Made by a program: the position numbers and the translations under genes
Origin: an uncultured virus (IMG/VR IMGVR_UViG_2061766007_000307)
Taxonomy: Duplodnaviria; Heunggongvirae; Uroviricota; Caudoviricetes
DNA: 64,000 nucleotides
Virus record (IMG/VR): IMGVR_UViG_2061766007_000307
Reading direction: 5' to 3' (one strand)
Shown: positions 1 through 64,000 of the stretch, one piece after another
How positions within the stretch are numbered: the first letter of the stretch is position 1
Layout of the letters: the number at the start of each line of letters is the position of its first letter
The notes under the pieces: generated by a model
Told to the model about the DNA's origin: nothing
Database searches by the model: none
What the model saw: the letters and a program-made list of their open reading frames with translations, nothing else

Positions 1-48
1 TCGTTCGGCTTATGAGGCTGAGCTGGAACCATCTCCAGTCCGCCCAGC
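1..48 (-). tRNA. tRNA with CAT anticodon (Met/Ile2), 3' end outside the window
   Basis: Minus strand reads GCTGGGCGGACTGGAGATGGTTCCAGCTCAGC-CTCATAA-GCCGA, i.e. acceptor 5' strand, D region and anticodon loop. Confidence 0.75.
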
Positions 49-89
49 TATGTATTTTATTATCAGACTTGTCAAAGATCTAAATCAAG

Positions 90-162
90 AGCCTCTGGCC
101 GGACTTGAACCGACAGCCTATTGATTACAAATCAATCGTTCTACCAATTGAACTACAGAGGC
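90..162 (-). tRNA. tRNA-Thr(TGT)
   Basis: Acceptor GCCTCTG/CAGAGGC, anticodon arm ATTGA-TTTGTAA-TCAAT, T-loop TTCAAGT. Confidence 0.92.
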
Positions 163-180
163 ATTTTGTTTCACATTTAT

Positions 181-281
181 GTGAACTACTCATGAACTAA
201 AGATTCATGAGCTTCGGATTTCAACGGGTTATTTGCGTTGCGTACAGACCAACTTTTCAGTTGGTTTAGACTCCGTCTTAT
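181..281 (-). mobile_element. Family-1 omegaRNA/right-end cassette, truncated by N-gap
   Basis: Near-identical to the copies at 12810 and 38722; ends GAAGCTCATGAATCTTTAGTTCATGAGTAGTTCAC. Confidence 0.85.
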
Positions 282-291
282 NNNNNNNNNN

Positions 292-1044
292 CAGGAATAT
301 GACAATCTCCGTAACACCAAGCGGAAAATACTATGTATCAATATTATCCGAAGTTGAACATAAACCTTCAAGGAAAACCAACAAGAAGGTTGGAATCGAC
401 TTGGGTATCAAGGATTTCATAGTAACTAGCGATGGTGTGAGGTATTCAAGCAACAAGTTCATCAAACGCTACACCAAGAAACTTGCAAAAGTACAAAAGT
501 GCTTATCAAAGAAGCATAATGGCAGTGGAGAATGGCATAAAATGAGACTACGTGTTGCAAGAATACATGAGAAAATACATAACTGCCGCATGGATAAATT
601 ACATAAGATTTCCGCCGATTTGGTAAGGAATTATGATGTGATTTGTTGTGAGGATTTGAATGTGAAAGGAATACAGAGAAATAGACGGCTCGCCCAAAGC
701 ATAGCTGATGCTAGTTGGGGTACATTCTTGAATCTTCTTTCGTATAAATGTGCGAGGGACGACAAACAGATCGTAAAGGTTGGTCGTTTCTACCCGTCAT
801 CCAAGACTTGCCATCACTGTGGCTATGTTAAGAAAGATTTGTCTCTAAAAGACAGAAATTGGAAATGCCCTCATTGCGGACGTATGATTGATCGCGATTT
901 GAACGCGTCAATCAACATCCTTAATGAAGGTATTAAAAGCATATCGACTGGAACGGTCGATTATACGGAGGGAGCAGACGTAAGACCTACCCGTAGGCAG
1001 TCAGCGTTGAAATCCGAAGCCCACGAATCTTTAGTTCGTGGGTA
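292..1044 (+). CDS. tnpB: IS200/IS605-family TnpB (family 1), 5' part lost in gap
   Basis: GIDLG, CCEDL, CxxC...CPxC zinc finger and DRDLNA; highly similar to 27234 and 51080 copies; listed start 233 crosses the N-gap. Confidence 0.92.
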
Positions 1045-1126
1045 NNNNNNNNNNNNNNNNNNNNNNNNNNNNNNNNNNNNNNNNNNNNNNNNNNNNNNNN
1101 NNNNNNNNNNNNNNNNNNNNNNNNNN

Positions 1127-1652
1127 CAATAGTGTTGACATCACCTGTTACAGCGTTCACACTGACAAAACCAGTACCCATAGAACCGAAGATATACTCT
1201 GGATCTGTTGGCTTTGGACCAAGGATACGTCTCAAGACACACAATCTAGACTGAGGCTTGATGATATCTGCCATCTGCAATCTCTTTATAGCACTGTCTA
1301 ATGAAATAATGTGATCAAGATCCACTGGCATATCTTCTAGCCACCATGTCTGTGTTCTTGTTACAAAAGTGCTGTTTTTCTGATGGTAGAACTGGATGCA
1401 CATTGATGTGTCCTGTACAACATTCATCACTCTTTCGATGCGTACAGTACCTTCTGCTGTGATGTTGTCTGTGAACGTTATCTGGCTTTCATAGAATACA
1501 GCAGCATCGGACTTCTGAGATTCAGTAGCAAAATCTTCTTTAGCCACTTCCAAAAAGTTGTCAACAGTAACTGTGACAGAACGTTTCTTGGTACATGAGC
1601 TGAACGCTAATACGGCGATCAAGCTTGCGAATAAAAAAATAATTTTTTTCAT
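1127..1652 (-). CDS. Putative lipoprotein, 3' end in gap
   Basis: MKK, hydrophobic stretch and LAFSSC lipobox-like motif. Confidence 0.7.
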
Positions 1653-1837
1653 AAAAAGTATATAAATTGTTTATAGTGTACGTCTTATATGCACATTATA
1701 TCTGACCGCATAGTTTCTCTCATACAGAAACTAATTCAGTATACGCGCAAAAGTCCTAATTGGACCTCCAGACTAGAGGGCACGCCTCACAACCATTGCA
1801 GTGTAATCCTCATCAAACACTATACGGAACACTTTCT

Positions 1838-2005
1838 GTGAACTGCCCACGAACCAAAGATTCAAGGGCTTCGGATTTCAACGCTGACGGCCTACGAATA
1901 GGTCTTACGTCTGCTCCCTCCGTATAATCGACCGTTCCAGCCGATATTATATCACAAGCCAAGATTAGTGCAATTCATCCCAAAACTGACGATTTTTGGG
2001 TTCCA
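1838..2005 (-). mobile_element. IS605-type MITE: left-end hairpin plus family-1 omegaRNA/right end
   Basis: 1838-1946 matches the tnpB 3' ends; 1960-2002 matches the left-end hairpin at 50918-50965 (GGATGAATTGCACTAA). Confidence 0.8.
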
Positions 2006-2179
2006 GCACTTTCTATAAAAAAAGATTTCCTACTACCTGCTATACCTGCGTCGCCACCAGCACAAGTGCTTATTCCCCTATTGGTGCAGCCACCCTCAGC
2101 AGATAAAGCTGAAACAGACACCTCTGTATCTATTCGCTTTATCGGGTATGGTTCTCTCCATGTTTTAGGAGAGCAATTG

Positions 2180-2250
2180 CACAGCTTTAAGGATTCGAAC
2201 CTCAATCAACGGTTTTGGAGACCGCTATCCTACCATTAGACTAAAGCTGT
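2180..2250 (-). tRNA. tRNA-Trp(CCA)
   Basis: Acceptor ACAGCTT/AAGCTGT, anticodon arm GCGGT-CTCCAAA-ACCGT, T-loop TTCGAAT. Confidence 0.92.
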
Positions 2251-2278
2251 TTAATTATATAATCACAGAAAAATCTGC

Positions 2279-2674
2279 TTATTCGTAAAGTACAATTGTT
2301 GTTTTACGTACTTTATCATAACATGAGATCTTGACAGGCTCACGATTTTCGATATCTTCAAGAATGTATACATATCTTGCGTCTAAATCTACAGGATTGT
2401 CTGTAGGTTTAGGAGGACATTTCTCGCCGCGCCATCCCCAATATGACCTCGAAACACTAGATCTGTCACCATCAAGAATGAAATCTAATGCATCATCATA
2501 TGTCATTTTAAGATCTACAAGATCTGCACCTACACCTTCAGGATATCCATCAAAATGACAGTATACATATAGATAATCATATGGAGTGCTGATAACTTTA
2601 CCACATGAAGATTTAAGTACTCTGTGTTTATCTTCTTCTCTTAATTTCAATGCAATAAATGATCTAGTAGACAT
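2279..2674 (-). CDS. Conserved phage hypothetical protein
   Basis: MSTRS...YVYCHFDGYPEGVG motif, common in phage hypotheticals. Confidence 0.75.
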   Translation of the reverse strand: MSTRSFIALKLREEDKHRVLKSSCGKVISTPYDYLYVYCHFDGYPEGVGADLVDLKMTYDDALDFILDGDRSSVSRSYWGWRGEKCPPKPTDNPVDLDARYVYILEDIENREPVKISCYDKVRKTTIVLYE

Positions 2675-2759
2675 CTTCGATTATGTATTAGGATATATTG
2701 TATTTACAATCACCAGGCAAATAAAACATGAGGAACTTGATGAAAGTTCCTCATTTTTG

Positions 2760-2838
2760 TGTCAGGAGATGGATTCGAACCACCAGGACACTTCTAACCT
2801 AGAATTCAAAGCTGCTTTACCCGTTTGCATATCCCGAC
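2760..2838 (-). tRNA. Atypical tRNA, possible CTA (amber) anticodon on an extended anticodon stem
   Basis: Acceptor GTCGGGA/TCCTGAC-A, D-arm TGC/GCA, T-arm GGTGG-TTCGAAT-CCATC; anticodon arm best folds as CTTTGAA-TTCTAGG-TTAGAAG. Confidence 0.6.
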
Positions 2839-2843
2839 AAATG

Positions 2844-2916
2844 CAGCGGAGACCGGACTCGAACCGGCGACACCATGATTAAGAATCGTGTACTCTACCA
2901 ACTGAGCTACTCCGCT
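2844..2916 (-). tRNA. tRNA-Lys(CTT)
   Basis: Acceptor AGCGGAG/CTCCGCT, anticodon loop TTCTTAA, T-loop TTCGAGT. Confidence 0.9.
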
Positions 2917-2939
2917 AAGGATGTAAACTATGCACTTAT

Positions 2940-3230
2940 TTACACCCCAAGATTGGTTGTTTTGCAAATACCGTTATAGTGCTTAAAGCTAAGGCTGTAA
3001 TCCATATGCATTAAACCACTCTGCCACTCCGGCATGATAATAGAAAGTGTGAACTTTGCGCCGGAGACGAGATTCGAACTCGCGATATATGAACGAAATC
3101 ATGATTATACACGATAGCACTATGGCTTTGCGATAAGGCTCTACAGTAATGCTCTTGACTCGATGCTTAAATCTAGGATGATATAAAGCTTGAATGTAAA
3201 GAGTAAATGTAAAGCTTCAGTCAATTTGTG
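2940..3230 (-). ncRNA. Circularly permuted tRNA-like RNA lacking an anticodon loop
   Basis: The 3' half (3093-3059) precedes the 5' half (3033-3001); perfect 7-bp acceptor stem, T-arm, D-arm and open 6-bp anticodon stem; outer boundaries approximate. Confidence 0.75.
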
Positions 3231-3258
3231 AGATATGGCTAACCCAATAGCCATATCC
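3231..3258. other. Stem-loop between the unknown gene and the permuted RNA
   Basis: GATATGGCTA-ACCCAA-TAGCCATATC inverted repeat. Confidence 0.6.
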
Positions 3259-3278
3259 CTGAAATAGTAATATGTAGT

Positions 3279-4100
3279 TTAGTTCTTCGCTCCGAAGAAT
3301 AGATATGATAGCATCTTGTCTATATCAAGATTAGCTTCTACAGACTCTGTATCGTTAACTTCCTTCAGTGCAGCTATCACAGCATCAAGGATCAACGACT
3401 TGCGTGACAACAAGAATGCTCTCTGAGTCTGTGTCCATTCTCCAGAAAACTCCTGTCTTGTCTGATCGGCCATTTCTACAATCTGCGCTCTCTCAACAAT
3501 AGCTGCACGGTAATTGGCAGGCAAGCACTTAGGATCTATATTAGGATCCTTCAAAATCTCCTGCGTTTTAACTGTTGTACGATCTACAGAGCGTATCACG
3601 TCTGTCTCATAAACCTCGCGGCTAGCATAATCTATAGTCTCAGACTTTGTCCATCTCTTTGAATCAGAGCGTACTGGAATATTCTTGAACATCTCGTCCA
3701 ATGATGCCATTGTAAGAATGTTCTTCAATCTCATCAATTCAACAGCAGTCAAATTTCCAAGCAAAACACCATCAACAACCAAAGGGACTCTTTTAGCGCC
3801 TACAGAATTGGTAGCCTCAATCTGGAACAGCAATTTCAAGTACTTAGGAAGTGCTCCTGTATGGGCGTCCTTGTCATTCAGCATGTAATTGAATTGTTCA
3901 GACACTGTTGTAGCAACTTTCTTGTCTGAGTGTTCTGAAGGCTTGTCTGAGAATCCCTCATGAGGCTCATAAGTTTTCAACTCGCCGATAAACTGTCCTT
4001 GCTTTGATTTGAAAAGAGTAGTGTAATCGCTGATCTCTTTTGCAGCAACGGTCTGAGCGTGATCTACAACACCCAGAAGTGTGTTCATTTTCATTGTCAT
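3279..4100 (-). CDS. Conserved helical protein of unknown function, directly upstream of the permuted RNA
   Basis: Likely start MTMKMNTLL at 4100, GTGATTATA motif at 4155-4163; recalled resemblance to the DUF7873 family is unverified. Confidence 0.8.
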   Translation of the reverse strand: MTMKMNTLLGVVDHAQTVAAKEISDYTTLFKSKQGQFIGELKTYEPHEGFSDKPSEHSDKKVATTVSEQFNYMLNDKDAHTGALPKYLKLLFQIEATNSVGAKRVPLVVDGVLLGNLTAVELMRLKNILTMASLDEMFKNIPVRSDSKRWTKSETIDYASREVYETDVIRSVDRTTVKTQEILKDPNIDPKCLPANYRAAIVERAQIVEMADQTRQEFSGEWTQTQRAFLLSRKSLILDAVIAALKEVNDTESVEANLDIDKMLSYLFFGAKN

Positions 4101-4212
4101 GTCAATAACTAAAATTAAACCTAAGCGGTAATGTTTTACTAATTGTTTCAAATATATAATCACTCATGATCACATGTTTGCACAAATCTTTGTATTTTTT
4201 ACGGTGAAATTG

Positions 4213-4283
4213 TGATCCCAGATAGAATCGAACTATCATCTACAGATTAAAAGCCTGCAGCTCTACCGTTGAGCTATGAGATC
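4213..4283 (-). tRNA. tRNA-Lys(TTT)
   Basis: Acceptor GATCTCA/TGGGATC-A, anticodon loop CTTTTAA, T-loop TTCGATT. Confidence 0.9.
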
Positions 4284-4285
4284 AT

Positions 4286-4560
4286 GATCACCTTTTTCCC
4301 TGGACACATGTCATTTTCCGTGCGACGGAGTGAGGACAAGGTGTAAACCCGGCAAAGTTTGCTTCCGTGTATGGACCAGTTAATACACAAGGAACAGTTT
4401 ACCATCAAACTTCACTGTAGGGTCTGCAGCTCTACAGCTGAAACTCAACTTCATCTTAACGAGCTAGAGAAGTTTTAGAATAAACGGGCTGGTAACCGGA
4501 GCAGCTGTGGGCTGGTAACCGGAGCAGCACGGAGCACATTGTGGAATATGCCTGACCGAC
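4286..4560 (-). ncRNA. Candidate structured ncRNA between tRNA-Ser and tRNA-Lys
   Basis: Nested stems AACTTC/GAAGTT, CTGTAG/CTACAG, GTAAAC/GTTTAC, GTGTAT/ATACAC, CACCTT/AAGGTG, TCCGT/ACGGA; 20-nt direct repeat. Confidence 0.45.
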
Positions 4561-4563
4561 TAG

Positions 4564-4650
4564 CGGTGGCTGCAGGGTTCGAACCTGCGTACCGTATTAA
4601 CGGCCTAACAGTTTAGCAAACTGCCCTCTTAACCACTTGAGTAAACCACC
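4564..4650 (-). tRNA. tRNA-Ser(GCT)
   Basis: Anticodon arm GCAGT-TTGCTAA-ACTGT, long variable arm CCGT/ACGG, G73. Confidence 0.93.
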
Positions 4651-4672
4651 AGAATGTATTTGTACATTATTG

Positions 4673-4745
4673 TACGAGGTACGGGATTCGAACCCGTGAT
4701 CTCCACCGTGAAAGGGTGGCGTCCAAACCACTAGACGGACCCCGC
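4673..4745 (-). tRNA. tRNA-Glu(TTC)
   Basis: Anticodon arm CCACC-CTTTCAC-GGTGG, T-arm ACGGG-TTCGAAT-CCCGT. Confidence 0.92.
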
Positions 4746-4948
4746 AGATATATATGTGGACCCTGCGACCAACAGGTTATTTATTCTTCCAATGAGATTT
4801 AATCCCACCACATCTCCTAGAACAACAAGGATTTGGATGAGAATTTAGATTTGGCTTTTTGAATAAAAATTTACGATTACATACAGGACATTCTAATTCA
4901 ATCATTTCTTTATGAACATGATCTTTTTGTCTATTGTAAGTTCCTGAA

Positions 4949-4996
4949 GTGAACTACTCATGAACTAAAGATTCATGAGCTTCGGATTTCAACGGG
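4949..4996 (-). mobile_element. Family-1 right end/omegaRNA 3' part, truncated by gap
   Basis: Identical to 181-228. Confidence 0.8.
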
Positions 4997-5006
4997 NNNN
5001 NNNNNN

Positions 5007-5221
5007 TAGAAATATCTGATGATGCAGAAACTATGAATTTCATCAAACAAGCAGTACCTGCTATATTCTACCCTCACCCTAAGAAAGAGACACCAGCTGA
5101 GTATAGGCAGCGAAAAGATAGGGAAAAGTCAACCAGGCCAGCTGACAATAGCTCATTCGGTATGTCTGATAAGAATATGTCTACTCTCCAGAAATTAAAA
5201 GAACAGCTTGCATCTGAATAA
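5007..5221 (+). CDS. C-terminal fragment of an unknown protein (open back to the N-gap)
   Basis: Frame open upstream of the listed ATG up to the gap. Confidence 0.55.
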
Positions 5222-5400
5222 CTCAAAATAATCTGTAGCAAAAGATCTTATTCAATACTGGCTATATGAATAGGATAGGCTTATGAAAGCGATGAATTTT
5301 ATTCGGGCTGAAATATCAGCTCGAATTTTTTATGTCCGATAAGAAACTTTGTTTGAGGTTTTTACAGTAAATATAGCATATAAGATATATCTGATGTAAT

Positions 5401-6357
5401 ATGAAGACGTTCAGACAGTTTTTGAATGAAGAAAATTTCAGCCATTTTACGATCGTGGATCGAAATGGCGATGTACATTATACAAACGGTGCAGAAAAAT
5501 TTGAATTAGCGACAATTCTCAGCATGTATGCTGCGAATTGTATCACGAAATTAGCAAATAGATATAACGATAATGTTGTCGGAGACGTAATGTATGAATC
5601 TACTCCGCGCGGCGATGAATATAGTATAAGGAGGGATGCTGACTTTAATCTTGACAATGCAATAGATCAGGCATATTCAGATTTTAATGAAAACAGAAAA
5701 AATATGAAATCACTGGTCAGTGATGAGTATTATGATGAATTATGGAGCTATATAGTACGTATGGAAACCAAAAACACGACTTTAAGAGGAATGTATTGGT
5801 TCTATTATCTTGCTGTATATTGGGCCGAGATAGAGAAATTGGCTGGTGTCAAAGGCCCTGCTAGTGAAATAAATTCAAAACATCACTATATACAAAAATA
5901 CGAATCGTCAAAAGTATATATAAAGAAATTATTCGAAACTATTGCAGACAGAGCATCTCAAGGCAATCCTATACGTATTGCTCTAGACAGACGCAAGCTC
6001 ATAAAAAATACAAAGGTTGCTATATATAAAGTTGATAGAGCAGAAATAGAGAGTGCATCTGATGTCAAATTCAAGAATATACAGTTGTTTGTCACTAAAC
6101 GACATGATTTGTACGACGCTCCTGTATGGGTATCTATTCATAGTACAAATTATGATATTTTTGGAGCAGGAGGCGACAATCCTCTATGGGCAGTCATATT
6201 CAGAGGAAATGATATGGGTGCAGTTGAATCTCTAGAAATAGCTATCCCTGAATATAGATTCGATGATAAGGATATCCCTGAGACATTAGATGATGCTAGC
6301 ATACTGGAAGATATAAATAAAGCTTATACGTATGATTACAATACATATAAGTATTAA
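5401..6357 (+). CDS. Putative capsid-internal protein
   Basis: N-terminus MKTFRQFLNEE resembles the T4 capsid-targeting sequence; GTAAATA at 5367. Confidence 0.65.
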   Translation: MKTFRQFLNEENFSHFTIVDRNGDVHYTNGAEKFELATILSMYAANCITKLANRYNDNVVGDVMYESTPRGDEYSIRRDADFNLDNAIDQAYSDFNENRKNMKSLVSDEYYDELWSYIVRMETKNTTLRGMYWFYYLAVYWAEIEKLAGVKGPASEINSKHHYIQKYESSKVYIKKLFETIADRASQGNPIRIALDRRKLIKNTKVAIYKVDRAEIESASDVKFKNIQLFVTKRHDLYDAPVWVSIHSTNYDIFGAGGDNPLWAVIFRGNDMGAVESLEIAIPEYRFDDKDIPETLDDASILEDINKAYTYDYNTYKY

Positions 6358-6389
6358 TGATATGGCATAAGTAACATTATGCCATATCA
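6358..6389. terminator. Hairpin between convergent genes
   Basis: TGATATGGCATAA-GTAACA-TTATGCCATATCA. Confidence 0.6.
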
Positions 6390-6421
6390 TTATATAGGAG
6401 TCTACTCGAGTTGCTAAAGAT

Positions 6422-8302
6422 TCATTTATACGTGGTCTGAAAGTTTTGATCGTTAGAATAATGCGTCATAGTACACTTGTAAGTTTTCACGAATTTCAAC
6501 TTTCCAGCATCCCATATTTTGTATGCATGCCTAGACCGCATTACATAGTCTTCCGTCAGCGAAGGGTCTTTCCTACATTCTTCAAGCTTGCATTTCATGA
6601 AATTCGACCTATGGTATCTGATGCCATTGATAGCCCATGAATAGCATGGAGCAGATAATCCGCATTCTTCAAACCCGCATACTTTATAGACATTGCCTTT
6701 TGTATAACATAGATCTCCATATGTGATGATTTCACGTGGATGATACATCCTTTCGAAATATTTCAGCATCTTCGAAAAGCCGCCAGACACTTCAGTGTCT
6801 TTGCAAGACACAACTCTATATATCTCATACGATCCTTCTTTTGGCTTCGATCCCATAGAATTGCGCAGCTTGCCGACAAGCATGACTTCAACTAATTCGC
6901 CATCATAGAACAGACCTATCTTATATGTTGAATTTACATATCCTTGTATATGATATGCGTTTACAAAAGGCGCAGCGCTCTTGCTGTCTATCTCTCTGAC
7001 TTCACATTTCCTTGCATGCACTCTCCTGGAGCATAAATGCAGTTTGGACTTGATGTAATCTTTAATGATATCCTGTCTCAAATACCAATCATCTTCCCAT
7101 ATATGTAATAATTGATACCCTAACTCATTGCATTTCAATGACTTATTTTGATGGTATTTCTTGTGCATCCTTGGGTTGAAATCTGAATGCCAGAATATTC
7201 CATTAAACTCTATAGCTATTCTCTTTTCAGGAATCACTATATCTAGCTCTAACGGATATATCAGTTTGCGGTCTCCAGATATAATCTCTCCATTGTAGAT
7301 GCTCTTGATATAATCAAGAAGCCCTGTTTCTGCTATGGATGAGCAGCCTATATATGGTGATTTTATAGGACATATTATGCTTGACTGCGATGATCTGCGT
7401 GTATACAGATTCTTATCTATCTCAAAAGACTTTTCAGTACACATGGAGCATGTAGGGTCGCTGCAAGATACTACATACGTATCTTGAGTCTCTCTTATTA
7501 TGTCTGGATGTCTTTCTAAAAATAACGAATGATTGATATCAATCATGTCTGATGTTTGGGTAAACCACTTTCCATCATATTTCTGAAAATTGGTCTCCAT
7601 TCTCTTTTTTATAACATCAGGGTTGAATGAAGGATTCTCGTAGCCTGTCTTGTTCCTGTATGTTTTCTGTATTTTTGTTTTGACTATATCAGACTGCATA
7701 GCATAGTCTGTACCGTATTTCATACGGCATGTCTTCATGGATTTGTCATGGAAATCTACCATCTCAAAAGGTGTTGCCACACCATATTTCGCCATACATG
7801 TAGCTTTCTGTTTAGCTTGGACATCCTTAGACTGTCCTACCCATTCTACGCCATATCTCTCCTTGAATGTATTGCATATGCGATCTTTCACAACAGATGA
7901 TTTGAATACATTATCTACTCCATATCTGTTGATCACTGTCTGTCTGCATGTTTCTTTCTTATCAGGATCTGCGTTGCAGCATTTAGAGCTGCAGTATATA
8001 GGGTATCCCGATTTGAAGTTCCTGAACTTCGTAGGACGTCCACATACCTTGCACAAGCCAGCTGCATGAGGATTGAAATATATGAATAATCGCTCAGAAA
8101 AGCTCTTATTTGCGCAGATCTCGGCAGACGTGATATCTTTATACAATTCAGGAAAACACTTAGAAAATACATGTTCTTTTTTGAACATGCCATTTGAGGT
8201 CTCTACTTGAAGGAAAGCGTATACATCTTCTTTGTTTGACGGGTTTCCTGAAAAGTGATATCTATCAAAAAGTTCTTTTATGTCTACGGGTCTCTTTGTC
8301 AT
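6422..8302 (-). CDS. Free-standing homing-endonuclease-like protein
   Basis: CxxC and YCSSKC zinc motifs, repeated T(C)xx(K/R)YG units, ELDIVIPEKRIAIEFNGIFWH Vsr/PD-(D/E)XK-like nuclease motif, IWEDDW. Confidence 0.78.
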   Translation of the reverse strand: MTKRPVDIKELFDRYHFSGNPSNKEDVYAFLQVETSNGMFKKEHVFSKCFPELYKDITSAEICANKSFSERLFIYFNPHAAGLCKVCGRPTKFRNFKSGYPIYCSSKCCNADPDKKETCRQTVINRYGVDNVFKSSVVKDRICNTFKERYGVEWVGQSKDVQAKQKATCMAKYGVATPFEMVDFHDKSMKTCRMKYGTDYAMQSDIVKTKIQKTYRNKTGYENPSFNPDVIKKRMETNFQKYDGKWFTQTSDMIDINHSLFLERHPDIIRETQDTYVVSCSDPTCSMCTEKSFEIDKNLYTRRSSQSSIICPIKSPYIGCSSIAETGLLDYIKSIYNGEIISGDRKLIYPLELDIVIPEKRIAIEFNGIFWHSDFNPRMHKKYHQNKSLKCNELGYQLLHIWEDDWYLRQDIIKDYIKSKLHLCSRRVHARKCEVREIDSKSAAPFVNAYHIQGYVNSTYKIGLFYDGELVEVMLVGKLRNSMGSKPKEGSYEIYRVVSCKDTEVSGGFSKMLKYFERMYHPREIITYGDLCYTKGNVYKVCGFEECGLSAPCYSWAINGIRYHRSNFMKCKLEECRKDPSLTEDYVMRSRHAYKIWDAGKLKFVKTYKCTMTHYSNDQNFQTTYK

Positions 8303-8520
8303 GATTGTGTATTTATCTTATTGCCTTTAGGGATGAGCCATGCCATATCATCAAGCCAATTGTTCTTCAGTGCTTTGGTATACGCTCCGTTAGATTTCTT
8401 TGCAAACTCAAGTCTGGAGGCATACTTCTTGGACTCCTTGAAAACTTCGTCTTTTGTCCATATGGTCTTTTCATTGATGAATACTGATGACGTTTTATAA
8501 ATAAAAGATAGACAAGACAC
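8299..8520 (-). CDS. Small protein with one WTKDEV...KNNWLD helical repeat of the type seen in phage endonucleases
   Basis: ATGA overlap with the downstream nuclease gene; start uncertain. Confidence 0.45.
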   Translation of the reverse strand: MSCLSFIYKTSSVFINEKTIWTKDEVFKESKKYASRLEFAKKSNGAYTKALKNNWLDDMAWLIPKGNKINTQS

Positions 8521-8538
8521 TTTAGATCTTGTCTATCT
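8506..8538 (-). terminator. Hairpin downstream of queC
   Basis: AGATAGACAAGA-N9-TCTTGTCTATCT followed by a T-tract on the minus strand. Confidence 0.6.
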
Positions 8539-8569
8539 CTGACGTTAACCAATAAATGAAAAATACAGA

Positions 8570-9319
8570 TTATTCCTGATATGGGACAGGATCTTTAAGA
8601 CCATTAACAGCAAAAGCTTCTAAGCGCTCTGTGCAGCTACCGCACTTTCCGCAGCTCTTTACTTCGTCGCTACCATCACCGCAAGGGATAGGATTGTAAC
8701 ATGTATGAGTATTTCTCAATACTTCTTCTCTTTCAGATTCAGTGAATCCCAAATGCTGCATTGCAGCAATACCAGATGCAAGAACAGCGCCTTTATCAAT
8801 ATTGACAAACGGTGCAATATAATCGACTCTCTCACTGCCCCAGTTTGAGAGGGCGTACAGCTCTCGTGCCATCTTTTGCGATGCTTCGCGACAATCGGGG
8901 TATATCGCGTGGTCCCCAGCGTGCAATCCCAAAGTAATCTTGACATCACTCTTAGTCTTGTTAGCCCAGCCCAAAGCCTTACCATAAATGATAGAAGAGA
9001 AAATGATATTACGGTTTTCAACAACAGTAGACTTCATATTCTCGTCAGCATAATGTCCTTCTGGAATAGCTTCGCCGCCTTTGTGCAGAGATGATGCAGA
9101 ATCCGAAAAACAATCGCGAAGATCAATGATCTGGTGTGAAACATTGAATCCTTTGTCCTGAAGGAACTTGATATTATTCTGGACCTTACGCAATTCAACA
9201 TCATGCTTCTGTCCATAGTTGAACGAGAATGCTCTAATTTCGTCGTAGCCGTTTGCAAGAAGATGCATCAACAGGCATGTGGAATCCAGTCCGCCGCTTA
9301 AACTTATAACTGCTTTCAT
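8570..9319 (-). CDS. queC: 7-cyano-7-deazaguanine synthase
   Basis: SGGLDS PP-loop, YGQKH, RN, YPDCR, TCY...CGKCGSCTER zinc site. Confidence 0.95.
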   Translation of the reverse strand: MKAVISLSGGLDSTCLLMHLLANGYDEIRAFSFNYGQKHDVELRKVQNNIKFLQDKGFNVSHQIIDLRDCFSDSASSLHKGGEAIPEGHYADENMKSTVVENRNIIFSSIIYGKALGWANKTKSDVKITLGLHAGDHAIYPDCREASQKMARELYALSNWGSERVDYIAPFVNIDKGAVLASGIAAMQHLGFTESEREEVLRNTHTCYNPIPCGDGSDEVKSCGKCGSCTERLEAFAVNGLKDPVPYQE

Positions 9320-9344
9320 ATATATTAATAATTAAATGTTATAG

Positions 9345-10106
9345 TCAATCCTCTAATATATAATCACAAGAATCTCTAGGATCTACCGAAATATTAGAGT
9401 ATCCTCCGCCCTTTATATCAGCTCCCTGGACCCCTACCCTATATCCATTGATATAAGTGTTATAGAACAATAGGTCTTTTGTTTCTATGTGACGCCTCAC
9501 GATATCATCGTTCATAATAGCAAAGTGCAAGCCGCTAGCCAGTAGACAATATATTCTATTTGTGCTATATAGCGCATAATTGCCATCGATCACCATGCCG
9601 TCATTGATACCTACGGCAAGTGTCATATGGTCGCATAGCTTATGCTTGATTGCGCTGTTGCTGAGCGAATCCGTGATATACCAATAATCGTCTCCCTTGC
9701 AATGTCTCAAGATATCTCCCAGACATGTGTAGACATATGTGTCATGTGTATGTCCGATGATTCCTGTGAGATGCCCATATTCTTTGACATGATAGAATAC
9801 AGACAGGAATGCATATCCTGCATTTCTAGCATAATGATACTTGAGATCTATAGGAACGATGTATGCTGTGCTGTCCGAAGGTTTTGTACATATAGCGATC
9901 ACATCAATATGATAAGTCTTCTGCAAGGTGATATCATCTGTGCTGTTCCCTGTTATAGGAACAGTGATACAGTCTTGAAGACCTAGGCGATCTTTCAGGA
10001 TGTTTTCAATAACTGGCATCCTTTTAGTAAAAAGGTTGTATTCACAAAGTCTATCTGTCTGTTGATGTTCTGCAGTCATGCTGCTGTAATCTTTGTAATT
10101 ATCCAT
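9345..10106 (-). CDS. Hypothetical protein, possible PD-(D/E)XK fold
   Basis: HIDV...PIDLK spacing; weak. Confidence 0.55.
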   Translation of the reverse strand: MDNYKDYSSMTAEHQQTDRLCEYNLFTKRMPVIENILKDRLGLQDCITVPITGNSTDDITLQKTYHIDVIAICTKPSDSTAYIVPIDLKYHYARNAGYAFLSVFYHVKEYGHLTGIIGHTHDTYVYTCLGDILRHCKGDDYWYITDSLSNSAIKHKLCDHMTLAVGINDGMVIDGNYALYSTNRIYCLLASGLHFAIMNDDIVRRHIETKDLLFYNTYINGYRVGVQGADIKGGGYSNISVDPRDSCDYILED

Positions 10107-10307
10107 TTAGATGTTCTTAATTATTAAATATACAAAGGGAACTATATACCTCGAACAATGAGGATTTGCTATATTGGTGTTTCATTGAATGACCAATACA
10201 TCGTCCAGCCAACATTAATCATGTTTCCCTGCGGGATATGAATTGTACGAGGTACAAGATTCGAATATAATCACAAACGATCATACATTTATATAATCAC
10301 AAAAGCC

Positions 10308-10841
10308 TCAGAGTATATCGCGAACTTCCATCAAAATAAATCCTAGCCTGTTCTCTCCCAGCCATTCAGAAGGGTGTACAGATTTTGGAGACCGCGCATC
10401 CAAGCCTATACCCCATCTCCTATCATATGGACTTGCTTCAGCCAGTATCATACCTCGAGTAGATACCAGAAGATCTTTCAGTTTCGGGTTCTGACTGAAC
10501 TTTGCAATATTACCTTTCAAGACTATATCATTGACAACAGTGTTCCATGTATTGTCATTGAAATTCCTGACTTTGCGTCCCAATGCCTTTATATTCTTGG
10601 GATCTGTTGTAGCCATGATCAAGTCGAAGGCAGCCTTATCATTGAACGCCATAGCCTTCATAGCCATCATATACTGTTCCATGCATACGTATTTCACGTT
10701 ATCTACAGTGAACTCGCTTATATACCATTGTGAAAAGGGTGCATACTTCCCATCTTTAGGATATGGACCCCAAAAGAAAGCAAAGGACAAGTGCTGCCCT
10801 TTGCGTTCAAGTTCAATAAGATCTTTGATTCTGTATTTCAT
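10308..10841 (-). CDS. NADAR (YbiA-like) family hydrolase
   Basis: FSQWY, EQYMMAMKA, KALGRKV, KFSQN, EASPYDRRWGIG, GENRLG. Confidence 0.93.
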   Translation of the reverse strand: MKYRIKDLIELERKGQHLSFAFFWGPYPKDGKYAPFSQWYISEFTVDNVKYVCMEQYMMAMKAMAFNDKAAFDLIMATTDPKNIKALGRKVRNFNDNTWNTVVNDIVLKGNIAKFSQNPKLKDLLVSTRGMILAEASPYDRRWGIGLDARSPKSVHPSEWLGENRLGFILMEVRDIL

Positions 10842-11275
10842 TATATGCTATTTTTTTCATGGATGATTTGTTTGATCAGGTTATCCATATCGATACCATC
10901 GATAAGACCCATGCGCTGCAGAAGCTTTGCACATTCGATCCAATCTACATTTTTATTGCTATCTAACGGGATGCCGAGTGCTCTGTCGTCAATATAGATA
11001 TCTGCATGGACCTTAGGGCTGTCCGAAAATTTAGCTCTCGGGTTCTCATTAATCCCATATAAAAGGATGTCGTGCTGTCTGAACCATTCTACTGCGTCAC
11101 TGAGGAAGGTGTATTTCTTGTCTCCGCAAGTATCAGAATCGCCTCTCATAGTATAAAGGATCAACTTATGGTTTTTTGCAAGATACCTTAAAACAGGTGC
11201 AGCACCTATCTCTTTTCCTACATGCGGAAAATCATGTTCGACACATGTTCCGTCAAAATCTACACAAATGTACAT
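10841..11275 (-). CDS. HAD-superfamily hydrolase (Bacteroidetes-type)
   Basis: VDFDGT, LYTMR, KVHADIYIDDR. Confidence 0.88.
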   Translation of the reverse strand: MYICVDFDGTCVEHDFPHVGKEIGAAPVLRYLAKNHKLILYTMRGDSDTCGDKKYTFLSDAVEWFRQHDILLYGINENPRAKFSDSPKVHADIYIDDRALGIPLDSNKNVDWIECAKLLQRMGLIDGIDMDNLIKQIIHEKNSI

Positions 11276-11321
11276 TGTCTTAAAACCAGATATAGATTAG
11301 AGAATTATATACTTGTTATTG

Positions 11322-12547
11322 TTATTTACAAGATTTACTATATTGACGTTTCATCGGGTGTCCAATGACATTGCCCTCACCGTCCTTAATCCCACTTCCC
11401 GACGGGATTTTATTTTCGATTGCATCCAGGGCTTGCGGATGCAGACCAAACTGCAATATATTCTTTGCAGCGTTCACGTCCCTATCATGGTGTTCGCCAC
11501 AAACAGGACATGTCCACTCTCTTACATTGAGGTTTTTGACATCCTTGTTCTGATAGCCGCACTTGTGGCATATCTGGCTAGATGGATCAAAGCGACCTAT
11601 AAACACAACGTTCTTGCCATACCATTCGCTCTTGTATGTAAGCTGCCTTACAAACTCTCCCCAAGAAACAGACTGTATAGCTCTCGCAAGATGATGGTTC
11701 TTCAACATACTGTCAACATTAAGGTCTTCCAGACATATTGTGTCGAATCTCTTCACAATATGTCTGTGGATAATTTGTGAAGATAATCCGACCTTTGGTT
11801 GGCTATCTTTCTGTGTTGCCTTGCAACCTTTAGCCTCATTTCTTCATGACGCTTTGACGTCTTTTCAGTCCTTGCGAACTTCTGCTGAAGCTTTTTCAGT
11901 TTCCTTTGGCCACGTTCAAAGTACTTCGGATTACTATATTTCGTACCGTCAGACAATGTAGCAAAGTCCTTTATTCCCAGGTCGATTCCAACAGCAGTTT
12001 CCTCTTGTATCTTGGCTTTCGATACATTCGGCTTGCCGTCGTCGACTACGATGGAACACCAGTAATCTCCACATTTGTCTCTTGATACAGTCAACGTGCC
12101 AATCTTGCAAGTTGAAAGGTCAAACTCTTGGTTGTGACACAGTTTCATCCACCCTATCTTTGGTATCTTCACCTTGTTCTTTTCGAAGTCGAAATGAACA
12201 CTATTGATGAACTTGCACACGTCCTTTGAGTGCTTCTTTGACTTAAACTTAGGGAATCCTTTCTTTGACTTGAAGAACTGCGTGTATGCATTGTCGAGAC
12301 AGCGCAATGACTGCTGTAACGCTTCATTTGTACAATCATTGAGCCATTTATACTCTTCAGTATGTTTAAGCAATGTCAGTTCTTTTGCGAGTTGCAGGTA
12401 CGTTACGTTTTTCTTTGTTTCTTTGTATGTCTCAACTTTTCGGTCAAGTCCCCAATTGTATATAAAACGAGCACAGCCGAAGAATTGAGACAGCATGATC
12501 TGCTGCTTCACTGTCGGTTTTATTTTGTATTTGTACGCTCGTTTCAT
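11322..12547 (-). pseudogene. tnpB: TnpB family 2, frameshifted by a 2-nt insertion near 11758
   Basis: MKRAYKY...GIDLG...LHKLSTD in one frame and [11 protein letters not shown]...CPVC...DRDVNAA in the next; GAC-AT-ATT-GTG junction; 3' end differs from family 1 (ATGAAACGTCAA). Confidence 0.85.
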
Positions 12548-12558
12548 AATAGATGATT

Positions 12559-12803
12559 GTGAACTACTCATGAACTAAAGATTCATGTGCTTCAGATTTC
12601 AACGGGATGTTTGCGTTGCGTACAGACTAGCTTTTCAGTTGGTCTAGACTCCGTCTTATTAGTCCATCCTTCCGTATAATCGATCGTTCCAGTCGATGTT
12701 GTTTTATCAACACTGTAAAGATACAATGATGATTTTACATTTACAAGAAATTTTGGACTTTTTGTGTGATTCATCACAGAAACTGAAGATTTCAAGGTTT
12801 TTC
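12559..12803 (-). mobile_element. Non-autonomous cassette: left-end hairpin, TATCTTTAC promoter-like motif, omegaRNA, right end
   Basis: Homologous to 12810, 37235 and 38722; right end lies 11 nt upstream of the family-2 tnpB ATG. Confidence 0.85.
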
Positions 12804-12809
12804 ATAATT

Positions 12810-13036
12810 GTGAACTACTCATGAACTAAAGATTCATGAGCTTCGGATTTCAACGAGATGTTTGCGTTGCGTACAGACCAGCTTTTCAGTTGGTTTAGAC
12901 TCCGTCNNNNNNNNNNNNNNNNNNNNNNNNNNNNNNNNNNNNCTGTAAAAATACAATGATGATTTTATATTTACACGAAATTTTGAACTTTTTGTACGAT
13001 TCATCCCCGAAACTGAAGATTTCTGGGTTTTCTCGT
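12810..13036 (-). mobile_element. Second tandem non-autonomous omegaRNA cassette (internal gap)
   Basis: Same layout; TCAT precedes ACGAGAAAACCC left end. Confidence 0.82.
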
Positions 13037-13126
13037 ATGATTCATATAAATCGTGTGTTATTCTGAAAAATCAAGAAAACTTGATTTTTATTGACTTAGG
13101 GACAACAAGTATATAGTTCCCTAACC

Positions 13127-13801
13127 CTACTTGATACCTATCACAAGTGCGGCCTCTTTGAATCTTCGTGATTTATACTTTCCATAAAATGCGCGGTCTG
13201 CAAGTATATCATACAGCATCTTGTCATCTACATGTTCTGCAAGTTCCGGGAAGGTACCTAAGATTCCTGTCTTTTTATTGACAGACCCTATACCACATTG
13301 ATAAGCCCAAGACATAAGGGCCGCTTGTGCGCATGGGCTGAGATATTTTGTATCAGGTATGTACTTCTTGGCTGAAGTGTGTATCATGTCTATGGTTTTG
13401 GATAAGATGTGATCAGCTTTCGCTTTGGTTATAGTGTCACCCCAGACATAATATGATGTATCTTTGATGTATCCTCTCTTATAGAGTTCATCAAGACAAC
13501 ATTTTGTCGTACCCCATCCTATTGTGGGTACGCCATTAGAGCACTTGTAGACAGTGTCTCTATACCCTTCGAACTGTTTGATTGCCGCGATTGCAGCTCT
13601 TTTGTCCATGTTATGGATGCTGCGTGTCTCTACGTAAGTATCTTCTACAATTGTAGTGTCTGTTTCAAATGAGCTTATAGAAGCTTCATTGTTACTTGCT
13701 GTACATCCATGTGATGCAAAGATAGTAAGAATAACAGCAACAAAGGCTGCGACTTTAGCACATAGATACTTCATCTTGGTGTTTTCTGTTTTGTTAGTCA
13801 T
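13127..13801 (-). CDS. GH24 phage lysozyme with N-terminal hydrophobic anchor
   Basis: IKQFEGYRDTVYKCSNGVPTIGWG catalytic motif, C-terminal RRxxEA. Confidence 0.85.
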   Translation of the reverse strand: MTNKTENTKMKYLCAKVAAFVAVILTIFASHGCTASNNEASISSFETDTTIVEDTYVETRSIHNMDKRAAIAAIKQFEGYRDTVYKCSNGVPTIGWGTTKCCLDELYKRGYIKDTSYYVWGDTITKAKADHILSKTIDMIHTSAKKYIPDTKYLSPCAQAALMSWAYQCGIGSVNKKTGILGTFPELAEHVDDKMLYDILADRAFYGKYKSRRFKEAALVIGIK

Positions 13802-13888
13802 TGTATGTGTTATTTTTGTTATGTGCTAAAAATACTAACAATTTAATTAGCATCCACGCATTTGTGTTGAAATTTTTATATAAAGCAA

Positions 13889-13919
13889 GCTTGCATGCTC
13901 TATAACAGAGCATGCAAGC
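13889..13919. terminator. Hairpin
   Basis: GCTTGCATGCTCT-ATAAC-AGAGCATGCAAGC. Confidence 0.6.
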
Positions 13920-13942
13920 CATAAACATATGGAAAAATCACA

Positions 13943-15307
13943 TCAAATAGACTTCAACAAATCCCAGATTCGATCTTCAACTGAAAGGTTTCCTTTCAAT
14001 GTGACAACAGGGCGTCCTGCAACATCCAGACCCTTAATGACGTCTGCAAAAATTCCATGCATGGTCTTCTGGACCTCTCTGTCTGTAATGCGCTTGCCGT
14101 CGTCTTCTATTTCAGGATTATCCAATGGATGCACCCATGCAATAGATGAGATATTAGTACAGAACATATTGAAAGCTTCTCTGAACACTTTCACTTGAGT
14201 CTCATTATTGTCGTATATTGCGTATGCAATATTGTCGATCAGACATCTATCCAAAATGATATTATCACTGAAGCGCATGTATGCAGCCATAAGATTACAG
14301 CCTGTATACAGTGCAGTGGCAAGACCTGCCTTTTCTGGATCGCGATAGTCACATATCTCATGGATAGCAGGATATTTCAAATAAGCTCCCCTACCATTCA
14401 GAAGGTCAGTGAGTTCTTTCGCTGTAGTAGTCTTTCCAGCTCCAGCAGCACCTACAAAAGCAATCTTAGCATAGCCTGTAGTCAAATCACATATTGTGTT
14501 CTTGAATGTCCTGATATTGGCAAGGATGACAGCTTCAGCTTTATCTGTAGTATCTACAGGACAGTCTACAATATTGATAGAAGGCTTTCCCTGGATAAAT
14601 CTCTTGTCATCTCCTACTTCGAGAGACTGGAAGTTATCGCATCCCAACAATACAGGATATGATGTGTCAATAGAGATGATATTCTGGCAGATACGTATAA
14701 GATCTCTGTGATCCTGGATCTCATTAGCATCGGCAAGGCCTAGCAGATGCACTGATTTATCCCAGCACCATTTGCCATGGGATACACAATAAGCTATCAA
14801 GCTTGCACGATCGAATCCATTGAACTGGTATGGTATACCTATGACGTCAACATACATGTCTGTATTCATAAGTTCGATCATATCAGCGATCTCCTCGATA
14901 GTATTGCCATGAGGGATAACCATGAGCAAGGTGCTGCTGTCGTTAGGCAATAGCATACGGGCAGCGGATTCAGCCCATGTTGAATTATATTCGTCGAAAT
15001 TGACATCTGCCATGACAATATCAGGCTTGTTCTTGACGATGTAATTCACATATGACGTCATGCTAGGCATCATACCTTTGATCTTATACTCAAAATATGA
15101 ATTGTCGAACATTGTGATAGTATTGTCGTCATTGCAGGCCTTTTCAAATTGTGCACTTTCGACATCAGAGAAATACAACAAGAAATATTGGCCGCCTTTC
15201 TCATACTGCTTCAAATGAATGACATGTTTTGGAAAATCAATAAAGACATCCAAACCTTCACCTTTTCGGTCAGCATATAAATATTTTTCTTTTACTATTC
15301 TTTTCAT
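13943..15307 (-). CDS. TGT-like TIM-barrel domain fused to a P-loop nucleoside/nucleotide kinase-like domain
   Basis: MFDNSYFE, VIPHG, HLLG, SIDTS in the N-terminal part; GAAGAGKTT, LDRCLID, EDDGKR in the C-terminal part. Confidence 0.65.
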   Translation of the reverse strand: MKRIVKEKYLYADRKGEGLDVFIDFPKHVIHLKQYEKGGQYFLLYFSDVESAQFEKACNDDNTITMFDNSYFEYKIKGMMPSMTSYVNYIVKNKPDIVMADVNFDEYNSTWAESAARMLLPNDSSTLLMVIPHGNTIEEIADMIELMNTDMYVDVIGIPYQFNGFDRASLIAYCVSHGKWCWDKSVHLLGLADANEIQDHRDLIRICQNIISIDTSYPVLLGCDNFQSLEVGDDKRFIQGKPSINIVDCPVDTTDKAEAVILANIRTFKNTICDLTTGYAKIAFVGAAGAGKTTTAKELTDLLNGRGAYLKYPAIHEICDYRDPEKAGLATALYTGCNLMAAYMRFSDNIILDRCLIDNIAYAIYDNNETQVKVFREAFNMFCTNISSIAWVHPLDNPEIEDDGKRITDREVQKTMHGIFADVIKGLDVAGRPVVTLKGNLSVEDRIWDLLKSI

Positions 15308-15330
15308 GACGTTAATTAATTGATAAATAA

Positions 15331-15753
15331 TTAGATATCTGTAGATTGCTCTTGAGATACCCAGCCACTCAAAGCTTCGTCTTCAGTTACATCGAACGGA
15401 AGAATCACTGGACCCATGCTCAAAATATAAGAATCTTCGCGCTGTGCATAGTATGCTTTTGATGTCATTACCTGAAGAGGAGACATCAGCATCTTGACAG
15501 GAGCGTTGATAATAGATTCTATATCAAGAGACAAGTCGCATCCCATTGTGGCTTTCTTTGATGTGAAATGAGCACCTTCTATGAACTTATGCACTGCAGG
15601 GAAATCTGTCATATGCATATATGAAACATATAAGTCGCTCAAACCTTTGTTCCCTACTAGCAGGTCTGCTAGTTCCTTGACGCTGAAGCGTCGGTGTAAT
15701 TCACCAACGCGTTCAGTTTCAGGAGATATAAATAGACATTTTACAGGATTCAT
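15331..15753 (-). CDS. Hypothetical protein
   Basis: Co-oriented ORF with ATGA overlap. Confidence 0.65.
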   Translation of the reverse strand: MNPVKCLFISPETERVGELHRRFSVKELADLLVGNKGLSDLYVSYMHMTDFPAVHKFIEGAHFTSKKATMGCDLSLDIESIINAPVKMLMSPLQVMTSKAYYAQREDSYILSMGPVILPFDVTEDEALSGWVSQEQSTDI

Positions 15754-16247
15754 GACTTACAAGCAGCAGTTATGTTTTCGATTGTGTTCAGTACTGGCTG
15801 TAGCTCAGAAAGAAGGCTCTTGATCTCTTCGTCTTCTGTTGTTTCAAGATAAGACTTCATCTCGAATGTATGAGATACAAAAGCTGCTAAGTCGAACAAG
15901 TATGCGATGACATCTTCGTTCTTCTGGAAATCTTCATTAAAAGTAAGGGCATCTGCCAGCTTGCCTGTGATTTCATCAGACCATCCAGAAAGGATGACAT
16001 CACGGTCCATAGTGAACAGTGCCGATAGCATGTCAACTACGGCCATATCTTCAGATTTCTCTCCTAAGATAACTGTGCATATAGTGTTCAAGCGGTCTTT
16101 AAGCTGACTTGCAAAAGGCCATACGGTTTCCTCAGGCTTCTTGGTGATATTGTCATCAACAATAGTTGATGTCTGCTTCAAGCGATCGATCAATTCTAAA
16201 ATTCTTGATTTCGCTTCTGTTGGTTGTGGATTATTAACGTTTTCCAT
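15750..16247 (-). CDS. Hypothetical protein
   Basis: Co-oriented, tightly packed ORF. Confidence 0.7.
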   Translation of the reverse strand: MENVNNPQPTEAKSRILELIDRLKQTSTIVDDNITKKPEETVWPFASQLKDRLNTICTVILGEKSEDMAVVDMLSALFTMDRDVILSGWSDEITGKLADALTFNEDFQKNEDVIAYLFDLAAFVSHTFEMKSYLETTEDEEIKSLLSELQPVLNTIENITAACKS

Positions 16248-16259
16248 TTGATATAATTT

Positions 16260-16793
16260 TTATTGTTTAGTTTTCTTGTTTTGTTCATACAGCGACATTG
16301 CTACGTATTCTGCTAGAATAGGCAGCTCGATCTCTACAATAGTGTCTTTGTCAGAACACTCTGCTCCAGTAAGATCGCTGATGAGCTTCTTGACACTAGT
16401 GACATGTCTGAGGCTATATGTCAAGACAGGCTCTGTCTTAGGTGTATAAGTCTTGCTAGCAAGTTCAGTATTCTTCTTGCGTATCATACTGCCGATAGCA
16501 CGAGCATCAGCCGGAGCAAGGCTATTGAAGTTGAAGTTCTTCAAGATGCATGAAGGGAATATCAGAGACCCTATAGGATTGGTGAACATGTATGACTTGA
16601 CATCTCCGTGCATCTTTGCAAGATTGTCGATATCTTCAAGATCTCTCTTCATCTTGCATACACGAGAAATACCTATAGGAAGGATCGTGTACCAACTTGA
16701 TTCTACAGGAATGCTATTGCCTGCAGAAACTGTTTCATTCAAAGATTGTTTGATCTTCGAAGCGTTTTCTTTAGTAATAGAAAATTTGTCCAT
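16260..16793 (-). CDS. Hypothetical protein
   Basis: ORF with GTGATTATA motif upstream at 16888. Confidence 0.7.
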   Translation of the reverse strand: MDKFSITKENASKIKQSLNETVSAGNSIPVESSWYTILPIGISRVCKMKRDLEDIDNLAKMHGDVKSYMFTNPIGSLIFPSCILKNFNFNSLAPADARAIGSMIRKKNTELASKTYTPKTEPVLTYSLRHVTSVKKLISDLTGAECSDKDTIVEIELPILAEYVAMSLYEQNKKTKQ

Positions 16794-17029
16794 ATGTCGA
16801 AATAAAAAAATTATATTTTAAGATGCACAACCGCATCGGATATACTCTTTACAGATACATTCCAATTTGTAAGGAACTTTCTTTGTATATAATCACCGCT
16901 AGCGGATAGATTTTACACTTCAAGCGAATAATAATGTTTCTATGATACATTTTGCGTCTTGACAAACAATGCGCACTCGTCTCTCACAGACAAGTACGCA
17001 CAATAAATATTTTGGACATTAGTTATGAT

Positions 17030-17389
17030 TCAATCTGACTTCAGGCATCTGCAAGCATCTGGAGCATATAGTACTTTCAGATCCCTTTCGCGGGCCACAG
17101 CGAGCTCGCATCTGCATCCAGGACTATTCAGATAGCCTGCACACATGTATATATAATCACACCTTAAAAGCATTTCTATATCCTGACCCATGTACCAAGC
17201 CCAGTCATGATCAGCTTTTTCAGTGCGTCCGTTACAATCAAACTTGTCGATGTCTACTGGAGAGACTATTTCAATGTTTCCATCGAACATATCCATCAAA
17301 TGCTTTACTGCAGCATCATGCCTGAGCACTACAGTATCTTCGAAACCTCCTATAGGCAGACTTATATATACCTTTTTCATATTACACAT
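17030..17389 (-). CDS. DUF4406-like (nucleoside deoxyribosyltransferase-fold) protein
   Basis: KVYISLPI, DIEMLLRCDYIY, SPGCRCE. Confidence 0.8.
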   Translation of the reverse strand: MCNMKKVYISLPIGGFEDTVVLRHDAAVKHLMDMFDGNIEIVSPVDIDKFDCNGRTEKADHDWAWYMGQDIEMLLRCDYIYMCAGYLNSPGCRCELAVARERDLKVLYAPDACRCLKSD

Positions 17390-17392
17390 GTA

Positions 17393-19012
17393 TTAGCTGA
17401 TATAATTTCTAGTGACATCGACCATAGAGTATCCTGATGATTTAGATACGTGCATGACACTGTCGAACAAAGTATCGTCAATCTGTGCATGATGCACTAT
17501 ATACATTCCTATATGGCGATGATGAGTATACCTGCGGAGCAGCTTCACTATGTCACATATAGCATAGATGTCTACCTGTGCAAGGCTTTCATCGATAAAG
17601 CACACATCGACTTCGCTTGATGTCGTCATAAACGTATCCAATAGAGCAAGCTTTATAGCAAAATCAACCTTCTTCTGCTCGCCGCTGCTCAATACAGAGA
17701 CATCCATATTCCTTCCTGTCGCTGTTATTGTATAGTCTGCATTGAAGCTGATCTTAGTGCCTATGATATTGGAAGCATGTTTTGAAATGATATCAAGATG
17801 CATACCCACAACCTGGAGGATACAATTGGAATCTTTCCTTGTCGTCTCATAGATAGTATTCATGATGCAGCACTTCTTAGTATCTTCTTCAACTTTAGAC
17901 TGAAGATCAGCTATATCTTTCTCTATACGGGAAATACTGTCTGCAGATGCCTTGCGTATAGAGCTGTTCCTTTCTAGAGAAGCCAACTTCACACGGAGAT
18001 CAGTGACCTCAGTATTGATAGAAGTCAGCCTGCTGCATATATCAGCATATACAGCATTCTCTTCAGTCTCCTTCTGATGCAGCTCATCGTATTCAGCCTT
18101 AGAAGATTCCCACCGGCCTAACACATCAGTATATTCTGCCTTATAGTCTGCTATGATAGCTTTCTTGATAGCGTCTGTGACAGCCTGCCTGCATGTAGGG
18201 CAGGTATTCATCGAACTGACAGCATTGGCTCTATTGATGAGATCTTCTTTGCGTGCATTCAATACAGATGCATTGTTGCTAAGCGTAGTCAGTGCAGACC
18301 TGTATTTATTGAGTGCGTCTATAGATGCTTTCTGCTTGGTGATGATATCTTCGTACTCCATCCTGAGGGTATCGATGGATGCGTTTATTTCTGCAATATC
18401 CTTATCATTGCATTGTGAATCATGTTCCACAACATCCATAATATTGGCTATGTTGTTCTTATATCCGTTTATGAGAGTCTTCATTGTCTCTATATTGGAC
18501 TTTGTAGCATTGAGGTATTGCTTGGCTTTGTCGTTGACAGCTTTGATGATATCCATTCCCATGACAACTTCGACAATTTCTTTGCGCTTTGCTGGAGTCA
18601 TCGATGTTATACAGCTCTCTCCTGAGAATGTCATAAGGAATGACGCTATGTTGTAACGCATGCCTATCTTCTTGATTATAAATGCATTAGCAGATGCTAC
18701 TGAAGGGAACGAAAGTCTTTCTCCGTCATATTTGACCTCTAATGTCTTCATAGTCCTCTCAATAACCATCTCTATCCCTCCAGATAGAGATATACAAACC
18801 TTGACCCAACATTCACCATTAGTAGATACATTCGTGATATCTGCTTTCTTATAGTTACACTTGCCCCAGATACCCCAAAGCAGGGCATTCATAATAGTGG
18901 ACTTGCCGCTACCATTGATGCCGTCTATCAGGTTTATACCTTCAGCAAATGAGATCGCTGTCTCATAGTTGGGAAAAGATCTGAAATTCTTTATGTGTAA
19001 AGATTTGATCAC
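17393..19012 (-). CDS. gp46/SbcC/Rad50-like recombination ATPase
   Basis: IKNFRS, GINGSGKS, coiled coil with CPTC hook, LSSGE, FIDE, IVHH. Confidence 0.92.
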   Translation of the reverse strand: MIKSLHIKNFRSFPNYETAISFAEGINLIDGINGSGKSTIMNALLWGIWGKCNYKKADITNVSTNGECWVKVCISLSGGIEMVIERTMKTLEVKYDGERLSFPSVASANAFIIKKIGMRYNIASFLMTFSGESCITSMTPAKRKEIVEVVMGMDIIKAVNDKAKQYLNATKSNIETMKTLINGYKNNIANIMDVVEHDSQCNDKDIAEINASIDTLRMEYEDIITKQKASIDALNKYRSALTTLSNNASVLNARKEDLINRANAVSSMNTCPTCRQAVTDAIKKAIIADYKAEYTDVLGRWESSKAEYDELHQKETEENAVYADICSRLTSINTEVTDLRVKLASLERNSSIRKASADSISRIEKDIADLQSKVEEDTKKCCIMNTIYETTRKDSNCILQVVGMHLDIISKHASNIIGTKISFNADYTITATGRNMDVSVLSSGEQKKVDFAIKLALLDTFMTTSSEVDVCFIDESLAQVDIYAICDIVKLLRRYTHHRHIGMYIVHHAQIDDTLFDSVMHVSKSSGYSMVDVTRNYIS

Positions 19013-19091
19013 GTCGATAAAGTGTTAAAATATACTTCTTGTGATATATAATCACATGAATATACCGAAATGTCCTTTTTAGTATGTTTCA

Positions 19092-19660
19092 GCAAACCAC
19101 CCCATGAACCTAATATAAGTAAGGGAATATATAGATATAGAAATGGGAATATCGGGATAGTGCTTGGATAGACCTGGAAATATCCATGTTTCACAAATAT
19201 ACCCATGAACTTAATATAAGTAAGGGAAATAATAGATATAGAAATGGGGATATAAGATAGTGCTTGGGAAGGCCTGGATACCTGGATACCTGGATACCTG
19301 GATACCTGGATACCTGGATAGAACGTGAACGTAAATAGAGATTAAAAAGAACAGGCTAAAGTCCTGTTCCGGATATATGTGGCTAAGCCACATATATCCA
19401 TAACCATATAGATCAGATATCTCATAGTTATAACATCATATCTGTTGGACATCTGCAGAATCATAGATATAAGCAAATACTCCTATGTTTTACAAAAATA
19501 CCCATGAACTTAATATAAGTAAGGGAAATAATGGATATTGAAATGTGATATGTATAAAACCGAGAGAATAAGTCCGAGAATACCTATATTTCACAAATAT
19601 ACCCATAAACTTAATATAAGTAAGGGAAATAATAGATATGGATCGGTAATGATGGAATAG
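19092..19660. repeat. Repeat locus A: four copies of a ~45-bp unit, double palindrome and (CCTGGATA)6
   Basis: CCCATRAACYTAATATAAGTAAGGGAA at 19101, 19202, 19501, 19602; palindromes 19349-19399; 8-mer array 19273-19320. Confidence 0.9.
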
Positions 19661-19982
19661 TGCTGATAAGCTCAGTGTATGTCTGGGGTATATATGGGAT
19701 AGGACAGAAACATAAAAAGATAAGGATAAAAATAAAACTTGTAGTACGCAGTTCCGTGAGTTGTGTCTTCAGCACAACTCACATAATACTATAGGATCTG
19801 TATGTATATCTTTACGTGTAACATCATATACATTCATAAACGTGATATAACGAAAGATCTCATATATGCCTTATATCTTACATGATTTTATGATTATCCT
19901 TTGTCAAATCGCTTCTAATATAGCAAAAATGAAATTTACTGTGATTATATACCTGATTATATACTGTCAATAGCTTGTTATT

Positions 19983-20258
19983 ATGACATATACTGAATTT
20001 TGTACTGAGTATTTCCGTATCAAAGATTCTGCCGATAAGATACTGCGCATTTTAGATTCTTTGACTTTCATGGGCCATGGTGTTGCTGTGAAGGCTTTTG
20101 CAGATATCTACAGGTTCATCAATAAATGGAAGGTCCGTGAAGCAAGTAGATATGATGGGTATTTTTGGGAAATCAGCAAGAAAGTCTTGTCTAATGAACT
20201 GAAAGCACGGGTTTCAGAAATAGACGGCAAGATTTCTGAGATAGTTCGTAAGATCTGA
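19983..20258 (+). CDS. Hypothetical protein
   Basis: GTGATTATA at 19941 upstream. Confidence 0.65.
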   Translation: MTYTEFCTEYFRIKDSADKILRILDSLTFMGHGVAVKAFADIYRFINKWKVREASRYDGYFWEISKKVLSNELKARVSEIDGKISEIVRKI

Positions 20259-20302
20259 TGTAAAATAACTTATAGGAAGAGATAAAGAACATAAATCAGT
20301 AG

Positions 20303-20398
20303 TCTGCTGGAACTGCTGATTATACTGAGGGAGCAGATGTAAGGCCTGCCAGAGTTGAAATCTGAAGTTCACATACTAAAGATCTGTAAGTAGTTCAC
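20303..20398 (+). mobile_element. Degenerate family-1 omegaRNA/right-end remnant
   Basis: GCTGGAAC..GATTATAC.GAGGGAGCAGATGTAAG...GTTGAAATC.GAAG...GTAGTTCAC. Confidence 0.75.
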
Positions 20399-20442
20399 AA
20401 TGTTAATACCGCAAAGCATAAAACATCTTTTGTAAATAGATT

Positions 20443-20640
20443 ATGGAAACGCATATTACGGTTAATGAGATGATCAAGCTCTGCAATGAAAAAGGTGTAT
20501 CATTAGATACTCCTATTGTTATTGGGGATGTAAATAACTGGGAAAAGCCTCTGCTGTACTCATTTTATGTCGACCTGAAGACGTATGAAGGTACTGAGAC
20601 TAGACATGAGATAGAGATATCTATAGTCACTGATGATTGA
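20443..20640 (+). CDS. Small hypothetical protein
   Basis: ATG with AT-rich leader. Confidence 0.6.
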   Translation: METHITVNEMIKLCNEKGVSLDTPIVIGDVNNWEKPLLYSFYVDLKTYEGTETRHEIEISIVTDD

Positions 20641-20660
20641 TAAATTGTAAATTGTAAATT

Positions 20661-20843
20661 ATGGTAGCGATATTGATCCCTATATTACTTCTATTGTACT
20701 CTCTAGGTGTACTCATAGCATTCATTATGTTTGCATCTTTAGTCCATAATCGACACATGTGGATTGATCCAGTTTACATCCTTTACAGTTGGTTGTTTGT
20801 AATTGTAATATGGCAAGAATATTATAGAGACAGAGACATCTAG
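20661..20843 (+). CDS. Small membrane protein
   Basis: Two hydrophobic segments; TAG stop directly abuts the next in-frame ATG. Confidence 0.6.
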   Translation: MVAILIPILLLLYSLGVLIAFIMFASLVHNRHMWIDPVYILYSWLFVIVIWQEYYRDRDI

Positions 20844-22238
20844 ATGAAATTCAACCCTGAAATAGTATTTGATAAAAGCTTGGACGTCAGGAATCATATT
20901 ACAGAAGATATGAGGAAGATGGCCAAGCAGATGCCTTATACAACAATATTATACGTAGGTACTAAGCTGATACCTTGCGGAAGTATATCATATTTGAAGA
21001 TAAGCGACACATCCTTCTGTCCTACGATATCACTTGATATCCCGAAAGTATCTCTCAATTCGTCTATTGATAATACACGAGAGATTATTCCTGGAACTGT
21101 CATATCATTCCTTGCTAGCGACGGTGTAGGGCTAATAGAATCTGTCTTTACTGCAGACAGTGTGAGGGACGATGGTATATATCTGACTATATCTGGGAAT
21201 CTGCGTGTCCCTGACATGTTCAGGAAATGCTCATGTTCTCTGCCTGGCAGGAGCGCAGAAGCTCTTGCATGTATGGCCCAGCAGATGGGTACAGGATTCT
21301 GTACTAACATAGAATTATCTGATACTAATGACGCCATGATATGGGTCAATGGGCATAATTCTACAGTTGATTTCTGTCAGTATATCGCACAGCATGCGTA
21401 TAAGGATGACAAGTCGTTTTTTGACTCGTTCATAAGTATAGACCATAATCTATATTTTATCGAGTGTAACAGATTGTTCGATAAATTTGCTTTCAAAGAC
21501 GATATAATTAACTCTTTCAAAATCAATAAGATACCTTCTACTCAATTTGATAAATCAGGAACAGATGTAGCTATAGGATCAAAAGATGATATTAAAGATT
21601 CTCCTTATAAGCTGACAAATATAAATTCAGCAACTGGATGGAATAATTATTTCGATAACTACATATTGGAGAATAATCCATCTGATACAGTAACATCTGG
21701 CGCACGTGTGGTCATAGAATACTATGATAGAATCAGTGATAGCTTCATAAGCGAGTTCGCTGAGGCCCTGATAGACCATAAAGAAGGTATGGTCCCTGTC
21801 AATAGAGGACTGGTAGTTGATGGTACCAAAGAGTTCGAGGATGTCTATGATGTTATAACATATCCTATGCTAGATACTGACAATCATCATAAGAATTTTT
21901 ATTGGGCTCAGGCTTTCAATGAATTGAATCTGAAAAGCGTGCGAGGTTCAGGAATATGCTGCGAATTATCGCTCAATACATATATCAAGAGAGGTACGGC
22001 TATATGGGTAGATATTTATAGGAGCAGGAATGACACTACAGATCAGAGCAATGATGATTCATCATCATCATCAGAAGCTGTTTCTGATAATATGGTGCTA
22101 GATATCCCTAAGACAGGATTTTATGTTGTAGATGGTATAGATTATGTTGTAGATTGTGGCCAATTAAAACAGTATGTTCATCTTATAAGACGATCTATGA
22201 TACCTGGTCCGTCTGCCAGTGTCGCATTGAATGTATGA
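20844..22238 (+). CDS. Putative baseplate hub/tail structural protein
   Basis: Beta-rich; C-terminal TGFYVVDGIDY...LIRR resembles hub-protein ends; inference. Confidence 0.5.
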   Translation: MKFNPEIVFDKSLDVRNHITEDMRKMAKQMPYTTILYVGTKLIPCGSISYLKISDTSFCPTISLDIPKVSLNSSIDNTREIIPGTVISFLASDGVGLIESVFTADSVRDDGIYLTISGNLRVPDMFRKCSCSLPGRSAEALACMAQQMGTGFCTNIELSDTNDAMIWVNGHNSTVDFCQYIAQHAYKDDKSFFDSFISIDHNLYFIECNRLFDKFAFKDDIINSFKINKIPSTQFDKSGTDVAIGSKDDIKDSPYKLTNINSATGWNNYFDNYILENNPSDTVTSGARVVIEYYDRISDSFISEFAEALIDHKEGMVPVNRGLVVDGTKEFEDVYDVITYPMLDTDNHHKNFYWAQAFNELNLKSVRGSGICCELSLNTYIKRGTAIWVDIYRSRNDTTDQSNDDSSSSSEAVSDNMVLDIPKTGFYVVDGIDYVVDCGQLKQYVHLIRRSMIPGPSASVALNV

Positions 22239-22271
22239 TTGTGAACGATTGAGAACAACATAAGCAAAACA

Positions 22272-22299
22272 AAAATAGGAGCCGTATAGCTCCTATTTT
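22272..22299. terminator. Bidirectional terminator
   Basis: AAAATAGGAGC-CGTATA-GCTCCTATTTT between convergent genes. Confidence 0.75.
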
Positions 22300-22329
22300 T
22301 GTTTATAGTCTTTACATGAATGCATTTGA

Positions 22330-24390
22330 TTATTTGTCATCAGGAAGTGCGTATTTTACTGGAATGCCTTTCCATGAAGGATATTTCTCAGTAAATGAGT
22401 CCATAGGATTGTTCTCATTATCCAACAACCATAGGACACGCTTACGAGCATCAACATCTTTCAGATCAGCTTTTGTATTCTCAGTAACCCATTGGCCATC
22501 ACCGCAAATAATAACTGCAATATCTTTACGATCATTTAACAATTTTGCAGCAACTGCCATAGGTACAGTTATATTAGAAGATCCTACATGGCCTTTAAGC
22601 TCTAGTTGTCCATTATTAAAGCCTTTTCCTAAAATCTGCTCAAGCACATCAGGGTCTTTAACCTGATAAGTTCCATTATAATAGCAATCACCATCCCATG
22701 AATGTACAGCTAAATCAGGAATACCGCATGCTTTACAAGATTGTACCATCATAGTCACCTGATATGCAACAATTTCAGGATCCATTGAACCAGACACATC
22801 TTGGAACATATGCAGCGTAGGTCTAGACTTATTGCTCTTGATATCTTTGATACGCATGATACCTGTTTCTGCGGTAGTATGCATGTATTTCTTGTTTACA
22901 GAAATATCACCATAAATTTCAGCGATTCTAGAAAGATTCAACCAAAGCTTCATGCTCTTTGCATCCATTTTAGATATATGTCTTTCAAGTGCACGGCTTG
23001 CAGCCAGGTCTAAACCGAACGTTCTCATGCGGCGATATACCTCTGAATTGGTTCCAACAGTATCTTCTGGAAGCAATGACTTGCCATCCAATTCTGGCGT
23101 TATGACGTTAGGAGCTTCATCAGCTATACCTTTTTGTACTTGAGGCTTGCCAGTTTTACCGCTAGAAGCTTTAAGCTGGGAATTAGGACCTAATTCGTTA
23201 TCGAAATCTCTTAGTCCTCCTCCTTCTCCTTCGCCTCCCATAGCATTATCGCTTCCTCTGGTGCTTTTTTTGCCAGCACTCATACCTTCCTGGCCTTGTC
23301 CGTTTTGACCACCTTGACCATTACCCTGACCTTGACTGTCTTGACCATTACCCTGACCTTGTCCGTCTTGACCCTTGTCCTGGCCTTGACCCTTGCCCTG
23401 ACCTTGACTGTCTTGACCATTACCCTGACCTTGTCCGTCTTGACCACCTTGACCCTTACCCTGACCTTGTCCGTCTTGACCTCCTTGACTGCTCACGTTT
23501 CCGTCATGACCTCCTTGGCTTTGTCCCTGTCCTTGTCCTTGACCTTGGCCCTGACCCTGTCCTTGACCCTGTCCTTGGCCCTGTCCTTGTCCCTGACCCT
23601 GACCTTGACCCTGTCCTTGACCCTGACCTTGGCCTTGGCCTTGTTTATTTTGTTGGTCCATAGATTCTCTGTATTTCATCCATGCGATAATATACTCTTT
23701 AGCGTCAGTACCATACATTTCAACAAAACCTGGATCATCAAGATCTGCGATATCATTTCTATATATATCCTCGAGATCTTTAATTAGTTCAAGCTGGCCG
23801 CTATAACTCTTACCTTTACAGCATCTATGACACCATCCATGAATAGTATCACTGATGATAGATCTTGCACGTTTTGAATATTTTGCAATTGTATTATTGA
23901 CCTGTTCATCTGCCAATATATTTCTTAGCATTCCCTGATCAGGAACCTTTTCATCGTTATGATTGAAATACATATGCAGAAGCTCATGTGCAACTACGAT
24001 ATTTATAAGCTCAGTATCACCTTTCAGACCATCAGGGCTCAAACAGAATCCAGCGTTGAACACTATAGAAGGGATACCTCTAGAATTACAGACAGCCATA
24101 GTATTGAATGCATTCGGATTGTTATAGTCCTGCTTGAGCACTATATATTGCTGGATCTTGTGGCCTTTATTGATGATTGATTGAGGGACTCCGTAAATAT
24201 CAGCCTCATTGATAGCAGAAGTGAACAGCGGTTTCCAGAAAGCAGCTTCTGTTTTCTTTACAGTACCATCGTTCAAGACTACAGGAATATACCCGAGTTC
24301 TTTTTCTACGCTTTCCATCTCTTCGATAGCAAAGAGCATCTGCGTTTTGATTCTTTCTTCATACTCGCTTTTTCGATTTAATGTAGCCAT
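22330..24390 (-). CDS. HExxH metallopeptidase-like plus VWA protein with GQ-repeat linker (MoxR partner)
   Basis: AHELLH, (GQ)n tract, MIDAS DVSGS, CGDG. Confidence 0.8.
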   Translation of the reverse strand: MATLNRKSEYEERIKTQMLFAIEEMESVEKELGYIPVVLNDGTVKKTEAAFWKPLFTSAINEADIYGVPQSIINKGHKIQQYIVLKQDYNNPNAFNTMAVCNSRGIPSIVFNAGFCLSPDGLKGDTELINIVVAHELLHMYFNHNDEKVPDQGMLRNILADEQVNNTIAKYSKRARSIISDTIHGWCHRCCKGKSYSGQLELIKDLEDIYRNDIADLDDPGFVEMYGTDAKEYIIAWMKYRESMDQQNKQGQGQGQGQGQGQGQGQGQGQGQGQGQGQGQGQGQGQGQGQSQGGHDGNVSSQGGQDGQGQGKGQGGQDGQGQGNGQDSQGQGKGQGQDKGQDGQGQGNGQDSQGQGNGQGGQNGQGQEGMSAGKKSTRGSDNAMGGEGEGGGLRDFDNELGPNSQLKASSGKTGKPQVQKGIADEAPNVITPELDGKSLLPEDTVGTNSEVYRRMRTFGLDLAASRALERHISKMDAKSMKLWLNLSRIAEIYGDISVNKKYMHTTAETGIMRIKDIKSNKSRPTLHMFQDVSGSMDPEIVAYQVTMMVQSCKACGIPDLAVHSWDGDCYYNGTYQVKDPDVLEQILGKGFNNGQLELKGHVGSSNITVPMAVAAKLLNDRKDIAVIICGDGQWVTENTKADLKDVDARKRVLWLLDNENNPMDSFTEKYPSWKGIPVKYALPDDK
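23290..23645 (-). repeat. Coding Gly-Gln repeat
   Basis: More than 20 consecutive GQ dipeptides followed by GQDGQGQGN-type units. Confidence 0.9.
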
Positions 24391-24554
24391 AATAACTTTA
24401 TTATTTTGTTTTTACTTTTAGATTTCTTAATACCAACACGTTGATCGTCGAGCTTTATTAAAAGAATGATCCGTATACTGATGTCCTTTCAGATCAGACA
24501 ATATATACGGATCACCCTAAAAAATATATTGTACTCTAAAATATAATCACAAGA

Positions 24555-26684
24555 TTACTCTTTCATATATTCTTCGTACTGCTCGCTTAGCTTCATCAAA
24601 CCTCTGAACACATCGCTGTCAAGATCTGAATTAGAAACCTTACGCTCGCTTCCTGAACGCAAAAGGATCATAGTGATCACTGCCTTCAAATATGGTGTGC
24701 CTTCTAGCAGATATGGATGCAGCTCTACAAGAGCACTCTTCAATTCATCACTGATCTTAGACTTCTTCGATGCAACGAAGATATTAGCGGTATTCGACGG
24801 ATTATCTAAGAACATATTTGTAAGGATATGGCTGTTCAGCAACATGAAATTAGCTATCATGATGCAAGGATAATCTGCAGGATATGTCTCCAAGCCGCTG
24901 AGATATGATTTCAAAGCTTTAGCATCATCAAGAAGAGCCTGCTCTTCAGTTCCTTTCAAAGGTAAGAATGCAATGACCTTCTCGTTGTCATAAGTTCCTG
25001 TACCTGCTCTACGAGTGATAAATGTCAATTCTGGAGTAGGTGCGCCGGTATATGCTCCGAAGATAGACAGATACAATCCCTGAAGGGCTGATATTTGCTT
25101 TGTCACCTTCTTAGGTTGCTCTTTTTCAGCATCATTAAGATCGACCTTCAGACCCTGGAAGAATTTAGATGAACCTAGATTCTCAGCCATATCGCTGTCT
25201 TTCACAGCAAAGATTTTTCTTACATCATCGATACCTTCCTTCATAAGAGACTTCAAGTCATCGCTCACAGTACCGCGCTTTCCATCCATCTCATCTTCTG
25301 TGGTGTTGTTTGCTGTATTGATTTCCTTGTCAAGGATCTGAGCCCAATATCTGCAGAACTCTTTTGTCTCGCTGACACCGATCTTAGCTGCGATCTTCTT
25401 GATAAAGATAGGACATTTCTTACCTGTAGTATCTACAGCATCATTTGCAGACTTCAACAATGTATACTTATTAACATCGTCAAGAAGGTTCTTCTTGCCT
25501 TCAAGTGTATTAGGATAACGTCTCTCAATGACATCGTCGATGATCTTACCTACACCTTCCCAGTTACGAGGGTCTAGTGTGAACTGGATATCTTCAGTAT
25601 CCTTATGGAATTTAGACTCGTCTTGCTTTATGTAGTCAATCACAACCTTATTGACATGTCCTTCTTTCTCAGCCCATGAGTACCAGTCTTTTGGAGTAGG
25701 GACATATAGATAAGGAGTGATACGGCCGAAGAACGCACCTGATGCTCTATCATAAGCTTCAGCAACCTCGTCATCATCACATGGACGGTTACTCAATAAG
25801 ATGAAAGCCCATTTAGAACCAAGAACATATTCGCCTGCACCTGCTGTACGCTGCTGCATGATATTCATCAGGTTCTTGAACACTGAAGGGTCTGCGCGGA
25901 AGAACTCATCTACAACGATAAGGCCGCCGTCTACAGAAATACCAGAAACGCCTGTGCGTCCGTTAGCGATAGCATCCAATTTCTCATCCTCTACAAGATT
26001 ACCTGTAGGCTTGTATAGAGGCAGAAATGATGCCGGAGCAGGTCCAAGTCTGTTATCCTTAGATGTAGTGTCAACATCAATATCCAGAACTGATGCGATA
26101 ACACCTTTAGTATTGCTGACATCAACAAGAGAAGGCAGCAAGAATGAATCAGAAGTAAGCTGCCCGCCATCAAGCAGGATAAGACCTCTCTTCTTGTCAT
26201 TGACTGCATTCCACTCACGTATAACCTGCTTCAAGATCGTTGTCTTACCGATACCGATAGCTCCATAGAAACAAGGGACCTGAAGGTTGTGCTCATTTTT
26301 AGGGTTGTAAGACTCCTTAGAGATATCTGCCATAAGGTCTGCAAGGATCTCAGCCATGTCTTCACCGTCGATCTGAGTGACTTCAGACACAGCCTTTCCG
26401 TCAGCGAAGAAGCCGTTCAAAGCTTCATGTACGTTTTTTGTCTTTGTCTGCGAGAGCAACCATTCTATATTAGTTCTGATATTGCCTTCTCCTTTAGAAG
26501 CGTCTGTGCTGACGCTGTTAGGATCGACATTACCAACAAAGAACTTACCTAGTCGTGTTCTAGCAAGAAGGTTCTTGATTGCAACAAGAGGAGTAACCTG
26601 GAGTACTTGTTTAGCCTTATTGACTACAACTTTCCAAACATCAGAGATGCCCTCACGGATAGCATATTCACTGTATAATAACAT
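24555..26684 (-). CDS. MoxR-like AAA+ ATPase
   Basis: GAIGIGKT, VVDEFFRA, LLSNR, DPRNWE; likely start MLLYSEY at 26684. Confidence 0.82.
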   Translation of the reverse strand: MLLYSEYAIREGISDVWKVVVNKAKQVLQVTPLVAIKNLLARTRLGKFFVGNVDPNSVSTDASKGEGNIRTNIEWLLSQTKTKNVHEALNGFFADGKAVSEVTQIDGEDMAEILADLMADISKESYNPKNEHNLQVPCFYGAIGIGKTTILKQVIREWNAVNDKKRGLILLDGGQLTSDSFLLPSLVDVSNTKGVIASVLDIDVDTTSKDNRLGPAPASFLPLYKPTGNLVEDEKLDAIANGRTGVSGISVDGGLIVVDEFFRADPSVFKNLMNIMQQRTAGAGEYVLGSKWAFILLSNRPCDDDEVAEAYDRASGAFFGRITPYLYVPTPKDWYSWAEKEGHVNKVVIDYIKQDESKFHKDTEDIQFTLDPRNWEGVGKIIDDVIERRYPNTLEGKKNLLDDVNKYTLLKSANDAVDTTGKKCPIFIKKIAAKIGVSETKEFCRYWAQILDKEINTANNTTEDEMDGKRGTVSDDLKSLMKEGIDDVRKIFAVKDSDMAENLGSSKFFQGLKVDLNDAEKEQPKKVTKQISALQGLYLSIFGAYTGAPTPELTFITRRAGTGTYDNEKVIAFLPLKGTEEQALLDDAKALKSYLSGLETYPADYPCIMIANFMLLNSHILTNMFLDNPSNTANIFVASKKSKISDELKSALVELHPYLLEGTPYLKAVITMILLRSGSERKVSNSDLDSDVFRGLMKLSEQYEEYMKE

Positions 26685-26773
26685 AATATAATGATTTGAA
26701 AATATAATTTCGTATGATAGATTTACATGTTCAGCACTGATTATATTATCAGATACTAACAAAACCAGTCATT

Positions 26774-27097
26774 ATGAGTAGATACGAGATATCTGGATTA
26801 AAGAAAGCAGTAGCATCATCTCATAGATGGATGCGGAAGCACGCTAACAGGTCTCACAGCGAAAGGCCTATAGTGCAAGACGTGCCTTTAGATGCAATAT
26901 TGCAAATTGTAGAATGTTTCGCTAGATACGACTCTGAGTCTCCTGACAATCTTGACAGCGACACCGTAAATTCCATAAGACAGATAGATATACACGAACT
27001 AGATCGTATCATAGAGAATATTAATGACATTATTGATGACGCAGTAGATCCGTTTGTCGATATAGACGACATTCTGTCTGCTTGTACATATGTATAA
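26774..27097 (+). CDS. Hypothetical protein
   Basis: 107-aa ORF divergent from the ATPase. Confidence 0.55.
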   Translation: MSRYEISGLKKAVASSHRWMRKHANRSHSERPIVQDVPLDAILQIVECFARYDSESPDNLDSDTVNSIRQIDIHELDRIIENINDIIDDAVDPFVDIDDILSACTYV

Positions 27098-27233
27098 TAA
27101 CTCGTGATTATATTAGCCTTTTAGGTAGTATTTGTGGCGATTGTGAGAAATGTAGTCATTCACATTATTTAATTTTAGGAATTATTTGCAAATTTACAAA
27201 AAGATTTGTAATTTTACAGAAAGATTATAAGAA

Positions 27234-28427
27234 ATGGTAAAAATATACAAAACATATAAATACATGATGTGCCCGAATAAGGAGCAGGAAAGTGTTCTTG
27301 CGAGATATTTCGGGTCAGTCCGCTTTGTGTATAACCATTTCCTTGCTGAACGCAAAAGACAGTATAGTGAGAGCGGTAAGAGTGACAACTACCGCACACA
27401 AGCAAAAGCTTTGACCTTGTTGAAAAAGAAAGAAGATTTCGCTTGGCTGAAGGAAATCAACTCCCAGACACTACAGTTCTCTCTTCGCTGTTTGGAAACC
27501 GCATATACTAACTTTTTTAGCGGTAGAACGAAGTTTCCGAGATTCAAGATTAAAAAGAATGGAGGTAGTTTCACTGTTCCTCAGAACTGCTCCATCAAAG
27601 ATGGGAAAATCTACATACCAAAGTTCAAGCAAGGCATCAAAATCAAGGAGCACAGAACATTCCAAGGGAATGTCAGGAATATGACGATCTCCATAACGCC
27701 AAGCGGGAAATACTATGTTTCTATATTATCCGAAGTCGAACATAAGCCTTTGAGGAAAACCAACAAGAAGGTAGGGATAGACTTAGGTATCAAAGATTTC
27801 ATAGTAACTAGCGATGGTATGAGGTATTCAAGCAACAAGTTTGTCAAGCATTATGCCAAGAAACTTACAAAGGCTCAAAAGCGTTTGTCCAAAAAGTACA
27901 AAGGAAGTGGAGAGTGGCATAGGATGCGATTGAAGGTTGCGAGAATACAAGAGAAGATACACAACTGCCGTATGGACAAGTTGCATAAGATTTCCGCCGA
28001 TTTGGTAAGGAATTATGATGTGATTTGCTGCGAGGACTTGAATGTGAAAGGAATGCAGAGAAACCACAAACTCGCTCAAAGCATAGCTGATGCGAGCTGG
28101 GGTATGTTCTTGAATTTGCTTTCGTACAAATGTGAGAGGGACGATAAGCAGCTTGTTAAAGTGAGCAGGTTCTATCCATCCTCAAAGACTTGTAGCCACT
28201 GTGGTTATGTCAAGAAAGATTTGTCTCTGAAAGACAGATATTGGAAATGTCCTCATTGCGGGAATATGATCGATAGAGATTTGAATGCATCGATCAACAT
28301 CCTGAACGAAGGTATCAGAAATATATCGGCTGGAACGGTCGATTATACGGAGGGAGCAGACGTAAGACCTACTCGTGGGCAGTCAGCGTTGAAATCCGAA
28401 GCCTGCGAATCTTTAGTTCGTGGGTAG
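27234..28427 (+). CDS. tnpB: TnpB family 1, intact RuvC triad
   Basis: HTH N-terminus, GIDLG, CCEDL, zinc finger, DRDLNA; right end TTCAC at 28428-28432. Confidence 0.95.
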   Translation: MVKIYKTYKYMMCPNKEQESVLARYFGSVRFVYNHFLAERKRQYSESGKSDNYRTQAKALTLLKKKEDFAWLKEINSQTLQFSLRCLETAYTNFFSGRTKFPRFKIKKNGGSFTVPQNCSIKDGKIYIPKFKQGIKIKEHRTFQGNVRNMTISITPSGKYYVSILSEVEHKPLRKTNKKVGIDLGIKDFIVTSDGMRYSSNKFVKHYAKKLTKAQKRLSKKYKGSGEWHRMRLKVARIQEKIHNCRMDKLHKISADLVRNYDVICCEDLNVKGMQRNHKLAQSIADASWGMFLNLLSYKCERDDKQLVKVSRFYPSSKTCSHCGYVKKDLSLKDRYWKCPHCGNMIDRDLNASINILNEGIRNISAGTVDYTEGADVRPTRGQSALKSEACESLVRG

Positions 28428-28772
28428 TTCACTTGTGAATTGGAAGAAATCACAGATAGCCCATATGATATAATCTATTTCATCTATATCTTCTTTGACA
28501 TGATGCTGTGAGTAGCTATTCATGCTTACTATTCTCTTCAGAGTCTGCACTCTATGATATATGCTTGAAAATGATACAGTATGCGCTTTTCGAGGGTTTT
28601 CTTTTGCATATTCGTCTATACGTGACATGCAATAGTTCAATACATCTTGCTTTGTATAGCACATATATCCGTCACATAATACGCAATGTGCGATATCAAT
28701 CCACTTATGACTGATAAATTTTCTGCGGCGATACCATCCTTTACAATATGACATGAAGTTATCAAATATCAT
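28413..28772 (-). CDS. Hypothetical protein whose last codons come from the IS right end
   Basis: GTGATTATA at 28801; ends SELPTN* inside the right-end hairpin. Confidence 0.65.
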   Translation of the reverse strand: MIFDNFMSYCKGWYRRRKFISHKWIDIAHCVLCDGYMCYTKQDVLNYCMSRIDEYAKENPRKAHTVSFSSIYHRVQTLKRIVSMNSYSQHHVKEDIDEIDYIIWAICDFFQFTSELPTN

Positions 28773-28815
28773 GATCTTAGAAATTAACAGTTTACTATAA
28801 TATAATCACATACAA

Positions 28816-28855
28816 AAAAAGATAGGACCTCTTATATAAGAAGCCCTATCTTTTT
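28816..28855 (-). terminator. Terminator-like hairpin
   Basis: AAAAAGATAGG...CCTATCTTTTT. Confidence 0.6.
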
Positions 28856-28879
28856 GTGTCCGAGTTGAATCAGGATTAA

Positions 28880-29191
28880 TTATTCTCTACCCTCAGGATT
28901 CTGATTCTGTACTTCACTTGATCCTGACTCTGGCTCTACTGCTGTAGGATCAGTGTATACTATTTCGCCATCATCCTCAGCTGATTCTTTATATATGATA
29001 TTAGCACCAGGTGAAGGTACAGTATATTCTATCTCATATTTAGGATATGCTGTGCTGTCGGAATCGATAGCCTTGTTCAGAAGATCATTCATCTGCTCAA
29101 CTGTCAATTCGTTTGACAAACTGTTGTTTATCTTGCGCACAATAGCGTCAATGATAACCTGCATTTGAGAATAACTAGGAGAATTTTTCAT
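28880..29191 (-). CDS. Hypothetical protein
   Basis: Co-oriented ORF in the structural block. Confidence 0.65.
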   Translation of the reverse strand: MKNSPSYSQMQVIIDAIVRKINNSLSNELTVEQMNDLLNKAIDSDSTAYPKYEIEYTVPSPGANIIYKESAEDDGEIVYTDPTAVEPESGSSEVQNQNPEGRE

Positions 29192-29217
29192 GCTTATATT
29201 GTTTAATTATAAATATA

Positions 29218-29538
29218 TTATTGTTCTATAAGACTCATAAGATATTCCATCTGGTCTTCTGTCAGTTCGGACACGCTGTTCTTCTCTACAAGATCATCGA
29301 TCGTAGAGCATGCAGATTCGAACCAATATTCGACTATTGTACCATTCTCTATGATACCGACAGTCTTTCCTATGCACATCTGAAATTTATCTGAAGACAA
29401 CGCAGCGAAAGCTGCTTCTTTAGATACATATGGTCCATAGAACCAGTCAAAATTTGGCAGATACTTCGGAACCTTAGAAGACCCGTCGTTTGCATGAAGT
29501 ATCTGCGCATATGCGAAATCTTGCGTTAATACTGCCAT
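29218..29538 (-). CDS. Hypothetical (putative virion) protein
   Basis: YGPY...GKTVGI...VEYWF motif. Confidence 0.65.
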   Translation of the reverse strand: MAVLTQDFAYAQILHANDGSSKVPKYLPNFDWFYGPYVSKEAAFAALSSDKFQMCIGKTVGIIENGTIVEYWFESACSTIDDLVEKNSVSELTEDQMEYLMSLIEQ

Positions 29539-29546
29539 AATTAATG

Positions 29547-31016
29547 TTAGCTGACTATAATTCTGGTATTTGATCCTGTATCAGCAATATATATTGTGTA
29601 ATCAGTTCCGCTGTACGAATATATAAGCTTAGCAGGATCGTCAATATAATCGTCTTGAGTAGGATCCCATATCTGGTGTGTGAATGTAGCACCTGATGGG
29701 ACCATGACGGCAAATGTAGACATGCTTTCAATATATACTGAATATCCGGCAGGAACTCTGTAATTATCTGCTATTGCTTCAAGCTCTGCATCTGTGAATA
29801 CATATGAATCTGTATCTGCTTTGTATGTATTAGGATAAGCTGTGTCTACTTCTAACATCATATCTGTAGAGCTATTGCTGCTGAATGGATACAGTCTCAA
29901 TGTCTCTTGGATCTTGCGGTCTGTTGTATTAGGATCTGTTGCTTTAGCATGAGTCCTCCATTCGGTACCTAGATCAGGTCCTGTTATAGGCGCTTCATGC
30001 CATGTTCCATTTACATTCAGATCAGATGTCACATTGCTGAAAGGCTTGTCCCATCCATCGAATATCCATCCGTCACGTACAGGATCGGCAGGTGCAACAG
30101 CATCACCTCCTTTATTGACTTTCTGTGTTTTTATAAGAGACCCGTTTACATACATATAGAACTTGACAGTGAACACTGTCTTCTCCCATGTTCCGTATAT
30201 ATTGGTATCAGTCTGAATATTTGTATAATCGCCGTTCCATCCAGTAAAAGTATAATCCTGTCTAGTCGGAGCAGATGGTGGTACTGCGTCATGTCCTTTC
30301 TTTATAGATTGCGTGCTTATGACAGAACCTCCGCTGTAATTATAGAACTTGACTGTGAATGTATCTCTTTCCCATGTTCCGTAGATATTCTTATCAGATG
30401 TAGCATTGAACGGCATAAGAGTGTCCCATCCCAGAAAAGCGTACCCTTCTCTTGTAGGGGATGTTGCTGGTGGATTCACTGGATTATTCTCTTTGACAGT
30501 CATAGACTCGAACAAGCTTCCACCGTTGTACGAATAGAAATTTATGGTGTATCTAGGAATAAGCTTATCCTCTACTATTGCTAATCTCCTTTCTAGATAA
30601 TCCACATACGACCTCAATACGACTGGGTCGTCAGAATCATTCATTCTCAGAGTATTAGGCTCTTCTATATTTATGATATACTCACCAGAGTTTAATTTTC
30701 TAGCAATAGTGGTAGTAGTTGCGCTTACGATCGCTGTAATGTTATTAGCATTAGCAGTTATGGCGTTCATAAGTGTTATATCCGCTGCTTTGCGCTCTGC
30801 TATCTCTTCAGTGAGGCCGTCTATACCAGAACCTCCACCTTCTGTTCCTATTTCAAACCATTGCCTGATGTTACCCTTCATTATATTCAGATATAAGCGG
30901 ATATTATCATCCGCTGCACTGATTTTCATCGCGTATAAAGGGTAGTCTTTTGCAGCAAGATACTCTCCCTTATTTTCAATAACAACGACTGCAGGATGTA
31001 ATGCATTTAATCTCAT
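29547..31016 (-). CDS. Protein with three InlB-B/Listeria-Bacteroides-type repeats (putative fibre/surface protein)
   Basis: Three xTVxFY...PTRxGYxFxGWD...GTW units. Confidence 0.8.
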   Translation of the reverse strand: MRLNALHPAVVVIENKGEYLAAKDYPLYAMKISAADDNIRLYLNIMKGNIRQWFEIGTEGGGSGIDGLTEEIAERKAADITLMNAITANANNITAIVSATTTTIARKLNSGEYIINIEEPNTLRMNDSDDPVVLRSYVDYLERRLAIVEDKLIPRYTINFYSYNGGSLFESMTVKENNPVNPPATSPTREGYAFLGWDTLMPFNATSDKNIYGTWERDTFTVKFYNYSGGSVISTQSIKKGHDAVPPSAPTRQDYTFTGWNGDYTNIQTDTNIYGTWEKTVFTVKFYMYVNGSLIKTQKVNKGGDAVAPADPVRDGWIFDGWDKPFSNVTSDLNVNGTWHEAPITGPDLGTEWRTHAKATDPNTTDRKIQETLRLYPFSSNSSTDMMLEVDTAYPNTYKADTDSYVFTDAELEAIADNYRVPAGYSVYIESMSTFAVMVPSGATFTHQIWDPTQDDYIDDPAKLIYSYSGTDYTIYIADTGSNTRIIVS

Positions 31017-31310
31017 TTCTAGTATTATCGCATATATTACATGAACTACCTTGAAAGGTTCCAGACGTCACAACTGTTCAGCCTGTATAATCGGATGTTC
31101 CTGCCGATATAATATGATCATACTGAAAATAAGATCATATCATATAAGATTTACAATAAGACAATAAGTCTGTATAAGACACAAAAAGAGCACCATCAAG
31201 TTTCACTGTTATGTACATCATCTGATCGCGATGGACCGCTCCTGCTATACAGGCACTAATGTACAGTTCGACTCTATCTGGTGCTCTCTGGTATGTTGTG
31301 TACAGAGCTG

Positions 31311-34100
31311 TTACTTCATGCTTGTCACAAATGTTATTCCGATAGTCAAGTCTAATGAATTGATATATGATCCTACATTAGCATAGACTTCAATAGGAGA
31401 CTCCACAGTTTTTGTCAGAGACATCAATTCAGGAGACGCTGTGCTTCCTGAAATGCTGACAGGTGCTATCACAACAGTAATAGGAACATCTATATATGCA
31501 TCATCTGAGAATGCTAGAGTAGATCCTTCATTGAATGAAATGCCATTAGCATCTGATGCCATGACAGTTGCAAAGTTCTCCAAGCTGCTGCTCTGTTTGC
31601 GGTATCGTGAATTATTGCTCTCGCTTATTTCAGTATCCATAGTTCCGTGATGTCTCAAAAGACCCACTTTCAGATATCTGTTATTGAACATCATAGAAGG
31701 GTCCAATGTAGTGTTCTCTGGATAATTTCCATCAATGAAATCAGAGAAATTATACAGCGAATATCCATTAGGAGCTTTAGATATCTTGGTGAATCTCACA
31801 TATTTAGACTTAGCAGATATGCGTAGAGTGTATCTCATTGTAGCTACATAGTCCACATCAGACTCGTCACTCTTACTGACAGTCTTGCCATTCTGTGATT
31901 TCAATAGCTCCATATATGCTGGAGTAGTCACTATATTGTTCGTTCCTTCGCTGATCTCGGTTTCTGTTCCGTCTGAAGCTATCAGAGTGAATTTGAAGTT
32001 ATTGATGTCTACTGCGTTGAAAGCATCGTTCAATTGCTGAGCTACTGTAGCTATATCTTTAAGCTTCTCATATAGCGATATAGGCTGCTGTTCTTCAGTC
32101 ACCCACCCAGATGCAATCTCTTCAGCACTGTGTCCGAAATACTTCTCACCTGCAGTGAATGATTTGGCCGTGTGTCTGAACATTCCGTTAGTAGCAAGAG
32201 TATTGTTGACAGATGCTTTGACCTGGTCTGCCTGATTTATATTCTGGAGGGCCTTTGTAGATGATCTTTCCAATGTAGAATCCCAAGGAACATAGATATC
32301 ATCGCTCCATGTAGACTTTTTAGGGTTCTCTGGATATCCCGCTTCAAATACATATCTGAACTGGATGATAGTATTATATCTTGTCTCAATAGGGATGACA
32401 AATGATGTCTGTTCTATTGTATTAGGATTCCATCTGAATTTGCGTGTAGTGTCATCCAGCTGGCGCGATCTGCAATAGAATGGAGTGTATCTCCATGCAT
32501 TGAATGGCACTTTAGTTCCATTCAGATCATAATACTCCTTCTTCTGTATATCAGAATCGTTTCCGATGAATCTATATCTCAATTCGACACCTATACATTC
32601 AAATGGTATATCTAACGCTGCAAGCTTGACAATACCATGTATCTCATATTTAGATTCAAGTGCATTAGTGCTCAGTTCATCTGATATATTGAATACTAAT
32701 GTATTGAACTCATTCTGTGCATCTTCTAGAGACTGTGTCACTCTCGCAAGTTCATTCTGGGCTGCGGATCCTGCTGATGTGCCTGATGAGATGATGTTGC
32801 GCAATACATTGATTCTATCTCTGTATGCCTCAATTGTATTCTCTACAGATTTCTTCTGAGATTCTAGCTGCGTTATCTTTGTATAGCTTGATGATGATAT
32901 ATCTCTTGATACATCTACAATAGTGAATGATACATTATCTGTATTTGTGCTGTCTGGTGCTATTATGTCTTCGACAATATTAGCATCGTTCCAGTCATCT
33001 CGTGTGAAGTATGTATCCTTTCTGTATTTGTCCAAGTATTTTCCTAGATCTAGGATTCCGCTGCAGATAGAGTCTGGCGTGGTAGCATTGATATGGATCT
33101 GTTCACCTTCCTCATGTCTATATCCTGTTTTTGTAATCAGTGTAGGGTATATCCAATATTGGTATCTGTTTGATAATGAGAACTTTATAACTCCAGTCTT
33201 TCTGTCACCATCGATATATGGGAATAACTGTGAGCCTACTGTGATAGGCTGGTATCCATCGACATAGCTGACTTTGATATATGATCTGGTCTTATCAATG
33301 ATCTCTACTTTCACACGGGTGTCATGATATCCTTGGCTATTGTATAATGTAAGGACATCTCCTTGGCTGATAGGATAGACAGACCCTTCCTTGCCTCTGA
33401 ATGCTATATCTGAGATATAATAGATCTTCTTATGTTCTACATTCTCATCGACATCGACACTTTCCGTGTCTACAACTCTCAATACATACACACCTCCATA
33501 TGCAGACATATCTGCAGGCTCTATGTCTCTGATGACCTTGAAATGCGAATATTCTTCAATAGTATCATTCTCTTTCCATTGATCAAAAAGCTGTTTTAAC
33601 TGAGAGAAAGGCTTATTCAGTGTTTCTGTATTAGGAATGTTTTCTTTGCCGTGATAAGCTATTATATTGAGCTCTACTCGGTCTTCTTTGTTGTACAATG
33701 TGACTGGAATATCTACTGTCACATCCTTCTCCATCATATTGATGATAGAATCGGATTTGCTGTACACGAAATCACCCTTGACCACTTCTGTAGATCTAGG
33801 GATATCCAGCCTGTTGATGTACATTTTTCTATAAGAACCATCTGACATCCTCACAATACTGTCTCCAGTAGCACCCATCAAGGTCTCTAGGGTCGAATCT
33901 ATTCTATCTACCCTAGATTTCATATAGCCCAAAGAAGGAAGTTCAATATCTCGAGCCTCTCCGCTCGCTAGATATATCTGTGTCTTGACAGATGGCTGGT
34001 TAGAGAATACAGCTTCATGAATTGCAGAATACATATTCATGTTGTTCGCTGTAATTTTAACTATTTGGTCAAGGACTCCTGATAAACTATTTTGAATCAT
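31311..34100 (-). CDS. Large putative virion protein with central coiled coil
   Basis: 929 aa, directly downstream of tail sheath. Confidence 0.7.
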   Translation of the reverse strand: MIQNSLSGVLDQIVKITANNMNMYSAIHEAVFSNQPSVKTQIYLASGEARDIELPSLGYMKSRVDRIDSTLETLMGATGDSIVRMSDGSYRKMYINRLDIPRSTEVVKGDFVYSKSDSIINMMEKDVTVDIPVTLYNKEDRVELNIIAYHGKENIPNTETLNKPFSQLKQLFDQWKENDTIEEYSHFKVIRDIEPADMSAYGGVYVLRVVDTESVDVDENVEHKKIYYISDIAFRGKEGSVYPISQGDVLTLYNSQGYHDTRVKVEIIDKTRSYIKVSYVDGYQPITVGSQLFPYIDGDRKTGVIKFSLSNRYQYWIYPTLITKTGYRHEEGEQIHINATTPDSICSGILDLGKYLDKYRKDTYFTRDDWNDANIVEDIIAPDSTNTDNVSFTIVDVSRDISSSSYTKITQLESQKKSVENTIEAYRDRINVLRNIISSGTSAGSAAQNELARVTQSLEDAQNEFNTLVFNISDELSTNALESKYEIHGIVKLAALDIPFECIGVELRYRFIGNDSDIQKKEYYDLNGTKVPFNAWRYTPFYCRSRQLDDTTRKFRWNPNTIEQTSFVIPIETRYNTIIQFRYVFEAGYPENPKKSTWSDDIYVPWDSTLERSSTKALQNINQADQVKASVNNTLATNGMFRHTAKSFTAGEKYFGHSAEEIASGWVTEEQQPISLYEKLKDIATVAQQLNDAFNAVDINNFKFTLIASDGTETEISEGTNNIVTTPAYMELLKSQNGKTVSKSDESDVDYVATMRYTLRISAKSKYVRFTKISKAPNGYSLYNFSDFIDGNYPENTTLDPSMMFNNRYLKVGLLRHHGTMDTEISESNNSRYRKQSSSLENFATVMASDANGISFNEGSTLAFSDDAYIDVPITVVIAPVSISGSTASPELMSLTKTVESPIEVYANVGSYINSLDLTIGITFVTSMK

Positions 34101-34125
34101 AATGCATCAATTATACACATATAAA

Positions 34126-34156
34126 AATAGGCAGTGAGCAGAAAACCCACTGCCTA
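34126..34156 (-). terminator. Terminator after tail sheath
   Basis: ATAGGCAGTG...CACTGCCTAT with T-tract on the minus strand. Confidence 0.7.
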
Positions 34157-34176
34157 TCTTATTTAACCATGTTAGA

Positions 34177-36831
34177 TTACTCTGCGTTAGAAGTAAGCGC
34201 GCCTGTAGGAAGGATATAGCAGCGCTGAACAAGCTTCTCCATAGGACGGGCACCTTCGATCTTGATGTCAAGGACACCATAGAAATTGTCGATAATCTCT
34301 GCAGTATTATTAGTACTGTTCATGATTACCTCAAAGGCAGTCAATCCACCTGAACGCTGTGGAGTAGCTGTCACACTCTTCAAGAATGTGTTACATTTTG
34401 AAACTATCTCTGTTCTGATAGATTCGGTGTTCTCCTGGAATACATATGGTCTGATGATATTCTCGATCTCATCCATGATGTAAACCACGAAATCTCTGAA
34501 GCTCAATGCAGATAGTGCAGAAACAGGCTTCTGTTTAGCAGTCTTGTTACCATATACACATATTGTGTTCTGTTCATCTCCAGCATCAATGATAGCATTG
34601 ATACCCATAGCTTCAAGCCATTCTCTATCTTTTGTAGACAATGGAACTTCTGGGTTGTATCCTGGAAGAGCACCTCTCAATGTACCTGCAGCAACAGACC
34701 AAGGATTGTCTTTCTGGATGAACAGATTAGAAACTACACCTGCGGGAGGAAGAAGCTTAGCACCCTTGCGGTTCCATGGGTAGAAGTATCCTACATGTGT
34801 TGCGCCATCCTTGATATTAGGCACTGTGAAGATATCAGATGTTGCTATTGCTTTGTAATTCAAGCTGCCGAACTCATCTGTGAAATCATCTACCTTAGTC
34901 AATGCCAATGCAGAAGGTGCGTTAAGAAGGCCTGTTGCGTGCTGTGCCATACATACCTTAGCAAAGATTGCCTTAGAGCTAGGTTCGATGCCGTATCCCC
35001 AGCAGTCTACCAAGTATCTGAATGATACTACCATACGGTCTGTGATAGCCTTCCACATATTAGTATGTCCATAAACAGCTTCAGGAGCAGGTTCAGGTTC
35101 CCACTTGCCTGTAGTCTTGTTGCGAAGAGTCACAGCATATTTCAAAGGAGTATCTTCGGCATCTCTCAATGAATGAAGGATAGCCTTATAGTTGTTAGGG
35201 TTAGATGCACATGGCTCTACACCGACCTCAATCTTATCCATATGTGATGTCTCAAGGATCTTCTTCTCTGCAGGAGTGCCCTTCTCACAATAAGGAACTG
35301 TGAATCCTATGATATTAGTTGTAGATGCAAGATTTCTCAAGAATGTATCTATTGAAATATCTGTGCCTGCAGCATTTGTCAAGCCTGGAACAGATGCTCC
35401 TGTGTATGTATATACACCTGTGATACCATTACAGTCAAACAATGCGTCATCCATTCTGATGAACTGCAATGAAGATGCATGCTCGCCAAGACCCCAAGAT
35501 TTCATCAATGAGATCATGTCATTAGACAATGTCTTGACATCGCTGAAGATCACTATTGTAAACATGAAGTCAGCCAAAGTGTAATCAGATGCACTGAATC
35601 CTTTCTCATCTAGATATTCCTGCAGCTCGAATGGAATGTCATTTCCGTAGTAGTCTGAAATAGGAATATTGTATGCAAGCATTGATGATGTATCGCTTGG
35701 AGTCTTGTATACATATGCTCTGATATCATTACCAGAAGCGTTTGCAATATATACGAAAGGCTGTCCATCATATGTCTCATCATCAGCAGGGTTCAAATGA
35801 ACTGATGTATCGTATGGGTTAGACAAGATGCGGTTACCCAAAACGTCATTAGTTCCCAATAGCTTCACAATATCAATTGTGATGATATCTACCTCAGATT
35901 CGCTTGGTTCAGGCTCATCAGCAATTGTCAATGTAACGTTATCGCCAGAGCGAGTAATTGCTATATTAAGCTGGCGGTCATTAGAATATACATTGTCTAT
36001 ATCTGTAACGTAAACATGAGGTGTTTCTGATAGATACTCAGCCTTAGGATAGATCAACACATCTACAGGCTCTACATTTTCGTCCAAGATACTCGCTCCT
36101 GTCGGATCATCTGGGTTAGGGATATATCTGCAAAGATGTGCGCGACCGATAGGCTTATAAGTAGCATTGGCTATGTACCATAGGTTGTCGCTGTCTTTGT
36201 TGATGTCTTCTGAGAATATAATGACATTCAGATAATCATATTCTGCAAGCGCTGCAGCAGCTGCTGTATTATCTGTTCCATTGTTCTCAGTACCATTCTC
36301 TGTGTCATCACCTGCAAGATTACTCCATGTAACAACAGATTCGTCTGTAAAGTCACATAGCAATTTCTTTTCGCCTAACGTGATGATGTTCTGATCATTT
36401 ATAGAATCGCGCAAGCGGTCAGGCCATGGCTCATACCACAAAGCCGTAGAGAAAGCTCCTTTGATCGGTGATGCGAAAGGCTGTGCAAACTTTGTACCTA
36501 TTGCATATCCATCAATAACATTCTCTGCGTCACCATATGAATGAAGGTTAAGCGCAATAATCGGACCAGCTTTCAACATTTCAATAGCTGTACGATGGAA
36601 GAAACATCCGTTAGCCTCTAGTTTAGGGTCGATGTTGCCAAATATAGATACAAACTGATCTGAATCGTTGATCTTAAATGGCTTGTTGAATGGGCCTTTG
36701 TAAGAAAAGCCTGGAACAATTCGGCCTCTTGAATATGTGCTCTCGTATGTTGGCTGCATAGTGCTCAAATCGAACTCGCGGCGGTAAACACCGGCAGACT
36801 TGATACTAACTAATTCTTGAGATATTGCCAT
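34177..36831 (-). CDS. Contractile tail sheath protein (gp18-like)
   Basis: SAGVYRREFD, GPFNKP, FVSIFG, PWSVAAGTLRG, GINAI, YGNKT, VFQENT, STNNTAEIID. Confidence 0.92.
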   Translation of the reverse strand: MAISQELVSIKSAGVYRREFDLSTMQPTYESTYSRGRIVPGFSYKGPFNKPFKINDSDQFVSIFGNIDPKLEANGCFFHRTAIEMLKAGPIIALNLHSYGDAENVIDGYAIGTKFAQPFASPIKGAFSTALWYEPWPDRLRDSINDQNIITLGEKKLLCDFTDESVVTWSNLAGDDTENGTENNGTDNTAAAAALAEYDYLNVIIFSEDINKDSDNLWYIANATYKPIGRAHLCRYIPNPDDPTGASILDENVEPVDVLIYPKAEYLSETPHVYVTDIDNVYSNDRQLNIAITRSGDNVTLTIADEPEPSESEVDIITIDIVKLLGTNDVLGNRILSNPYDTSVHLNPADDETYDGQPFVYIANASGNDIRAYVYKTPSDTSSMLAYNIPISDYYGNDIPFELQEYLDEKGFSASDYTLADFMFTIVIFSDVKTLSNDMISLMKSWGLGEHASSLQFIRMDDALFDCNGITGVYTYTGASVPGLTNAAGTDISIDTFLRNLASTTNIIGFTVPYCEKGTPAEKKILETSHMDKIEVGVEPCASNPNNYKAILHSLRDAEDTPLKYAVTLRNKTTGKWEPEPAPEAVYGHTNMWKAITDRMVVSFRYLVDCWGYGIEPSSKAIFAKVCMAQHATGLLNAPSALALTKVDDFTDEFGSLNYKAIATSDIFTVPNIKDGATHVGYFYPWNRKGAKLLPPAGVVSNLFIQKDNPWSVAAGTLRGALPGYNPEVPLSTKDREWLEAMGINAIIDAGDEQNTICVYGNKTAKQKPVSALSALSFRDFVVYIMDEIENIIRPYVFQENTESIRTEIVSKCNTFLKSVTATPQRSGGLTAFEVIMNSTNNTAEIIDNFYGVLDIKIEGARPMEKLVQRCYILPTGALTSNAE

Positions 36832-36874
36832 AATTTGTTATATAGTCTATTATATTCTTATTTACTGTCTTACC

Positions 36875-37071
36875 TGAAACAACAAAAACAATGTGCAATG
36901 TCTATCTGACACTGCACATTGCGCCCACCCCAAATAATGGTCATTATTTATGTTATGACCTTGACGCTTCATTGGATGGTCAAAGGGAATCATCCTCCAC
37001 GCCCATGAACACGTTTATTAACATGCACGTAACCATCGAATATATAATCACAAAGATATGGCAATATGCTC
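36875..37071 (-). ncRNA. Stand-alone family-2 omegaRNA-like unit 1 (promoter, scaffold, variable segment, terminator)
   Basis: GTGATTATA, then GGGCGTGGAGGATG...CATCCAATGAAGCGTCAA aligning with the tnpB-2 3' end, then CAATGTGCAGTGTC/GACATTGCACATTG and a T-tract. Confidence 0.7.
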
Positions 37072-37234
37072 TGAAACAATAAAAAACAATGTACAATGTC
37101 TATATGACACTGCACATTGCGCCCTCCAAACAATGGTCATTATCTATGACCTTGACGCTTCACAGGATGGCCAAAGGGAAGCATCCTCCACGCCCATGAA
37201 CACGCTTGTTAACATGCACGTAACCATCAATATT
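37072..37234 (-). ncRNA. Family-2 omegaRNA-like unit 2 (own promoter replaced by the family-1 cassette)
   Basis: Direct repeat of unit 1. Confidence 0.7.
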
Positions 37235-37480
37235 GTGAACTACCCATGAACTAAAGATTCATAGGCTTCGGATTTCAACGGGATGTTTGTGTTGCGTACA
37301 GACCAACTTTTCAATTGGTTTAGACTCCGTCTTATTAGTCCCTCCCTCCGTATAATCGACTGTCCCGGCCGATGTTGTTTTATCAACACTGTAAAGATAC
37401 AATAATGATTTTACGTTTACACGAAATTTTAGACTTTTGTGTGATTCATCTAAGAAATTAAAGATTTCTGGGTTTCTCGT
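37235..37480 (-). mobile_element. Family-1 omegaRNA cassette with left end
   Basis: Homologous to 12810 and 38722. Confidence 0.85.
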
Positions 37481-37481
37481 A

Positions 37482-37672
37482 TGAAACAACAAAAACAATG
37501 TGCAATGTTTAATAAACACTGCACATTGCGCCCACCAAATAATGGTCAATTATTTATGACCTTGACGCTTCACTGGATGGCAAAAGGGATCATCCTCCAC
37601 GCCCATGAACACGCTTATTAACATGCACGTAATCATCAAATATATAATCACACAGATATGGCAATATGCTCT
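37482..37672 (-). ncRNA. Family-2 omegaRNA-like unit 3
   Basis: Direct repeat of unit 1 with GTGATTATA at 37643-37651. Confidence 0.7.
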
Positions 37673-37679
37673 GATTGGA

Positions 37680-38720
37680 AATAAAATATGCAATACCCTC
37701 GCGAGCACTGCATATATGAGAATTATCTGTTTAATTTTCTAACGTAAAGATACTATATTATAATGTATGTTCCAACAGAAACTTTGAAAATCTTTTCAAT
37801 ATATACAAAAAAGATAGCAGTACCCTCACGAGCATTGCTATCAGATGAATTTAATATTATTAAGTATGTACCGTGAACTGCCCACGAACCAAAGATTCGC
37901 GTGCTTCGGATTTCAACGGGATATTTGCGTTGCGTACAGACCAACTGAAAAGTTAGTTTAGACTCCGTCTTATTAGTCCCTCCCTCCGTATAATCGACCG
38001 TCCCAGCCGATGTTGGTTATCAACACTGTAAAGATACAACAATATTCTATATGATCAAACAAAAGCCTTGTTTATTGTATGTAAGTAACAAAAAGAAATG
38101 CAGTGCTCTCACGAGCACTGCATTCAAATGATTAATTTTTTATGGATTAGTTTTGTGTGCTGTAAAGATACAATAATGTTCTATATGATCAAACAAAAAC
38201 ATTGTTTATTGTATGTAAGCAACAAAAAGAAATGCAGTACTCTCACGAGCGCTGCATTCAAAGGATTAAATTTTATTGATTATGATACTGTAAAGATACT
38301 ATAATGTTCTGAATATCCAAACAGAAATATAGAAATTTTTCATATAATAAATATACAAAAGAAAAGCAGCACTCTCACGAGCACTGCTAGTCGAAAGGAT
38401 TATATTGTATTATGATATTGTAAAGATACTATGAAGTTCTGAATATCCAAACAGAAATAGAGAAATTTTTCATGTGATATATAAAAATGCAGTACTCTCA
38501 CGAGCACTGCATTCCTGGAAACATAAAAAAAATATAAAAAATAAATGGATGATCTTATTTTAGCTTAAATGCATAAAATTTATCCGCAGCTAAAGAACAA
38601 CACGTCCTATTGCCTGTATGTATGCATTTATATACATATAATCACGCAGAAATCTCTTTTTGATGCAAATATAAACAAAAAAAATAACATGCATTATTCT
38701 CGCGAGCATTGCATGTTATA
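37680..38720 (-). ncRNA. Array of seven conserved-hairpin sRNA-like units
   Basis: TGCAGTRCYCTCRCGAGCACTGCA-type hairpins at 37686, 37813, 38097, 38231, 38365, 38486, 38684, each with a T-tract 3' on the minus strand; TATCTTTAC motif about 30-35 nt upstream of four of them. Confidence 0.65.
37873..38037 (-). ncRNA. Family-1 omegaRNA without left end, using an sRNA-array promoter and terminator
   Basis: Upstream sequence 38026-38095 matches array unit 38160-38230 rather than the left-end hairpin. Confidence 0.7.
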
Positions 38721-38721
38721 A

Positions 38722-38969
38722 GTGAACTACTCATGAACTAAAGATTCATGAGCTTCGGATTTCAACGGGATGTTTGCGTTGCGTACAGACCGACTGAAAA
38801 GTTGGTTTAGACTCCGTCTTATTAGTCCCTCCCTCCGTATAATCGACCGTTCCAGCCGATGTTGTTTATCAACACTGTAAATATACAATAATGATTTTAT
38901 ATTTACAAGAAATTTTGAACTTTTTTGTGCGATTCATCCCAGAAACTGAAGATTTCTGGGTTTTCTCGT
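38722..38969 (-). mobile_element. Family-1 omegaRNA cassette with left end
   Basis: Complete ungapped copy; TCAT precedes the left end. Confidence 0.88.
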
Positions 38970-39044
38970 ATGATTTTATAAAGGTGCTGGATGCAATAAG
39001 AGCATGCAACACCTTTACCTTAAAGAGACGTATATATGCATTGA

Positions 39045-40391
39045 TTACATATCACCGAAACCACCGTTTGATGGTGAAGATGCTGCACCGAATGGATTGC
39101 TAGGAGCTGCTCCCATGTTACCTACAAATGGGTTGCTCTGCGGTGCTGCTCCCATATTGCCTGCAAATGGGTTGCTCTGTGGTGCTGCTCCATGCATGTT
39201 TACACCAAAAGGATTGCTTGCTGGAGCTGCCGGCTGGGCTGCAAACGGATTGGCTACCTGTATCTGAGGTGCTACACCCTGAGCTATTGCAGAAGCAGCT
39301 GTTCCTGCTGATGTTGTCATCATAGCCATTGCTTCTTGATAGCGTCTAGCAAATGTTTCTTGAACCTCTTTAACCTTTTCAGGAGTGAACATATTTGGGT
39401 TCGATGTCAGCAATGCATTGTACTTTTCTTTGATACCCTTGAATGCAGCATAGAATTGAGCCTTCCATGCTTCGTAAGCTTTAATATCAGTACCTACATA
39501 AACGAATGAGCCGCCAGATGTCTTGACTAACTTGTCGTGTCCTAGATCATATGATTGAAGTGATACATTGTACTGGATACGGCGGCTGCGAGATGCATCA
39601 TAAGACAAATCTACAACGATGGCCTTAGTATTAGAAGGCTGGACTAATTCTGCCATAGCACCGTAAAGTCCCTGCTCTTCAAATGCCTTGCTCAATGTAT
39701 ATGAAACACGGAACAAAACGAAGCGACCCACAGTATCTGGATTGTTCTTATTGCTAAGAATCTGGCCTAAGAAATACTTATTGTCAATAGTGCGTACGAA
39801 TTTCTTTCTTAATTCAGTGTCACCAGATAAAGCATTAAGCATCTTATCCAAAATGTCATCATGCTTATTAGCTACTCTTGGAGATATCTCGCAGAAAATA
39901 GGCTCTTTCTCGTCACACGGATCACATATCATTGTCATGATAGAGTTGAATACTGAAACAGACTTATTCTTATCGATCATGATAGGATAAGGTCTGATCA
40001 CGACTGTGTTGCTCTCCTTGTAATTCAAAGCGAAAATACACTCCTCTGTGATAGGTTCGTAACCACCTGAATCACCGTTGATTTGAGATACAACATCAAC
40101 TTCGTTTGATCCATCCATACCAGACAACCAATCATCCTCGCCACCTACGTTGTCAGGGATGTCGAACTGTGTCCCTTCATTGTTGTAACTTTCAGTTTCA
40201 ATTGAATGATTTGCATAAGGATTATCATGAACTGTTGTGTCAATGACTGATGCTCCTGGTACACTTTCTTCGTCCGCTGTACTGCTGACATTAAACGGAT
40301 TTGAAGCTGTTTCTGATGCTTCGCGAGCTGCCTTTTCTGTGGCTAGTCTCTTTTTACGCTGATACTGCGTTTCTTTAATTTCTTCTGCCAT
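39045..40391 (-). CDS. gp32-like single-stranded DNA-binding protein (putative)
   Basis: YFLGQILSNKNNPDTVGRFVLFRV resembles the T4 gp32 core; acidic N-terminal extension and NPF-repeat tail. Confidence 0.55.
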   Translation of the reverse strand: MAEEIKETQYQRKKRLATEKAAREASETASNPFNVSSTADEESVPGASVIDTTVHDNPYANHSIETESYNNEGTQFDIPDNVGGEDDWLSGMDGSNEVDVVSQINGDSGGYEPITEECIFALNYKESNTVVIRPYPIMIDKNKSVSVFNSIMTMICDPCDEKEPIFCEISPRVANKHDDILDKMLNALSGDTELRKKFVRTIDNKYFLGQILSNKNNPDTVGRFVLFRVSYTLSKAFEEQGLYGAMAELVQPSNTKAIVVDLSYDASRSRRIQYNVSLQSYDLGHDKLVKTSGGSFVYVGTDIKAYEAWKAQFYAAFKGIKEKYNALLTSNPNMFTPEKVKEVQETFARRYQEAMAMMTTSAGTAASAIAQGVAPQIQVANPFAAQPAAPASNPFGVNMHGAAPQSNPFAGNMGAAPQSNPFVGNMGAAPSNPFGAASSPSNGGFGDM

Positions 40392-40402
40392 AATTGTTAC
40401 AA

Positions 40403-40459
40403 TTAAAATACATTTGTTCAGTTAAAATACATTTGTTCAGTTAAAATACTTTTGTTTAT
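40403..40459. repeat. Three 19-bp AT-rich tandem repeats in the SSB leader
   Basis: TTAAAATACATTTGTTCAG twice plus one degenerate copy. Confidence 0.88.
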
Positions 40460-40681
40460 TAAGACGTTATTAAAAGTATTGAAGTTGTTAAAACTTGTTC
40501 TACTTTTTACATACTTCCTGCAATCTCTGTAAAAGGATTGTGGTGTCGTATAGGACATAACGAGTGCCCTCTATTGACTATCCTACTTGCATAGGAATCG
40601 TCAACTGCTTTTCGTATGATGCTCAAGGCTCATTCTGTTCTTACATCTATATAATCATTGCATCCGACGAGATATCTCCCA

Positions 40682-41044
40682 TTACTTGAAAAAATATCTG
40701 GTCAATACAGTATTTTTCACTATGATGTCCACTACGCAAACAGGTTCTTCATTAACAACATATGCCTTGCACTGTACTCTGATATCAACACCTTCAGGTA
40801 CAGTGATCCATTCGTTGATAGCGCCTTGGACTATTCTTTCGATCTCGTCACACTTTACTGTAGTCTCAAATATATAATGTTCCAGATCTACCCCAAATGT
40901 AGGATGCTCTATAAACTCACCTGGCTTGGTGAACAGCAGTATCTCTATCTGCTGTACCATAATGTCCCATTCAGATGTGAGCTCTGTGAGATCATATCTG
41001 TATCTATGATGAGTATCCGGAAATGCGAATATATCGAACGCCAT
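40682..41044 (-). CDS. gp25-like baseplate wedge protein
   Basis: QIEILLFTKPGE...PTFGVDLEHYIFE. Confidence 0.85.
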   Translation of the reverse strand: MAFDIFAFPDTHHRYRYDLTELTSEWDIMVQQIEILLFTKPGEFIEHPTFGVDLEHYIFETTVKCDEIERIVQGAINEWITVPEGVDIRVQCKAYVVNEEPVCVVDIIVKNTVLTRYFFK

Positions 41045-41079
41045 GAGTGTAAATACTATATATTGTATTTACGTCGTTA

Positions 41080-42303
41080 ATGTTTCCTAGAAAGCAATAT
41101 ACATATAGAGAAGGTAGTGCACTCACTCCTGATGTGTCATCTGAGGGTGTCACGCTCATAGGGTCATACATGAATGACATGCCTTTAGGCACATTCGCAT
41201 ACCCTTATAGGACAGATGCAATGTTCGAAGGAGAAGACTACGGAGATATATTCGCTATCCTTACATCTAAAGGATGGAGATTCTTCCAGGCAGATAAAGC
41301 AGGTGGCCCCATCTTCAAAATGTGGAAGCACTCTATAAGCAGCATTTCGGGAGGATCTAGCCGATTGTACAACAAAAGGATAGCATATCATATAGACGAG
41401 AACAGCGAATGCGGACCTATATTCCTATCAGGAATGACTTTAGGTACAGAAGGTGATGACCTCAAGAGACAATATATAAGTTGTGATGTCTTGCCGTTTG
41501 CAAGTGCTTTCTATGACTATAAAGGGATACCTGAGAGTGATGATGCTAGAAAATATATACTATGCTCTAGCGATGACAGATATAATGATCAGGTTAATCT
41601 TCCTTGGCAATATAGGTTGACCCTTGTCCCTCAAGACGATAAATGCGTCTTATCGAGCAGCTCTGATATACTGAAAGCTATAACATCAGAAAAAGGATAT
41701 GTGAATAAAGTGTTCAGCAAAGAAGAGGCATCTCGCAATATAGGGTATATATTCAAAAGCCAAAACTCTACGCTGCACACGTCTTGGGGAGAATATGCTG
41801 AGCAGTATCCTAAGCATGACAGCTATACATATAGATACTTTGAAATCGACGGCGGTGATGCTGATGATCGTATGATGATAGGCAGCACAGAAGACCGCAT
41901 AGCTATATATTATAAAGACAGCGCTACAAACTATTCAAAAATAGCAGATCTTCTGGTCCATGCTGATGAAGAAGGCTCTTCAATAGATACTGTCCTCAGA
42001 TTCAATAACAGATATCTATTCAGAGCTATATATAATAAAAGTATAGCTAACAAAGTGAAGCTGCAGATTGGAGAGCTTATCAGACAGGATGATGTCGTAG
42101 TGTTCTTGTTCGACAGCTGTGTTGATGATCCAGAAAGAGCAGCTATCAGAGACTTGCTGCTACAGAAATACAACAGGACTGTTGTGACTAATGGCGGAAC
42201 TCCTTCGGATGTGCTGCTATGCTACAAGCCTGATCTGGATATCATGAGTGATAATGATGATCTTCGCACACAAATACTGAACCAATGCAAAATAGCTAAA
42301 TGA
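41080..42303 (+). CDS. Hypothetical (putative virion) protein
   Basis: First of five tightly packed large ORFs; GTAAATA at 41049. Confidence 0.7.
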   Translation: MFPRKQYTYREGSALTPDVSSEGVTLIGSYMNDMPLGTFAYPYRTDAMFEGEDYGDIFAILTSKGWRFFQADKAGGPIFKMWKHSISSISGGSSRLYNKRIAYHIDENSECGPIFLSGMTLGTEGDDLKRQYISCDVLPFASAFYDYKGIPESDDARKYILCSSDDRYNDQVNLPWQYRLTLVPQDDKCVLSSSSDILKAITSEKGYVNKVFSKEEASRNIGYIFKSQNSTLHTSWGEYAEQYPKHDSYTYRYFEIDGGDADDRMMIGSTEDRIAIYYKDSATNYSKIADLLVHADEEGSSIDTVLRFNNRYLFRAIYNKSIANKVKLQIGELIRQDDVVVFLFDSCVDDPERAAIRDLLLQKYNRTVVTNGGTPSDVLLCYKPDLDIMSDNDDLRTQILNQCKIAK

Positions 42304-42304
42304 T

Positions 42305-43585
42305 ATGATGTACAATATATACATAAACGAAAATACAGCGATCCAGGTAGCATCTGAAAGGATAGAAGGTGCACTATATAAAACAGGTAGCAGATACACA
42401 TGGCTTCCTAAGCACAGTCCTGTCCTGCCTCCTGGGGCTGAACAAATATCGCCTTTCGAGATACAATATGTGAGCCATTTCACAATGTGGCATAATGATA
42501 TATCAGGCGAACATAAAGTCTTATTGAAAGCTAATTGTGAATATGCTGAAGACACATTGACTATATGGGCTCTTGATGAACTGCATTATGCAGGATATGC
42601 TAAAGACATAGCAGGTACCAGCTTCAATAGATATGCAGATCTATATATTCCGGATACGGCTGTATTGAGAAGTATCTTCCCTGTGGTATATTCTGATGGC
42701 AGCAGAGCAGGTCTTTCTTTATCAGAATATATCGTCAATACAGATACATATGGTGAAGAACTTGCGAATCTGAGCGAATTAGTTGTCAATCCATATATAA
42801 CGTTCAGTTCAGTAGACCCTAACGAGCGTATCGTAGGCCTTTCAGCACACCTGTCTAAGAATCATATTGTAGTAGATATTGAAGTACCTGATGCCGAAGC
42901 CTTTTTGAAGAAATACAATAGCGGATATGTATGCTATAAGATCTCAGGGTACAGGCAGGATGGCACTGTCAATACAGGTACGACTATAACAGGAGTTGCT
43001 GAAAGAACATTAGTATCTAGCGATAAATATCTGATCAGCTTGAACGAATATCTCAGCAACAAGCAGATGTCTTTCAATATCATGCCAAAGTTTGTAGATA
43101 TCAGCATTACAGATGTTGTTGTTGAAGTCAGTGCAGTATTTTGGAGGGATTCACATACATCTTTAGAAGACATGCATACTGGTGTCATGGATTGCGAAGC
43201 TGTCTACATTACAAGAGATCCTGTGTCATTATCTGATAAAGTGCCTCTATCTAACGGATTTTATGATGTTACATGGGATGACTGTTTGGTATTGTATGCA
43301 GGATCTGCAGCTCCATTTATGGAAATCCAGCAATACGCTCATGTTCCAGGACCTTCTAGATTGAAGGTGTATAACTGTATCAAAGAATCAGATCCCGTAG
43401 CCAAGGGAGGTTCACCTTATACGCTATTCAAAGTACAGGTCAATAAAGAACAGGCAGTGTCTGCTCCTACTTCAATTATAGTACCTTTCAATGAGGTAAT
43501 ATGTATAGTAGGAGTTGCTGCACTAGAAAATATTGATAATCAATCAAATAACTCCAGCTCAGACTTATGGACCAGTCAGAAATAA
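42305..43585 (+). CDS. Hypothetical (putative virion) protein
   Basis: 426-aa ORF in operon. Confidence 0.7.
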   Translation: MMYNIYINENTAIQVASERIEGALYKTGSRYTWLPKHSPVLPPGAEQISPFEIQYVSHFTMWHNDISGEHKVLLKANCEYAEDTLTIWALDELHYAGYAKDIAGTSFNRYADLYIPDTAVLRSIFPVVYSDGSRAGLSLSEYIVNTDTYGEELANLSELVVNPYITFSSVDPNERIVGLSAHLSKNHIVVDIEVPDAEAFLKKYNSGYVCYKISGYRQDGTVNTGTTITGVAERTLVSSDKYLISLNEYLSNKQMSFNIMPKFVDISITDVVVEVSAVFWRDSHTSLEDMHTGVMDCEAVYITRDPVSLSDKVPLSNGFYDVTWDDCLVLYAGSAAPFMEIQQYAHVPGPSRLKVYNCIKESDPVAKGGSPYTLFKVQVNKEQAVSAPTSIIVPFNEVICIVGVAALENIDNQSNNSSSDLWTSQK

Positions 43586-45144
43586 AATTCAAATATCGAG
43601 CAGGTAACACAAATGTATCCATCCCTCACGACAAATTGTCTAAAGGCGAATACTATGTGAACACAAGCTCTGGATTCATGTATGTGAAAACTCTAGGAAC
43701 GGATGGTCTTTTGTTTCCTGGTGTTATTTATGATGCTGCTGATATCGATAGAGAAGATGGATTGTCATCTGAAGAAACGTATAAAGGCATTCAATCGAAG
43801 CAATATCTCATATTTCACAAGTATGGGAGCAATGAGGGCCGCTTCGTTCCAGGAGAAGCCTCGCCTATGTGCATAGTGAGATCTGATCTCGCAGAAATCA
43901 GAAATGGCAAGATCCAAGTCAAAGTCCACTCAGAATATATTGAAAAAGCATCGGCTGAACTGGACAAGTCAGGAAGCTCTTCATCTATACTGTCTGTTAT
44001 GGGATATACAGATAGCAGTTTCAAAGATGTCAATCAATACGGTTCATCGTCTATGGTCACCCTGACTGATATAGATTCTGAAGGATATGCAACTATAGGG
44101 GAAGTTGTCAGTGGATATCTCCTTATGAAAGGACAACCTGATGCATCTGATATTATAGCTTATGGTGTTCCCGGCATGGCATGGCATGTCAGAAGAGATG
44201 ATATATCATTCGAAGATAACACTACAATATATGGAAATGCCATATTGACACAAGTAGTTTCTGGGTCTAAATACTCTATCGAAGTATATACGCCATATAG
44301 AAGCATATGCGATAAGACGTGTATCAATATAGAATCAGACAAGCTGCAGCTGAGGTCTTATAGTGCACATCATTCATGCCAGGCTAACATCTATTCTTCT
44401 AATGAAATGAGCCTTGCTGAAAAAATGACTATAGCTCTTGCATGGAGACCTTCTCCATACGGTGAAGACGCTACGTATTCTAATGGACAGAAATTCTATC
44501 CTGCAAAGCCTACATCAGGATGCATGGGCATATATTTCAATGATAAGGCTATTATAAATACTGATAGAATCAATGCTATCATGTTCGGAGGCCAGATACT
44601 TATAGATACTCAGGAAGCTATAAAATACCATGTATCTATATTGAATACTGTACCTTCAAAAATGGCTACCATATATGGAGGTATAGATATCAGGTCAAAT
44701 GTAGTAGATACAGATATTCCTGTGTTTATAGCCTCAACAGACAGCACATCTAATATACCTATCAGCTTGATTCATGGCGGTATATATGATAATTGCGATA
44801 CTGAGATCAAAGACAACGGGAGCTACAGTGCTCTCAATATAGAGTATACGTTGCCTATATCTACAATATCTACAGCGCAGCCATTATGTCATATTCATAA
44901 TATAATATATTGTGATGCAGAGACTATAAACGGTGGCGAGCCTATTGATGGACTAGAAACAGAATCTGGTATACGTTTTTTAATGATTGATTATCAACAG
45001 ATTATAATCGATATAAATGGTGGTGGCAATAGCGAGACTGCTACTTTACGTAAATACTACAGACTGAATGGAACTAATACCATTGCATTTGACGCCCTAC
45101 AAAATATAACAATAAATATACGAGACAAACAGTATGGATCTTAA
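43567..45144 (+). CDS. Hypothetical (putative tail/baseplate) protein
   Basis: 525 aa, beta-rich, N-terminal IKFKY. Confidence 0.7.
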   Translation: MDQSEIKFKYRAGNTNVSIPHDKLSKGEYYVNTSSGFMYVKTLGTDGLLFPGVIYDAADIDREDGLSSEETYKGIQSKQYLIFHKYGSNEGRFVPGEASPMCIVRSDLAEIRNGKIQVKVHSEYIEKASAELDKSGSSSSILSVMGYTDSSFKDVNQYGSSSMVTLTDIDSEGYATIGEVVSGYLLMKGQPDASDIIAYGVPGMAWHVRRDDISFEDNTTIYGNAILTQVVSGSKYSIEVYTPYRSICDKTCINIESDKLQLRSYSAHHSCQANIYSSNEMSLAEKMTIALAWRPSPYGEDATYSNGQKFYPAKPTSGCMGIYFNDKAIINTDRINAIMFGGQILIDTQEAIKYHVSILNTVPSKMATIYGGIDIRSNVVDTDIPVFIASTDSTSNIPISLIHGGIYDNCDTEIKDNGSYSALNIEYTLPISTISTAQPLCHIHNIIYCDAETINGGEPIDGLETESGIRFLMIDYQQIIIDINGGGNSETATLRKYYRLNGTNTIAFDALQNITINIRDKQYGS

Positions 45145-47680
45145 ATTCAGATATATAAATACAAAAACTGGTGCATTTGCCAATAACGCTCAGCGTTATG
45201 AAGGTGCTTTTGCTAAGATCAGTACAGATGTAATTTCTGTACAGCCACAGTCTCGCCGAATATTATTCCCTCACATAGGGTATCCTACAGAAGAAGGGAC
45301 TTGCGCTATTGCTATCAATAAAGGTGATGGTGCTAGTGATATGGGAAGTTTTGCATGGGAAACTTTCAGTTCATCTAGCTTCGGCGAAGCAAAAGAGTTT
45401 ACGTATATTCTGCAAAATACTAAAAATACATTTTGGTATCCTGCACCATCGGGAGAGTTTTCACCTGTTCATGGTTTGTTATATGATATAGATAATGTAC
45501 CTGGATCATATTATCTGAATGGTATGCTCGGTGATACAGACGATACGACATTGCTGCAATCTACATCAGGTACAATCAAGCAAAGTGAAGTGTTGAGCTA
45601 TCTTCACGATACGCCAGTCATTATGTCTGATTCAAACAGAATATGGATCACACCAATAGCAAGTCCACTAGAAACTAAAGGAAATTCGGGAGCCTCTCTC
45701 ATAGGGAAAAATAATATATCTATGTTCTCTCGAAGCGGATTGTATACTACAGTAGCTTCAGTTCTGAATAACGATGATGATGCACATATTATAGACGGAG
45801 AGACATATGAGACAGCAAAGGCTATTCTGTATGGATATAATAACTATACAGACATGTATAAGCATATAGTGTCTCCTGCAAGTAATACGCATCTTAATAA
45901 GACATTTGTATCTATCAGAGTGCTTGCAGGTCATATATATACAGACACAGATCAGTGGCAGACAGACGCATTTGATACTGTCGTTGAAGAAATAGACAGA
46001 TTAGATAACGCACATGCTGAATTTATAGATGGAATGTGGAAGCCTATAACCATCATCGCTGAAGGTATAGAGCTGTACTATACTGGAGAGACTATGGTGG
46101 ACTCTAATTCTATACGTATAATAGGTGCTGTTGGTGATAACAGTAACTATTTCAATCATTTGCAATCATACAATGTAGACCCTAAACCAAGCAGCACATT
46201 CAAAGCACTTACAGATAACGGAAACTCTGTAGCTATTTATGATATAGAGAATAGCAAACCTCCTCTTATTGTGTTTGAACCAAATGGATTCTATTTGAGC
46301 GAAGAATTTGAATGGGGATATGTTACGCGTTTCACTGACAATAATGACAGGTGGAGATATTACGATATCAATTCCAACAACCAGCGTAAGATAGGTATAG
46401 CTGATGCAAGCGGTATACGTGGTGTATGCGAAGATACGCCATCTCAAACGTTAGACGGTAAAAAAATATATAAGATTATAGATCGAGACGCTTTACTATA
46501 CAGCAAATGGTGGATAGCTCACGATAATGGAGGATATAATAAAGGTCCGTACCAATGTTCTATAGGAATACCTATAGCGACATCTGATTATAATATAGGA
46601 GTCGGTGATATGACTATAAGTGATAGATCTGCAGATATATATAATCAAAGATGTGATATTTTAGATTTGGCTAATATATCTAGATGTGATAATACTAGAA
46701 ACCTTGTACCTTTCAGAGGGCAAGAAAATAAATATATATTAGCCTTTGTAAAAATATCTTCAGAAGTAGATCCTTCTTATATGGCTAAAGTCACAGATAG
46801 TATAGAAAATGGTGGTAGTGGATATTCTACAGAGCAGTGGAATAGCAATATAGTTTCTCCTGGATGGGGGTCTTATGAATTCATGTTGTATTTCGGACGA
46901 CGTTATGCGTCAAACCAAGATTACGATATGATATCAAGATGTAACATAAATACGTATCATCCATCATTCGCTACGATACATTCGTATTGGACAAGTACAG
47001 GAAGCACGTCATCTGGAAGTTATGGTGTAGATAATTTGAGTACATCTCAAAGCAAATACCCTCCAGTTGGCAACTCAGAATGGAGATCTCGAATAGCACG
47101 AATAAATCCTTGTTGGCCTTCTGATGGATATGGTGTTCTTGATTACGCAGAAGACCAGAACCATCAACCAACAACACAAAGACTGAATGGTACAGAAAAC
47201 ATACAGGTATACAACTGCCCTACTAAAGATATATGGTATACGGTATATGCTGATCTGAACAGTGGAGTTCCTAATACCGTGCAGATTAGCGATCCGTGGT
47301 ATAGATCAGAAATCATAAAAATGACTCCTACTACAGAGCAAGAAGAATCTGATTTCATATCTAAGCGTACATTTGATACGAAAGCGTTCTATTCTCCTAG
47401 TAACCCTAACGTGATAACGTTCAGAATAACGCCTCCAGATATGTCGTCTGTCAGTCCTGCTTCATGTAAAGTGACTAAATCTAAATCAGAATTCATCAGT
47501 GAAGGCTTTACTTTTGATGATGTGCGTAAAAGATATACAGCACCGGAGCATTCGTCATATAAGATTCAAGTACCTGCAGGAGAGACATGGAGGAGCCCTG
47601 AAACAGGAAAAGCGTTCTTTGCTGGAAATATGATAGATTATGTTAAATATTCTGGAATGACATTTGAAATAGTAGCTTAA
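45134..47680 (+). CDS. Hypothetical (putative tail/baseplate) protein
   Basis: 848 aa, N-terminal LKFRY, C-terminal YSGMTF. Confidence 0.7.
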   Translation: MDLKFRYINTKTGAFANNAQRYEGAFAKISTDVISVQPQSRRILFPHIGYPTEEGTCAIAINKGDGASDMGSFAWETFSSSSFGEAKEFTYILQNTKNTFWYPAPSGEFSPVHGLLYDIDNVPGSYYLNGMLGDTDDTTLLQSTSGTIKQSEVLSYLHDTPVIMSDSNRIWITPIASPLETKGNSGASLIGKNNISMFSRSGLYTTVASVLNNDDDAHIIDGETYETAKAILYGYNNYTDMYKHIVSPASNTHLNKTFVSIRVLAGHIYTDTDQWQTDAFDTVVEEIDRLDNAHAEFIDGMWKPITIIAEGIELYYTGETMVDSNSIRIIGAVGDNSNYFNHLQSYNVDPKPSSTFKALTDNGNSVAIYDIENSKPPLIVFEPNGFYLSEEFEWGYVTRFTDNNDRWRYYDINSNNQRKIGIADASGIRGVCEDTPSQTLDGKKIYKIIDRDALLYSKWWIAHDNGGYNKGPYQCSIGIPIATSDYNIGVGDMTISDRSADIYNQRCDILDLANISRCDNTRNLVPFRGQENKYILAFVKISSEVDPSYMAKVTDSIENGGSGYSTEQWNSNIVSPGWGSYEFMLYFGRRYASNQDYDMISRCNINTYHPSFATIHSYWTSTGSTSSGSYGVDNLSTSQSKYPPVGNSEWRSRIARINPCWPSDGYGVLDYAEDQNHQPTTQRLNGTENIQVYNCPTKDIWYTVYADLNSGVPNTVQISDPWYRSEIIKMTPTTEQEESDFISKRTFDTKAFYSPSNPNVITFRITPPDMSSVSPASCKVTKSKSEFISEGFTFDDVRKRYTAPEHSSYKIQVPAGETWRSPETGKAFFAGNMIDYVKYSGMTFEIVA

Positions 47681-47681
47681 T

Positions 47682-50012
47682 ATGGCAAACGATATACATT
47701 TTAGATTCACGCGCAAGGCAAACCCTTGGAGGACATTGAAAGATGTTTATGATGGCGATTCAAGTATCAACTTGTCAATCGCCATTAAGAAAGGCATGGC
47801 TTTCAAAGATAGTGATCTCTTGCATATTCCTGCTATAGAATATAGTGATTTTCAAACAGATACACACTTATCTACAAATAGAGAAGGTAAGTATCTTGTT
47901 GTTGCAAGCAAAGACTCTGATTCATTACGTCTGATTAATTTCAGTTCTATTACTATAGAAAAGATAAGCCAACTTATAGATAGTTCTACGCCAGATAGCA
48001 GCAAGCTTTATTATTACGAAACATCTAAAGGCTTCTGTTATACATCTATAGGTAAAGAATTCCTCTTCGGTAACTACTATAGCAAAGAAGTACCTTCAGA
48101 TGAAACTACATATACATTCTCAGGCGACCATAATGATTATGTACAGTCAGCATCTAGAGCATATATCACGAACAACATCAGCTTCAATGCTTTCAGCTTC
48201 CATGCAGCAACAGAGAATCATATAAGCCCTATAGGTTTGTATAATACTGATGAGTCTCTTATATATCTTTCAGATGGTTCTTATGATCTTTCTACGATAG
48301 AAGGTACTCATGAATTTATACGCAAAGGATTATTAGTGCAAAGCGAAAGCGGCAGCGCTTCGGATACAAGTTACGTTTCTGGAGATGGATATGTGAAGGT
48401 TAATAATGTTCCTAAAGATAACAGGCCACTGGTTGTGTATGGACATGCCGACTTTACTTCAGGTGGCCAGAATGTCAGTGCTTTAGGATTGTTCACAGGA
48501 ACTCGTGAGGTCAATGTATTCAATGGAGAGCACGATGCTATACAATTATTTGATACTCATATACATTTTGGAGATGATGTAGAGCTGAATGATGCGTGCA
48601 AAGCAGTCAATGAACTATGCAGTAAAAATGCTCATAGCGATATTTTGATCGGTAACTCCTTGAGAATCAAATCTATACAAAAATATAGAGGGTCTCTTAT
48701 AGATGATACCATATATACAACAGATAAAGACTTCATGGCAGGCTACAATGATGTTACAGGAAAGTGCATATGCATGACCTTAGATAGAGAAGAGCCTGTT
48801 GTTAACGTATCTATGCCAGTTTATGTCAGTTCAATGGGTATGCGTGTTGTTGGATTGACTCCAGGTACTGCGACGGGTCATGACTATGGTAAAGGTGTTG
48901 TGACAGAAGACAGACCTTTCTTAACATATCCTGTTGAAGAAGGTGCAGAAGGTATACCTTCTATTGAATATGACGTTCAGGCATTCTATAATGGACCTTA
49001 TTTCTACAATACAGAAGAAGAGGCTATTGCTGCAGGAGAGGCTCTTGTGAACTGTGAGCGTGTGAACTATCATATATTCCAGCAAGATGGTGTTCCTAGT
49101 AAAGGTTCATGGGTTCTATATAAAGAGGACAAGAGTGTAACAAAAACATCATCATACTGTTGTTTTGAATATGTAGCTAGTACTGCTCGTGCTGCAGGAG
49201 GTTCTGGATGGACGTATAGTACAGTTGATGAAGCCAATAGAAAAATACCTAGCACAGCTTTTCATGGTATAGATAATGGTAGATTTATATGCTACGTGAA
49301 GTTCAGTGAAACTATGCGAATGGACATGTATCATAAGGATAATTTTGGAGGCTTATTCCAATGGCATTGGCATTGGTATCAGGCTGTTAGTGATGCCAAT
49401 GATGCTTCTCAAAGCATTGTGTATTTACCTGAAGGTACTGTTTGTGCGAAAAAAGATCGTATATATTCGTATTCAGTTGAGAATAATGTATATACATATA
49501 ATTATACATATGAATATGTTGAAAAGGGTGTATTATATGGGCTAGTGATAAATCCTGAATTAGCAGATCCGAAATCGCTGACAACAGCACCTAAAGTTTA
49601 TTTGTGTAAGATAACCAATGAAGATGGAAGTATCAAATCAGAGCATTTGCCTTATCTGCATGCATCTCAATGCAATAGATCTTGCGAGCGAATTGGTGAT
49701 ATATATACTTTTAGCATCAATTATTTAGGAAGAGTATGTTCATGGAGCATATCTTCAGATAAGATGGATAGTTATTTCGATGTGACTACATTAGAAGATG
49801 GTACTGAATATATATCGTTCAGAAAACAATTGGAAAATGATTTGAAAGAAGATATTTCAGTCAGCGGAGAGAATGCGTTTGTCACACCAACTGCCCTTGA
49901 AGGTGATGTATGTATCGATATCGACAAATCTGTAAAGACAGGTAATATATTCAATCAAACACACAGTATTTGTATTCCATTGTATTCTGGATGTACGTTT
50001 GTCGAACGCTAA
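47682..50012 (+). CDS. Hypothetical (putative tail/baseplate) protein
   Basis: 776 aa, N-terminal IHFRF, C-terminal YSGCTF. Confidence 0.7.
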   Translation: MANDIHFRFTRKANPWRTLKDVYDGDSSINLSIAIKKGMAFKDSDLLHIPAIEYSDFQTDTHLSTNREGKYLVVASKDSDSLRLINFSSITIEKISQLIDSSTPDSSKLYYYETSKGFCYTSIGKEFLFGNYYSKEVPSDETTYTFSGDHNDYVQSASRAYITNNISFNAFSFHAATENHISPIGLYNTDESLIYLSDGSYDLSTIEGTHEFIRKGLLVQSESGSASDTSYVSGDGYVKVNNVPKDNRPLVVYGHADFTSGGQNVSALGLFTGTREVNVFNGEHDAIQLFDTHIHFGDDVELNDACKAVNELCSKNAHSDILIGNSLRIKSIQKYRGSLIDDTIYTTDKDFMAGYNDVTGKCICMTLDREEPVVNVSMPVYVSSMGMRVVGLTPGTATGHDYGKGVVTEDRPFLTYPVEEGAEGIPSIEYDVQAFYNGPYFYNTEEEAIAAGEALVNCERVNYHIFQQDGVPSKGSWVLYKEDKSVTKTSSYCCFEYVASTARAAGGSGWTYSTVDEANRKIPSTAFHGIDNGRFICYVKFSETMRMDMYHKDNFGGLFQWHWHWYQAVSDANDASQSIVYLPEGTVCAKKDRIYSYSVENNVYTYNYTYEYVEKGVLYGLVINPELADPKSLTTAPKVYLCKITNEDGSIKSEHLPYLHASQCNRSCERIGDIYTFSINYLGRVCSWSISSDKMDSYFDVTTLEDGTEYISFRKQLENDLKEDISVSGENAFVTPTALEGDVCIDIDKSVKTGNIFNQTHSICIPLYSGCTFVER

Positions 50013-50022
50013 ACAAAAACAA

Positions 50023-50060
50023 AAGAAAGAGAGTTCTATTTAGTGAAACTCTCTTTCTTT
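50023..50060. terminator. Bidirectional terminator
   Basis: AAGAAAGAGAGTT...AACTCTCTTTCTT between convergent genes. Confidence 0.7.
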
Positions 50061-50106
50061 CTGCTAATTATTTTTAGATTGGTTTAATGGACCTCAGGAT
50101 ATAGCG

Positions 50107-50334
50107 TTAATATACAACACTAATTTTAGAGATAGACAAACTAGAAATTCTCCATGAGAACATAGTTCCTTCCATCATTTGAGCAACCTTAGCGTCAACA
50201 TCTGCAGGGCTGACAGCATCTACAAGATGGATCTCTTTAACCTTTTTGATGCCCTTTTCTGTTTCTGTATCAACCTCAACAGTTACTTGAAAAAACATGT
50301 TGTTGGGCGTTCTTTCATTTAATTCTTCTACCAT
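50107..50334 (-). CDS. DUF4494-like small protein
   Basis: FQVTV...KKVKEIHLVDAVS...ISKI; likely start MVEELN. Confidence 0.65.
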   Translation of the reverse strand: MVEELNERTPNNMFFQVTVEVDTETEKGIKKVKEIHLVDAVSPADVDAKVAQMMEGTMFSWRISSLSISKISVVY

Positions 50335-50338
50335 AATA

Positions 50339-50563
50339 TTATTCTGAAAAATAGTAAAACTTTGAATCAATTATCTCAATAATATCCTCAGTAAGAGAAT
50401 CGTAATCCTCTTCAAGGATATCTACGTCAATGTCTTCAATTGTTTCTATCTGTTTCTTCAAAGACTCTGCGTAAAATTCTTCTGAAAAAGCATATCTTAC
50501 TTTGCCTGAGTCATGCTCTTTCACTATGTAAACAATCTGTTCCATATCTTCGTGTATTAACAA
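50339..50563 (-). CDS. Small acidic hypothetical protein
   Basis: GTGATTATA at 50590 upstream; start uncertain. Confidence 0.55.
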   Translation of the reverse strand: MLIHEDMEQIVYIVKEHDSGKVRYAFSEEFYAESLKKQIETIEDIDVDILEEDYDSLTEDIIEIIDSKFYYFSE

Positions 50564-50594
50564 AACTCGAGCAATATTGCTCTTTAGTATATAA

Positions 50595-50885
50595 TCACTC
50601 AGAAATTCTGTTTCCTAACGCAATTACATAATATTCTTGGTCAGATTCAGCTCCCCATTCAGGCTTGCCCTTGCGTATGCTTATAGAATCAATCTCAAAC
50701 AACATTGAGGTATGTGTATACCCTAAAGTGAATTTGACATGAGTGTAGCCTTTGAACGTGATGCTATCCTTTTCCATCAGTCTAACTGTCCAAAAGGGCT
50801 TGATGACACGATATTCTTCTTTCTTTATGCCAGAACATATCATATCATACCATTGTTTCTTCAAAGGTAAAAATAATATCTTCAT
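50595..50885 (-). CDS. ASCH/PUA-like domain protein
   Basis: LPLKKQWYDMICSGIKKEEYR, GKPEWGA, YYVIALG. Confidence 0.85.
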   Translation of the reverse strand: MKILFLPLKKQWYDMICSGIKKEEYRVIKPFWTVRLMEKDSITFKGYTHVKFTLGYTHTSMLFEIDSISIRKGKPEWGAESDQEYYVIALGNRISE

Positions 50886-50914
50886 GAATCTTCGAATATT
50901 TATACTATAAAGTA

Positions 50915-52278
50915 CAAGAAAACCTCGAAATCTTTAGTTTCGTGGATGAATTGCACTAACCTTGGTTTACTATATAATCACTTATAGTGTCAGGATTAGC
51001 TTCTTCTATCGAACAAACTAAGCTTAAAAAGAGTTGTAAATTTGCAAAAATATATGTAATTTTACAGAAAAATTATAAAATGGTAAAGATATACAGAACA
51101 TACAAGTATAGGATGTATCCGAATAAGGAGCAAGAGCAAGTTCTTGCGAGATATTTCGGCTCTGTCCGTTTTGTGTATAACCATTTCCTTGCTGAACGCA
51201 AAAGGCAATACGAAGAGAACGGTAAGAGCGATAACTATCTTGCACAGGCAAAAACTTTGACCTTGCTGAAAAAGAAAGAAGATTTCGCATGGCTAAAAGA
51301 GATCAACTCCCAAACCTTGCAGTTTTCTCTCCGCTGTTTAGAAACCGCCTATACTAACTTTTTCAGCGGTAGAACGAAGTTTCCGAGATTCAAGACGAAG
51401 AAGCACGGAGGTAGCTTCACTGTCCTGCAAAACTGCTCTATCAAAGATGGAAAAATCTTTATTCCGAAGTTCAAACAAGGCATCAAAATCAAAGAGCACA
51501 GAGCATTCCAAGGGAATGTTAGAAATATGACGATTTCGGTCACACCAAGCGGGAAATGCTATGTTTCCATATTATCCGAAGTTGAACACGAACCTTCAAG
51601 GAAAACCAACAAGAAGGTCGGGATAGATTTAGGCATCAAGGATTTCATAGTAGCTAGCGATGGTGTGAGGTATTCAAGCAACACGTTTGTCAAGCATTAT
51701 GCTAAAAAGCTTACAAAAGCTCAAAAGTGCTTATCAAAGAAGCATAATGGTAGCGGTGAATGGCATAGGATGCGATTGAAGGTTGCGAAGATACATGAGA
51801 AGATACATAACTGCCGTATGGACAAATTGCATAAGATTTCTGCCGATTTGGTAAGGAATTATGATGTGATTTGTTGCGAGGATTTGAATGTGAAAGCTAT
51901 GCAGAGAAACCACAAGCTCGCACAAAGTATAGCTGATGCTAGCTGGGGTGCATTCTTGAATCTACTTTCGTACAAATGTGCGAGAGAAGATAAGCAGCTT
52001 GTCAAGATAGACAGGTTCTATCCTTCTTCAAAGACTTGCAGTCACTGCGGTTATGTTAAGAAAGACTTGTCTCTAAAAGACAGAACCTGGAAATGCCCTC
52101 ATTGCAGACAGATGATTGATCGCGATCTGAATGCCGCGATCAATATCCTAAATGAAGGCATTAGAAATATATCGGCTGGAACGGTCGATTATACGGAGGG
52201 AGCAGATGTAAGACCTACTTGTAGGCTGTCAGCGTTGAAATCCGAAGCCCGTGGATCTTTAGTTCATGAGTAGTTCAC
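50915..52278 (+). mobile_element. Non-autonomous IS200/IS605-type element (left end, tnpB, right end; no tnpA)
   Basis: Left hairpin CCTCGAAATCTTTAGTTTCGTGG and right hairpin ending GTAGTTCAC; left boundary approximate. Confidence 0.78.
51080..52273 (+). CDS. tnpB: TnpB family 1, intact RuvC triad
   Basis: Start MVKIYRTY by homology with 27234; same motifs. Confidence 0.95.
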   Translation: MVKIYRTYKYRMYPNKEQEQVLARYFGSVRFVYNHFLAERKRQYEENGKSDNYLAQAKTLTLLKKKEDFAWLKEINSQTLQFSLRCLETAYTNFFSGRTKFPRFKTKKHGGSFTVLQNCSIKDGKIFIPKFKQGIKIKEHRAFQGNVRNMTISVTPSGKCYVSILSEVEHEPSRKTNKKVGIDLGIKDFIVASDGVRYSSNTFVKHYAKKLTKAQKCLSKKHNGSGEWHRMRLKVAKIHEKIHNCRMDKLHKISADLVRNYDVICCEDLNVKAMQRNHKLAQSIADASWGAFLNLLSYKCAREDKQLVKIDRFYPSSKTCSHCGYVKKDLSLKDRTWKCPHCRQMIDRDLNAAINILNEGIRNISAGTVDYTEGADVRPTCRLSALKSEARGSLVHE

Positions 52279-54040
52279 ATGGGATGCTATTACGGCTAAC
52301 ATGATTGCTATTGAATGATTGAGGAGTATTGTCTATATATGACATAAGATCATAGTTGAATGCAGCAATATTGGTATCCATGCTAGGGTCTATCAGATCT
52401 TCTATGAAGTTCTGGAACTGCCTGTTGTTATATGCTGCGCTTGCTGTCACACAAGACATTGCCATATCATCATGGCCTGTAATAGCTGCATAAGATGATG
52501 ATCCTTCTTTTCTGCTGAAATTTGCAAATTCTCCGACAGTATCTATATCCTGGAGCACTATCTGTCTCTTGCTTTCCAATACACGGAAGTCCTGGCAGCA
52601 GCTTGCTTTAGAATCTTTGGTAAGGACTAATCCCTTGATATTTCCAGTCGGATTATAATTAATGATGGAAGAAGCTTCCATCTGGTTCATCTCACCGTCG
52701 ACCATAAACAAATAGTTATACAGAGATTCTCCATATTTATTCCACTCTATATTGATCATGTGATTATATGTGAGCATTGTATATGTAGACAGGCAGTATA
52801 AGACTTCTGCCATCTGTTTGATGGTAGCTTCAGAACTTTTCCAGTATCCGCACTGCACAAGTTTGATCTTGTCTCTGATATCATTAGAATTGTTCTGCAG
52901 TAGCGATATGTCGAATATTTGGATCACTGAAGAATCGTTTCCAGAACCTTCAGCAATATCTACTGACAGCAAGAATCGCTTGTCTGGCCTATTCAGCTCA
53001 TGAGTATCGAAATCTTCATGCCATCTGAAACATTCCATGAATGGGACTCCTGATGGAGCGTTGAAAGGCTTCGCTATAAATGTTGTAGTAGACTTCATCA
53101 GTTCTATAACGCGAGGTCCCAGAAGAGTATATCCAGAATCCATGAATGAGTTTCCATACTGTCTCATGAATGAAGCTTCACCTCCTACGTCTTTAAGAGT
53201 AGCTTTCATCCATGCCTCATCTCTTCCAGGACGCTCCCACCAGTCCACTCTGATAGGGACATATGAATTTTCACCTTTACATGCCTCGTCATATATATGA
53301 TAGAATCTGTTCAGTCCATTCGGTGTAGATGTTATTATGATCTTAGAGTCAGACATTGACGAAATGGTAGGCATCGCGTTCTCATAGAAGTTATCCAGCA
53401 GGTTCTTCTGTACATGAGCGAACTCATCACAATACAGCACGTGCACGGTGAATCCGATGAAAGAGTTCTTTGTTGTACCTTGGCATACTATACGCGATCC
53501 ATTATCGAACTTGATATTCTTGCTACTCATGTTCACAACGCCAGGCTGCAGGAAATACGGGATACGCTGCATAATCTCTCGTATCTTGTCAGCGATTTCT
53601 TCAGCTGACTGTGCTTTATTTGAAAGCAAACCGACAGTCTTCTCTGCATGGAATGTCGAATACCATAGCAAGAATATTGAAGCTGTGACGGTCTTACCCA
53701 TCTGTCGTGATGTCAAAACCACATTAAATCTGTTCTGCATATAGTTCTTCAGCATCTTCTTCTGGTAAGGAAAGAGCTTCACTTTCTTGTATCCCTGAGT
53801 ACCTGTCATGATATAACAATACGTCTCAGCATAATATATTATATCATTCTTGCACCGGTATATCTCTGCTATCTCTTCTCTGGTGTACATAAAAGGCATA
53901 TTGGCTCTGCGGAAGTCGCTGCTCTTGAAAAACGGTGACTTGCCTTTGATGATACCGTTTTCTGCATCCTCCTTCCACTTCTCAACCTTCTCGGTAGACC
54001 AGGTCACTACCTTCACCACTTCCTTCTTTTTCTTTGCCAT
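52259..54040 (-). CDS. terL: Terminase large subunit (T4 gp17-like)
   Basis: SRQMGKT, LYCDEFAH, ITSTPNG, SVDIAEG, HDDMAMS. Confidence 0.95.
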   Translation of the reverse strand: MAKKKKEVVKVVTWSTEKVEKWKEDAENGIIKGKSPFFKSSDFRRANMPFMYTREEIAEIYRCKNDIIYYAETYCYIMTGTQGYKKVKLFPYQKKMLKNYMQNRFNVVLTSRQMGKTVTASIFLLWYSTFHAEKTVGLLSNKAQSAEEIADKIREIMQRIPYFLQPGVVNMSSKNIKFDNGSRIVCQGTTKNSFIGFTVHVLYCDEFAHVQKNLLDNFYENAMPTISSMSDSKIIITSTPNGLNRFYHIYDEACKGENSYVPIRVDWWERPGRDEAWMKATLKDVGGEASFMRQYGNSFMDSGYTLLGPRVIELMKSTTTFIAKPFNAPSGVPFMECFRWHEDFDTHELNRPDKRFLLSVDIAEGSGNDSSVIQIFDISLLQNNSNDIRDKIKLVQCGYWKSSEATIKQMAEVLYCLSTYTMLTYNHMINIEWNKYGESLYNYLFMVDGEMNQMEASSIINYNPTGNIKGLVLTKDSKASCCQDFRVLESKRQIVLQDIDTVGEFANFSRKEGSSSYAAITGHDDMAMSCVTASAAYNNRQFQNFIEDLIDPSMDTNIAAFNYDLMSYIDNTPQSFNSNHVSRNSIPCELLMN

Positions 54041-54102
54041 AGAATCGATCTATATGCTATATGAGAGGATTTACAAAAGGGACTATTTATAGTCTCTTTT
54101 TG

Positions 54103-54594
54103 TTATCTGATGACATTATCATATCCAGTAACAGATACAGGCTTTTCATCAAGCTCCAATGTAAATGTTCCGCCAATTCTATATGCAGATATACTGCAGT
54201 GTATACCGTCTGGAAGATTGCCAGATAATTGGCATTCGTAATCATCTGATGGCTGAGGGTCACGAATACGTGATACTTCGCTTATGAAGTAAGAATCACA
54301 ATTATCATCGTCTACATCCCATCCTTTAACCTTACAATACACTTCATACAGGTAGTCTACACATCTTGCAAACCATTCGATATTCTTGACCCCACCTTTA
54401 CCATCTCTGCCGAATATATCATGGTCGTAGTAACTTACGCTTAACAATTCATGAACCATATTTTTCCAGTCATCATATGTATACGAACGGTTCAATCTTT
54501 GAATCTCTCGATCGTTTTCAAGATCTGGCCTGAGAATCTGTATGAATTCTGAATAGTCAGTGCTCTCGTTGATAAATTCACTAAATGTTTTCAT
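54103..54594 (-). CDS. Putative capsid-internal protein
   Basis: N-terminus MKTFSEFINES. Confidence 0.65.
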   Translation of the reverse strand: MKTFSEFINESTDYSEFIQILRPDLENDREIQRLNRSYTYDDWKNMVHELLSVSYYDHDIFGRDGKGGVKNIEWFARCVDYLYEVYCKVKGWDVDDDNCDSYFISEVSRIRDPQPSDDYECQLSGNLPDGIHCSISAYRIGGTFTLELDEKPVSVTGYDNVIR

Positions 54595-54612
54595 GATATA
54601 TCTATTGTATAT

Positions 54613-55476
54613 TTATTGTGCGTGTTCGTCATTCACAAGTGCCATGAGTTCTTTAGAGTTAGAGAATACGACACCTTCCAGCTCATCTGATATTTTCTCT
54701 ATAGCATCTTCATCTAGTTTCGTATTATAGTTTGTATCATCTACTTTATAATCAGCAGGGATAGATAATGTAGAAGCTGGTGGATTCGATATATTGTCAT
54801 TATGTTTGTCTTCATGTTCGTCAGTTTCATCTGTGTGATCTGATGCGCTATCATCAGATACAGTCTCTTCAGGCTGAGGTGCTGATTCAGGCTGTGCATT
54901 GCTGCTATTAGAGGATATAGATACTGTATTGGGTGTCTTCTTCTTGGACATACCTGAGCGCGCAACGACATCGCTCATAATATTCTCATATTCATCCTTC
55001 AGATCACATATAAGCTGTGCGCGGTATTTCAGAAGATCTATAAGTGATTTGTTGAGATTAGATAGCATTCCGTATAGCTTTGGGTCTACTTCTACGCATT
55101 TGATGCTATCCACTAGCGAATCACTTGCGGATACTGTATTTTCAATCTGCGAACATAGCAGAGTGAGGGCGTCAGAATCTAATTCGCTTCTGGATCTGAT
55201 ATAATCTATTTCTGGGATATTTTCTATCTCATCTGTACTTGTGCATGTGAAAACTTTCTTGATAGCATTGACTAATTTCTTACACATGAAATTAGCGTCT
55301 TCTATCTCTGCCTTTACTTTCTTTGAATCAGGCGTTTTACCGTTCTTAGCTTCTTTATTTGCAGACTTGATGACACCTAAGGTGCTGTTGTCTCTATCGA
55401 TTGCATCAGGAAAGTTCCCTTCACCTAACAGATCCATCATGCGGTCGACTGTATGCTTCGCTTGCTTTCCGTTCAT
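54613..55476 (-). CDS. Helical protein with acidic tail; possible terminase small subunit
   Basis: Position near terL, PKLYGMLSNL...VFSNSKELM pattern, GTAAATA upstream; inference only. Confidence 0.45.
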   Translation of the reverse strand: MNGKQAKHTVDRMMDLLGEGNFPDAIDRDNSTLGVIKSANKEAKNGKTPDSKKVKAEIEDANFMCKKLVNAIKKVFTCTSTDEIENIPEIDYIRSRSELDSDALTLLCSQIENTVSASDSLVDSIKCVEVDPKLYGMLSNLNKSLIDLLKYRAQLICDLKDEYENIMSDVVARSGMSKKKTPNTVSISSNSSNAQPESAPQPEETVSDDSASDHTDETDEHEDKHNDNISNPPASTLSIPADYKVDDTNYNTKLDEDAIEKISDELEGVVFSNSKELMALVNDEHAQ

Positions 55477-55583
55477 GGTGTTAATTCTTGTTTTATATTA
55501 TATTTACTTGATTCTACACAATAACAAAAAACGATACTGTTAATAGTACCGTTTTCTGCTTAGTTATCAATATGTCAAACATA

Positions 55584-56630
55584 TTAGAACATCGACACGA
55601 AACTGTCTACAGTCGATGCATTATGTTTGTGTTTATCTAACTCTGCATCATTAGATAGCTTCTCGACGCTTTCAGCTGCTATTGGGTCTATACTTTCAGG
55701 TATGGACTCAGCTTCTCCAAGATCGTCTGATGCAGTATCTTTATTTTGATCTAGTTCTGCATTCTTAGATTTAGTTTTAGATTTAGACGTCTTAGTTTTA
55801 GATTTTGAAGGCTTTGTCTTCTTATTCTTCTTGCTTGATTTTTTATATGCCTTTTTGGCTTTAGGCTTATCATCTTCGGTCTCAGATTCAACTACAGTTT
55901 CGGCCTCAGGTTCAGACTCTGTCGTTATATTTTCATCCTCACCAGAGTCTTCATTATGCTGTGCGAGATCATCCGGACTCTCTTCAGATCGTGGCTGTTC
56001 TGTCTGGGGTTCTGTCTGTGGTTCTGTTGTATATTGTTGGTTTTCAAACAGTTCGTGTTCTGCGTCAGCTTCTTTTTGTTCAAAAGACTCCACAGTTTCA
56101 CTAGATACAGACATATCAGTGTCTGTATCTTTGCCAGCAGGCCCTTCGTTTTCTTGCTGTTCAGGCTCAGGTTCTGCTGTTCTATCTGCTGTATTATCTT
56201 TTTTATCGTTTTCAATATTATTACGAACTTCACTCTGGATATAGATCAGCGACAAACATATAGCAGGTAGCAATCCTCCTGTAGCAAATGCAAGGATTCT
56301 CTTCTGGTCGATAACTTCCCAGTCGTCTAAAGCGAACAGCTCTGCAAACGGCTTGATATCTGTGATATGTATATATGCAGAGTATGTATTCGCACAGATC
56401 TGGAACATCGTTATGAAACCAAGCACATAAAGTGCAGATTTGATCGCAGCATCACCTCTATTGATCATCAGCAGTGCAGCAATAGATATTTCAATAGCGA
56501 CAGACATCATCCAGCCGAACATCAATGTAGGATGTGAAAGCGTGAAAAGATCTACAGCGCTCACTAATGACACAATCATCATCAGAGCATACGCTATCAG
56601 GATGAGATTACTTAAAAGCTTCAGATTCAT
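55584..56630 (-). CDS. Membrane protein with four TM segments and an acidic/Lys-rich low-complexity tail
   Basis: Hydrophobic first ~130 aa; E/D-rich then K-rich tracts. Confidence 0.75.
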   Translation of the reverse strand: MNLKLLSNLILIAYALMMIVSLVSAVDLFTLSHPTLMFGWMMSVAIEISIAALLMINRGDAAIKSALYVLGFITMFQICANTYSAYIHITDIKPFAELFALDDWEVIDQKRILAFATGGLLPAICLSLIYIQSEVRNNIENDKKDNTADRTAEPEPEQQENEGPAGKDTDTDMSVSSETVESFEQKEADAEHELFENQQYTTEPQTEPQTEQPRSEESPDDLAQHNEDSGEDENITTESEPEAETVVESETEDDKPKAKKAYKKSSKKNKKTKPSKSKTKTSKSKTKSKNAELDQNKDTASDDLGEAESIPESIDPIAAESVEKLSNDAELDKHKHNASTVDSFVSMF

Positions 56631-56791
56631 AATATTAATAATTGTTTCACGATATTTACATTAGTGCGAACATCTATGCCATATAATCACATAAATACAT
56701 AAAAAGATCACATATTACATACAAATATTCTACTTCAAAAAGATTTTTGTTATTGTAAATAACGTATAACCAATAGAATAATAGATTCAAT

Positions 56792-57385
56792 ATGGCATCA
56801 AGCGGAGTCAACATGCTGGTAGAAAACAGCATAAAGAACGGCGATGTAGTATCATTGTCGCCTCTTGGAGGGTATTATGCGTTCAGGCTGATGAACATTG
56901 TCGGCGATGATATCAGAAGTATAGATCTTACAGACAAGCCTGGAGTACAGCTTGTATCTGATGACACTACAGTCGTCATCGACGAAACTCCTCATAAAGA
57001 TATAAACAAGAGGGACGGACAGTGCATGTTCGCTATCACTTCTCAGGAAGCTGCCAGCCTCCTCGAGATCAAGAACTTCTCAATCGTCTATAATGTGTCA
57101 GGAATCTATGTCACATTGTTCCGCGGCGTGTTCGAAGATGTCAACAAGAAAGATAATGATGACGCATCTTCATTAGAGGATGCTATGCAGAGAGCATCCA
57201 GTGCGGAAGCTCTTGCAGCAGACTATCTTGCAAAGCTCGATGCCCTACAGGCTGAATATGACAGCCTGAACACATCTTCAGCAGACACTATAGCAGGGCT
57301 GCAGGCACAGATATCTGCATTAGAGAACGAGCTCAGCAATCTCAGAAACTCAATGATATCAGCAAATATCGTGGATGAATTCTGA
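56792..57385 (+). CDS. Hypothetical protein with C-terminal coiled coil
   Basis: Heptad pattern; GTAAATA at 56755. Confidence 0.7.
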   Translation: MASSGVNMLVENSIKNGDVVSLSPLGGYYAFRLMNIVGDDIRSIDLTDKPGVQLVSDDTTVVIDETPHKDINKRDGQCMFAITSQEAASLLEIKNFSIVYNVSGIYVTLFRGVFEDVNKKDNDDASSLEDAMQRASSAEALAADYLAKLDALQAEYDSLNTSSADTIAGLQAQISALENELSNLRNSMISANIVDEF

Positions 57386-57431
57386 TCAATATGAACAGAC
57401 AAACAGTATATACATGAAAATATAACATAAT

Positions 57432-58565
57432 ATGAAAAACGTTATCACATTAAAAGAATACCTGAACAAAAATAACAAAGGAGCAGATATAAACGAAGGG
57501 CTATTGAGCAGCCTCAGCAATCTGTTCACAGCGAACTATGAGATCAAGAACCCTATCTTGAAGGAGCTCTTGAGAGAAGTAGACTGCCCTATCTCATGGA
57601 AAGAGACTAAATTGAAAAATTCTATCCTCAAGCTTGTCGACGAATTCGTAGCCACACAGGCCAAGACATATGCCGAAGAGCTGATTAGCGCAAGAGATAA
57701 AGACGCAAAAGAAGACGCCGGCGATATAGTGTTCGATTCAGAGACAAGATTCGGATCGCTGAAGAACAAGAGGCTTGTCGAAAAGGCTTCAGCTACGCTT
57801 TCTGCTATGAAGAACCTTGTGTCTTCTTCAAAAACAGCCAAAGACGCAGGAGCTACATGGGTCCAGATCGTTTATGATGAAGCTGTCATAGCGACAATCC
57901 AGACTGCTTTGAAGAATTCAGAGATTAGCGATGAGATAAAGACAATAGAGATGAACTCTCTTGAGAAGGCACAGGAGCAGCTTAACAAGGAGAAGAAAGA
58001 AATCCATGAAAAGAATACGAAAGAATTCTTGAAAGTATACAGCAAGTGCCATCCTACGACAATGAATAACTATAAGATCGCATACGATGGTGGTACAGAA
58101 GCTTTCAACGATCTAAAGAAGCTTATAGAAAATAAAGGCTCAGATGTTTTCGACGATGATAAATCGCTGAATACTTTCGGTATAAACAAAGGCAAGAAGA
58201 TTGACAACGCAGTAGCAGCTGTCACAGTGCTCGGCCTTACAGGAGCGTACAACGAAGAGACTACTAAGGATCTTATCGGAAAGATCAAGAAATCTGAAGG
58301 CGGTGAGAAAAATCTTGCAGCAGCGTACACTACTGCAGATTATATTATTGGGCAGCTTGCAAATAACAGATATGATGCTGCAATGCTCAAGAGTCTCAAG
58401 CAGTTTATGAATACAAAGAGCTTCGGCGATGTGTCTTCACTTATCGACAGATTGGTCGCATATACAGCGTCAATAGCTAAAAGCCTTTCTAACAGCAAAT
58501 ATGATGATATTGCAGAAACTGCATCCAGAATATATCTGAATACCGAAAACGTATGGAATAAGTAA
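57432..58565 (+). CDS. Putative capsid-internal protein
   Basis: TLKEYLN...INEG leader; helical, K/E-rich. Confidence 0.6.
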   Translation: MKNVITLKEYLNKNNKGADINEGLLSSLSNLFTANYEIKNPILKELLREVDCPISWKETKLKNSILKLVDEFVATQAKTYAEELISARDKDAKEDAGDIVFDSETRFGSLKNKRLVEKASATLSAMKNLVSSSKTAKDAGATWVQIVYDEAVIATIQTALKNSEISDEIKTIEMNSLEKAQEQLNKEKKEIHEKNTKEFLKVYSKCHPTTMNNYKIAYDGGTEAFNDLKKLIENKGSDVFDDDKSLNTFGINKGKKIDNAVAAVTVLGLTGAYNEETTKDLIGKIKKSEGGEKNLAAAYTTADYIIGQLANNRYDAAMLKSLKQFMNTKSFGDVSSLIDRLVAYTASIAKSLSNSKYDDIAETASRIYLNTENVWNK

Positions 58566-58595
58566 AACGTTTATTTCACGTTTTGCTGAATAGAA

Positions 58596-58630
58596 CACCG
58601 TTCAAATACATTGAACGGTGTTTTTTTTTT
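58596..58630 (+). terminator. Intrinsic terminator
   Basis: CACCGTTCAA-ATACA-TTGAACGGTG followed by T10. Confidence 0.85.
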
Positions 58631-58650
58631 GTTTCTGTAAGACTATAGTT

Positions 58651-59095
58651 TACAAAAATACCCATGAACCTAATATAAGTAAGGAAATATATAGATATAG
58701 AAATGAGAATGTTGAGATAGTGCAGGGAATATGGCGGGATATGTGCTCAAATACATTATCTAACAAAAATACCCATGAACCTAATATAAGTAAGGGAAAT
58801 AATAGATATAGAAATGGGAATATTGAAATAGTTCTGAAAGGTTGAGGGTACTGGATAAAAACAGAAACATAAAACAGATATTAAAAAGAACAGGATAAAG
58901 TCCTGTTCCGGATATATGTGGCTTAGCCACATATATCCATAACCATATAGATCAGATATGATAGAGATTTATACCTATCTATCATAGAAATATATTGCAT
59001 TGATCCGTATACATACTGCTATAAAATATCAGGGTTTAACAAAAATACCCATGAACCTAATATAAGTAAGGGAAATAATTGATATAGAACTGGGA
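58651..59095. repeat. Repeat locus B, homologous to locus A
   Basis: Unit at 58661, 58772, 59048; ~80-bp double-palindrome block 58880-58959 nearly identical to 19341-19420. Confidence 0.9.
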
Positions 59096-59277
59096 TATAT
59101 CTGGAAACATTGTATATGACAGTGCTTGTCTATAAGGGTAGTCATAAGTTTTCATGAACAAATATAGAATTAAAAGATATGGCGATTTATCGTCATGTCG
59201 GCACGTAGACGCGGCTTTAGACGTGTCTACGCATCAATATTTGCACGTAAAGGGTTGGGTTAGCTTACAGAATGCTT

Positions 59278-59529
59278 ATATTTGTATAGTTATTTCGCGT
59301 ATAACAAAAGATCTCTATTGTTTAATATAAGATATACGTATTAGAATTATATCGCATTAAAATGCGTTTACAGAAGTTTTTGTGATTACGTATCCTACTG
59401 ATTTATAGAGAGGATATATTTGTACAGTTATTTCGCGTATAACAAAAGATCTCTGCTATTCAATATAAGATATGCATTTCAGGATTATATCGCATTAAAA
59501 CGCGTTTATAGAGATTTTTTGTGATTATA
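59278..59529 (+). repeat. Two ~110-bp direct repeats, period 138 bp, each ending in GTGATTA
   Basis: GTTATTTCGCGTATAACAAAAGATCTCT at 59289 and 59427. Confidence 0.85.
59521..59529 (+). promoter_or_regulatory. Representative GTGATTATA phage promoter-like motif (about 20 copies in window)
   Basis: Recurs in sense orientation upstream of genes and RNAs on both strands. Confidence 0.7.
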
Positions 59530-59559
59530 TAATACACAATTAAATTAAAATGGTCTATT

Positions 59560-60060
59560 ATGGCACATATTGAAATATTTGTGAAGAACAAAGGACAACA
59601 CAAATGGAAGTTCATAGGAGAAGCTTCTCATGCCCTGAGGTATTCATATAAGCTGTGGGTCGAGATGGAGAAGAAGTACCTCCCTTCATATTGGCAACAT
59701 TCTCATGTTTATATGAGCAGGCTGGTCTGCGGCGATGACAACAGCAGGCAGGAGATCTGGGACTTGTGGAAGAGAAGCGATGTCCCTGATGATGAGAAAG
59801 ACGTTCTTCCGTCCACAATGGACATGGCTATGGTAGATGTAGACAGGATCCCTCAATTCATATCCCATCTGAAATCTGTCGGACAGAGATACGATACAGA
59901 CCATGCCATACAGGCTGCGATCATAGAATCGTACTATAATGACCACAAGGATGAGATGCTTGCGGTAGCGGTAAACCAGACATCTGTAAGAGACCGGCAT
60001 TGCATATTCGGTAAGAGTATGGATGAGCCTTTAGAGTCTTTCATGTCTTGGAGCGTATAA
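59560..60060 (+). CDS. Hypothetical protein
   Basis: 166 aa with promoter motif upstream. Confidence 0.7.
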   Translation: MAHIEIFVKNKGQHKWKFIGEASHALRYSYKLWVEMEKKYLPSYWQHSHVYMSRLVCGDDNSRQEIWDLWKRSDVPDDEKDVLPSTMDMAMVDVDRIPQFISHLKSVGQRYDTDHAIQAAIIESYYNDHKDEMLAVAVNQTSVRDRHCIFGKSMDEPLESFMSWSV

Positions 60061-60294
60061 AAAAACGCAGCAATCTTCACAGACAGCTACGTTTGAATTT
60101 TTGTGAAATACACGAATGATGTAATCACCGTATTTTATTTACACAGCGTACATGAATATGAAGCAGCTTTTTACATACAAAAAAGCTAGTTCACACATAA
60201 AATATAAAATTTTCAGAATATACTGTTACTTTTGTATAAAGTGTTATTAATTTTACCATAACAAAAGAATCACTAACATCTAAAACTATAAGAT

Positions 60295-60699
60295 ATGAAC
60301 ACGTTCACAAACGTAAAAGACCAACATGTGACATACGAGACAGCTAAGGCTCTGAAGGACAAAGGATTCAATGAGCCTGTAGATCGTATCATATGGGTAT
60401 CTGGAGATAACAAAGATACTGATACAGTCGCTATATTAGAAAAAATGTGCAACTCTGATCTTGACCGCGATGACATATTCAGCTGTCCTACACATCAGAT
60501 GGTTCTCAGCTGGCTGAGGGAGACCTATCATCTGTTCATAGAGGTCAGCTTAGGTATGAGCCTGGGTGGCGTTTATCGTTTCGACTATTCAATTCTGGAT
60601 AGCAATTGTAAATATATACGCAAAGCTTTCACCGGCACGACTTACGAAGATGCCACTGAAAAGGCCATACAGGACTGTCTGGCTAATTTTTGTGAATGA
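60295..60699 (+). CDS. Conserved phage hypothetical protein
   Basis: VTYETAKALKDKGF, CPTHQMVLSWLRE, TYEDA. Confidence 0.75.
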   Translation: MNTFTNVKDQHVTYETAKALKDKGFNEPVDRIIWVSGDNKDTDTVAILEKMCNSDLDRDDIFSCPTHQMVLSWLRETYHLFIEVSLGMSLGGVYRFDYSILDSNCKYIRKAFTGTTYEDATEKAIQDCLANFCE

Positions 60700-60729
60700 T
60701 TTGGCTTTTAATTTAATGTGTAGTACATT

Positions 60730-61395
60730 ATGGAATATGACAAAATCAAAAAATTAGAGTATCTGGAAATCCCTGAAGGTACTGTTACAATAAAAGAAAG
60801 AGCGTTCTATAGAGCAGAGTGCTTGAAGTCTGTGAGTATCCCTAGCAGCGTCAGAAGTATAGGCGATGAAGCATTCAGCGGATGTACTTTGTTGAGATCT
60901 GTGAACATTTCAGAAGGCTTGGAAAGCATAGGACGCCAGGCTTTCTGCGAATGTATATATCTGAAGGATGTGAAAATCCCTTCTAGTGTAAGAGAAATAG
61001 ATGTATGTGCATTCAGTACATGCAGCCGTCTGGCGCATATAGATATCCCTGAAGGTGTAGAAGTTATCAGTTCAGGTGCTTTTTGGCAGTGCACTGGATT
61101 GAAGAGCATAAACTTACCTTCAAGCCTCAAGAGTATCGATGAATATGCATTTGGAAAATGTGGGCTTGTTGATATTGAGATTCCTGAAGGTGTGGTTCAT
61201 ATAGGGAAGAGCGCGTTTAGCGGATGTACTCATCTGAAACATGTAAAGATTCCTAAGAGCGTAAAATCCATAGATGACAATGCTTTCGGATCGTGCTATG
61301 CATTAGAGTCTGTAGAGATGTACGAAACTGGTATGAAAATAAGCCCTGAAGTTTTTTTGTACTGCGACCGCATAACATTCACAAAACTAAAGTAA
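60730..61395 (+). CDS. BspA-type leucine-rich repeat protein
   Basis: About eight 23-aa IPxxVxxIxxxAFxxCxxL repeats. Confidence 0.93.
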   Translation: MEYDKIKKLEYLEIPEGTVTIKERAFYRAECLKSVSIPSSVRSIGDEAFSGCTLLRSVNISEGLESIGRQAFCECIYLKDVKIPSSVREIDVCAFSTCSRLAHIDIPEGVEVISSGAFWQCTGLKSINLPSSLKSIDEYAFGKCGLVDIEIPEGVVHIGKSAFSGCTHLKHVKIPKSVKSIDDNAFGSCYALESVEMYETGMKISPEVFLYCDRITFTKLK

Positions 61396-61486
61396 TACGT
61401 CAGGATAATGAGTGATTATATGTACAAAAACCAATATATAATAAAAATGCAGCGACCTTCACAGGCAGCTGCACAAAACAGAATTA

Positions 61487-64000
61487 ATGAAATTTTGTAA
61501 TTTTAATTTCTCATTAAACATCACTCGTGTATGTTATTTACACGACGATATAAACTCTGCCCGTCTGATACACAATATCGAGAGCAGAGATATTGATGTA
61601 TACCCTGATGACGACATCATATTGATAAAGCCTAACAGGCCTAATATTGATTTCATAAAGAGCATCACAGCGTATGGAGCAGGCACTACTACAGTAGGCT
61701 TGAACAAGAATGACGCCCAGCGCCTGAACAGCATCGCAAGATTCAAACATAAGACCAAGCGTACCAAGCCATTCACCAAATATGCTTCTTTAGATGACAT
61801 GAAAGAACGTGCTCTCTCTATATTCAGAGAGGCAGGCTTTAAGAGCGATGAGTCTGCAGAAGAATTCTTTCCTGTCATGGAAACCATCGATACGTGGCTG
61901 AACCGATGCGACCAGTCACTGCAGCACATGATGGCCAAGTATGCTGTGAGCTATGAGAAAGCCAGTTCGAAAGGAAACTGCGGTATCACAAGAAACTGCA
62001 GGAACATATATACAATAGACTGTGATGAAAGCATAGATTACCCTACGCTGGTATCTATTATGACATTCCAGGAAGACATACCTCATTGGCATCTTTCTGA
62101 TCAGGTGTTCGAAGGAATTAGTAATATAGGGAAGCTTGTCAGAAGGATATTTGATCTTACAGGATCCCTTCCTCATATTGTGTATAACTCTGAGTCATCG
62201 CACTTCCAGCTGCAGTATCTGATGGACAAGCCTATATATGTCACTGAAGATGTATCAGTAGCACTATATAAGAACACATCAGCTGCCAGCAGGGATACTG
62301 CGTATATGAATGAACATAAGAAAGACTGGAGATCTGTATTTGACAGAAGCTTCAATTCTATATATACAGATAGCCCATATAAAGTAAGGGATCTATATAC
62401 CATTATAGATGAAGAGTATAAGACAAAGAAGAAGATCATTATAGCATTATTATCTGCTGATGGTGATCTGAAATATGTAGACCAGATAGATTCAAGTATC
62501 AAGAAAGGAGGCCTCAAGCACCGTCTGCTAGACAAGATAGCTTCTGGAAAATTTGTCCGTGCTGTCGATCTCGGAATAAAGATGTTCGAGCTTGCGAAGA
62601 ATTCTAAGCTGCTAGTCTATACTCCTGAATACTACCTATATGGCAATGCACATAGGAACCTTGAATATATAAATACAGGAGACTATAAGTTCGTTGACGC
62701 TAATTACAATTATTGTGCCAACAAGTCTTTATGTATAGGTACTGATTATTCTGAAGTGTTCGATACTGACAGACATGATACTGTATTGAGTCGGTATCAG
62801 ATAGTATATGATAAAGAAAGAAAGTCTTTCAGCATCCAGCCTTTCAATCTTTTGAAGCAGTCTGCATGGCAGTATGCCGAAGAATATGCTATAAATACTA
62901 AATTTGTATCCTTTATAGGTAGCCTTGAAAGTGCTTCGCAGCTTTTCGAAGACGACATTACAGATAAATTCAAATCGTTTGTCTCTACACATACATTCGT
63001 GATGGATAAGAATGTAAGTATAGCAGAATGCAATAAAGCTTTCCAAGACAAGAACAAATATCCTTCAAAAGCACATGTATCACAAGATACAGATGACGAC
63101 GATATGTATGACAAGAATATGGAAGACATATCTAACAAATGTTCTCAATGTATCAGCCAATGTGATATAGCATGCAACAATACTCCAGATAATATAGACG
63201 CTATAAGCATCAAATATACTGGAATGCCTTATAAGGATATATTTATACATCATGTCAGAAAAATTGAAGAAGATGCTCTGAACTGCAGATCTGTTTCAAG
63301 ACATACATTCGACCATACATCAGGATTGTCTTTATTCTATAAGGCGATATCATATAATACAGAATTCTGTACGATGTGCAAGAAGTATAACAAGACACTT
63401 GCTACGTCAGAAAGCACAGAAAATTCTATATACGAAATGAACGCGCTGATATCGTATCTTTTCAATGATATTGTCAATAACGTCTATGGTAATGTTCTTC
63501 CAGGCACGACTCATACAGACAAATACGAACATAAATTCGATATCCGCAGACAGATTGTACGAGTAGACCCTAAATGCTTCGACATATATGCTACAAAGCA
63601 TGCTGAAGATACTAGAGGTGTTATCAATGGATCATTCGCCACTTCATTGTGGTCTGGATCTACCAAGCTTGAAATCATCCCTAATATGTTCAGTGTCCTG
63701 CCTGCATATATCTATAGCGAACGTAAATTACAGGAAAGGATAGATGCTGAAGAAGGAGGCCCTTCTAACAAATATTATAAGAGAAGCGATAAGACACTAT
63801 ATAGAAAAGCATGGATCTCACTGCTCGAAGATGCTTTCAACCCTAAAACACCAACAGAGACAGCTCTTATGAAGATATCTACTTTATATAAGAATGTATC
63901 TTATGTAAAGAAAGGAAAAACATGCAATGGTGTCAAACATATCACTCGAAGAGAGCTTGAAGAGTCTGGCGTGTCATATTACATGAAGAAAGACAAGCAT
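61487..64000 (+). CDS. Large ORF (at least 838 aa, runs off window), possible AEP/Rep-type primase domain
   Basis: Manual translation MKFCNFNFSLNITRVCYLHDD... has no stop to 64000; YTIDCD and PHIVYNSESSHFQLQYLMDKP motifs; GTGATTATA at 61412. Confidence 0.7.
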   Translation, partial: MKFCNFNFSLNITRVCYLHDDINSARLIHNIESRDIDVYPDDDIILIKPNRPNIDFIKSITAYGAGTTTVGLNKNDAQRLNSIARFKHKTKRTKPFTKYASLDDMKERALSIFREAGFKSDESAEEFFPVMETIDTWLNRCDQSLQHMMAKYAVSYEKASSKGNCGITRNCRNIYTIDCDESIDYPTLVSIMTFQEDIPHWHLSDQVFEGISNIGKLVRRIFDLTGSLPHIVYNSESSHFQLQYLMDKPIYVTEDVSVALYKNTSAASRDTAYMNEHKKDWRSVFDRSFNSIYTDSPYKVRDLYTIIDEEYKTKKKIIIALLSADGDLKYVDQIDSSIKKGGLKHRLLDKIASGKFVRAVDLGIKMFELAKNSKLLVYTPEYYLYGNAHRNLEYINTGDYKFVDANYNYCANKSLCIGTDYSEVFDTDRHDTVLSRYQIVYDKERKSFSIQPFNLLKQSAWQYAEEYAINTKFVSFIGSLESASQLFEDDITDKFKSFVSTHTFVMDKNVSIAECNKAFQDKNKYPSKAHVSQDTDDDDMYDKNMEDISNKCSQCISQCDIACNNTPDNIDAISIKYTGMPYKDIFIHHVRKIEEDALNCRSVSRHTFDHTSGLSLFYKAISYNTEFCTMCKKYNKTLATSESTENSIYEMNALISYLFNDIVNNVYGNVLPGTTHTDKYEHKFDIRRQIVRVDPKCFDIYATKHAEDTRGVINGSFATSLWSGSTKLEIIPNMFSVLPAYIYSERKLQERIDAEEGGPSNKYYKRSDKTLYRKAWISLLEDAFNPKTPTETALMKISTLYKNVSYVKKGKTCNGVKHITRRELEESGVSYYMKKDKH

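Follow-up and report, generated by a model that had tools for sequence, protein, structure and literature searches.

A TnpB omegaRNA scaffold lacking its left transposon end within a small-RNA array of a gut myophage

The phage window and its tnpB genes

The window, by which we mean the whole 64-kb stretch of DNA analysed here (IMG/VR record IMGVR_UViG_2061766007_000307), is phage DNA that encodes a large terminase, a tail sheath, a gp25-like baseplate protein, a lysozyme and QueC and carries six tRNA genes. The sequencing runs containing this stretch are mostly cattle or pig gut metagenomes according to the records of the individual runs, and the carrier of the elements described here is a myophage of cattle and pig gut metagenomes. 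The following genes and elements are relevant:

34177-36831, tail sheath gene
52259-54040, minus strand, large terminase gene
27234-28432, plus strand, tnpB1 with its omegaRNA and right end (RE); gene at 27234-28427, 397 aa, no left-end (LE) hairpin upstream
50918-52278, plus strand, tnpB2 element; LE hairpin at 50918-50960, gene at 51080-52273, RE ending at 52278

Two tnpB genes in the window are intact, a third is interrupted by N runs and a fourth is both divergent and frameshifted. TnpB1 matches the TnpB protein of ISDra2 (PDB 8h1j) over residues 6-394 with an E value of 1.7e-83. TnpB2 is 90% identical to TnpB1, and the motifs DLG, EDLN and DRD are kept in both proteins. We take the positions of these motifs in TnpB1 to be those of the RuvC residues of ISDra2 TnpB, the residue-level alignment of TnpB1 having been seen for its top match only, the AI-designed nuclease 9yyg. 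Judged from their sequences, the phage TnpBs look catalytically intact.

A covariance model located 13 scaffold copies in the window, which are full, miniature or decayed. Four N runs (282-291, 1045-1126, 4997-5006 and 12907-12942) all lie inside IS or scaffold copies, the structure of which is unreadable there. Two scaffold copies, at 300-181 and 5066-4949 on the minus strand, adjoin tRNA genes and have their upstream parts hidden by N runs; 18 nt separate the end of the former from the tRNA at 162-90, which lies downstream of it. No Y1 transposase (tnpA) was found among 52 scanned ORFs, out of 78 ORFs of at least 100 aa in the window, so that autonomous transposition can be demonstrated for no copy in the window.

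A minus-strand array of small transcription units

The 2.2-kb gap between the gene at 39045-40391 and the sheath gene is occupied by a minus-strand array of small transcription units. Along the minus strand, it consists of mini-IS A, a longer sRNA, sRNA1 to sRNA3, the unit of interest (from here: unit B), sRNA4, an X RNA, mini-IS C with a second X RNA, and a third X RNA. A simple terminator scan listed nine terminator-like hairpins in this array against 1.0 expected, though not the one of unit B. Rfam searches of the array at E values up to 1 gave no family match save one chance miRNA match. The units are located as follows:

38680-38990, minus strand, mini-IS A: TTTAT, LE hairpin, internal promoter, scaffold at 38874-38722, RE
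38417-38362, 38287-38230, 38159-38096 and 37741-37686, minus strand, four short sRNA units
38096-38244, minus strand, sRNA3 unit: promoter of the unit B type, 37-nt body, terminator; tandem paralogue of the frame of unit B
38029-38059, minus strand, promoter-like region of unit B: TTTG at 38059-38056, 19-nt spacer, TATCTTTA at 38036-38029; common to the sRNA3 unit
37873-38025, minus strand, omegaRNA scaffold of unit B (mini type), 153 nt, ending in GCAGTTCAC, the RE terminus
37843-37872, minus strand, guide position of unit B, 30 nt, GGTACATACTTAATAATATTAAATTCATCT
37807-37842, minus strand, terminator of unit B: 13-pair hairpin at 37842-37813 with a cGTGAg loop, then TTTTTT
37235-37490, minus strand, mini-IS C: LE hairpin, promoter, scaffold at 37388-37235

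The short sRNA units share a TAnnTTTAC-type box, an AT-rich body of about 30 nt and the conserved hairpin GCAGTGCTCGTGAGAGCACTGC with a GTGA loop. In mini-IS A, the guide position is taken by the terminator downstream of the gene at 39045-40391.

The X RNA is a structured RNA of about 150 nt present in three copies (37645-37493, 37235-37085 and 37060-36885, minus strand), all of which have a long terminator hairpin; its fold has a z value of -3.7, and none of 200 shuffles was as stable. Copies 1 and 3 possess their own promoter box GTGATTATATATTTG, the place of which in copy 2 is taken by mini-IS C, joined directly to this second copy (37490-37085) and replacing about 28 bp of the X promoter. 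As a consequence of the fusion, the ‘guide’ of the C omegaRNA is the 5′ end of X, a sequence close to the promoters of the two other X copies. In the RNA library X20, a 250-nt contig spans an X/scaffold joint of the unit C type.

Anatomy of unit B

All features of unit B are on the minus strand. Bacteroidota promoters have the -33/-7 consensus TTTG / TAnnTTTG; in unit B, the trinucleotide CAG at 38028-26, directly behind the promoter-like region, is the likely start region. Judged from this promoter type, the phage probably infects a rumen Bacteroidales. The scaffold is composed of a 5′ hairpin, the stem ATCGGCTG/CGGTCGAT, an expanded stem-loop, the long-range pairing CGGA/TCCG and the RE hairpin, and it terminates in the transposon-end motif TTCAC. 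The terminator stem contains one mismatch and two wobbles, and its hairpin is present in both the MFE and the centroid folds, while the fold of the whole unit is not distinctive (z -1.23). Transcription of the unit would yield an RNA of about 215 nt, made up of the 153-nt scaffold, the 30-nt guide and the terminator hairpin. In the RNA library X20, one contig lies over a tnpB 3′ end and none over bases specific to unit B.

The scaffold belongs to the IS200/IS605 family

Both intact tnpB genes have, at their 3′ and right ends (28323-28432 and 52169-52278), sequence homologous to the unit B scaffold, which also aligns with six copies from IMG/VR. One 41-mer of it occurs three times in the window but in none of 100 shuffles. 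Compared to the scaffold of mini-IS A, 141 of 153 positions are identical, and with a divergence of 8-15% among scaffold copies these are not very recent duplicates. The covariance model scored unit B at 100 bits and the other three mini-type copies at 108.7, 103.8 and 95.7 bits, values that are partly given by construction because all four were training sequences of the model. The consensus structure of the scaffold, derived from 14 sequences, has 22 pairs, and compensatory changes are seen at nine. All three helices are retained in unit B, where a single pair in the RE hairpin is broken (an A.G mismatch). In the mini-type copies, the 5′ hairpin and an expanded stem of about 30 nt stand where the tnpB-coding part would be. 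Similarity among all copies ends after GTTCAC, and the guide starts directly 3′ of the element end. By homology and structure, the scaffold of unit B is thus assigned to the TnpB omegaRNAs of the IS200/IS605 family.

An sRNA-type upstream region replaces the left end

The 85 nt upstream of unit B (38110-38026) are identical at 79 positions to the DNA upstream of sRNA3 (38244-38160), and the match takes in the last part of the terminator that precedes. Identity falls to 53-60 of 89-94 aligned columns (about 60%) when the same stretch is compared with the upstream DNA of the LE-bearing minis A, C and 12603. The LE hairpin motif (GAAA..CC..GAAATCTT) occurs at five places in the window, namely in A, in C, in the tandem minis at 13045-12559 and in tnpB2, and a motif search of the window found none within unit B. 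Of the two subterminal hairpins by which PATE are defined, unit B therefore has the RE hairpin and not the LE hairpin. These results bear out the initial annotation in describing an omegaRNA scaffold inside an sRNA unit, whose upstream DNA is that of the neighbouring sRNA promoters and not a left-end hairpin. They agree with it also in that a promoter-like box, a structurally intact scaffold, a 3′ guide position and a terminator have, as far as sequence can tell, all been kept.

From ATTnTTGTATCTTTACAG onward, the sequence of unit B follows the minis, while upstream of ATTnTTGTATCTTTACAG it is of the sRNA type. The alignments thus place the breakpoint of unit B in the promoter box TTGTATCTTTACAG, which is common to the sRNA and mini-IS units. 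The homology switch sits inside the ATTnTTGTATCTTTACAG box, as expected from the recombination at a shared promoter motif that the initial annotation had put forward as a possibility. Its proposal that the unit is unable to transpose is likewise consistent with our data: from the mechanism of IS200/IS605 elements, a unit without LE should not be excisable by TnpA. The right junction of unit B is the exact RE end, suggesting an original insertion of the transposition type, presumably followed by recombination or deletion on the left as a second step.

The 13045-12559 region (minus strand) holds two tandem mini-ISs, the RE of the first lying a few bases from the LE of the second, and is located just upstream of the divergent, frameshifted tnpB (12571-11439).

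Left-end loss is frequent, and relatives at 66-73% sheath identity lack the array

Four of the ten copies with readable upstream DNA in the window have no LE: unit B, tnpB1, the divergent copy at 20300-20398 and the copy at 31110-31041. Three further copies were left out of this count, their upstream DNA being hidden by N runs. In six IMG/VR phage relatives with 70-72% TnpB identity, the LE is full in two, truncated in one and absent from three. Loss of the left end is common in this family and is hence no sign of selection.

One of the LE-less units, at 31160-31041 on the minus strand, has an IS-type promoter (TTGTAAAT..TTATTTTCAG) and a short divergent scaffold ending in GTAGTTCAT; the guide of this unit reaches into the beginning of the gene at 29547-31016.

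In phages with 66-73% sheath identity, the locus is a 290-bp spacer with one sRNA-like unit, without scaffold or array. In this comparison of two groups, the unit B locus is present in three near-identical populations and absent from the more distant relatives. Relatives of the array or of the mini-type scaffold were found neither in GenBank phages (near and distant modes), nor in IMG/VR with patterns for the scaffold, the junction, the X RNA and the terminator, nor in JGI metagenomes by a 28-mer. A junction 20-mer matched 13 metagenome loci, none of them followed by a scaffold; by eye, they were tRNA genes, coding DNA and other sequence. In IMG/VR, a 19-mer of the tnpB-type scaffold matched one site by chance and, in two further cases, the 3′ end of a tnpB truncated by the end of its contig.

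The junction in other metagenomes

The initial annotation had raised the concern of a misassembly at position 38030. This position is bridged by a contig of run X1 (37986-38281) without differences, by a contig of run X5 (37985-38120) with two differences and by a contig of run X6 (37972-38120) with one. The three runs belong to three studies, two on bovine and one on pig gut, although X1 may be the source sample. The junction has hence been crossed by contigs of three studies, and the concern is not borne out. Scaffold, guide, terminator and sRNA4 are joined by further contigs of the same runs (X1 37450-37953, X5 37611-37985, X6 37482-37923).

In runs X5 and X6, the guide and scaffold of unit B are unchanged, at a divergence or SNP density of about 2% there. 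Run X5 has three changes in the terminator of unit B, two of which strengthen the stem. Unchanged guide and scaffold together with stem-strengthening changes at this level of divergence might indicate a degree of constraint.

The guide resembles an sRNA body, and no target was found in the collections searched

The guide of unit B and the body of sRNA2 are identical in 23 of 34 columns, a score reached by none of 1000 shuffles. The resemblance to the sRNA3 body is weaker (21 of 1000 shuffles reach the score), and the matches to the sRNA1 and sRNA4 bodies were not significant in the shuffle test. Body and terminator of unit B together align end to end with sRNA2 (44 of 62 columns). With the guide as a paralogue of an sRNA body, the scaffold is flanked precisely by an sRNA promoter on one side and by a complete sRNA body on the other. 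The guide would then be inherited flanking sequence, as in any IS605 insertion, and not evidently a selected spacer. Separately, a 16/19 match between the guide and the promoter spacer of sRNA4 was rejected as chance, as 53 of 500 shuffles reach its score.

Outside the window, the target search was one for exact 18-mers only, with the phage represented by its 64 kb and no host genome included. When up to three mismatches are allowed, no second site in the window matches the 20-mer of the guide. The exact 18-mer has three matches in IMG/VR and 20 in 185,579 species genomes (one per species), against about 17 expected from the size of the collection; all of these matches break off at 20 nt or less, and TTTAT precedes none of them. 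Four Bacteroidales matches were inspected, lying in an unnamed ORF, presumably a glycosyltransferase, in a partial frame homologous to that ORF, in a doubtful 118-aa frame and at a site with no frame of at least 80 aa; they have no context in common. A search for natural targets, as proposed in the initial annotation, has therefore been carried out and returned none for this guide in the window, IMG/VR or the species genomes.

The sequence TTTAT was chosen for the following reasons. It stands 14-19 nt before the LE hairpin in five of nine LE-bearing copies (A, 12854, 1882, L043 and L044) and is absent from this position in tnpB2 (which has ACTAT), C, L047 and 12603, the latter abutting the RE of its neighbour. 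All copies terminate in TTCAC. For ISGst2, TTTAT is described as the TAM of its TnpB2 and TTCAC as the transposon-end motif (TEM) (Meers 2023, PMC10055086). By analogy to this pair of motifs, we take TTTAT as the probable TAM of the TnpB elements of this phage. An ‘AAT’ TAM derived from LE flanks was dropped in favour of TTTAT; AAT precedes the guide 18-mer in four of the 20 genome matches, two of which are one and the same gene, and was treated as chance.

Comparison with described systems

Gene-less or standalone omegaRNA elements acting in trans have been outlined before (Altae-Tran 2021, as summarised in PMC10691335; Meers 2023, PMC10055086). Like these and the PATE-like elements portrayed there, unit B is a scaffold with a flanking guide and without nuclease gene, in a genome with compatible TnpBs, and would be expected to act in trans. 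PATE-like elements, as presented in these sources, keep both ends and are mobilised, whereas unit B is without LE and has the upstream half of its promoter from a resident sRNA gene. The missing LE and the chimeric promoter are what is new in unit B against the gene-less omegaRNAs described in these sources. The ordinary PATE-like form, with LE, internal promoter, omegaRNA scaffold and RE, is represented in the window by the minis A, C, 12603 and 12854.

The elements resemble ISGst2-type IS605 elements of Geobacillus stearothermophilus, as characterised in PMC10055086, in the TTCAC end and in the TTTAT preceding five of the nine LEs examined. The host range is different, a phage with promoters of the Bacteroidota type, and the likeness is drawn from the element ends, with the TAM deduced from flanks here. 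Like ISDra2 TnpB and its omegaRNA (PDB 8h1j, 8exa), TnpB1 is homologous and the guide is 3′ of the scaffold; unlike in ISDra2, the mini-type scaffold has an extra stem of about 30 nt and a 5′ hairpin replacing the tnpB-coding part.

TldR proteins are domesticated, nuclease-dead repressors derived from TnpB which, in the accounts available, are encoded beside their own gRNA, with guides matching conserved promoters. Unit B shares with their gRNAs that it is an immobile guide-RNA gene without left transposon end. It differs in that the phage TnpBs keep their catalytic motifs and are located 10-14 kb away, and in that no target was found in the collections searched.

Origin and possible roles of unit B

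We consider it probable that unit B is an immobilised by-product of IS decay, which is probably still transcribable and loadable by TnpB. This reading is favoured by the frequent loss of left ends, the lack of a tnpA among the scanned ORFs, the guide as a paralogue of an sRNA body and the negative target search. Unit B would be an immobilised, tnpB-less copy of an IS605-family element. An exchange at the box TTGTATCTTTACAG, which IS and sRNA promoters have in common, would have put the upstream half of an sRNA promoter in place of the LE and of the corresponding half of the IS promoter. Insertion by TnpA would have needed TTTAT to the left of the guide, and the present left flank, ..TTTACAG, neither shows nor excludes it. 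Transcription would start from the sRNA promoter and the RNA could load in trans into the two intact TnpBs of the phage. Such copies may persist, if at all, by TnpB homing, for which the LE would be dispensable. The predicted target of the complex is TTTAT-GGTACATACTTAATAA, and any residual activity might consist in the cleavage of phage alleles with TTTAT followed by GGTACATACTT.

Several observations speak against a mere decay product. Every part needed for expression has been kept, the scaffold is as well paired as those of the mobile copies except for one broken pair, and between bovine and pig gut the guide and scaffold are unchanged and the terminator stem is strengthened at about 2% divergence.

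It is unlikely that unit B still acts as an sRNA. In that case, its 30-nt body and terminator would be functional and the scaffold would be a tolerated leader at the 5′ end, which might be trimmed or be bound by TnpB. The full-length alignment of body and terminator with sRNA2 (44/62; body alone 23/34), the promoter type shared with sRNA3 and the maintained terminator hairpin, with its stem strengthened in run X5, all fit such a role. Yet no sRNA body has an antisense target in the window beyond chance-level 10-13-mers, and a structured leader of 153 nt would probably change the stability and action of an sRNA.

We give rather little credence to the view that unit B is a domesticated guide gene, which the phage keeps under its own promoter to aim an active TnpB at a fixed target in the host or a competing phage. 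The initial annotation had regarded it as the clearest case of such a gene, and our results do not support this claim. The complete set of promoter, scaffold, guide and terminator without LE, the recurrence in three studies with unchanged guide and scaffold, intact TnpBs available in trans, and the precedents of TldR gRNAs and omegaRNA arrays, as reported in the literature, would be compatible with it. Against it stand the paralogy of the guide to the neighbouring sRNA bodies, the lack of a second match in the window at up to three mismatches in 20 nt and the 18-mer matches at chance level (three in IMG/VR; 20 versus about 17 expected), none after TTTAT. In addition, the array is absent from relatives at 66-73% sheath identity, left-end loss is too common to be a sign of selection, and the partner TnpBs keep their catalytic motifs and are not adjacent.

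A more speculative idea, to which we assign a low probability, is that unit B is an intermediate in the birth of a fixed-guide system. A resident sRNA gene would have captured an omegaRNA scaffold stripped of its LE, and the recognition sequence of the sRNA would be turning into a DNA guide for an active TnpB, directed against a locus of a competing phage or host outside the searched databases.

Finally, it is very improbable that the unit is an assembly artefact, joined chimerically through the repeated promoter box near 38030: the window is scaffolded with all four N runs at IS copies and the region is repeat-rich, but the contigs of X1, X5 and X6, presumably built from 31-letter words as used in the index, extend across the junction by 44-58 nt into the scaffold and by 90-250 nt in the opposite direction, at 0-2 differences, the longest run at the junction common to other copies is 23 nt (by reading), and promoter half and scaffold half both carry substitutions private to unit B.

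The route from transposon guide RNAs to fixed guides serving the host, as in TldR or Cas12 arrays, is known mainly from its end points. If functional, unit B would be a rare intermediate on it: an omegaRNA immobile for TnpA, with a promoter not from an IS and a guide taken over from an sRNA, carried by a phage whose TnpBs are active. Even as the decay product that we hold to be more likely, it would illustrate that phage-borne IS605 copies commonly shed their left ends and that scaffolds can recombine into resident RNA genes through promoter boxes common to both.

Further features of the window

The right end of the tnpB2 element (52259-52278) overlaps the last codons and the stop codon of the large terminase ORF on the minus strand, and the insertion of tnpB2 seems to have supplied a new C-terminal end of the terminase.

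At 6422-9319 (minus strand), a QueC-family ORF is located near an ORF matching DUF7487, Mom-like and REase_MTES_1575. The Mom-like match (26.4 bits, Pfam cut-off 27.1) and the REase_MTES_1575 match (25.4 bits, cut-off 38.2) are both below their thresholds; together, the two ORFs hint at a DNA modification module of the 7-deazaguanine type.
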